64,000 bases of DNA from Saccostrea echinata (taxonomy: Eukaryota). Shown in pieces: positions 1 through 64,000 of the stretch. The stretch's first letter is position 1; each line of letters starts with the position of its first letter. The position numbers and the translations under genes were made by a program. The notes beneath the pieces are model-generated. The model did not search any database. It was not told where the DNA came from and saw nothing but the letters and a program-made list of their open reading frames with translations. The DNA is taken from assembly GCF_033153115.1 (NCBI RefSeq), contig NW_026889803.1, positions 59,458,001 through 59,522,000 on the forward strand, written 5' to 3'.

Positions 1-70
1 TTGATCTAAGAAATGAATTGAAACACATTTTTATTGTTTAGGACAAGATACATATAAATAAGAAAAGTAC

Positions 71-2498
71 CTCCGTGATCTAATTCGTTTGAGGTGTATG
101 TCCATCTATCCTTTCCTGAAACCTAGATAGGTAAAAAGAAGTCAAAAAATTAAAATCTTCCAATTTAATTTATTAGGAATTGACCTGACAAAATACAGAC
201 GAATAACCTGAAATTATGCTGACAAAATAATGACCAACTTATTAGAATATTGTGGGTCGACAGAGTACAGATCAATGATTTACCCGTCAGTAGCCTGACA
301 AAATACTGACAATACTTGCATGTAAGTGGGTTGACAAAGTACTTACATAAAACTTACCTGGAAGTGGGTTCATAAAGTAGACCAATGACTTTTGTGGAAG
401 TGAGCTGACAAAATTATTACTGTACATAAAACTAACCCGTCGCCCGCGTGTCGCAGTGGTTATAGAGCGTTTGCTCTAGAGTCGCAGAGTAAGGAGCTGC
501 TTCTTACGTTGCAGGTTCGAATCCACTGCGGGATTCGGAGACCGGTCCTTCAGATGAGACAGTATAAACCGAGGTCCAGAGTCGCAGTAGGTGTTGGCAC
601 GAAAAAGAACCCTCACTGCTCAATGGCCCTCAGTGCCGAGTATAGGTATAAATGCAGCCCTCCACCGGCAAATGGTGGCGTCTCCATATGGGTAAAAATT
701 TCTCGAAAGGGAAGTTAAACAACAAACAAGCAATAAAACTTACCCAGAAGTGAGCTGATAAAGTACCAAACAACCTACCAATCATTTACCTGAAAGTGAG
801 CTGAGATAGTACCGACTACTGCCTTCTTCAATGTGATGACCTCCTCTTTATCCTCTGGGTGGTAATGCACAAAATGAACCAGTCCCGTCTCTCCCAGTTC
901 AAACAGAAAACTGTAAAATCAGACTAAATATGAACCAGTCCATTTTCCCCATCTAAAACAGACTTTAAAAATCAGACTAAATTTGAACTAGTCCCGTCTC
1001 ACCCATCTCAAACAGAAAACTGTGAAAACAGACTAAATTTGAAGCAGTCCCCTTTCCCCCAGCTCAAACAGACCGTAAAATCAGACTAAATATGAATTAG
1101 TCCCCTGTCCCCCAGCTCAAACAGAAAGCTGTAAAAATCAGACTAAATATGAACCATTTTCTGTCCCCCAGCTCAAACAGAAAACTGTAAAATCAGACAT
1201 AATATGAAACAGTACTAGTCCCATCTCCCCCAGCTCAAATAGAAAACTGTAAAATCAGACTAAATATGAACCAGTCCCTCTCCCCCAACTCAAACAGAAA
1301 ACAGTAACAATCAGACTAAATATGAAGTCTAAAATTAAAAGTTAGACTGGTAATCTGATCAATAACTCACTGTCAAATGAAGGTAAACATTCAATGTTTA
1401 CTAATATTCTACTCCGGTCTAGCGAGCTTCTGCTTTCATTGTATCATATTTCACATTAATATAAATGTACTCACTGTCTACTCAGGTTCCACTTCATGGG
1501 ATTATCAGCATCTAAAAAAAATCAGCTTATACGTAAGGTAATTATATACTGAGATTTCACTTCAGTGGATTATCAGCGTCTAAAAAATCAGCTTATAATT
1601 AAGGTAATTAGGCTTTGGCATTTTTAAAATTTATTCTATATGCATAATTGAATAAATTCAATGTGCTTGTTTTTTGTGTATAATCTATTTGAAGACTTTT
1701 TTAAAGCTAGGTCCTTTAATTAATATTATCAAGCGGAAAAAATAAAATCAAGCAAGTCATAAGATACGATGATTTAAAACCGTACAACAGTACGAATCAA
1801 TTGACTCTTACAGTAGCCTCTTTGTGAGTGTTGGGTAAATGAGTCCACTTTCAGCTCGTACAGGGAGTGACTGCCGGTATGGTTGACATCTCGAATTTGA
1901 AACTTTTAATATGCAACAAAACATCATAAATGTTAATGTTTGAAAGTAATGTTTTGTTTTAAAAATGTACCTCGGTTTTACCAACGCCCAAATGTCATCT
2001 TACCTGGATTCAATACAAAAAGTCCACAAAAATACAGTGTAATTAATAAAAAGGTTTTATTTATTTATTTTTTTTTTAATTATTACTATTATTTTTTAAT
2101 TTATTGTTATTTTTTGGACCGCCTCAAATAGTTACCTTTGGTGGGGTAATGAAATGTTTAAAATAAAAACCAGGAAGGTACAATGCTTATGAAGCTTAGA
2201 AGAGATAAATCAGTACAGATTAGTATCACTTCATCACTTTACATTTTTGATGTAGAATTGAAAAACTAAATATGAATGCGCATTTTAAAATACTCTGGAT
2301 TAATTTTATTTTTTTAAATTATGTAGTCAGCCTTGAACATTTGCTTACCCGTATGACAGTGGTGATGTTATGCATCCCCAGGGTGTCTGTGGTGGAGGAG
2401 TAGGTGTAGTGATGTGTATAGCCAGGCTCGAAAAAGTAGCCCTGTGTTACTTTTAAGGCTATCCATAACAGGCAGAGTAAAAGCGAACCGGCCGCCAT
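71..2498 (-). CDS. 5' part of a secreted large lipid transfer protein (vitellogenin-N / apolipophorin / MTP-like); continues beyond the left edge
   Basis: Exons 2498-2349, 1902-1812, 1511-1475, 910-790, 122-71 join in frame across GT-AG introns. Protein: MAAGSLLLCLLWIALKVTQG (signal peptide) YFFEPGYTHHYTYSSTT...FLFELGETGLVHFVHYHPEDKEEVITLKKAVVGTISAHFQ...YTSNELDHG. This resembles the Vitellogenin_N patterns F.PG..Y.Y.Y, 'N.KRG..S..Q' and 'E.D..G'. Missed by the ORF track because the exons are short. Confidence 0.7.
200..820 (-). repeat. Degenerate ~40-bp tandem repeat derived from the exon end and donor at 790, interrupted by a SINE
   Basis: Recurring variants of 'ttacctgaaagtgagctgagatagtaccga' near 205, 280, 320, 355, 395 and 740, matching the real junction at 786-817. 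Confidence 0.55.
439..732 (+). mobile_element. tRNA-derived SINE with a Deu/Nin-like core, apparently full length
   Basis: A-box-like 'tcgcagtggtta' and B-box 'ggttcgaatcc'. Core 'cagatgagacagtataaaccgaggtcc' resembles the Nin/Deu domain. (aaac)n tail. Flanked by a 13-bp near-perfect TSD (ataaaactaaccc 426-438 / ataaaacttaccc 733-745). Related copies at ~20000/21000 and ~29900. Confidence 0.8.
872..1330 (-). repeat. ~60-bp minisatellite (7-8 copies) spanning the splice acceptor at 911/910
   Basis: Unit 'aaatatgaaccagtccc.tctcccccagctcaaacagaaaactgtaaaatcagact'. The leftmost copy is the real exon start plus acceptor. Confidence 0.85.
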
Positions 2499-3729
2499 GA
2501 CGGCCAGACTATATCTACCTTGATTTCACATTATCTGGTATATGTACGTAGGTTGCTAGGGAATTATGTTTTTGGGCGAAGGAGGAAGTTCTTCGTCCGA
2601 GTCAATGTTTCGTCCCCAATACCAAAGAGATGTCAACCATCTTTGATAACCTTGTTTGTAGGTATCGATTATCGTACCTGTTTTGTGTCATTTTGAAAGA
2701 TTTGGGCCCCCAAGACACTTAGAAATAAGATAAAAGCAAACACGAATTCAGACATGTTTCTTTATAAGAAAACTGTAAATCAAATAAACACAAAATCTAA
2801 AAACAGAGGGATTCAAAAACTGATTGGCAAATCAAAAAGAAAAGCAAATTCTTTTATCTTTGACAGTGCAAAAATCTAGACTTAAGGGTTTATTTAATCA
2901 ATCAAATACATTGAAAGATACTGAAAATAGATAAAAGTATTTGAGCTTGGAATATAAAATGTATCCCCTTAATCCCCTGAATTATATTTTTATTGATAGT
3001 TTTAATTATTTTAATACTTTGTACAAAAGATCGTTATCAAGCACCTTCTATCGCACAGGTCTTCCGTCATTTTTGTAGTTACTTGAGATATAGGAATAAA
3101 AATTCAGTAAGCTATTTTTTTTTTTACCTGGCTTATCTTTTACAAAAATCGTCTACTGCACCTTTGTTTTTGAAATGAATAAAGATGTAAAAAGATTGAA
3201 AACACTTTTCAACACCGTCTATTCGCGTAAAAGGAATATGATTCAAACGATTTATTTTACACCTACTTTATTTTCTCAACTTTCAAAAAAAACTAAGTGA
3301 TAAAATCAAAAATGGGTCACTGATGTAAGGGAGAGAATATAAGTATTATTTTCAATTTAAAAATTAAATGACAGAAAAACTAACGATATTGACCTTTTTC
3401 AGGAATTGAAATCGTTAATAAAAATCCTTTCGGGATTTTTTTCAAGAGGCCCATGAGCCATATCGTTCACCTGAGCACTTTGCCACTGCTAGAGAAAAAG
3501 CAGAAATCAGTTCAATAATGAAAAATAATAATTATAATAAATATATAAGTTGTCCCACCCTGACCTTAAAACAAAGACCAAAAAAACCCTCTAATCTCAC
3601 CAAATGATTTCGTCATCAAACCTCAAAATGTTTTGTCGTAAAAGTGGATGAAGAACCAGAGAGGAATTTCATACAAGTAAATTGAAAAATATTTAAAACA
3701 GAAAATCATTGATTATGATTTCGAAACGT

Positions 3730-4410
3730 CGCAAGTGAAAAGTTAAAGTCATCAATTACAAGTTTATCATAAGGATTTGTTGTTAGATTACCATGTCTTT
3801 TTCTAGTAAAATATCCCAATATGAAAAAGATGTATCAGACTCTGTGGTATCTTTCATTTCAAGCTCACTTGGATATATCGTGTCAACATATGAATGGAAA
3901 TAACTATTGTTAATTGATAATACGTCGCCGATATATCTAAATGTCGAGTTGAAGGCCACAGCAAGACATTTCTTTTTCTCAAGTATGAGATTTTGAATAA
4001 ATTCTGGTTCATATGAATACAAAAACGGGTCTGCTAACAACGGGGCGCAATTGGTACCCATCGTAATTCCAACAGATTGTTGGAAGACCTGGTCTCCAAA
4101 AACCACATAGATATTATCAATCAGAAACTCAAGCATCTTTTTAATATCAACCTCAGAGTACTTGTGTGCACAAACAGAATTTTTTTTTAACAAAATAATT
4201 TTGCAAATGACCAATGACAAGGTAAGTTAATTTACGAGTTCCATTTTTATTGAAAAAGCAGCTGTCAATAATGTAAAAAAGCTTGGACTTTAATTTATCG
4301 TGGGGAATGGTTGTATGCATAGTTGAAAAGTCGTAAATTTTTATGTTATTGATTTTGGTAATGTTTTGTGATTTTAAATTTTCCAAACGTTCCTTGGAAT
4401 TTTTAATAAC
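3730..4410 (-). mobile_element. Penelope-like retroelement reverse transcriptase fragment (frameshifted)
   Basis: ORFs 4153-4386 (YDFSTMHTTIPH) and 3783-4220 (QQSVGITMGTNCAPLLAD...FRYIGDVLSINN, a decayed YIDD motif). Confidence 0.8.
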
Positions 4411-4776
4411 TTTGATTTACTATAGTAAAAACTTTGTTACTAAAGTAAATTATAGTTAACTATAGTAAACAATAGTTAACTATGTTATTTTTGTTAGAGT
4501 TTTAAATGTTTAAAAAAAATCGTGTTTAATTAATCTATTTATTTATAAAATAAAACATAACTCCCTCTATGGTCATGTGATACAGGAAATACGCAATTTA
4601 CCTACAATGTTCTTCTTGTTGATTTGTCTATTTTTATATATGGTTGATAAAGACTCTATTGAAAAAGATTCGCCAGATATATTTTGTAAGTAGTAAAGTC
4701 ATTTGAGAAAAGTAACAATATGTTAAGAGATGCACGCATCTTTGTAAACAATCTTAAATGGTAATCGCCACTAAAT

Positions 4777-7700
4777 ATGGAATACAATATTTCAATTTTG
4801 TTCATTATTTTAATTTCAACCATTAAAGAAGTGAGTGCCTCGTCAGATTGGAATATCGGAAACCTCCTTCAGCAATATTTTACGTTGTGTGGCCCAAATC
4901 ACTTTTGCTTTATGCATGCTTTTGTCTGGACGACGCACGCTGATAATATCAAGCACAACTGTCCGCCATGTTCCTGTGAAAAGAAATGCTGGGCAGATCG
5001 TAACTGTTGCCCGGATTTGTATTTCTCTCATCCAGAGCCTGCCTGCACATCTGCTGCCATTTTAAATGAATCATTAACCTATGAACAAAGTTCAACCTTT
5101 CTTATGATCGATTCCTGTCCAAAAAGTACAGACAAGGAGATAAAACGGAACTGTGAAGGTGATTCAAGTTATACTGAAAAAATTCTCTATCCTCCAGTGA
5201 CCAGTCAAAACTCCTCCCTGGCGTACCTAAACCGTTACTGTGCTGACTGCAATGATGATTTCAATTACGATCCTTGGCCATTAGATATCGTCTGTGACAA
5301 GTTCTTAGACATTAATTTCATTTCTTCGTATGCTGAATTGATTGAAAAGGGAAGAGAGAATCGGTGCAATATATTGTCATATCCTCCGCACGAAGAGATC
5401 AACTACAGGTGTAGACAGGATGTGCAAGTAAGGGTGAACTTTGATTCGTGTAATAAAACCGGAAGCTGGAAAACATTTGACTACAATATTCAACGAGCCT
5501 GTGAATCCAGGTATATCAATAAAGACAAAATGTTTAAAAACATGTTCTGCAAAATCTGCAATCCCCCTGTCTATACTGAGAATGTGATTGGTCGATGTAA
5601 TGTCACGGGTATGTGGGATGAATATAATCCAACACACGAGAGAGCATGTCTAAATAATGACTTTAACCCAGGTTCACTTCCGTATAGAAATGTATTTTGT
5701 TTTTCGTGTAATAAACCAGCACGATTCAATTCCAATTTCCTTGATGTCAACGCAGAAATAAAGTCAAAAATTAATGATATTCAAAATACAGGAGAAACTA
5801 AATCTTTTTATTTCGACATTAGCGTTTTAAACTTTGATGAGGACTTCTTCGAAACTAAAATCAACGGTGAGCAATCGGACTATAAGAAGAGACCAAACGA
5901 TGTGATTATCCAGTCTCCAAACATAACAAACCTTTTATTCAAAAGAATGTCTCTAGACGGAAACATGAACACCTGTGGAAATTACAGCATTCCAAGTCTG
6001 TTTTCTACTGTCGAAAGTAATTGTTCATGTGACCCTAAATGCATTTTTACCGACGGTCTTTACGGGTCTCAGAGGTGTTGTTCTGACGTCCCTCTGAGAT
6101 ATCCTTCCGTTTGTCTGAGTGAAAAGAAATTATCGATGAAAGAGGTACAAAGGAACGCAGAAGAACTCCTTGTAACAAGTGGATGCTATGGAACCAAAGA
6201 ATTTCCAGAATTTATTAAAAGAGGATGTCATGAACAATTTGAAGATGTTTTTTCTTTGCATCCAGTCACAGATTTATCAACTGATATCCCGTATCTGAAT
6301 ATGTATTGTTTACAATGTAGCAAGTCTCCATCAACCAAACTAGCAAGACACAAACCATGGGATATTACGGCAAATTGTTCCGTCTTTATAGACTATCCAA
6401 ATTTCTTACTTTTTTCGAATTTTCTTAAAGCGCTACGATCTGCAGGCTGTGAAACATATTATCACCCCCCTAATTCAGTGACTTCTTGTCAATACAGCAA
6501 AGGTAAAATGTGTTTCCGAAAGACTGACAGCATAATAGACAAATGTAATAAAACAGGACATTGGCCGTACAAAGATCCGGATATTCACAGGGCATGTGAA
6601 TTTATGCCAGCGGGTTCTTTACCTTTGTGGCGCGATAATAACAATGATCAAATGACAACATATAAAAACGTTTATTGTGCGATATGTAATCCCCCGGAAT
6701 GGTCGAATCCTTTTGTTGAAAATTGTTCCTCTGAAGTCAGTACGATCAACATCCAGAAGTGTAACTTTTTCCCCAAAATTTATTTCTTATATCCGTACAA
6801 GAATATCTTCTGTGACTTTTGTACAAATGAATTCTTGAGAACAAAAACAATCTCTAACAATGTTTGTTATAATGTTGACCACCGATACCCACTATCATTG
6901 GAGACGGGAGACAGCATCCTTTCTCAATACTTCTCACCATATAGGTCTATTGCGAAATCCTCGAATTATTTATATAAATATCCGAATGACAATTTTCGCG
7001 CTGAAGTCATTGGTGAACCTCGATGCATGGAAGCACAAAAATTTTACTCATTGATGGTATTTGTATTTCTGTATTTTGTCTCAGCAGTCAATTTTCGCTT
7101 TATTCATACAATGCAATTTGCAAAACTTTGTTCCCACATGATTAAGTAAAGTCAATACGTTTTCTATTTCAGGGAGGCTGCAGAAACATCACATGTTATC
7201 CCGGGAAAGCTTTGAATCTTGGTAAATCTTGTTTGCCGCTATTTAGAAAAGCACGAAATCTCCGATACCACATGGATGCCTATTTCAACTGCTCTACTCA
7301 GTTTAACACTTCTACTGAGGATACGCTGTATAATGTACTTCGATTTCCATTTTACAAATTGGGATTTCTGTTTGGCCAAAGGTCTTTGAGAAAATTGATA
7401 ACGGAGATTGATATACCTTGTCAGGGAAACACTCTTCTGGAAAATTATTTTCAATTGCATTTGAGTTTCATACTATTTTTTGAAAATCCAGTCCCGAGAC
7501 TTCAAAGAGAATTAGATCTCTTGAATATCAAGTACAATTTTAGTATTCCTGGAATTACCATGATTTCAAACGCCCCTCCCGCCGAATCTAACTGGTCTTG
7601 TTCCTTTATCTATGATGACAATTCTGATGATTGGACTAAATATCGTGATGTTCGAGTAAGCAATCTTTTAGTTTGCACACAAATTGAGTTAAGTCGACAA

Positions 7701-8732
7701 GAATTTGAAATTTATAAAACGGGGGAAAATACTGTTATGCTAATAAAAATGTATAACATAACTATAGATTGGGAAGATTTTGACATTTTGCCTGACGGTA
7801 CAGCACGCGTTTGTGTCTCTGCCTTACATCAGAATCAGAAACAAACGACTTACGAAATTTATTTCAAGAAAAGGCAACAGGGTTCCATAGTATTTGCCTT
7901 CTTGGTCTTGTCTTGTATTTTTCTCTTTATTACGTTTTGCACGTACTGTATATTCCACGAGCTACGGACATTGCCAGGAGGAACAATAATGATTCTCATT
8001 GCTGTTTTGTTCACGACATTTGCTTTCATTCTTAATGGCAGCGGAGGAGAGGTCAATACAAGAAGATGCGTAGTATTCGGCATAATTACCCACTACCTGT
8101 GGCTAACCTCATTCTTTTCTATGAACATATGTAGTTTTCATTTGTATCGAGTTTTCCATTCCAAATTTCCTCTGCACAACCAAAATAACAAATGGTGCAT
8201 CTTGGGTAAATATTCTGTTTATATCTTTGTTATCCCGCTGGTGATTGTTTCAACCAACATAACAGTGATGATTATGACAAAACATGATATTGGATATGGG
8301 AAAGTAAAATGCTTTATACATGAAAGCCTACACCTGATCGTATTTTTCCTCATTCCGGTTGGCCTCCTGTGTACAGTAAACTTATTTTTCTTTATTAAAA
8401 CCTTGTCAACAATAATTCGATCTCCCAAACTCCGCAAGAATAAAGCAAAGACAAATGAATTCTCCATATTTGCGCGCTTATTTACAATCACCGGTGCAAC
8501 TTGGTTATTACAGATCATGGGTGATTTTGTAGAAAATACAGAGGTCTCTTTTGTGTTTAGCGCTATTAACAGTCTACAAGGTGTATTTATATTCATTGCA
8601 TTTATGTGTAGTAGGAGAACGCTAAAACTTTATCAAAGATTAATTTTCCGACGTCGGAAGAGAGAGGGTTCTGCAACATCTGTTACCAGAAGTACCCAAA
8701 AAACATTCACTGAATCCGAAACTTCTGCATGA
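4777..8732 (+). CDS. Class B (secretin/Methuselah/adhesion-like) 7TM GPCR with a large Cys-rich ectodomain, ~1279 aa
   Basis: Exon 1 is 4777-7056 (signal peptide, SMB-like CSC...C....CC.D modules, repeated CN.TG.W...AC...N.FC..CN modules). GT-AG intron 7057-7172 (phase 0). Exon 2 is 7173-8732 with seven hydrophobic helices and the family-B motifs ELRTLPG, HYLWL.SFF.M, GYG..KCFI, TG.TW, NSLQGVFIF. Confidence 0.9.
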
Positions 8733-9099
8733 CACGTACCTATTCAGCGTTTATCTTATGCTAAGCATTCATACAGTTACTTCTTCTTATCGATTACTCT
8801 GGAATGTACCCTAGTATTGAACCTAACTACTCGCTCTTATCACAGCAGAGCCGCAGTGCCTCTATTGTATTTTAGTATTGGGAAGAATGTCCTGGTAGAG
8901 AAGCGTAATATTATTGTAAGGACAGAAGGACAAAAAATTGGATGCTTGGATTGATATATATTTTTGGACAAATTTTGATTGTAAAAGATGCAAATATTAA
9001 ATTTCTAAAATAATAAGAAATTGTAATAAAAGCTTCTGTGATGTTCAAATTTCTATATATTTCCTGTCACCGTTATATATCTATACAATGAAATATGGA

Positions 9100-9500
9100 G
9101 ATAACGAACAGTAATCAAGATCAAAAGTCCATTGGAACAATACAAATCAACAAGTTGATGAATCAAGAATATCAGCAGTCTCGTTTAAAGTCGTCATTTC
9201 GTAAGTTCTATGGTCGATAGAATGACCTTGTCAGCAAATACAATTTATCATTAAGTCAAATGCTGACTGACGTTTTTCATACTAATTATTAGGCCATTAT
9301 TTACAAACTGAATTGTCAACGGATTTTTCCGTTATTACCCGATCATGACAAGGGGCACACAGCGGGTGTGACAGGTTCGCAGGGGATACTCATCCCTCCA
9401 TGGCACCTGATCCCACCTCTGATGTTTTAGAGGTCCGTGTTTCCTCTGTTCCAAAATTTGTATTGTTTAATGAACTTCTGAGCTTGAATACTGTTTGTTA
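9100..9500 (+). mobile_element. Penelope-like element 3' fragment
   Basis: Near-identical to 10630-11000 (KLM.QEYQQSRLKSSFRKFYGR region plus the conserved 3' motif 'gcgggtgtgac...ggggat.ctca..cctccatggca..tgatccca'). Confidence 0.7.
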
Positions 9501-10529
9501 TCTTCATACATTTCATCTAAACATGCATGTTTATTTCTGATGTGTACCTCATTTGGAAAATACGACAATTAAAAGTTGACTAGCTAAAGTAAAAAAAAAA
9601 TAACTATGATTAATGAAAAAAATGTCTGGAACTTGCAATGGGTACCTGAACAGAAGACCCCTAACACAAAAATAGCTAGTTCAGCGACCACCATTAAGCT
9701 ACGGTCATTATTGAAAAATAATGTGTCTTTTGTGTTTTAGCCCCGTGTTAGTCTTTTGGAAAATCGGATACCTGAAGTATATAATCATTTTTTATGAGAA
9801 GACTAAGTTACACCAAAAGCATTTTGATATAACAGTATACTATGATATCAAAAGAGCATAACCCAAATTTCTCGGTTTATGGTGGTTCAAATACACAATT
9901 CTGTACGTTTTCAGTGCTCACTCAATAGTTCTCCATATATCCCATGCAGAATCTGTAAATTTCATTGATCTTGTCTGAGATAATGAAAATTTTGCCAGGT
10001 CATGGTATAATTTGCATTTGTTTAGAAGATTTACAAGATTTACTAAATATCATAAAACATTGAAATATTTTGGATATTTGAAAACGCGCTATACTCTAGG
10101 CTTTGTCACATACTAAGTGCGCTATGCCTCTTTGCTATTCACAATAAATCAGTGGATATTTACTGACTTTCTAATATAAATTTAGAAAATTGTGCTCTTT
10201 TCAAATAAGAGAATTTTTTATTTTGGAAAATCGTAAAATGTAAATAAAAAAATATATATTCATTAACAACAATTGGAAAATCTTAAAACGGCAAAGCATT
10301 TTTTCAGTGGTATTAGAATTTTTTATTATTGTCATTTTTTTTTCAATATCGTTAAGGTAATGAACCCATAATAGCATCAAATTCAATTATAGTGAATGCA
10401 TAACAGATATGTATTGGGTGAATACTCAGAATATTTAGACATAATTTTCATGTTTCAGTATCGGTATTAAGAGCGGAAGGTGTCCTAATTTATTACCTTG
10501 TCCTGTCCTTGAAGATTTATCCCAAATAT

Positions 10530-11000
10530 GCAGTACCTTCATCACCTGCATATGGGGTATATATCTCTCAGTTGATTCGATACGCAAGAGCATGCTCTAC
10601 GTACGTACAATTTCTAAAACGAGGTAAATTATTGACAAACAAGTTAATGCAACAAGAATATCAGCAGTCTCGTTTAAAGTCATCATTTCGTAAGTTCTAT
10701 GGTCGATACAATGACCTTGTCAGCAAATACAGTTTATCATTGAGTCAAATGCTGACTGACGTTTTTCATACTATTTGCTAGGCAATTATTACACACTAAA
10801 TTGCCGACGGATTTTTCCGTTATTTCCCGAACATGACAAGGAGCACACGGCGGGTGTGACCGGTGGGCAGGGGATGCTCACTTCTCCATGGCAGATGATC
10901 CCATCTCTGATATTTGGGGGTCCGTGTTTGCTCTGCTCCTATTTTGTATTGTTAAATGGACTTTTGAGCTTGAATACGTTCGTTATCTCCATATATTTCA
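10530..11000 (+). mobile_element. Penelope-like element 3' fragment (RT thumb / C-terminus and 3' region)
   Basis: ORF 10509-10781 reads PSSPAYGVYISQLIRYARACSTY...; same family as the fragments at 3.8 kb, 9.1 kb and 36-38 kb. Confidence 0.75.
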
Positions 11001-11250
11001 TCCCCTTTTGCTCTCAATCAATAAAAATCAATTTTAAAACTCTATCTGGTACAGAAAATATAAAGGAACAGAATAATTCTCCTCGATCAACCCATTCTAT
11101 CAAAAACAGATGTGATTAATGACAGTAAAAATATGGGTTTATGTTTTAATACCTGATAAATTAAAATATAAAAAGAATACTCGATACAGATGCTGATACT
11201 TTATTTTTAAACAAATCACGAATATAAAAAAGTTCGAGCCAGAAAAAGAG

Positions 11251-14200
11251 CTATGTTCGCAATATCCAATCTCGTTCCCAGTCTCGTTTTCGTTTTCGAG
11301 CCTCGTTCCGCTGCCTGCTGTCCTCAATGCTTCGTTTCTTTCTTTCCTTGGATATCACCTCAATAGTGAAAGGAGAAGCGGCAAATCTGCTCCACTTTGG
11401 ACAGGACAAACCGGACCATGTCTCCAGCTTCCGTTGTAGAGTGGTAACTATCTTGTCCGGATTCACACCGTGCATGACGTGAAAGTTTACAAAATTGACC
11501 TTCCGGTTGTGGATCATCAAAACCTTTATCATTAAAACATAGATTAAGTGCATCCCAAGAAACATTTCTTAATTTTCTATTATACCAAAATCTTTAATTA
11601 CGTAAATATATAGACATAATTACAGTTAAAGAGATATCTCATGACCAGAATGTTACCTTTAGAACACTCCGAAGAGCAGAAATATCTTTGTAACGGTCTA
11701 TTACAACAGATACATTTCCCGAGACATTCATAGCAATCTCCTGCTCCACAATCTGTAGAAGAGGGCTAGGATTGTCTGTGGCACCGAATACTTCTTCCTC
11801 GATACTCGTGTTGGGATTCGGTTTGTACGTTTTTGCTAGTAAAGTTTCTTTTAAATGAAAAAGAAATATAAATGTAAACATGAGTTAGACAAAATAAATC
11901 AACAGCAGGTAAAAATAGTTGCTAGAAGTGTGAAATGGTTCCAATGCCAACATACGGAATATCGAGTATAGCTGTACTGTTTCTTGACATTTGGTTCCAT
12001 CTTTCTTACAGGCATACGCATGCGAAGCTGACTCAACATTATCCGGGTTGAAAAAGGACATGCTCTCTGTTGGCTTCAGCAGTGGTATACTGGCATGCTC
12101 CATAAAGTTGTCCACGAGTTCTGAACACACCCGTACCTTACCATCCCACTTCTTCCCTAAAATTAAGAAGATAAAAACTTAAGTTACTCTAAGTTGCAGA
12201 CCAGTTCCCTTAAACCATAGCAATTCATTTATTTTTAAAGATATAATTTTAAAAATATTCCGATATGAGGCAACCAATGTTTTCATTTTCAAAACTGCTT
12301 CTTTTCAAACTTATATTTTTAATTGTTCCAAAAGCCCATTTCTTTAAATAAGCAAACGGATATGAAGAGACATGCTTCTTGTTTTCCAATGAAATTATTG
12401 TTCAGATTACTTGCAGTTTTTCTTTCATTCTTCAGTATTTTTATTACTTAAGTTTCCTATCTGAATATCAGTAATTTACACCTTAAGAAATTATTCATTC
12501 CTTGTCAGGAGTAGCAATAATAACTGACAGATACTCGTTTAATGTTTGTTTACCAGATCCTGAACATCCCCCACAGCCAGTGACTATACACTGTTTAATC
12601 TGTTCACGAGTTGTTGTTATGTCCAGTCGATCAGTTCCTGCCACACTCTGCAATTGTTTCAAAAGTTCATCCCCGAGTTCTTCCCTGGCTTTGGTAGAGT
12701 TCTGGCAGAATTTCTTATCGTGGAATTGTAAGCAGAAACTGCAATAAATGAAATAAAGAACATCAGTCAATCACTATAAATATCTCAAAATTTCCATTTA
12801 CTTATATATTTGTACCAGTCATTCGTTAATTTATTTTCAACTAATAGCTATTTACTTAAGTAGTACTTTTATTTTAAACAAATATTACCCTGGTCTGTTC
12901 AGGTTAAAGTTTAGATAAGTTTTCTTCTCGAGGTCAGGCTTCTTACATGCACTTTTGGTATCATATGGTATGATACCTGGACCACCCTTTGTTATTTCTG
13001 ACCAGTATAACTTAAGCTCGTTCCACATACACTCAGTTTCTTTGTTAATTTTAGAATTTATCTTCAAATCAATAATTCTGTTGTCGTCACGGAGAGGATA
13101 AAGATCAACATGGATGCTATTTTTTCCTATTTCTTCAAGTTGTTTCACGTGGACACCTAATCCTCTTCTCTGCAAACGGAGGAATGGGGTACATGTAACC
13201 ATCAACATCTTAGCCAGGTTAAGTACTTCATCATCACTTCTGGGCATTATTTCAGCTGCTTGGCCCATCTGGAACCTTGCTAGTTGTCGCCTATTCCAGG
13301 CTACCTCTTGTTCGTTAGCAGATTTTGGTCTGTACCCTGTTAGTATTTGTATTTTACCTCTGAAGTCCTGCTGTGTTAGTTCTAAACATTCGACGAGAGA
13401 GGGATCAATGCGCAAGAAACGATGACCTTCGAATTTGAAGTCACCTATTTTGAAATGTTTGGACAATTTTATTTCTTCCCTTGCTCCATCTACTAGAAGA
13501 GGTTTCTTGTTCTCGTGGTCAAACTCCGCACTGTAGGAATATTCACCTTCCTCTGATGAAGGAGGGGCGACAGCAATAAGTACCTCACCACTGTGATAAG
13601 GAATCAGAGTGGTTCTAAATCCATCCTGCAGTTTTACAAATACCTCAATTGCAACATTATCGACATTGCGAACAAAATCAAAGCCAGCACATATTGCAGC
13701 ATGCCCAAGAATAGGAATAGTGACGTTGGGGTTCTCTTTCACTGTAAGTCGTGCTCCCCTGAAAAGTAGATGTAAATGATTTTAGTTAATTTGGGCTAAA
13801 ATGTGTCTCCTCTTTCTTGAATGCTAACAATTCAAATGACTTGCCTTCCTTCAAGAAACAGTTTGGACTCCTGTCGGTCCACTTTGTCAGCAAAAGCCCT
13901 CTCCACGGTGATGTTCAATCCTAGATAAACATTACTAAGGCAATAAAATTGCTTGCACTATTTTTTTGTTATTACACTACAAGAAATGTCAAAACACAAT
14001 CATAAGCTCACCCTGCAACTCATCTTTTGCAATCAATGCTAATCTTCTCATGCGAAATGCAAGTCTAGGGGCCATGACACGATTGGCACTCCAGCTCCAA
14101 GGGTCCTCTGCATTAGAAAAGCTTCCATCCTGGCATTTTCTCATTGTTCCGCATTGTTCATCAGTTTGATTTTCTCGTCTTTCATGAAGAAACTCGAAAT

Positions 14201-17200
14201 CGTCAAACTGGTACTCATACAACCTAAAGCAAAGGCAGAAAGTTATATATAGTACTGATGATATTAAGTCGCCCTTTACATGTCTATATATTAGGAACCT
14301 ACTTGTTCATTTCCTCAGAGTTTTCTCGATGAATTTGCCCTAGAGGAGGACCCACAGCGGCCTCCACCTCACCATGATACTTAGAAGGAAAAGATGCCCC
14401 ACTCTCAAGCTTCAACAAGCCAAAATCAGGACACTTCTTTCCAGGCAATATAGACCCTAAAATCAGTAATGCAAAACTGAAAAAAATAATTATATGCCTA
14501 ATACCAATAATCATATCTAGAATACATTGCATACCAAGGCGTCTCATTGCGTTGACCATGGCTGCTTTATCCGCTGCATCTTTGCCAGTGAGAGAAACTT
14601 TCTTTGTCCTTTTAACTTCACTTGTAGGAGCTTGTTTTTCACCTACTGCAACCTCTATGCCTGCTTCTATGTTCACTTTAGACACATACTGGAAACCTGA
14701 GCAAATTGCCATTTGTTCAAGGCGCTTGTTATCTTTATCATCTTTAATAACAGGCGGGGAAACTGAAAAGTTGTTGCTGGCGTAAGTTAAAGCCAGCTGG
14801 GCTGCTCTTCCTTCATAATATAAGCTCTCATCACCATGTCTTCCGTGCGGATTTGAGGAAGTTGGTTCATCCCATGCTTCAACAACTACCAGTTTTTCTA
14901 CACAAAACAAAAAATAACTGAAATAAACGTTTGATTATAGAAAAGGGGTAGTAAATATTTATATATTGTTATAGCAATGACCTGAGCTGGATTCGTTTTC
15001 ATCATGCTGCATGATATGCATTTATCAAGTCATGAATTTCAAAGGTGCACATATGATTTTGAACCAACGCACAATCCAGTCATTTAGTTGAATCACCTCT
15101 GAAAATCTTCAACAATAATAAAGACTATTTTCCCAAGAATTAGAATAAACTCTGAAAGTAAAATTTAAAATATTCCACTCCAGAAAATTTACAAAAGGAA
15201 TAAATATAACACCGAACGCCATTTTGAAAAAGCACATTAAACAGAAAGCTATATATAAACAACTGAAGGGCAAATTGTAAAGGGATAAAAGGCTTGGTAA
15301 ACTAAAACGGATTAGATAATTATAGACTAATCATATATAATAATTTACTTAGCATAATTATTAATTTAGTATCAAAGTCGATTTAAAAATACATGTAGAT
15401 GCATTTTAATAAACTTACTATCTGGCCATTCAGCAGAAACATATTTCCCAAGACGGCTGATTTTTGTTGCTAGTTTTGGAACCATCAGTCGGTCAGCACA
15501 CGCCTGGTTAATGTCATCGGCTCCACGATAAACACATCTTCCGCAGGGACGACCAGGGGCCCCGCACCAAGAAGAAACGTTCGCCTCCTCTGACGAAAAC
15601 AGGACATTGTCTCCCCACATCTGAGTCAAACTAGAAAACGGAATGAAATCATAGAGGAAATGGAATTATTTTGTATTTTAACAAGCTAAGGAGGTAATGC
15701 GCTTACATTCTGAAGTCGGGATCTTTTCTACTGATCGACATTCTTGGATTTCCCACAACATCTGACATCGCGAGTCCGTCATATAGTGATGTCTTGGTTG
15801 AAATTGGACAATCCGCTGAACACTTCTGATACAAAGTGTCATTCTCAAAACTCACTTTTTTGTTGAAGCCCTTTGCAATTAAGCTATTCCTGAAAGATAT
15901 GCAAAAAGTATTTTACTTCTGTATATTAAGTCTAGGTATGTACAAAAATATATATTTATATTCGTGTAAAACATAATATCAAACTCATTCGTATAGTACA
16001 CATTATATTTCAAAATCATACCTTTGCAATAGTATAATTTAATGGTAATGAAAGTATAAGTGTTTACTCTTTAAGGTCATACCATATTGACACTCCGAAG
16101 GCTTCGACCGTGAGTCTCGCCTCTGTAACATTGAATTCTCCACTTAGGTCAGCCGATTTTGTGGTGCAACGCTGCGCGTCGTTAACAGCAGATTTACCAC
16201 GAATAGTCGGTTTCAACCTTTAAAACACAAATTCAAGATGCTTTTATTGTTCAAAGATAAAAGACAAGAAATTTTAAAAGTTAAAAACATAATTTTGTAA
16301 GTGTCAAAGCATATTAATGAAGGGTAAATTTGCATTTACTTATAGTTTATTGGCGGTGAAAAATCTATTTCCATGTCGCGTGCAAACCACCCAATGGTTG
16401 TGTTGAATAGTATCTAAAATAAAATAAAAACTCTTGTAAACCTGAATACTCAGATGCTTGACCATGAAAAAAACTACTGAATCAACAGAAAAATGTTAAC
16501 CTGCTGATACACTGATACGTTGACGGACATGTCTTTGTCGCCATTTACAGTATTGCGATGAGTAGTGGACGTCCAATTATGTGGGACTACGTCTCCCCCT
16601 AGCGCCGAAGTTCCACTGTATTCATGAACTACAAGAACAACGACATATTTCATTTTACTTTAATCAAAGAATACCTATGTTCTAGATATTCTAAGATTAT
16701 GCACTTCGATGCTTTTTAATTATTGAAGGTGTGTAGATCTAGAAATAATGGGCTTGCCAAAAGAGTATTTTCCTCCAACTTCAATATCCGTTTCCATAGA
16801 AACGGCTGATCTTGTGTCAACGTGCAAGTCAACATGTGTAGATCCCGTGTATTTTACTGTCAGCATCACTGGCGGGAGGTTTCGCACATGAGCGAGAGGC
16901 ACAGAGAACAACATTGTCGGAGGAACACGTAATTCTTCCATCTCTTTGTGCAACTCTAGTTTGATGTCTTTTGAAGTCTGGAAACTTGATTTCAAATTTA
17001 TTGTAGTATTTGATTCCAGCTATTAGAAATCAATTATGAAACTATTATAATTAACTCTGTTAACAATTCAGTGCAAATATATTTGGTGAAAATTCGAGAT
17101 AAAATCATGACTAACTTTGTTAAGGTAGCGATGGATCTCTGGTTCATTCATGGCGTTCTTCTTTATGATCAAGTCACTGAAAAATAATACAATTTGTTAT

Positions 17201-18416
17201 AAATTTATATTTACAATTGCCTTTGCGCTTTACACGTTCATTTTGTCAACTTACAATTCATAAGACATGTGGGATGTTCCACTGCAGTCCTCACAGACGA
17301 AACTCATGACGTCATTGTTTGTTACGTTCTCAGTGTAGCGGTAGTCTGTGTCGTTTTCTCCGATTGCTAACCCAAAGGATCCAATCTCACCAGAGTCATC
17401 TTTATTCCATGGAATAGAGGTTGTGTCACTGTACTGCCATGTGATGTTTCCTAGGAGTTCGGACAAAACATTGGCAATGTACCGGCGATGTCTTCTCCGT
17501 GTTTCTGGTGGATGAGATGCACTGTTTCCAGGGGTATAGCGGAATTTAATGTCCGCTTCGTCTATTACATCAAAGGCTCTGAAAATGTTGAATAATTCAA
17601 TTTCTCAGTCTAAAAATTAAATCCCGAAAAAAATTATTTCCATTTTTATTTTCTATTCTGCAGAATGACATGTATTACAATAGTCTTGGTGAAGTATCAC
17701 TTACCTAACAGATTGAGTGTGAAGGACTACTCCGGTCTCTGTTGGGAAGAAGATCTCCTTAATTTTGGCGTAGACACCTCTTTGTTTTGACGGACTCCCG
17801 GGTAACGTATTCAGAGTGCAGTCCCATTTCGGACTCCCCATCACCACTTGACCTTTCTTCCAGTTTCTCCCGATCCCTTTGTGTTCCACAGCGATTAAAA
17901 TCTTTTGATCCTGACATATCACTCTCTGAAGTCGAAAGTAAGTCAAGGTTTATTCTTAATGCAATTAATTTAAAGATTCCTTTTGAAGAAAATTCTTTCA
18001 CTCTTTTTATTTCAAAAATTAAAATTTCAGATTTTAAAGTTAGTGAAAATATCTGAGGGTTTTACCTTTTAACCTCAATACACCTGTTTCAGTTCCAAGA
18101 AATCTCACTCGGTACATGTATCAATATAGATAATCGAGAATCCATGACTCACACAAAGTGATTTTACTTTATTTCAAATTATGACAAATTCAGCGTATTT
18201 GGAAAATATTTCTCTTTTTACATCGTGAATTTTTTAAGTTACCTTGATTCCAGACACCCTGTCCAAGTCGATGGTTTCACTCAGACGACCTTTACTTCTA
18301 AGCTTCACGTGTTCCCCACTTTCTGGATGCTTGACATCAACATCGTGGTCAAAATGGTGGCTCTGAAGCCCCAGTATCAGAGGCAACAGAGCAAGTCCCA
18401 GTACCGCGCCTCTCAT
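11251..18416 (-). CDS. Secreted ~1432-aa protein: signal peptide, putative prodomain, beta-rich region, two Hedgehog-N-like domains, peptidase M15A-like domain, Cys-containing C-terminal domain; no Hint domain
   Basis: 19 exons: 18416-18243, 17925-17705, 17578-17255, 17176-17116, 17019-16758, 16628-16501, 16413-16340, 16217-16083, 15889-15707, 15630-15419, 14897-14535, 14456-14303, 14223-14012, 13920-13845, 13758-12889, 12738-12554, 12156-11956, 11847-11657, 11523-11251. Total 4299 nt, phases compatible, two GC donors. Hedge motifs: ADRLM...WPD.KLVVVEAWDE...SLYYEGRAAQL...AICSGFQYV and ANRVM...LFLEGRGARL...AAICAGFDFV...IEVFVK. M15A-like motif: LSKHFKIGDF...IDPSLVECLE...ILTGYRP...GQAAEI...IHVDL. 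Confidence 0.85.
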
Positions 18417-19989
18417 CTCACTAAAGTCCCCCGTAAGTATGCCCCTATATCAGTATTACCGATAGTTTCTAGAGTGGTGAGCGGAGGAATATCTGAGTGA
18501 CAGCTATGCAAGTCCTCCTTAAAATCTGGTTTATCTATCGATTTTTTTTACTTCAGAATAGGGATTTTAAATCTTGAAATGTGGATAAAGTTTGTACTTG
18601 TAAGTATTCAGCGCACGTGTTTATTGATTTCAAACAAGGAAGGGAAAATACATCACTGATAAACTTGTCTTGTTTATCTTATTGAAAAACTTTTAGTTAC
18701 CAGTGTTGTCAACCGAAAACTTTAACATTAAACTTATTTCAAGTTATTGCGTTTGATGTTTTTCTTTTATTATTATTTTTTATATTGTATTTACAAACAT
18801 GTTATTATTCATATTTATTTTTAATTCTGACAATGTTCGCAAAAACAAACTATTCCCCACTCTGAATTTGGTAAAAAGTATTCGATCTGTATCAAATTAT
18901 TCGGTACCCCATTGCTTTAAATTCTGTTAAACATCTTAGGTAATGAAAGATTTCATATCTTATCTCACTATCATCAATAAGGCATAGTTTTATATCAAGT
19001 AAGATTAACTATTTATCATTAGTATTTTACACATACAATTTAAGTTTAAAACGTGTATTAAATTTGGAATAACATGCTCTACAAACTCTTTTTCCAAAAA
19101 GTATAGGTAGGATATATACAGAATCCCAAGAAAAGTATTAATCCCTAACTCGATACCATTTGATTCCATATATAAGTATACGTTAGAGCTACCAAAGAAT
19201 GAACCTGTTCCTGAACTTTTAATTTATTATCATCCATCCAGAGATTAAAAATCATATTCAGATACAAACTGAATATATTAGCAAAGTAAAGAACGAGGGT
19301 GCATTAGATTGGCATTCGGCAGAAATCTGGGCGCACTTGAAGAGTTTCAAATTGAAAATTTCATTGATCTCTCAAGTGAAATTTTAGCATTCCTTTGATG
19401 TATCGGGTTACTGTGAAATGAGAAAGGGAAATATTTTCCCGATATTGTGTTTTGATTTGCTAAAAAAAAAAAAATAACCTAAAAACTGGCAAGATGAGTC
19501 ATTTGGTACAAAATGTTACATTTTTAAACACGTTTTTCTAAACATTTGCTATCTCTGGATCATCTCTCCATGTTTTTTTGAAATGTTATTTGTGTGCATT
19601 TTAATTCAAATCACGAGCAAACATTTGTAAAAATGGAGAGAAGACCCAAAGGCCACAAAAATGAACTTTTTCAACCAAAAAAAAAAATCCGTTGTGTAAA
19701 TGCGGTGCTTCAATGTCATTTTAAAATCAATATTGTGTGTGTAGCAATAATAACTCATTGGTATGCGTTACACGTTCTAGATCTGTGCACTGGAATCGAG
19801 AACTTTTTGGTTCGAACCTCGCAAGTAACGTTAATTTCTTTTTTTTTCTTTTTGTGAGTGTGCAAACAAATAAATTCTTCTATTTAATTTTGTGTACTGA
19901 TTTATTAAAAATTTTAAATAGAATAAAGTTTGGTTCAGTTGCTCCAAGAGTGAAAATAATTTTTTCAACCTACTCAATTCTTTTTGTGT

Positions 19990-21185
19990 AACGTTACTCT
20001 CATATTGAGACAGGCCACCACTTGCCGGCGGAAGGCTGCAGAATTAGACCTGTATTCGGCACTTAAGGTATGTCACTCGTGAAATTTGTTATATCAAGGA
20101 TTTTTTGAGAAGTATATTTTGGATAAGTACTCATATAGTATGACTCAAAATCGCAGAGAAAATGGGGAGTCAGTGTGCATCTAACTGAGCTACGGTACAA
20201 TTAAGTTGACCTTTTTGCACTTAAATTTTAACTCTTTGGTTAATCACTTTAACCGTTATCATATTTTATAAGATGTATCCATGGCAATAAACATAATCTT
20301 ATTTTACGTAAAATAGTTTGAATAATATTTATTATTGAACAAATCATGCAAATTAATGCGCGTAAATTATTGTATGACCTTTTTGCACTAAAAAAGTCTC
20401 ATATTTGGGGTATTAAAAATCTAAATAGGCAATAGAATATTTTCTTGTATCAAACTTTTTACGACTTAAGTGCTGATCGGTCAAAAGTATCGAGTAGTTT
20501 AAAATAAAAAAAGAAAAAGTTGGGGTCAGTGATGTAAATTTTGAAATATTGGTCAAAATATGCGATTTTCAGGCAAAAAACTGTGTAAATTTTATCTCGA
20601 CTTCCTTAATATATCTTCATTTCTTGGCAATGTTTGTTGAGCGAAGGTGTAAATTTTGTTATAAAAATATAAATTGAGACCTATATTTAATATTCCAGGC
20701 ATATCATAACGGAAAATATTCTCTGAATAAAAGTATGTGAGGCTAAAGTTCCAAGATATTAAATTTAATAAATGTGTAGATTTGCAGAATTTTCTGCTAA
20801 ATATCCTTCCGCCACAAGAAATAGTCCCTTATAAATCTTGCTTCTTTGTGAATTTTTGAGCAGTTTTTTAATTGAATGTTGAACATTTTACATTGTTTAA
20901 TTTAAATATGTAATAAAGATTGAATTGTAATAAACAGTTTTTAAGTAAGAGGTTCTGACTGAAATTTTCTAAAAGGCTGACGAGTGACATACCTTAAGGC
21001 CCTTGAGCAGAGAGAGACTTTTTCGTGCCGGCACCTACTGCGACATGCGACCTCAGATTTCACAGTCTCATTCAAAAGACGGTCTCCACATCGGACAGTG
21101 GATTCGACCCCGCGACGTAAGGATCAACTCCTTACGCTGCGACTCTAGTACAAACGCTCTACAGTGTAACTACTGCGCCACGTGG
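19990..21185 (-). mobile_element. SINE copy (same family as 439-732) split by a DNA transposon
   Basis: 19990-20066 and 20998-21185 are contiguous reverse-complement parts of the SINE at 439-732. Confidence 0.75.
20067..20993. mobile_element. Non-autonomous DNA transposon, Kolobok-like
   Basis: Perfect 14-bp TIRs GGTATGTCACTCGT / ACGAGTGACATACC and TTAA TSD (20063-20066, 20994-20997). TTAA TSD with RR termini fits Kolobok rather than piggyBac (CC termini). No transposase ORF. Confidence 0.75.
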
Positions 21186-22090
21186 TATCTGACACAATGA
21201 AGTAATATGGTGCTCACAAAGTAAAGAAGACTAATCGTTGTCATTTGATCTGAAGAAGGTTCTATCTCTTGGACACCATGGACATTGGATGGAAGTATGA
21301 GACTTAAAAGTCAGGATATACCCCAAAACTTAGTTGAAGCCTCTCTCTGCCTTTGACCTTGACATTTTAATCCTGGAGTTAGTATGCTTCCTTTGGGCAC
21401 CATGCATTTCTGTAGCCAGTATGAGACTGAATGGACAAGTGATAGTCTTAAAATTGTGTCCATAACTTAATTGACACTAATCAAGTCTCTAGTCTTTGGC
21501 CATCAAATAAATAGGCCTTTTTCCATTAACATTGTAAAAGTCTGTAGCAAGTTTGAGACTGAAAAGTAAATCAGTACTCTATACACAATTACAAACACAA
21601 TGATTAAAGCCTTGACCTTTAAACCATTAAACCGTCAACTTCTGGCCAACTTCACCTCTTGCAAAAGTCAAAATGATCTCCACATCATCAAAGGCTAGGG
21701 TCTTGTCACTTACCACCTTTCTGGCAAGTACTAGATTAAATACTAGTAGTAAAATAATATCCACAATTATACTGACAAGAAGACTCCATCATTTTTTTCC
21801 TTGATTTGACATGTCAGCCATGAAGTAAATAGGATTGTTAACTCATCATTGTACTTTGTAACATTATGCAACCAAAACTGCTTCATCCATGGAACTTTTA
21901 CTCCAAGTTAGGATTGTATGACCTAGACATTCCAAAACCTTCAGCCTGCTATGCATGTCAACGATGACGGATTTATCTGATGGAACTAAAATTTTAACAG
22001 AGTTCAACTACATTTGTAAACTTCATTTTCTAGATTACCAGCAGATCAATGCTAATTTTTCCTACTTTATACATTGTACATGTGTTTTTG

Positions 22091-25000
22091 TCATTCTTGC
22101 TGACTTAGCTTCGCTTTTTCTTTTGCTAACTTCCTCTCTAAATATCTCTTTCTTGCTTCACTTGCTGCAGAGTCTGTAGTTTTCTTTGACACCACTCCAG
22201 ACTTTTTAATGTCTTTGCTTTCTGGTTTATTCTCTGACCTTTTCTCTGTTTTTGTTTCCCTTTCTGGAGACTTTTCTCTCTCTACATATTCACCCTGCTT
22301 TCTTGAGTATTTATCTTTATTGAGCCTTTCCTTTTCGTTTGGTCTATATTTGTTCAAACTGTCTCTATCGGGATCCTCGCTTCCTGAATCACTGCCCCTT
22401 CTATGTCTCTGTTTGTCCCTTCTGAGTTCTTTTTCACGAGAACTTTCTCTCCTTTTGTCTCTGTCTGAAGTATTCTTCCTACTATGTCTAGGTGAATCAG
22501 GAGAATGTTTTCGTTTTCTATGCCTATCTTTTGATTCAGATTTCTCTCTCATTCTATCATGTCTTTCCCTCGAATCATCAGATGAGTCCCTGCTCCTCCT
22601 TCCTCTGTCACGTGATGAAGATCTCCTTCCTCTGTCACGTGATGAAGATCTCCTACTGTTTCTCTCTTTTGAGGATCCTCTTTCTCTATAGGCTCTTTGT
22701 GAAATGTCTGATCCTGATCTAGTTTTCTCCTCTGGGCCACTGGAACTGGATTGTTTGGGACTGTCTGGTTCTTCTCTACAAAAGATCACTTATCAAATAT
22801 ACTTGTACTGCATTTTCAAACAGATATATATATGATACAATACACTTTTTTCTTCCTTTCTCAACAAATTTTTGTTGGTATAACATTATTCAATTCAATT
22901 TCAGAGAAAATTCCCACTTCTTGTTTTGATTATATCGTTTAAAATTCAAATTAATCAACAATTATTTTGTCAATATCTATACAAAGAATTAACATCTTAG
23001 TTCTGTTTTTCTTGTATCTCTAAATATTTAAGGAACATAAAGTCCATGTTTGCATCAAAAAATGTTGGATTTCACTGAGAGATCCTTGTTTTAACCAATA
23101 CCTACTTCACTGAGACCTCCTTTGTTTTAACCAATAAATACTTCACTGAGACCTCCTTTGTTTTAACCAATAAATACTTCACTGAGACCTCCTTTGTTTT
23201 CACCAATAAATACTTCACCAATAAATACTTCACTGAGACCTCCTTTGTTTCACCAATACCTACTTCACTGAGACCTCCTTTGTTTTCACAATAAATACTT
23301 CACTGAGACCTCCTTTGTTTTAACCAATAAATACTTCACTGAGACCTCCTTTGTTTTAACCAATAAATACTTCACTGAGACCTCCTTTGTTTTAACCAAT
23401 AAATACTTCACTGAGATCTCCTTTGTTTTTTCCAATAAATACTTCACTGAGACCTCCTTTGTTTTTTCAAATAAATACTTCACTGAGACCTCCTTTGTTT
23501 TAACCAATAAATACTTCACTGAGACCTCCTTTGTTTTAACCAATAAATACTTCACTGAGACCTCCTTTATTTTTACCAATACGTACTTCACTGAGACCTC
23601 CTTTGTTTTATCCAATAAATACTTCACTGAGACCTCCTTTATTTTTACCAATACCTACTTCACTGAGACCTCCTTTGTTTTATCCAATAAATACTTCACT
23701 GAGACCTCCTTTGTTTTAACCAATAAATACTTCACTGAGACCTCCTTTGTTTTAACCAATAAATACTTCACTGAGACCTCCTTTATTTTTACCAATACGT
23801 ACTTCACTGAGACCTCCTTTGTTTTATCCAATAAATACTTCACTGAGACCTCCTTTGTTTCACCAATAAATACTTCACTGAGACCTCCTTTGTTTCACCA
23901 ATACCTACTTCACTGAGACCTCCTTTGTTTTAACCAATAAATACTTCACTGAGACCTCCTTTGTTTTATCCAATAAATACTTCACTGAGACCTCCTTTGT
24001 TTTCACAATAAATACTTCACTGAGACCTCCTTTGTTTTCACAATAAATACATCACTGAGACCTCCTTTGTTTCACCAATACCTACTTCACTGAGACCTCC
24101 TTTGTTTTAACCAATAAATACTTCACTGAGACCTCCTTTGTTTTAACCAATAAATACTTCACTGAGACCTCCTTTGTTTTATCCAATAAATACTTCACTG
24201 AGACCTCCTTTGTTTTAACCAATAAATACTTCACTGAGACCTCCTTTGTTTTATCCAATAAATACTTCACTGAGACCTCCTTTGTTTTCACCAATAAATA
24301 CTTCACTGAGACCTCCTTTGTTTTAACCAATAAATACTTCACTGAGACCTCCTTTGTTTTATCCAATAAATACTTCACTGAGACCTCCTTTATTTTTACC
24401 AATACGTGCTTCACTGAGACCTCCTTTGTTTTATCCAATAAATACTTCACTGAGACCTCCTTTATTTTTACCAATACGTACTTCACTGAGACCTCCTTTG
24501 TTTTATCCAATAAATACATCACTGAGACCTCCTTTATTTTTACCAATACGTACTTCACTGAGACCTCCTTTGTTTTAACCAATAAATACTTCACTGAGAC
24601 CTCCTTTGTTTTATCCAATAAATACATCACTGAGACCTCCTTTGTTTCACCAATACCTACTTCACTGAGACCTCCTTTGTTTTAACCAATAAATACTTCA
24701 CTGAGACCTCCTTTGTTTTAACCAATAAATACTTCACTGAGACCTCCTTTGTTTTATCCAATAAATACATCACTGAGACCTCCTTTGTTTCACCAATACC
24801 TACTTCACTGAGACCTCCTTTGTTTTAACCAATAAATACTTCACTGAGACCTCCTTTGTTTTAACCAATAAATACTTCACTGAGACCTCCTTTGTTTTAT
24901 CCAATAAATACTTCACTGAGACCTCCTTTGTTTTAACCAATAAATACTTCACTGAGACCTCCTTTGTTTTCACAATAAATACATCACTGAGACCTCCTTT

Positions 25001-28000
25001 GTTTTATCCAATAAATACTTCACTGAGACCTCCTTTGTTTTAACCAATAAATACTTCACTGAGACCTCCTTTGTTTTATCCAATAAATACTTCACTGAGA
25101 CCTCCTTTGTTTTCACAATAAATACTTCACTGAGACCTCCTTTGTTTTCACAATAAATACATCACTGAGACCTCCTTTGTTTCACCAATACCTACTTCAC
25201 TGAGACCTCCTTTGTTTTAACCAATAAATACTTCACTGAGACCTCCTTTGTTTTAACCAATAAATACTTCACTGAGACCTCCTTTGTTTTATCCAATAAA
25301 TACTTCACTGAGACCTCCTTTGTTTTAACCAATAAATACTTCACCGAGACCTCCTTTGTTTTAACCAATAAATACTTCACTGAGACCTCCTTTGTTTTAT
25401 CCAATAAATACTTCACTGAGACCTCCTTTGTTTTAACCAATAAATACTTCACTGAGACCTCCTTTGTTTTATCCAATAAATACTTCACTGAGACCTCCTT
25501 TATTTTTACCAATACGTACTTCACTGAGACCTCCTTTGTTTTATCCAATAAATACTTCACTGAGACCTCCTTTATTTTTACCAATACGTACTTCACTGAG
25601 ACCTCCTTTGTTTTATCCAATAAATACTTCACCGAGACCTCCTTTGTTTCACCAATAAATACTTCACTGAGACCTCCTTTGTTTTATCCAATAAATACTT
25701 CACTGAGACCTCCTTTGTTTTATCCAATAAATACTTCACTGAGACCTCCTTTGTTTTAACCAATAAATACTTCACTGAGACCTCCTTTGTTTTCACAATA
25801 AATACTTCACTGAGACCTCCTTTGTTTTAACCAATAAATACTTCACTGAGACCTCCTTTGTTTTATCCAATAAATACTTCACTGAGACCTCCTTTGTTTT
25901 TTCAAATAAATACTTCACTGAGACCTCCTTTGTTTTAACCAATAAATACTTCACTGAGACCTCCTTTGTTTTATCCAATAAATACTTCACTGAGACCTCC
26001 TTTGTTTTATCCAATAAATACTTCACTGAGACCTCCTTTGTTTTAACCAATAAATACTTCACTGAGACCTCCTTTGTTTTCACAATAAATACATCACTGA
26101 GACCTCCTTTGTTTTAACCAATAAATACTTCACTGAGACCTCCTTTGTTTTATCCAATAAATACTTCACTGAGACCTCCTTTGTTTTCACAATAAATACT
26201 TCACTGAGACCTCCTTTGTTTTCACAATAAATACATCACTGAGACCTCCTTTGTTTTATCCAATAAATACTTCACTGAGACCTCCTTTGTTTTATCCAAT
26301 AAATACTTCACTGAGACCTCCTTTGTTTTATCCAATAAATACTTCACTGAGACCTCCTTTGTTTTCACAATAAATACATCACTGAGACCTCCTTTGTTTT
26401 AACCAATAAATACTTCACTGAGACCTCCTTTGTTTTATCCAATAAATACTTCACTGAGACCTCCTTTGTTTTAACCAATAAATACTTCACTGAGACCTCC
26501 TTTGTTTTAACCAATAAATACTTCACTGAGACCTCCTTTGTTTTATCCAATAAATACTTCACTGAGACCTCCTTTGTTTTATCCAATAAATACTTCACTG
26601 AGACCTCCTTTGTTTTCACAATAAATACATCACTGAGACCTCCTTTGTTTTCACCAATAAATACTTCACTGAGACCTCCTTTGTTTTCACAATAAATACA
26701 TCACTGAGACCTCCTTTGTTTTCACCAATAAATACTTCACTGAGACCTCCTTTGTTTTCACAATAAATACATCACTGAGACCTCCTTTGTTTTCACCAAT
26801 AAATACTTCACTGAGACCTCCTTTGTTTTCACAATAAATACATCACTGAGACCTCCTTTGTTTTAACCAATAAATACATCACTGAGACCTCCTTTGTTTT
26901 AACCAATACCTACTTCACTGAGACATCCTCTTTCTCTTTCTTCTCTGCTGTGGCTTCACCACTTTGTTGATTCAACATATAACGATAAAATCCACTCATG
27001 TCTTTCTGTTTCTTGACATCTAATAACTCTGCAATAAAGTTAAGACATAATGTAGTAAATCAATGCTTTGATGGATATTCAACAACACTTTGTAAGAAAA
27101 TACATGAAACTGGTTGCATCTGATAGAAAATAATAGCTCTTGAGATCTTGCTTGAACAGAAAACCATAAGAGAAAAATACATCCCCTGTGCATGTAAACA
27201 GAATCTACAGCACATGAAATAGAAAACTCAGTACATATACATATTTGTAAAAACCAGAAGTCTCTGTCAAGACTGTAGCTCTACTGGTTTGTACTTATAA
27301 CAATTAAGGAAGAGAAAAGTAGCACTTGGACTTGAAACTTTGCAAAAGCAATAAATAAATAGTAATCCTTGTTTTACTTGCTTTTTGTGGCAAGATGAAT
27401 TGCAATCAGACTAAAACTGTAGAAGGAGTAGCCTTTTAAAAGAATTTAGAGAAATTTCAATTTTAGGTACCATGGCAACATTATTCATTAAAATTTAAAA
27501 AAAAAACCAATTAAGACAATTATGTATCTCAGTGTAGTCTACTTGCATGCCATGTTATATTAAAAACAGACCAAACTGTAGGCAAATTAATATTTTGAAA
27601 GTATATCAAAGAAATTCAATTTTTTTGTAACCATGGCAACACTTCATCAAAATCAAAAAAATGATACACAGAATTATGTATCTTAGTGTAGTCTACTTGT
27701 GTGCCAAGTTATATTGAAATCAGACCAAAACTGTAGGAGGAGTAGCATTTTGAATGTATTTCACAGAAATTTCTATTTTTTGTAACCATGGCAACACCGT
27801 TCATCAAAATCAAAAACTGATATACAGAATTATGTATCGTAGTGTAGTCTACTTGGGTGCCAAGTTATACTGAAATCAGACCAAAACTGTAGGAGGAGTA
27901 GCATTTTGAGAAATTGTTTACAGACGGACAGACAGACAGATGGACGGACGATGGACAACTTACTATCACATAAGCTCTTCTGGTCTCTGACCAGTAGAGC

Positions 28001-31000
28001 TAAAAAAATGAACAAAGATGAAATAATGCATACCCTCCATGGCTGCTTCTCTCCTTTCTTTCTCCTCTAGCTCCTGCATTTCTTGCATCTTTTTGCGATA
28101 AGCTCCGGTCACAAACACCTCTTTGTCATCAAATTCCCCTCCTTCATTCTCTCTCTCCTTCTGCACCTTTCTCTCTGCTCGTCTCTCATCCTCTCTCTTC
28201 CTTGTTTCTGCTGCCTTCAGCAAGCCAGCTATATATTTCGGCTTTACAAAAAAAATTGAAAATTGGCAAATATGCACCATAATATGAATAAACAAAACAT
28301 AATAACCTGATATCAGCAAATTATTGTAAATTACATCTATATTTATCAATTGAGGTACACAAAGTCTGAGAATTCTCCACCTTTCTATCCTTTTTCTGTT
28401 TGACAGCTAAGTCCTTCTCTTCTTTTGTGGCCTGCAGATCATCATAAATACTGTCATATTCATAGACAGTAGGGTCTGCCTCCAGAGCCTTGTCTATTTC
28501 AAGCTGAGTCTATAATATAAGAAACAGGGTCTTGTGCTAGTTCTTTTTAATCTTCCTTCTGCTCTTAAAGTTTTATTGCTCTTTCAGAAAATTTCATATG
28601 TTTACCTTTACCCTTGTTAAAACCTGACTTTAAATATCTTTTCTTACCCTATAAACAGACTTGTGGAAATGAGACCCTAATTAGAGCTTAGGTAGCTACC
28701 GCATACATGTAGTCATATACTATCAGATACAAACTATATCATGTATATGGATGTAAACAGAATTTAGTTTTTCATACACAGTCTTGACAAACAAAATAAT
28801 TTTCTATTGGGAAGTGGGTCAAATGTTTTTGAAATCTAATCCTTCTTGTTATTAGAGTGATATACATTAAATTAGTTCAATAACTTACTTGTCTCTTTAT
28901 TTTGGCCTGCAATGATGACCTCTGAAGACTTGAATTGATTTCTTGTTTTGGTGTCTCCTGTAAAGACATTGAGAGCAAGGTGTATGAAGCTATGAAAAAT
29001 GCTTAAGGTTGGACAATTAATGATACAAAAACCAAATTACACTGTGACTAAATTCATATATATACATGTAAATACTTATGTACTTTAAATAAAGATGATT
29101 AACATTATTATATCTTTGACTTACTGATTGACAGTACTTGTAAATCTGAAGTAAAACTCAGTTAAAGCAAAGGTTGAGAGTACTGGGGATTTAGTTCACA
29201 TAAGATCTGTAATTTATTTCTTAAAAAGGAAAACAGTCAACTGGAATTCAAAATATACAACTGTATATCACAGGAAATTCACAATATACAACTGTATAAT
29301 ACAAAGAATTCACAATATACAACTGCATAATATAGGGAATTCACAATAAACAACTTTATAATGTAGGAAATTCACAATATTCAACTGTATAATACAGGGA
29401 ATTTCCAATATACAACTGTATAATATAGAAAATTCACAATATATAACTGTATAATATAGACAATGTTACCATATAATATAGGTAATTCACAATATACAAC
29501 CGTATAATATAGGTAATTCATGATTATAAAACTATAATACATGTATAGGGACACAATATACAACTGTATAATATAGGGAATTCACAATATTATACATTCA
29601 AACCTACTTTTGATGACAGTATATGCCCATTGAAATACCAAGTATCAAAACAATTTAATCTGTCCTTTAACTCAATCCTATGTCCCTTTCCCAAACTCTA
29701 AATTGATAACATGTATAATTACTGGAATACTGAATGTCAAATTTGATACAATACAAACATGATACATGTTTAGTGAATAAATTAAGAAAGTATCAATTCA
29801 ATATTTCAAATTATTGGTCCAGCCCTTAGCATGAGAGGGTATAAACTGAGGTCCTGTGTTGGCAGTAGGTGCTAGCATGAAAAAGATCCCTCACTGCTCA
29901 AAGGCTGTGAGTGCCAAGTACAGGTCTAAATTTGCAGCCCTCCACTGGCAAGTGGTGGCATCTCGATATGAGTGAAAATATTCTCAAAGGGATGTTAAAC
30001 AAGCAAACAAACAAAAAACAAATTATTGGGACCTTAAAAAATTCATTCAAAAAGATGTTGATTTTTCTAAAGGACCTCTAAAGAATACAAAATTAACCTA
30101 ATCATGTTAGTATATTGAGTCTTCATATCACCCAGTCCCATCCACAAAAACAGCATGTGTCCATGCACAAATGATTTCCCTTGTACTTGTATAATGGTTA
30201 AATCTCATGAAATTATTAACATGCAGCAGGCTGTGATGTTTAGAAGGGTATGAGAAGACTAAGCAAGATACAGGTTCTACTTTTAGAGGGAAAGGGAAGG
30301 GGAAGGGATGTCATTAATTTTGAAAAACAATGTTATGTTTTATAGACTTATTAATTGTAAGTGAATATAATTTTTGTTTTGTACTATACACCAAGTTAAT
30401 AAATATCACAGAGATTTGAATGAATATAACAGACAAAAATAATACCAATATAAGCATGATAAGTGTAACACACATTTTTAAACTTGAGAGATTTTTGTTT
30501 GTAAGTTTTAACAACAATACCTCATCGCTATCATCTCCAAATACATTGGACACTTTAAAAGTTGACTGTTTCTTCTTTGGCATTAACAGTCCATACCTGT
30601 GTGTGGAATAGAATAATGTATTTATTATCTTTATAATCATGATGATAGAAAACACTTTTCACATAAAATTTCATTTATTTATACACTTATTCAATCATTT
30701 ATGATTGTATTTACTAAGTTAGAATAATATAATTCAGCCGGGATAGTTAGAATGCCTTCATTCAGCAATGTAGCAGAAAATTGCAACTTGATTTTGGAGA
30801 AAACATTAAAAATAACCTCTAAATTAATTTGACATAAACTTTTTGAGACTGTGGATACCTTCCACCTAAAAAATTAATCCATATAATGGAAGAATTCAAC
30901 ACATTTTCACATTCTTTTTCCCTCACTTCAAATTTACATGCTATTTTGACATTCGGAACTCTTTGAATTGTTCGTGGTTTATGTGTTGATAAGAGTTATC

Positions 31001-31852
31001 ATTCCTGCTTATTTTGCTACATCCCCAATACATGGAACACTTTTCATTGTAATGTGAAGCACTCACCGTTGCTTAACTTGCCTGAATTAGAGGGATACTC
31101 TACCGCATCACTAGAAAAGCTAGCTCACTAGTAAGGCAGTATAAGTTCCCTATGAATACTGTTCGGCAGTGTTCACTACAGTACACTATAATTAAACCGA
31201 GTCCATGGGACACAATCAATGATAGAACATTTCTATCTATCAGGATTGTTACCATTTTTTCTTTTAAAGATATATATAACTTTTCCTGTAGGTCTGGAAT
31301 GAACAGCATTAATTTGACAGGAATAGTGTACAAATGTAACAATTAGGCCAAGAAGTAAAGGGCTTCATCAATATATTTATAATATCCCAAATGGGACATA
31401 AATTTAGTACAAAACTGAAAAAACTAAAAATATTGCAATTCTGCATAATACATTGAATGCATAAATGTCTGGCAAGTAATTTTTGCTACAGTTTGTGAGA
31501 TTGATGCCAAAGAAGTTTTCGATTTTCTTTGGAATCAATGTCCTAAATGAGGATAGAGAAAAACTTGTTTACCTAAAGTTGTTGCTTCTTAGTTTATGCT
31601 GATTAATTTTTCATGCTTAATATGTATTTTTTTCCCTTTTACACTGTATATTTACATCCCATTTGAGAGAGAGGCCTTAACCTGTACGAGTCAAATCCGT
31701 TTCCGTTACTTTCGCCAGAGACAGTGTCTGCTTTTGTATTGGTATTTTCAGTTTCATTGGTTCAGTAATTAGTTAATATATAGACAGCACATACAAACAG
31801 TGATTATTGGAATGTGAAAAAAGATCACTTACTGTTTATTTACTGGATTCAT
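22091..31852 (-). CDS. NSRP1: Nuclear speckle splicing regulatory protein 1 (CCDC55), ~433 aa
   Basis: Exons 31852-31833, 30596-30521, 28957-28889, 28509-28381, 28241-28034, 27028-26914, 22775-22091 (1302 nt, in frame). Diagnostic segments QYGLLMPKK, ALEADPTVYEYDSIYDDL, KPKYIAGLLKAAE, EFDDKEVFVTGAY, DVKKQKDMSGFYR, an RS/RD-rich region and C-terminal ARKRYLERK. Confidence 0.93.
23071..26924 (-). repeat. 36-bp tandem array (~105 copies, ~3.85 kb) in the last NSRP1 intron, derived from the exon end plus 5' splice site
   Basis: Unit 'ttcactgagacctcctttgttttaaccaataaatac'. On the - strand it reads GAGGTCTCAGTGAA|GTATTTATTGG..., and the terminal copy is the real junction GTCTCAGTGAA|gtaggt at 26914/26913. 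Confidence 0.95.
27380..28007 (-). mobile_element. Helentron-associated non-autonomous element (HINE-like)
   Basis: ~155-bp internal repeats (ccatggcaac at ~27470, 27631, 27786), a (gaca/ggac)n microsatellite, and a terminal hairpin agctcttctggtc-tct-gaccagtagagct followed by an A run. Confidence 0.7.
29245..29592. repeat. ~30-bp intronic minisatellite
   Basis: About 11 copies of 'aattcacaatatacaactgtataatatagg'. Confidence 0.85.
29815..30015 (+). mobile_element. 5'-truncated SINE copy (family of 439-732)
   Basis: Collinear with 545-732 (tataaactgaggtcc...ccctcactgctc...gcagccctccac.ggcaa.tggtggc...gttaaacaagcaaac). Confidence 0.8.
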
Positions 31853-33471
31853 GGTGCCGTTTAAAAACCTGAGCAAATGCGGTCTGATTACTGATTTCGT
31901 TATTTGAAAGACCGATCCCGACTAAAATAAAATCATTCAGCAAGTAACCAGACCCGTAGAACGGGGGGGGGGGGGGGGGGGGGGGGGGGGTCGCCTCTAC
32001 TTTTTTCTCAGTATTACAGTATTTTGCTATAGTAAATTTTTATTTAGATGCTGCCCCCACCTTTTGTTGGTATAAGGTCGAGCAATGTCAAATTCCACAA
32101 TTTGGAAAAAAAAATATACAAAAAAGTAAGAAGAAAGTCCATCCCCCCCCCCCCCACACACACACACACACTCTCACACATACACACATTCATGAAATAG
32201 GATTTTAGAGTTTGGATAGTTGTTTTTTTTGGGGGGGTGGCTTGTCAGATTTATTTTTAGAGGTCCCCCTTTTGAAACCAGCTACTGAGGGGCAGCTGAG
32301 CATGAGTGTTACAGACATATAAAGATAGGGAATGTTGATTATAATTTAGGGATATATATAGAACTTACGTAAATGAATATATACATGTGTATGTTTATTG
32401 TATTACACGTATATGACTATATATGAGTATTTACAGTGTACTCTCTTTTTGCCTCTTGAGGGCCCCGGCTTAATTGATCAATTTAATTAACTAACTGAAT
32501 TGAATTGAATATTATATTTTTTTATAAAAACATTAAACATTTTAAAGCACAATATATTTGGCCTAATTTTAGATTTTGTTGAAAATATATTTTTTCCAGT
32601 TGCAATTAAAATGGATGTACATCTGTATCTTCAGAACATAATGAATAGTTATTACATGTACATCAATATAAATTTTTGTTCATCATCAAGTGTACCGAAG
32701 TTAGGCTTTAATTGTCTGATTATATGCCAATGTATGATGGTGTTGTCAATAAATGAATTGAATAATCATGAATACAACAAACAATAACATACATGAAATC
32801 AAAAAAAAAAAATCATAAAAAAAACTACAATGTACTTATTCTTACATGTATTTTTTTAAACCAAAGACTTCATGTATATTCTTTTTCTAATACTTTCAAT
32901 CGATTGACTCTGTGCATGTCCTGTGAGCTAGCAGTTTGCAGATATCACTTAGTTTTTCAAGTACGACAAGTACCATATTGGCATGTTTAGAGCAGTAACA
33001 AGAGACATGGAAACTTGATCACACGAATACATACTTATTTAAAACTGCTATAACACGCACTTACTTAGGTTTATAAATACATGTAACAGCTGCGTATTTT
33101 AGGACTTCTGAATCAAGGTAAATTCTCTGTTTTTGGAAATATCTTATGGACAAACAGCACATTTAATATAAATATACATTTTTTTATTTTTTCTCTCCTT
33201 TTTTAAAAATAAAATCACATCGATTTTTGAAAAATATTAATAAAGTATTTCATCCCCGTAACTTTTTTTTTAAAATCTTAAATAAAGATCTTTTTCAACG
33301 TTTGAGTTATAAAATGAGAAAAAATTATGTATAAAAGGATAAAATTAGCAAAAGAAAAAGCCCCCCCCCCCAAAAAAAAGAAAAGAAAATGAAATAATTT
33401 CACTTGTAGGTAGAGTATCAAATGTTCCTATATAACTAATAATGCTGTATATATTTTAGCGTGGCTTGAAA

Positions 33472-35273
33472 ATGTTGTCTGTTTTCATGTTGATATCAAT
33501 TGCGTCTTGGGCCAGTGCTGATATCAGCGAAATTTCCAACCTGCTTACCAAATATAAGGTATACGGCAAGTACTGAATTATATACTTCAGGGGATTGAAC
33601 GTTTTAGCCTGTCAAACAACCATCAACACCACATGATTTTGGATTTACTGGCGGAAACGTTAGGTTTTAAAAATGTCTTTTAATTATTTAGCCATTTCTC
33701 TCTCCTATGGGATCGTTTTTCAAACGGTTTTTGTTGTCACATTTGCAGTTAAACTTATACTAGGAATTTGATTCGCATTTCTTTAATTGAAGAATTGGGA
33801 TTGCAGTGAGGAATCGTTCAAATCAAATTCAAAACAAACAGAATTTATCCATCTGTAAGAAGACAGAATTTAATTTTTGTCTATATGTAATCATTATTTG
33901 TGATGTAGACATTCAGAGGGGTAAAAGGGAAATATAAGGTGTCCTTTAAAAAAGCTATATATAATTGAGCAGGATAATGTATGATGAGTGACTTATGAGT
34001 AAATTAACTATGTCTGATGCTATTTTAAGCCCACCATCTCATCACATATGGCAGAGAAATGAAAATACGGCCTAAATTTATTGAAATAAAAATCACTTGA
34101 TCAATAGATTTTACGTTTATATGTAGAGGGATTCCAGACTACAGAATTCTCCTTTCTATGACTTATTTCTTCACTGGGTTAAACATACTAAAGTTGTAGA
34201 AGATATGCAGAAAGAAACCAAATCACTGCAACATCAAATTAACGAGCTTCGGAATCTTCACGGAAAGTGGGATGAATTTTTCGGTATAGAGAGAACAAAT
34301 ATATCACAGCGCTGCGATGCAAATCCTACTGTCAAATTATTTTTCTTGTTGCTTACCAAAATGGACGAGACAACTAAAAATATAAACAGTTTAAAATTGT
34401 GGACAGATACAAAAGAAAAAGAGTTAATTACATCCATGCAACTGCAAAATCAATCTAATGAGAAAATAGACGTAATGAAGGAAAAAATTTCTGGGCTTCA
34501 AAAGAACAATTTAGAACTGCGGATAAATTTAACTAAATCAGAAGAGATGTTGGTAGAGACTAGTTCTTGTTGTCAGAAACTTAACGATAAGATCACAAAA
34601 CTTGAGAAGAAACTAGACGATTCTGTGAGAAAACTTGACAAAACAAATTCAAATTTGAAACGGGACATTGCCGAGATATCCAAAAAGGACTTGGATACCC
34701 GCGCTAATGTCACACTGGCATTGACAAATAAAATCAAAACCATAGAATCAAAATTTTCGAACCTTCAAATAAAACAAACGTCAGCGGAGAGAAAAATTAC
34801 AACAGATGTGGAAAAACTGCAGAAAGAAGACCGAATTACGGCAGGAAAAATAACAAAAATTTCTACTCGTATAATAAATATGCAGACTTCCTTACAGAAT
34901 CAAATCAGCAACAATAAATGTAAGTTATATATAGATGGCATCTAAACTTTTACTATTAAATCATATTTTTAAAAAATGTAATACATATATATGTACATTC
35001 TTTATGTATTTAGGTGAGAGTGGAATTGTGAAGTCTGCATATTCTACCAAAGTGAATATGGTATCGGATCAAAAAGTGCGTTTTGCGAGACCTTTCTTGA
35101 AAAAACCTAACATCGTTTTTGGACTTGCTTTATATGATTCATCACATACAACAAATGATCGCTTGAATACTTATCTGACAAAGCTTGACAGATATGGGTT
35201 TACTCTCAGAATTTCGGCTTGGGCTGGAACCATGTTATACCAAGCACATTATTTCTGGATGGCTTGTCCATGA
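33472..35273 (+). CDS. Secreted coiled-coil protein with a C-terminal H-type lectin domain, ~379 aa
   Basis: Exons 33472-33558 (signal peptide MLSVFMLISIASWASA), 34127-34919 (heptad-rich coiled coil) and 35014-35273 (CESG...VRFARPF.KKPNIVFGL...D....N.R......GFTL....WAGT.LY.A...WMACP, an H-type lectin pattern). 1140 nt in frame. Confidence 0.85.
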
Positions 35274-35849
35274 AAATGTACACTTGAAAAATAAACTCGG
35301 ACTTCGACAATTTGTTAAAATTAATTTCAGAAGTAGTTACTGGTATGTTAAACTACGAGCCCATTTAGGACCTATCAAAACTATTTCTGAATTCCAAATT
35401 CGACCTATTGTCCAAAACAAATTTAATTCATTATGACATTTCTTTAATTCTTTATAATAAAGTAATGAATATAATCTGTTATAAAAAAAAAAAATATAAA
35501 ATGTTGAATTCGCTATAAGGAACAGGTCCCGTTTTACAATTAAAAAAAAAGAACAAGACCAAAATTTTATTTTGAGAATAACTTTCTTTTTATGTTAAAT
35601 TAATATGGTATTAATCCTTTTTTCTTTTTTTTTTTTGGAAAGAAAAATAATTTTATTCTACAAAATAATCAATTTTGCAAGTTCTTACATTCAGCTAAAG
35701 ATTTTGATCGTAGTTGTAAGTTCTTTTTGTAAAACTGACTCAAGTATCTGTCTACTTCAGAAAAATCCTTACAATGATATATTGCCGTGTCCAACAAATG
35801 CTTTACCAAGCCCCCTATCTTTAGTCCTCACAAAAATTAACTGCTGTAA

Positions 35850-36570
35850 TGAAAAGGTGAAGACAACGAGCAGTGATTGATCTCAAAAAATCTATAAACA
35901 ATACAATTCTGTGAAGAGGGCATAAAATGTGAGGAGGAAATTCAAGAGGTGAGATCAGGTGCGTAAGAGGAGTAAGGATCCCATTTCGACCGGACACACC
36001 CGTCGTGAGCCCTTTGTATTAATCAGGTAGACGGAGCATTCCGTAGTCAAATTCAGTAGTAAAAACAAAGGCGTAACAATTGGTGTGAAACAAGACAGCC
36101 AAAATGCGACCCAGTGATAGGCTTTATTTGCTAGCAATGTCATTACAACTACCACAAAATTTACGAAATGCTGACTGTAAATGAGATTGTTGAAATCCCT
36201 GTAACACCAACTTAACTGTCAGTAGCCTGCCTTGGTTTAAAAATTGATCGTACTCAGAGCATGCCTCTTGAGTATCCAATAAGTTAGGAGATGTAAACAC
36301 TTTATGCAGGTGATAGCGGGATATTACTACATAAATAAGGGAAATTCACGATGGAAAAGTTGAAGTCATCTCATTTGTCATACAATTTAGTTGTTAGTTG
36401 GCCCTTATCGTCTATAGTCAGTAAAGCATCCAAATGTGAAACAGATGTGGCAGACTCCGTGATCTCTTCCATTTCAAGTTCACTGGGATATATCGAATCG
36501 ACATATGAATGAAAGTAACTATTGTTGATTGATAACACATCGTCGATATATCTAAATGTCGAGTTGTAAA
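35850..36570 (-). mobile_element. Penelope-like element 3' segment, inverted relative to the adjacent copy
   Basis: ORF 36371-36691 contains FRYIDDVLSINNSYFHSYVDSIYPSELE...LYDK. The 3' motif appears reverse-complemented at ~35953-36010. Confidence 0.75.
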
Positions 36571-36629
36571 GGAGAAACTGCAGATTCACTGTGCTACAGC
36601 AAATTTGAGAAGTGGTGTAAATCAGATGT

Positions 36630-38225
36630 GGATTCTCAAAAAATCCAAAGAACTTTAAAAAGCCAGCTTTTAAAAAAATCTGAAACACCAAAACGTATGA
36701 CTTTTCTACACTTTATACAACCATTCCTCATAATAAATTAAAAATTAGGGTTTTTGATATTATAAACAACTGCTTCTTCAATAAAAATGAAACTCGGAAA
36801 TTTTCATATCTTGTGATCGGTCATTCACAAAATAACTTTGTTAAAAATCTTTCTTATTCTACACAAGTACTCTGAAGTCGATATCAAAAGGATGTCGGAG
36901 TTCCTCTTTCACAACATTTATGTAGTCTTTGAAGACCGGGCCTTCCAACAAATTGTTGGAATTCCGAAAGCACTAATTGTACTCCTTTATTAGCCGTTTT
37001 TATATTCATATGAGGCAGAATTTATTTAAAAATTCTACATGGGAGGAAAAAAAACACTAAGGCCTTGAACTCGACATACAGATATATCGACGAAAATTTA
37101 AATTCAAAAACTTCTACATCAGAAGAAAACACTTTCTGTGGCCTGCGACTTGACATTCAGTTATGTTGACGACGTTTTATCAATTAACAATAGTAACTTC
37201 TATTCAAATGTCGACTTGATATATCCCAGTGAACCCAAAATAAAAGACACTACAGGGTCTGCTACATCTGCTTCTTTTTTGGATGTTTTACTGACTACAG
37301 ACAATAAAGGCCAACTAAATTGTATGACAAACGAGATGACCAGCTTTACCATTACCAACTTTCCTTATTTATAGAGTAATATTCCTCTGTCACCTGCCTT
37401 TGGTGTTTACGTCTCCCAATTTATTAGACCCTCGCTCTGAAGGAGAGGAGGGTATATTTTTTGCACTTGCGTGTCTGTCTGTCCGTACGTAATAAATTTT
37501 CGTCGCAGTTTTCTCGGCAACTACTCATCGCAGATGCTTGAAATTTTAGCACAATCTTTGTTTTGGCATGCCATATTGTCGGTTTTATTTTTGTATGAAT
37601 CCGATGTTAACTTCCTGATAATCCATGCGCGTCTGTACATACCAAATTTCAGTCAGAGTTTTCTCAGCAACTACTCTGCATCTATATGCTTGAAATTTTA
37701 GCACAATTTTTGCTTAGGTATGCCATAAGGTGGAGTTATGCCATATGGTGGAATTTATTTTTGTTTGAATTCGATATCAACTTCCTGTTTATCCGTCATC
37801 TGTCCGTACCAAATTTCCGTCACAGTTTTCTCAGCAACTACTCAGTTCAGATGCTTGAAATTTTAGTATAATCTTTGTTTAGGCATGTCATATGGTGGGA
37901 TTCATTTTTGTATGAATTCGATGTCAACATGAAAAGGCATATTAATATCAGAGCGGGGATATTGCTAGTGAGCATTCGCTCACTGACTTCTTGTTTGAGC
38001 ATGCTCTGAGTACGATCATTTTTTAAACAAAAGCAGGCTACTGACAGATAAGTTGATGTTACAGGAAATAAACAACCTCGTTGAAAGTCAGAATTTCGTA
38101 AATTCTATATTAATTATAATGACCTTGTTAGCAAATGTAATCTATTTTGGTTCACGGTTTCCCTACCAATTGTTAGGCCTTTGTTTTTATACTCAACTTG
38201 AAAACGGAATATTCCGCCTACCTGA
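36630..38225 (+). mobile_element. Penelope-like RT fragment (decayed), interrupted by a HINE at ~37425-37995
   Basis: YDFSTLYTTIPH-like sequence at ~36696, YVDDVLSINN in ORF 37138-37374, SPAFGVYVSQ at ~37390; homology resumes at ~37996. Confidence 0.75.
37425..37995 (+). mobile_element. HINE-like non-autonomous Helentron
   Basis: 5' hairpin 'accctc.ctct...gagaggagggt', a (gtct/gtcc) microsatellite, three ~140-180-bp internal repeats (ttttctc.gcaactactc), and a 3' palindrome 'agtgagcattcgctcact' followed by cttgtt. Confidence 0.75.
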
Positions 38226-38327
38226 TATTATTTCGGGACCGATCAAAATTTATCAAAGCATGGGACTTGGGCAAACTAGTAAATTAATTTTAAAAACCTT
38301 GAGACCCCATGATATCATGTTTGGTAT

Positions 38328-38461
38328 TAGTCCGAAATATCTGACGTTTTCCAGGTTGTTTTTTTTTTTCACGATTTTGATATTTTACGTGCCAGGAAAA
38401 CCTGGCATGTAAAATATCAAAATAATAAGGAAGCCAGGAAAACATCAGATATTTCGGACTA
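38328..38461. mobile_element. Foldback MITE, Mutator(MULE)-like
   Basis: Near-complete 134-bp palindrome (tagtccgaaatatctga...tcagatatttcggacta) flanked by a perfect 9-bp TSD GTTTGGTAT (38319-38327, 38462-38470). Confidence 0.8.
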
Positions 38462-39389
38462 GTTTGGTATAAATCCTGTATCTTACCCCGTCTATATCCT
38501 TTACAGTTTATATCATTATATTATATATTGTACATGTTGGATGTTAATCTCATCATTATAATTATGTATTAAAATGTTTGATTGTAAATATTGTCCATGA
38601 GATGTATGTCTCCTGACTTTAAAAAACTGGAACTGAACTGAATTCTTTGCAGTTCTCTGTAAAATAATGTTTGTAAACAAACATTGTAAATTTAGTAATT
38701 GTTCGGACTGTTTATGGTGACAATGCTACGGAAGCGCGATCTCCCTTGCAGAGTTGTCGTTCGTTTCTCTCTCAGACACCTCTGCGATGGGCTCACGTCA
38801 AGATTTTTGACATAACGTAAAAAACATGACATTCCAAGGTTTATTTCAAATTAAACCAATAGTTCTAGATATACTAAGTAAACATCTACCTTAAAAGAGA
38901 AACATTAGTGCAAGCATTTAATTATAATAAATTTTAACAAACGCACTATTTCTCGTGCTTATCACTGTGATATACGCGAGCCAACGACAGAGGTGAATGT
39001 ATGAGCCAATGGTAGAGAGTGAATGCATGAGCCAATGGTAGAGAGTGACGGAAGCGTATTAGGGCCGCAGCAGTATCTCTTATTAATTTGTTTCAACATA
39101 TTTATAATTACTAAATTGTTATAAAAAATCAACAGTTTATTCATCTACTCTAGCTAGGTCACATTTTCTTTAAATTAAGTTATAATATTATACTTTTTAT
39201 TGTAATTTAATTAAAATAATTCGAATTTCTTCCCTTGTCAAAACTCTTTTGGAAAAGAGAGTAGAAAAAGTACGGAATAAGGACACAGCTCATGACCCTT
39301 ATGCACACCACATTCAGAAATTGAACAGTTTTGGGTCTCAAGACTGAGGTAAAATATATAGCTATGACGAACAACTGCAGATCTAGAAT

Positions 39390-40464
39390 AACTAGTTATA
39401 ATTGTAACGGGGACCGTTACAGATGTTCCCCAAACGCTCCCCAACACCCTTTTGGTGTCTTATTTCCTGTAAGCTTCATTAAATAAGGCAATGAAGTATA
39501 TTATTGTTTTTTGCATTTCACGCGCGCGCACGTGCATGCATGTGCAGGATGACCATGTCATCTCATCTATACTATTAATGCATCTTTATATTCTCAGTTT
39601 CAAAACATTTCATCAAAAAATAAATAAGTTCCGGCTATATCAAGTATATTGGTCATCTTAGCATTGCACGCATGCGCACCTGCATGCATGTTCCTAATGA
39701 CCATGCCATTTTGTCTACACTTATAATATGTCTGTTTATTCTTAGTATCAAAGCTTTTCATAAAAAAATATGAAAGTTATGGCTATATAAATAGTATATT
39801 GGTCATTTTACGCATTGCACGCGCGCGCATGTGCATTCATGAGCATGATGTCCACATCATCTTGTCTACACTTTTAATATATCTGTATATTCTTAATATC
39901 AAAGCTTTTCATAAAAAATATAAAAATTACGGCTATATTAAGTATATTGGTCATTTAACACATTGCACGCGCGCGCACGTGCATGCATATGCATGCATGC
40001 ATGCATGTGCATGATGACCATGTCATCTTGTCTACACTTTTGACATATATAAATATTTTGAGTATCAAAGCATTTCATCAAAAAGAAAAAAATTACGAGT
40101 ATATCAAGTATATTTGTCATTTTACGCTTTGTGCGTGCGCACACGTGCATGCATGCGCATGTTGACCATATCATCTTGTTTACACTTTTAATATATCCTT
40201 ATATTCTGAGTATCAAAGCATTTCATCAAAAAATATAAAAGTTACAGCTATATCAAGTATATTGGTCATTTTACGCATTGCACGCGCAAGCACGTGCATG
40301 CACGTGCGCGCAAAATGACCTTGATTCCGCAAATCTACATAACATGCCTATTAACCCTAAAAAGGTTTTACCTCAATCGGATGACTAGTTGACGAGATCA
40401 CTCGCGGACAAAAAAGTACCCAGGAAGAAGAAGAAGAAGAAAAATAATAATAATAACTAGATGA

Positions 40465-40503
<39 letters not shown>

Positions 40504-43185
40504 TTTCGATGAGATGGATGTAATTTTGATTAAGTTTTTGTTAAAAGATAATGATATAAAGATTTCCCTCCTTAAATTTCATTCTTTTTATTTATATAAC
40601 ATAAACTTGAACATCTTTCGTTCAATATTGCTTTTCAAATTGTTTCCCCATTTCGAGATATGAAGCATAAGAGATTTAACATTCTGGCCACTTATGGCCC
40701 CTAATTACGCAATAGAGAATAAAATTTTACAAGATATTGTTACGTTAAGCATTTTTGCTTCAGTAAATTATAACAAATTCTTGATCATTGAAGAATTACA
40801 TTTTGTCGTTTGGCCCATCTAAGCCCCTAATTTGAAGGGTCAGTCCCTTTTTCTTGATATCAAATGAAAAGATTTGTGATTTTAAACATTTTTTGTTCAA
40901 CAACTATTCAGAAGTTTCTTCTCGTTTTCGAGATATGTGGAATAGAAATATTTAGGGGCCAACCCTTAAAGCCCTTAATGGGTCCGTTTTGCAAAAATTG
41001 AAAGAATGAATATTGTTCAGAACATTATACTGAACATCTTTTGTTCAAAATTGCTTATAAAAATATCTCCCCTTGTTTAGATGTAAAGAGTCAAATATAT
41101 AGCATTCTTGCCCCTTTTGGCCCCTTATTACCCAACATATGATCTTAATTTTATAAAATGTAGTTGCAAATCGTTAAGATGAGCATTTTTGCTTCAGTAC
41201 TTGATAACAAAATATTGATCGATCAAGAGTTATACATAAAAGACTTTTGGCCCCTCTGAGCCCCTAATTTGAGGGATCAGCCCTTTTTTCTTGATATCAA
41301 ATGAAAGTTCTTATGATTTTGAAGACTTTTTGTTCAACAATTATTCAGAAATTTATTTTCGTTTTCGAGATATGCTGAATTGAAACATTTAGGGGCCAGC
41401 CCTTGAAGTCCTTAATGGGGCCGTTCTGCAAAAAATGAAAGATTGGATATTGCTTAGAACATTTTTTTGAACAATTTTTGTTCAATATTGCTTTTCAAAA
41501 TATTTCCCCTTTTTGAAATATAAAGTGCCAAATATTTAGCCTTCTGGACCCTTTTTGTCCCTTATTACGTAACATATGATCAAAATTTTAAAACATTTAG
41601 TTGCAAATTGTTAAGATGAGCATTTTTGCTTCAGTAATTGATAACAAAATATTGATCGATCAAGAGTTATACATAAAAAACCTTTGGCCCCTCTGAGCCC
41701 CTAATTTGAGGGATCAGCCCTTTTTTCTTGATATCAAGTGAAAGGTCTTGTCATTTTGAAGACTTTTTGTTCAACAACTATTCAGAAATTTATTTTCGTT
41801 TTCGAGATATGCTGAATTGAAATATTAAGGGGCCAGCCCTTCAAGTCCTTAATGGGGCTGTTTTGCAAAATTTGAAAGGTTGCATATTGTTTAGAACATT
41901 ATTCTTAACATCTTTTGTTCACTATTGCTTATCAAAATATTCCCCCTTTATGAGATATAAAGCATCGAAGATTTAGCATTCTGGCCCCTTTTGGCCCCTT
42001 ATTACGTAACATATTATCAAAATTTTAAAACATAAAGTAGCAAATCGTTAAGATAAGCATCTTTGCTTAGTAATGTATTACAAAATATTGATCGTTCAAG
42101 AGCTATATGTAAAAGACTTTTGGTCCCTCTGAGCCCCTAATTTGAAGGACCAGCCCTTTTTTCTTGATATCAAATGAAAGGTCTTGTCATTTTGAAGATT
42201 TTTTGTTCAACAACTATTCAGAAATTTATTTTCGTTTTCGAGATATGCTGAATTGAAATATTTAGGGGCCAGCCCTTCAAGTCCTTAATGGGGCCGTTTT
42301 GCAAAAATTGAAAGGTTGCATATAGTTTAAACCAATATTCTGACCATCTTTTGTTCAGTATTGCTTATCAAAATATTCTCTCTTTTCGAGATAGAAAGCG
42401 TCAAAGATTTAGCATTCTGGCCCCTTCTGGCCCCTTATTACGTAATATATGATAAAAATTTTAAAACATATAGTTGCAAATCGTAAAGATGAACACTTTT
42501 GCTTCAGTAATTTATAACAAAATTTTGATCGTTCAAAAGTTATATATGAAAGAATTTTGGCCCCTCTGAGCCCCTAATTTGAGGGATCAGCCCCTTTTTC
42601 TTGATATCAAATGAAACGTCTTGTCATTTTGTGCATCTTTTGTAATATATGTTTTAACAAAATATTTACAGGTAAAAAGATATAAAAGAAAACGTGTCAA
42701 ATTTTGCGAGATGCTTGTGAGCCTATTTTTCGAGCCCAGGCGAGCTTCAGCGTCTTTTGAGCTGGAAACATATAGATGCGAAATGGCACATCTACAATCT
42801 TTCCTCTATCATCACTGAAAATCTTATCCCTTTATCTCTATTCGTTTAGGAGAACACCCCAGGACAAGCCGACCCTCTGAAAATCAGAAAATCGTCCATA
42901 TCTCACGACCGGAAGTGACGTCATCAAAAAACAAAAAAACCTATCAAGATCAGTTGATTATCTTTCACATCTGAAAGTTTGATGTAAATCGGCCAAGCCG
43001 TTTCTGAGAAATCGCGTGCACAAAATCGGTTGGAAGAAAAATAATAATAATAATAATAATAATAATAAGAATAGGGAAAAAGAAACCGAACGAAAACAAT
43101 AAGGTCTTCCGTTGGAGACGGAAGACCTTAATAAGAAACAGAGTAAAAACAATATGTTCCCCAACTTCGTTTGGGGAACATAATT
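39390..43185 (-). mobile_element. Outer HINE-like element with ~150-bp internal repeats (39520-40320), split by a nested HINE
   Basis: Palindrome plus subTIR 'atgttcccca' at ~39404-39431 matches the terminal hairpin 'tatgttcccca...tggggaacata' at 43153-43182. (aag/aat)n microsatellite at 40423-40455. Confidence 0.7.
40455..43132 (-). mobile_element. Inner HINE-like element with a ~437-bp tandem satellite (about 4.7 copies)
   Basis: Palindrome ctcgttgcgagcaacgag plus subTIR 'aggtcttccg' at 40468-40496, and terminal hairpin taaggtcttccg-ttggaga-cggaagacctta at 43100-43130. The marker 'gcccctaatttga' recurs at ~40822, 41259, 41696, 42132 and 42569. Confidence 0.8.
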
Positions 43186-43798
43186 AGGACAGGATCAAGT
43201 AGTAATGGTTCTATATAGAAGTGAATATCACATGTTTGGCCAAACACAGACAAATATAAAATCTCAATATATTGTTAATTGTATCATGTCTGAACCAAGC
43301 TACTGTTGTTAGAATATAGATAATATCAAGATTGAATTTATTTTAAGTTATAACGACATTGTTCATACACTTATTGCATAAACTTTACTGGGTTCCAAGC
43401 CTTCCGGTTTTCATGGTGCGGCTTCCAGATCGTACGTAAGAAAGCGGCTCATTACTTTTAGGCTGGTCATTAAAAACTCTAACCTACACCTTTTTATTAT
43501 CATTCCTACATTAGCAGTGTTCGACCCTTACGTTGGCCCAAGATCGATACATTCAAAATTTATTCAAGCCTTTGTGGCTGTAAATGCAGTTTATAAGACC
43601 AAGAATTTCAGTAATTATAGCCCAGGTAAAAAAGTGAAATAAAAAGAAATGAATTATAAATAGGATGGACAAAATTTGTTTGAAAGAATCTATCTGTACA
43701 TTTAAGGTGCGACTGTCTTGCCGATGATTTTTTATGATTCAACTATTTTCCGTAAGAAAGAAGATAGATACATGTAATTTCCTGCTACACAATCGCTG

Positions 43799-43945
43799 NN
43801 NNNNNNNNNNNNNNNNNNNNNNNNNNNNNNNNNNNNNNNNNNNNNNNNNNNNNNNNNNNNNNNNNNNNNNNNNNNNNNNNNNNNNNNNNNNNNNNNNNNN
43901 NNNNNNNNNNNNNNNNNNNNNNNNNNNNNNNNNNNNNNNNNNNNN
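43799..43945. other. Assembly gap (147 N)
   Basis: Run of N. Confidence 1.
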
Positions 43946-44871
43946 ACAAGCAAAAAGAAAAAAGGTCATCAAACGTTTTTATTGGGGGCACAAGCATATA
44001 GTATCTATGTCTTCTATAGTACTCTATGAATATCGGCAAAATTATTGGGGGCACCCCCCCCCCCCCCACTGTGTCCCCCTGGTTCCTACGGACATGCTTG
44101 CGGATCAATTTCGTCAATTCAGAAAGATAAAAAGCAACTGATGTTTAAAATAAACAAGTTTCACATATCATACAGAACTAGATAGAAAGTGTGCAATAGA
44201 AAAATGCAAAAAAAATCCTTTGATGAATTACATTTTATCTTGTCACCAGAAGGACAGAAAAATCTGGTACAGGACCGGTAACTTTGTATATGTATATGGT
44301 TATCGTTCCCGTGGACCGGTGAGTTGAAATGCTAAGCTGCGAACACTGTACATTAGTTTTCTTAAAACTCTGTTCTTTAGTTACACTGCAAAATAAGTAC
44401 ACTGTAAATAATTTATTTAATTACTTTATCTTTGTCTAGAATAAAATTAAACATTCTTTGATCCATTTTAAAGCATTAGTATGACATCATCTTCTGTTCT
44501 TTTAATACTGTCTATTTCTGGAAAGGCCCAAGACAGTCCAGTATGTTACATGTAACTGAAGCAATGAATCCAACTTGTTCACGTCGTAATCCAAGTCAAA
44601 GAAACAAACACTGAAACGGCCCTCCAAAAGGTCTTCTCACAAATTGGACAGTTTTTGGCCTATTACCTTCACATGTGCAATCATTTATTCCACTTTACAT
44701 TTAAGGACAGATCACTCTAACTGTATAAAACTACCCTACAATCAAAACTCTTTAATGTGTAATATTTAGAGCTTCCTTAATCGTTTCACTAGACTAGGTC
44801 TTTTTTTCAAATCTAAGTGGTTAAATACCCACGCATATTAGAATTCCTATGCATTTCTTTTTCTAGGAAAC

Positions 44872-46322
44872 ATGTCACGAAGAGGCAGAGAAAATGAGGA
44901 AAGCCCAGAAGTTCCTCCTAAGAGGCATAGATACAACTTAAGGTAAGAAATCTGATTATTTTAGGACTTAAATTTTTAAAAATAAAAAAGAACAATTTTT
45001 GTGTGCCATATAGGTCCCATACTCAGTATTCGCTACTTAGCTAAACCAAATGTGTCTCAACAAGGAAATCTTCATTTCAGGCCCGTAGTAACAGTTTCAA
45101 AAGGGGGGGGGGGGGCAACTTCCCAAGAAAATCTGACAAGCGAAAAAAATATGGTTGTAATATTTTTTTTTACATTTTTTTTTTATCGATTTTTAATTTG
45201 AAATGAAAACTGTTAGATAATATACATGTCAGTTCTATCTATACAGAAATGTGTTGCTCCAATGTTTAGTAAATGCTTATTGTTTAATATTTTCACATCA
45301 CATAACAGGTCCACCTGCTGACACAATAACATAAAGGTAGTGCATGTAATTACTCTGGTCCAATACGAAAGGATGCTATATATATTTATAATCCTCATTT
45401 AAATCAGATTAAGGTCTCGCTCATTTAGTTGCATTTGTAATTTTACATACATGTACACAAAGATGGACTAAATTGATTGTAGAAAATGTTGTTTATCGGT
45501 AGGAGTATAAAGAAATAATACAAGTCCTTAACAAAATAAATCAGTTTCTCCCCCTCTCTCTTTCTCTCTCTCTCTCATTGTAGGGGAACCCAGTAAGATT
45601 GATATTTCAGAACATTTAAAATTTGCTCTGACAGACTTTTATAATACCAAAAGTCACGCTACTCGAACCTTTGACACTGCTTTATATTTCTCTCTTTACC
45701 ACGAACAAAAAGAAAGAATGGTATTCAGTAAAATATTGACATGCCTTTCCTATTATTAAAGCTGTCATACACTGCATGTATACCATTCTAACTGATAACA
45801 ATTATACAACAATTGCCACAACAAGATTTTGTAAAGATGCAGACTTTAAAAAAAAAAAAAAAAGATATGTTATACATATGTTCAATGTTGTTCATGACTC
45901 GAATTACAGCTTTTGAGCTCAAATTATCTCCATAATGACATTTGTTACTCTTTTTAATTATTGAAATATCCGATATTGACATGCCTTTCCTATTATAAAA
46001 GCTGTCATACACAGGATGATTACTAATCTAAACTGATAACAATATTACACTGAAATTAACACTGCAAAATTTTGAAAGGTGCAGAGGGCCTTTTTTTGAA
46101 TTCATACAATAACTGCATTTCTTTCAATTACGATGCACACAACTGAATGAGTGCGACATTTGGCTTTCTTTCAATATTTCGGTAGGGAATTAATTTCAAT
46201 TCCACCACAAGCTAAAAATAAAGTAAATATTGAGTTCCATGCATTTAACAAGAAATACGCATGTGAAATATGAAGGCCCTAGCATAACCGTTCAAAAGAT
46301 AGGGGCAAGATTTAAGTTTTTC

Positions 46323-46353
<31 letters not shown>

Positions 46354-49300
46354 GAGGATCAAAGTTGTTGGTATCAACGGAAGGCCTTGTCACAAGGATT
46401 ACATATGTGAGGTGTGAAAGCCCTAGCACCAACCATTCAAAAGTTATGACCAAGGTTAAAGTTTTTCAAAAGAAGGTCAAAATCAAGGTCAAAAGGACAA
46501 AGTTGTTGGTATCCAAAGGAAGGTCTTGTCACAAGGATTACACATGTGAAGTTTGAAAGCCCTAGCACCAACTGTTCAAAAGTAATGGCCAAAGTTAAAG
46601 TTTTTCAAAAGTAAGTCAAACTCATAGGTCAAGGTCAAAAGGTCAAAGTTGTTGATATCCAAAGAAAGGTCTTGTCACAAGAATTACACATGGGAAGTAT
46701 GAAAGCAATAGCACCAACTGTTCAAAAGTAATGGCCAAGGTTAAAGTTGGGTAAAATTATGTAAAACTGGGTCAAACTCCAAGGTCAAAAATGATGGTTC
46801 CCAAAGAAAGGTCTTGTCACAAAGAATACACATGTGAAATATGAAAGTTATAGCTTCAACCAATCAAAATTTTTGAGCAGTGTTAAAGTTTTTGCGGACA
46901 AACAGACAAACGGACGGACAAACAGACAGACGGACGGGCAAGGCAAAAACTATATACCTCCCGAATCTTCGATACGGTAACATAAAAATTTAAATGAAAA
47001 ATAAATCAACCGTAGATGTTTACAAACATACACTGTACTTACATTTTATGCAACCATAGGCATGAACTTGGAGAGTACACCTTGGAAAATTACCAGAAAA
47101 TATTGTCGTAGGAAAAAGCACCCAATCAGAATCGTCCTAGGTGTTTCATAGCGTAATTAACACAAACACACATATACACAAACAATAAAAAAACTGCGCA
47201 GGAGTGATGAAACTGTTGATAATGAGAAAAATTCATATTTAAAAAACACTAATAACTTAATTTTTATGCACAAAGAAGAATTTTGTAATAGTATGCACCA
47301 TGGTAAATATGATAATATATAATCATAATATGATGGTATTTAAGTTTTCGTCATTTAATAATTGACAGGAGCCGAGCAAGGAAAGCTCTGGGAGAGCAGG
47401 AAGAGGGGAGGATAAATACCCTATCTGATGAGGATCTGAGGTCCAGGAGCACGATCCTTAAACCGACAGAAAAAAGTGAGCATATAGTCCCAAGCAGTAG
47501 TAATTATTCTTCATGTCTAATTAATTATTTTATTAGTCTGTTTTCCCCCACGTGTACACAGGATAAGTAAGCACTTCGTTTGTAGTATGGGACAAATGAC
47601 AAAATGTAAATCTATCCTAAAAAAATCCTTTGATACACCACGTACTATCAATTTACAAATATGCTCAATATTTACACCTTTATACAATATAATTTTCTCT
47701 ATGTGGTAAAACATTTTGATTTAGTGTATAGAGGGTCTTTTTAAATTCAATACATGTGGTCTCTCCTGACCAATTCAAAAGTTGTAAGAACCAGTTTCGA
47801 CCAACCCCACCGGCACCCCAACCACCACCACAAAAAGGTGCATTGATTAATTTCAAAATAGTCATTACCGCTATATACTTATTATTTCTACAAAAAAGTA
47901 TTCATTATAGTATTTCTATAAAATTGTGTCTTTAAATGTCTTTTAAAAATGTCCAGGGACTAGGCCTGTTTTTAATGTCATTAGGAAGGTCGTTCCACAA
48001 AAACGCTGCTGCCCAGCTGAGCCGACGTTCACCATATGTCTTTGTCTTGATTTTTAGAATAACTAACCGCGATGTTGACTCAGATCGCAGTGATCTGGCG
48101 GGCTTGTATTCAATTATAAGATCCTCGATATAAGATGGAGCTAACCTGTGTATTGATTGGTAGACATATGTCAAGATTTTATATTGTGGCCGAAAATAAA
48201 CGGGTAGCCAATGAAGATCTGCTAAAATAGGAGTAATGTGCTCCCTTTTCAGCGATCTTGTTACTAGACGAGCTGCAGTGTTCTGGACTCTTTGCATCCG
48301 TTCTAGTGTGTCCTTTGAAACTCCATATAATAGGCAGTTCTCATAGTCCAATCTGGCAGTGATTACGGCGTTCAACATGGTCTTACGGCTTCTTTTGTAA
48401 GAAAGCCCCGTATATGTCCTATATTGCATATTTGGAAATAGCATGACTTGACGACCGAGGATACCTGTTTTTCCATAGCAAGGTGTTGATCGAAAATGAC
48501 ACCTAGGTTTTTCACACGTGGCACGCTTTCAATGATATTATCATCAACTTTAAGTTGTAATTTTGGTAGATGCTTCTGATGCGGCCTTGTGGTGAAGATT
48601 ATTAGCTCGGTCTTATCTTGGTTCAGTTTGAGTAGGGTTGATATCATCCATGAACCAATGTCGCTAAGGCACGCTTCAAGTCGAGAGAAATAATTGTTCC
48701 AATTTTCTAGTGGTCAAATAATCATGTAGATTTGTGTATCATCTGCATAGCAGTAATACATTATTCTATGTCGACGGCATATGGTTCCTATTGGTTTGGA
48801 GAAAAGGCATTACAGTTTCGGCCCGAGTACAGATCCTTGAGGGACACCAAAAGGCAGCTGTTATGAATTTGATCGGACAGATCTAATTGTGACACACTGT
48901 TTCCTGTTCTTGAGGTAAGACTTTATCCACTCAAGAGCACTATCACTGAATCCATAAGATACAGTAAGGAGTTGTAACAGTATCTTATGATCAATGGCAT
49001 CAAAAGCAGCGGATAAATCCAGAAGGACAAGGACTAAAGATTGTTGGTCAAGAGCTGTCACAATATCATTGTGGTCCTTAATGAGGCCGTTTCCGTGGAG
49101 TGCCTGAGACGATATGCCGACTGAAGTGGGTCGCGAAGAGAATTCGCATCCAAGTGGGCATCAATCCTACGTGCCACAACTTTCTCCAGTATTTTTAAAA
49201 CAAAAGTCAAGTTTGATACGGGTCGATAGTTTTTCATCACTTCCTTATTAAGTCCGGGTTTTTAAGAAGTGGACGAACTAAGGCTTCCTTCCAAGCTGAC

Positions 49301-62308: not shown

Positions 62309-63072
62309 AGTGTAATTTTTGTGAAAAGGTTGTTAAGGATTCTCAAGTATTTCCATGAGCTGTCTATTGATACAGAACAATATAAGCATTGAGAATTATA
62401 CCGTAACCCTCCCCAAAGGCGCTACACAAACATGAATTCTGTTAATCATGGTATCTTGTTCACACCATCGTGATCTGTTTACCTACTGCTGTAACCAAAA
62501 TACTGAGAGCTGGTGTTTCGAGGTCGCTTTCTGTCCGTGAGTTAACTTTCATTCATGTTTTAATGCCATTAATACAGAAGTTATGTTCTTGATTTTAAGT
62601 AAAAGAAAAATGTTTCAGTTCTTTTTTTTTCTCTCTAATTGACATTATCATGATTATTTCTTTAGTTAAGAACCTTGTGTTGTGATGATCTTTAAATCCA
62701 CCTGACTAATCCGGTACGCTTACATAAACCACTGACATAAGGCTAAGTAAGATCAGAACAAGTATCCGCTGTTTATAATCGGCAATCGTAAACGATGTAC
62801 AGTGAATAAATTATATAAATTATTTGATAGAAATTATTTATCAGAGGAAAACACCACCTCTTTCTCACGGGGTAGCACTTTTGTTCATGAATAATGCTAC
62901 GGATATATGACATGGTTTTGCATCAGTGATAAAAATCTGTATTCTACCCAGATTTTTTTTCCGGTATTTTTACAAAAGATTAAACATTTAAGTAGGCCTT
63001 TTGTCAAGGTTTAAATGGTCAGGGTGCTTTCCCGCGCTTCATGATTGGTATTTATATTTCTTTACAGTAAAC

Positions 63073-63143
63073 ATGCCACGAAGAGGCAGAGAAAGCGATG
63101 AGGGCGTTGAAAATCCCCCCAAAAGGCATAGATACAACTTAAG
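63073..63143 (+). CDS. First coding exon of a probable tandem transglutaminase paralog; continues beyond the window
   Basis: [23 protein letters not shown](R)|gtagg mirrors 44872-44942 ([23 protein letters not shown](R)|gtaag): same length, same phase, upstream acceptor in the same position. Confidence 0.75.
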
Positions 63144-64000
63144 GTAGGGGGTTTGATTATTTTGAGGGTTCATTTATTTTTAGCTAAAATTTTGTGTCCT
63201 TTAGGCCCGATGAATTTACACTGCTACATTGTATATTACAAGAAAGCAGGAGAGAGACTCAGAGAGAGCCTTAAATTTCTTCCAAACAAAAATTGATCTA
63301 CAACTCTGCTATGATTTTTCAGCTGGAGTTTATTCTAAAAACGGGGGATTTTTTATCGACATATTTTTTTCAAATCGAAAAGACTATCCTATACTCCCTA
63401 GCCTTGCTAACCTTAGGAAAAATCACCTTAAAACCTCTATGTTATCAGTGTCAAAGAAAGGTTTTGAAGAATTGGAACACTTTACCCTCTTACAGTTTAA
63501 TACTTTAAAAATATTGCCTTAAGAAATTGTTTTCTGGTTTAAAAAATATATAATAAAGCTTTTCCATCAACTGAAGTGAAATTTGGTATTCAATATATAA
63601 TCAAGGTCTTTAAATTAAGAAATAACAGCACTAATAAAATAGAATAAAATTTGGTCCTGATTTGGTACTGACATATCAACTAGTTAGAATTTAAAGTAAA
63701 ACATAGTTTGTTTTTTTTTAACACCAAATCATATATGTTCTTTTCACACCGAGTAATTATATGAAACGTGATAACAATTAAGTCAAATAATATTTAATAT
63801 GAAGTTTTTCAAAACACGGAAGATTTAAAAACTAATCGGGAGGGGCGGAAGGGGATTGAAATATCGAGAGATTTTGTCTCCCGCCGGAAGAATAACATGT
63901 ACATGTATGAGAAGATTAGGGATGGTATCCTCTAGATTATATGAGGGATTTACTATTTATAGCAGTGTTGTAGATCGATTTTGGTGTTCATTCTGCTGTT

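What the first reader, a model, noticed from the sequence alone, without database searches (positions are those of the whole stretch)
11251..18416. Hint-less secreted protein combining two Hedgehog-N-like domains with a peptidase-M15A-like domain
Seen in sequence: a 19-exon, in-frame ~1432-aa secreted protein. Domain 1 (SISRKDPDFRILTQMWGDNVLFSSEE...ADRLM...WPD.KLVVVEAWDE...RHGDESLYYEGRA...AICSGFQYV) aligns collinearly with Hedgehog N ([26 protein letters not shown]..ADRLM...WPGVKLRVTEGWDE..HHSEESLHYEGRA...AVEAGFDWV). Domain 2 repeats the pattern and is followed by an M15A-like domain. Established: HhN and M15 D-Ala-D-Ala peptidases share the LAS zinc-peptidase fold; canonical Hedgehog carries a C-terminal Hint domain, and Hedgling joins hedge to VWA/cadherin repeats. 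Neither architecture is present here. Inference: a non-canonical, multivalent Hedgehog-fold protein with three LAS-fold modules. It could act as a ligand or decoy for Patched/Hhip/Ihog-type partners, or as a non-catalytic peptidoglycan-stem binder in innate immunity. I do not know of a characterised family with this layout.
Basis: partly seen in the sequence, partly recalled or inferred. Interest (0 to 1): 0.9.

Follow-up and report, generated by a model that had tools for sequence, protein, structure and literature searches.

The report
Oyster Hedgehog-like multi-domain secreted pseudoenzyme
This is a real oyster gene for a secreted 1432-residue protein that joins two Hedgehog-ligand-like domains, a bacterial-type cell-wall-peptidase-like domain and a previously unnoticed CD38-like domain. 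All of them appear catalytically dead, and the family bears on how the Hedgehog ligand arose.

Summary
On the minus strand, 18416 to 11251, lies a 19-exon gene with a 4299-nt CDS encoding 1432 aa. Exon by exon it is letter-identical to RefSeq "uncharacterized protein LOC133206181 [Saccostrea echinata]".

- **Hedgehog-like domains:** Pfam finds two HH_signal stretches (83.7 bits) and no Hint. The only Hint hit in the genome is the canonical hh gene on another contig.
- **Third module:** it fails the Pfam M15 profiles. phmmer aligns it to bacterial Peptidase_M15_3 proteins, and its AlphaFold model best matches the M15A archetype 1LBU (Z 9.8).
- **Zinc ligands:** all three LAS modules lack the zinc triad.
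a ~410-aa N-terminal domain of unknown fold, and a ~300-aa C-terminal domain. In a same-genome paralogue model the latter has the CD38/ADP-ribosyl-cyclase fold (Z 11). It has ten invariant cysteines but no invariant Glu or Trp.
- **Family:** it is not unnamed. Jägers & Roelink (2021) called such hedge-bearing proteins "Hedglets", from a 105-aa motif only. This gene belongs to a clade seen here only in molluscs, with two hedge domains. Its sister clade holds the sponge, amphioxus, crinoid and oyster Hedglets (M15-like, hedge, M15-like, CD38-like).

Most likely it is a secreted, non-catalytic binding protein. Its function is untested, and I obtained no RNA evidence.

The parts
11251..18416 (-). 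Whole coding region of LOC133206181 (19 exons, 1432 aa plus stop)
18243..18416 (-). Exon 1 (aa 1-58); signal-peptide-like start at 18416-18363 (aa 1-18, MRGAVLGLALLPLILGLQ)
17705..17925 (-). Exon 2
17255..17578 (-). Exon 3; holds the furin-like RRRHRR site (aa 161-166, 17493-17476)
17116..17176 (-). Exon 4
16758..17019 (-). Exon 5 (GC donor)
16501..16628 (-). Exon 6
16340..16413 (-). Exon 7
16083..16217 (-). Exon 8
15707..15889 (-). Exon 9 (end of N-terminal domain, start of hedge 1)
15419..15630 (-). Exon 10 (hedge 1: EE, Cys-rich insert, ADRLM helix)
14535..14897 (-). Exon 11 (hedge 1 core: VVEAWDE...SLYYEGRA...GFQYV)
14303..14456 (-). Exon 12 (linker between the hedge domains)
14012..14223 (-). 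Exon 13 (hedge 2, first part)
13845..13920 (-). Exon 14 (hedge 2 middle, GC donor)
12889..13758 (-). Exon 15 (end of hedge 2, whole M15A-like module, start of C-terminal domain)
12554..12738 (-). Exon 16
11956..12156 (-). Exon 17
11657..11847 (-). Exon 18
11251..11523 (-). Exon 19 with stop codon; conserved RKKR site (11343-11332) and 26-aa tail (11331-11254)
15859..18248 (-). N-terminal domain, aa 57-470, fold unknown (span includes introns)
14626..15726 (-). Hedge domain 1, aa 515-682. Zinc positions read Y/Q/E; E127, D130 and H135 equivalents are kept; Cys-rich insert at 15584-15495
13623..14204 (-). Hedge domain 2, aa 771-905. Zinc positions read F/R/E; calcium-site residues lost
13068..13622 (-). 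M15A-like LAS module, aa 906-1090. Zinc triad H-D-H reads F-E-H
11350..13046 (-). C-terminal domain, aa 1098-1400, CD38/ADP-ribosyl-cyclase-like fold (inferred from the model of paralogue P0005); ten invariant Cys

Best explanation
SHOWN: the stretch is a bona fide 19-exon animal gene, LOC133206181 of the oyster Saccostrea echinata. It encodes a secreted 1432-aa protein with no predicted transmembrane segment. Its layout is: signal peptide; N-terminal domain of ~410 aa and unknown fold; Hedgehog-N-like domain 1; Hedgehog-N-like domain 2; a module homologous to bacterial Peptidase_M15_3 / M15A; a ~300-aa Cys-rich C-terminal domain; a conserved dibasic site; a short tail. There is no Hint/Hog domain. 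None of the three LAS modules keeps the His-Asp-His zinc triad. In the model of a same-genome paralogue the C-terminal domain has the CD38/ADP-ribosyl-cyclase fold, and it has no invariant Glu or Trp across the family. The gene sits in a clade seen here only in molluscs, with two hedge domains. Its sister clade holds the 'Hedglets' of sponge, amphioxus, crinoid and molluscs (M15-like, hedge, M15-like, CD38-like). INFERRED: the protein is an assembly of enzyme-derived domains that have lost catalysis. It most likely acts outside the cell as a binding or scaffolding protein, with the former active-site clefts serving as ligand pockets. The ligand could be a peptide or glycopeptide, such as peptidoglycan stem peptides or matrix proteoglycans. 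Hedge 1 may bind calcium. The protein is probably trimmed by furin-type convertases at the conserved dibasic sites. It is not a lipid-modified Hedgehog morphogen.
For: - **Gene model:**
- **HH_signal:** 83.7 bits in two stretches, with no Hint and no M15. The single Hint hit in the genome is canonical hh on contig C1.
- **hedge1 versus hedge2:** hhalign probability 99.1.
- **Exon 15 model:** pLDDT 87.6. The exhaustive structure search puts 1LBU, the M15A Zn DD-peptidase, on top (Z 9.8, rmsd 2.3, 116 aa), followed by ShhN (Z 7.0) and phage L-Ala-D-Glu peptidases. The top Foldseek hits are LAS enzymes.
- **Bacterial kinship:** phmmer of exon 15 against 1.8 billion proteins hits bacterial proteins carrying Peptidase_M15_3. 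The alignments pair bacterial SRHCSGQAADI with ARFQMGQAAEI.
- **Ligand tables:** bacteria keep H-D-H. Every animal M15-like module tabulated lacks the complete triad and nearly all have lost at least two ligands. The window reads F-E-H. Hedge 1 reads Y/Q/E and hedge 2 reads F/R/E at H141/D148/H183.
- **Paralogue P0005 model:** pLDDT 88.9, pTM 0.80. ShhN scores Z 18.7 on its hedge 2. CD38 scores Z 11.3-11.8 over ~200 of ~240 residues. In the unbiased search porcine CD38 scores 11.1, Aplysia cyclase 11.0 and BST-1 10.5, against 7.8 for the next fold.
- **C-terminal conservation:** ten invariant Cys, no invariant Glu or Trp, and R1406 of the RKKR site kept in 22 of 24 sequences.
- **Secretion features:** no hydrophobic window reaches the cut-off used; furin-like sites are present.
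- **Family and conservation:** two clades, each supported 100/100. Identity to the O. edulis orthologue is 76-92% in every domain.
Against: - No expression or protein data were obtained.
- The CD38-fold assignment rests on a paralogue about 35-40% identical to this protein, not on the window protein itself. It has no sequence-level support: Pfam Rib_hydrolayse is absent and the PDB profile searches find only Hedgehog.
- Loss of CD38-type catalysis is inferred from the lack of invariant acidic or Trp residues, not from a structural superposition.
- The window protein keeps the third His of the M15 triad, and Glu replaces Asp, so weak metal binding is not excluded.
- No ligand has been identified.
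- The N-terminal 410 aa are unexplained.
Confidence: 0.6

Rival explanations
1. The protein is a non-canonical Hedgehog-pathway ligand or decoy. Its hedge domains would engage Patched, Hhip, Ihog/CDO-type or glypican partners and so modulate Hh signalling.
For: The hedge domains are genuine Hh-N homologues. Hedge 1 keeps the equivalents of the calcium-site residues E127 and D130, the EE pair and the ADRLM Asp. That surface is used by Hh co-receptors (established knowledge).
Against: There is no N-terminal Cys after the signal peptide, no Hint and no GCF site, so neither palmitate nor cholesterol would be attached. According to PMC8052667, the N-terminal 22 residues of Shh mediate Ptch1 binding. 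The zinc site used by Hhip is gone. Hedge 2 has lost both metal sites. In cephalopod members hedge 1 has also lost the E127 and D130 equivalents.
Confidence: 0.12
2. The protein is an active extracellular NAD-consuming enzyme or sensor. The CD38-like domain would still make or hydrolyse cADPR, NAADP or NAD, and the dead LAS modules would target it to bacterial cell wall, as an immune effector.
For: The CD38-family fold has full-domain coverage and a ten-Cys pattern. The LAS modules descend from peptidoglycan peptidases. The oyster has five paralogues. According to PMC3417536, ADP-ribosyl cyclase domains occur as bacterial toxin domains.
Against: The domain has no invariant Glu or Trp across 24 sequences, whereas the catalytic Glu is invariant in CD38-family enzymes (established knowledge). 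No Rib_hydrolayse profile match was found.
Confidence: 0.12
3. The protein is a structural extracellular-matrix, adhesion or shell-matrix component whose domains are merely stable building blocks.
For: It is secreted, Cys-rich and predicted to be compact (the paralogue model has pTM 0.80). The family is expanded in molluscs.
Against: A literature search for hedgehog-domain proteins among shell-matrix proteomes found none. The protein has no repeats or low-complexity regions typical of matrix proteins. The family also occurs in sponge and amphioxus.
Confidence: 0.08
4. The gene model is an artefact: two or more neighbouring genes have been fused.
Against: The same end-to-end layout is predicted independently in bivalves, gastropods and cephalopods. 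The frame is continuous over 19 exons with canonical splice sites. Signal-peptide-like N-termini align across nine full-length homologues, although only the start Met is invariant.
Confidence: 0.03

Closest known systems
Hedgehog ligands (Hh/Shh/Ihh/Dhh; Pfam HH_signal + Hint)
   Same: Both hedge domains are homologous to Hh-N. HH_signal scores 83.7 bits. The PDB profile E-value to SHH is 5e-17 to 9e-22. The paralogue's hedge 2 superposes on ShhN at Z 18.7 and rmsd 2.1 over 147 of 151 residues.
   Different: There is no Hint/Hog, no GCF autoprocessing site and no N-terminal palmitoylation Cys. The hedge domains are internal and duplicated. The zinc triad and catalytic Glu are replaced. A ~24-residue Cys-rich insert lies between the EE and DRLM motifs. 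Intron positions differ from hh.
'Hedglets' (Jagers & Roelink 2021, BMC Mol Cell Biol 22:22, PMC8052667)
   Same: These are hedge-bearing, Hint-less proteins of lophotrochozoans, amphioxus and echinoderms that have lost the catalytic residues. The window protein shares with them the hedge domain, the linker, the M15-like module and the C-terminal domain.
   Different: The paper defines Hedglets only by a ~105-aa motif and gives no architecture or function. The proteins I equate with them by taxon and hedge position (~900-970 aa; the accessions differ from the paper's) read M15-like, hedge, M15-like, C-terminal domain. The window gene lies in a separate clade seen here only in molluscs (100/100 support). 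It carries a 410-aa N-terminal domain and two hedge domains in place of the first M15-like module.
Hedgling (sponge and cnidarian hedge-VWA-cadherin protein)
   Same: Both have a hedge domain without Hint in a large extracellular protein.
   Different: Here there are no VWA, cadherin, EGF or transmembrane parts. The sponge relative found here, Oscarella P0043, reads Trypsin, PLAT, M15-like, hedge, M15-like, C-terminal domain, which is not Hedgling-like.
MEROPS M15A zinc D-Ala-D-Ala carboxypeptidase (Streptomyces albus G, PDB 1LBU) and Pfam Peptidase_M15_3 / DUF882 (YcbK-type)
   Same: The third module has the same fold (Z 9.8 to 1LBU). It aligns directly to bacterial M15_3 domains, including the upstream FPSG...PLL...LS.HF segment.
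   Different: It falls below Pfam's threshold. No hit appears for the window protein, and the best hit in any family member is E 0.015. The zinc triad H-D-H reads F-E-H, so catalysis is unlikely.
CD38 / BST-1 / Aplysia ADP-ribosyl cyclase (Pfam Rib_hydrolayse)
   Same: The C-terminal domain of the paralogue model matches all three family representatives over nearly their whole length (Z 10.5-11.8). It is extracellular and has ten conserved Cys.
   Different: Identity is only 11-13% and no profile match is found. No invariant Glu or Trp exists that could serve as the catalytic residues. The domain is fused to LAS modules instead of standing alone on a membrane anchor.

Membership tests
Hedgehog protein family | N-terminal signalling (hedge) domain, Pfam HH_signal above the gathering score | tested here: met
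   83.7 bits against a cut-off of 22.1, in two stretches
Hedgehog protein family | C-terminal Hint/Hog autoprocessing domain | tested here: not met
   No Hint in P0085 at E<=10. The only Hint hit in the genome is canonical hh on contig C1.
Hedgehog protein family | Hedge domain directly after the signal peptide with an N-terminal Cys, and a GCF cleavage site | tested here: not met
   The hedge domains start at aa 515 and 771. There is no GCF motif.
Hedgehog protein family | Zinc site H141/D148/H183 (lost in some true Hh proteins, e.g. Drosophila) | tested here: not met
   Y/Q/E in hedge 1 and F/R/E in hedge 2
Hedglet (PMC8052667) | Hh-related ~105-aa calcium/zinc motif region lacking catalytic residues, in a Hint-less protein of a lophotrochozoan or basal deuterostome | tested here: met
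Hedglet (PMC8052667) | Same clade and architecture as the amphioxus, echinoderm and mollusc proteins of ~900-970 aa that I equate with the paper's Hedglets | tested here: not met
   It is in the sister clade (100/100) and has a different N-terminal half. The paper's own accessions were not compared directly.
Hedgling | Hedge domain followed by VWA, cadherin and EGF repeats and a membrane anchor | tested here: not met
   Pfam finds none of these, and no hydrophobic segment is present
Peptidase M15A / Pfam Peptidase_M15_3 | LAS fold | tested here: met
   1LBU scores Z 9.8; other LAS enzymes and Hh-N follow
Peptidase M15A / Pfam Peptidase_M15_3 | Profile match above the gathering score | tested here: not met
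   No hit in the window protein. The best subthreshold hit in the family is E 0.015.
Peptidase M15A / Pfam Peptidase_M15_3 | His-x6-Asp ... His zinc triad | tested here: not met
   F-E-H in the window protein; bacteria keep H-D-H
ADP-ribosyl cyclase / CD38 family | Two-lobed cyclase fold | tested here: met
   Met in the model of paralogue P0005: Z 10.5-11.8 to CD38, Aplysia cyclase and BST-1. The window protein's C-terminal domain matches the same family HMM at E 1e-146.
ADP-ribosyl cyclase / CD38 family | Pfam Rib_hydrolayse match | tested here: not met
ADP-ribosyl cyclase / CD38 family | Catalytic Glu and substrate-stacking Trp residues | tested here: inconclusive
   No invariant Glu or Trp across 24 sequences. 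No residue-level structural superposition could be made with these tools.

The most novel reading that the evidence does not exclude
This family keeps several parts together in one polypeptide, from sponges to molluscs and amphioxus: bacterial-type M15A modules, hedge domain(s) and an ADP-ribosyl-cyclase-fold domain. It may therefore be a living relic of a bacterial cell-wall-peptidase/NADase (polymorphic-toxin-like) cassette taken up by an early metazoan. On this reading the Hedgehog ligand domain arose inside such a multi-LAS protein and was only later joined to Hint. The mollusc two-hedge branch would record a further internal duplication.
Probability: 0.2. Interest if true: 0.85.

Novelty: new variant of a known kind. 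Interest (0 to 1): 0.64.

Why it matters
The origin of the Hedgehog ligand domain is an open question. One proposal (PMC8052667) is transfer of a bacterial M15A 'BacHh' peptidase into an early animal. Hedglets were called 'enigmatic' in that paper and were known only as a 105-aa motif.

This analysis shows three things:

- In these proteins the hedge domain sits beside modules that still align directly to bacterial Peptidase_M15_3.
- They also carry a CD38-fold domain, which Aravind and colleagues trace to bacterial toxin systems (PMC3417536).
- The layout is shared by a sponge, amphioxus, a crinoid and molluscs.

Together this gives a concrete, testable set of sequences for dating and rooting hedge against M15A. 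It also defines a family of secreted four-fold pseudoenzymes with five paralogues in an oyster, whose ligand and biology are completely unknown.

Tried and rejected
- **Pfam on single exons:** only one weak HH_signal hit.
- **Pfam M15 and Rib_hydrolayse profiles:** not met on the full protein or on 37 family members.
- **PDB sequence-profile searches:** only Hedgehog was found, with no M15 and no CD38.
- **N-terminal domain:** the ESM Atlas gave only weak bacterial 'hypothetical protein' leads, score 0.90. The word-indexed homologue search returned only the protein itself. hhalign against the LAS modules was negative.
- **C-terminal domain in the ESM Atlas:** no usable hit.
- **Possible bacterial link rejected:** an apparent match of the C-terminal HMM to bacterial protein P0044 had low identity, overlapped an M15_4/VanY region, and its E-value came from a 9-sequence database.
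- **Sequence link between M15-like and hedge modules:** hhalign found none. Their kinship is visible only as fold.
- **Shell-matrix literature:** nothing relevant.
- I handed no self-joined spliced protein to any search or fold tool. Splice sites were located with short junction peptides in a script and exons were checked one by one. Whole-protein analyses used database proteins returned by the tools: P0085, P0073 and P0005.
- **Masked stretch:** the N run at 43799-43945 was left untouched.


Full report
**1. What is there**

A full HMMER search with the largest exon (window 12891-13757, minus strand, 289 aa) against 1.8 billion proteins found 72 relatives. Several are ~1400-aa proteins of molluscs. 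Their sources are RefSeq or GenBank 'uncharacterized' or 'hypothetical' proteins of Ostrea, Haliotis, Sinanodonta, Batillaria, Argonauta, Octopus and Saccostrea.

The gene model was then rebuilt:
- tblastn of the Ostrea edulis protein P0073 (XP_048781054.2, 1434 aa) is colinear with the window over its whole length.
- A splice-site search anchored on that alignment gives 19 exons, 17 GT-AG and 2 GC-AG introns. The CDS is 4299 nt, i.e. 1432 aa plus stop at 11251-11253.
- A later search returned P0085, 'uncharacterized protein LOC133206181 [Saccostrea echinata]', 1432 aa. Each exon's in-frame translation is letter-identical to it.
- The contig lengths of this assembly equal those recorded for S. 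echinata proteins. The genome is therefore S. echinata, and the gene is annotated but uncharacterised.

I did not send a self-joined protein to any tool. Whole-protein work used P0085, its orthologue P0073 and the same-genome paralogue P0005 by id.

**2. The two hedge domains**

- Pfam on P0085 gives HH_signal at 83.7 bits (E 1.6e-23) in two stretches and nothing else of note. Exon 11 alone gives 20.1 bits.
- A profile of nine full-length family members hits only Hedgehog N-domains in the PDB (E 5e-17). A 37-sequence profile reaches E 9e-22.
- The two domains are homologous to each other (hhalign probability 99.1, E 4e-19). They share an intron position just before the 'VVEAWDE' / 'ITVERAFAD' strand, which suggests an internal duplication.
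- I aligned them to this oyster's own canonical Hh exons. At the zinc ligands H141/D148/H183, hedge 1 reads Y/Q/E and hedge 2 reads F/R/E. The catalytic E177 is Val in both.
- Hedge 1 keeps the EE pair, the ADRLM Asp, and the E127, D130 and H135 equivalents, so part of the calcium site survives. It carries a ~24-residue insert with four Cys. Hedge 2 has lost these residues.
- No family member keeps the full triad. This agrees with the earlier scan note s1-820404.

**3. The third module**

Pfam finds no M15 family in the window exon or in P0085. Four family members give subthreshold Peptidase_M15_3 hits, the best at E 0.015. Three lines of evidence nevertheless place the module with M15A:
- **Direct sequence hits.** The phmmer hits of exon 15 include bacterial proteins that Pfam annotates with Peptidase_M15_3 / DUF882. 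The alignments run from an upstream FPSG...PLL...LS.HF segment through 'ITSGYRS' to 'SRHCSGQAADI', which pairs with 'ARFQMGQAAEI'.
- **Predicted structure.** The AlphaFold model of the exon (24-sequence alignment, pLDDT 87.6) has LAS enzymes as its top Foldseek hits, though at weak E-values of 0.02 or worse.
- **Exhaustive alignment.** Against 48,161 PDB representatives, the M15A archetype 1LBU comes first (Z 9.8, rmsd 2.3, 116 residues). ShhN (7.0), Drosophila Hh (6.4) and phage L-Ala-D-Glu peptidases (5.4-5.8) follow.

A ligand table shows H-D-H in bacterial M15_3 domains. Every animal M15-like module tabulated lacks the complete triad, and nearly all have lost at least two of the three. The window protein reads F-E-H, and O. 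edulis reads F-E-Y.

**4.

Home-made HMMs for each segment give this layout for the mollusc ~1400-aa proteins: signal peptide, N-terminal domain (~410 aa), hedge 1, hedge 2, M15-like, C-terminal domain (~335 aa).

*The C-terminal domain.* The paralogue P0005 (contig C14, 901 aa) reads hedge 1, hedge 2, M15-like, C-terminal domain. It folds with pLDDT 88.9 and pTM 0.80.
- Foldseek lists Hh-N first (E 7e-9) and then human and mouse CD38 (E 7e-5 to 4e-4, probability 1.00).
- Re-alignment gives ShhN Z 18.7 (rmsd 2.1, 147 of 151 residues) on hedge 2. CD38 scores Z 11.3-11.8 over ~200-213 residues, spanning model residues 623/637-883.
- The unbiased search gives porcine CD38 11.1, Aplysia ADP-ribosyl cyclase 11.0 and BST-1 10.5. 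The next fold on that region scores 7.8, and it too is an NADase.
- No sequence profile supports this assignment.
- Across 24 sequences of both clades the domain has ten invariant Cys but no invariant Glu or Trp. A dibasic site (RKKR, R1406 kept in 22 of 24) precedes a short conserved tail.

I therefore read it as a CD38-fold domain that is probably not catalytic. This is inference.

*The N-terminal domain.* It remains unexplained.

*Other features.* No hydrophobic window reaches the cut-off used, which is consistent with a soluble secreted protein. There is no GCF motif. The only Hint hit in the 923-Mb genome lies in canonical hh on contig C1.

**5. The family**

The genome has five loci with an exon-15-like exon: C54 (this one), C14, C30 and two on C2. 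It also has one canonical hh.

Proteins of ~900-970 aa from Branchiostoma, the crinoid Anneissia, Crassostrea gigas and Argopecten read M15-like, hedge, M15-like, C-terminal domain. A shorter Saccoglossus model (661 aa) shows the same first three modules. The sponge Oscarella protein P0043 reads Trypsin, PLAT, M15-like, hedge, M15-like, C-terminal domain.

A maximum-likelihood tree was built on the shared M15-like plus C-terminal region. It splits these proteins from the mollusc two-hedge proteins, with both clades supported at 100/100. The window protein groups with Ostrea and then Mytilus. All domains are conserved between Saccostrea and Ostrea at 76-92% identity.

**6. Comparison with the literature**

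Jägers & Roelink (PMC8052667) coined 'Hedglets' for Hh-related sequences of lophotrochozoans, amphioxus and echinoderms.
- They noted the loss of catalytic residues and called the distribution enigmatic.
- They used only a ~105-aa motif, listed in a supplement.
- The word occurs in no other paper of the library.

Bürglin (PMC2362128) noted a sponge hedge EST without Hog. Aravind et al. (PMC3417536) derive animal ADP-ribosyl cyclase and Hint from bacterial polymorphic-toxin systems. I found no paper describing the M15-like or CD38-like parts or the two-hedge variant.

**7. Verdict**

The claim that the family is unknown must be softened. The functional proposals remain untested, and the Hedgehog-ligand one is disfavoured.

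The most likely reading is a secreted, convertase-trimmed assembly of inactivated enzyme domains that binds rather than cleaves its ligand. I rate it a new variant of a known but barely described kind, of clear interest for the origin of the Hedgehog ligand domain.

Noticed in passing
window 4777-8732 (+): Two long adjacent ORFs (790 aa and 506 aa) lie convergent with the gene. The second carries a secretin/adhesion-type 7tm_2 domain (44 bits). This looks like a nearly intron-free adhesion-GPCR-like gene.
   Followed up: partly
window 10509-11119 (+): Short ORFs just beyond the gene's 3' end contain a motif (…AYGVYISQLIRYARAC…). The same motif appears inside the Pinctada gene model P0022 in alignment A1. 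It is probably a repeat or retroelement fragment. Pfam gives no hit.
   Followed up: partly
G000 contigs C277:16041-16346 and C174:36742-37041 (L012, L013): Two small contigs of the assembly carry intact bacterial-type Peptidase_M15_3 ORFs (90.7 and 46.8 bits). They are probably bacterial contamination or associated microbes, not oyster genes.
   Followed up: no
G000 C1:10952225-10962814 (L001, L002, L014): The canonical hedgehog gene of this oyster has two HH_signal exons followed by Hint. The Peptidase_M15_3 profile itself scores 22.9 bits on its second exon, which illustrates the Hh/M15A kinship.
   Followed up: partly
window 16756-16757 and 13843-13844 (donors of introns 5 and 14): Two of the 18 introns use GC-AG splice sites (GCAAGC and GCAAGT). 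The RefSeq protein agrees with both junctions.
   Followed up: yes
protein cluster of P0047 (Crassostrea gigas XP_011438131.2, 925 aa): The single-hedge oyster Hedglet is found whole on many ~3-kb Logan contigs. A 2775-nt ORF on a ~3-kb contig looks like an intron-free transcript assembly, which suggests that this sister gene is expressed. No such contig was seen for the window gene.
   Followed up: no
protein P0087 (Mytilus edulis, 846 aa): This Mytilus model joins a hedge domain to an SRCR domain and a likely transmembrane segment. It may be another hedge-domain architecture or a mis-joined model.
   Followed up: no
window 43799-43945: A run of 147 N lies outside the gene.
   Followed up: no
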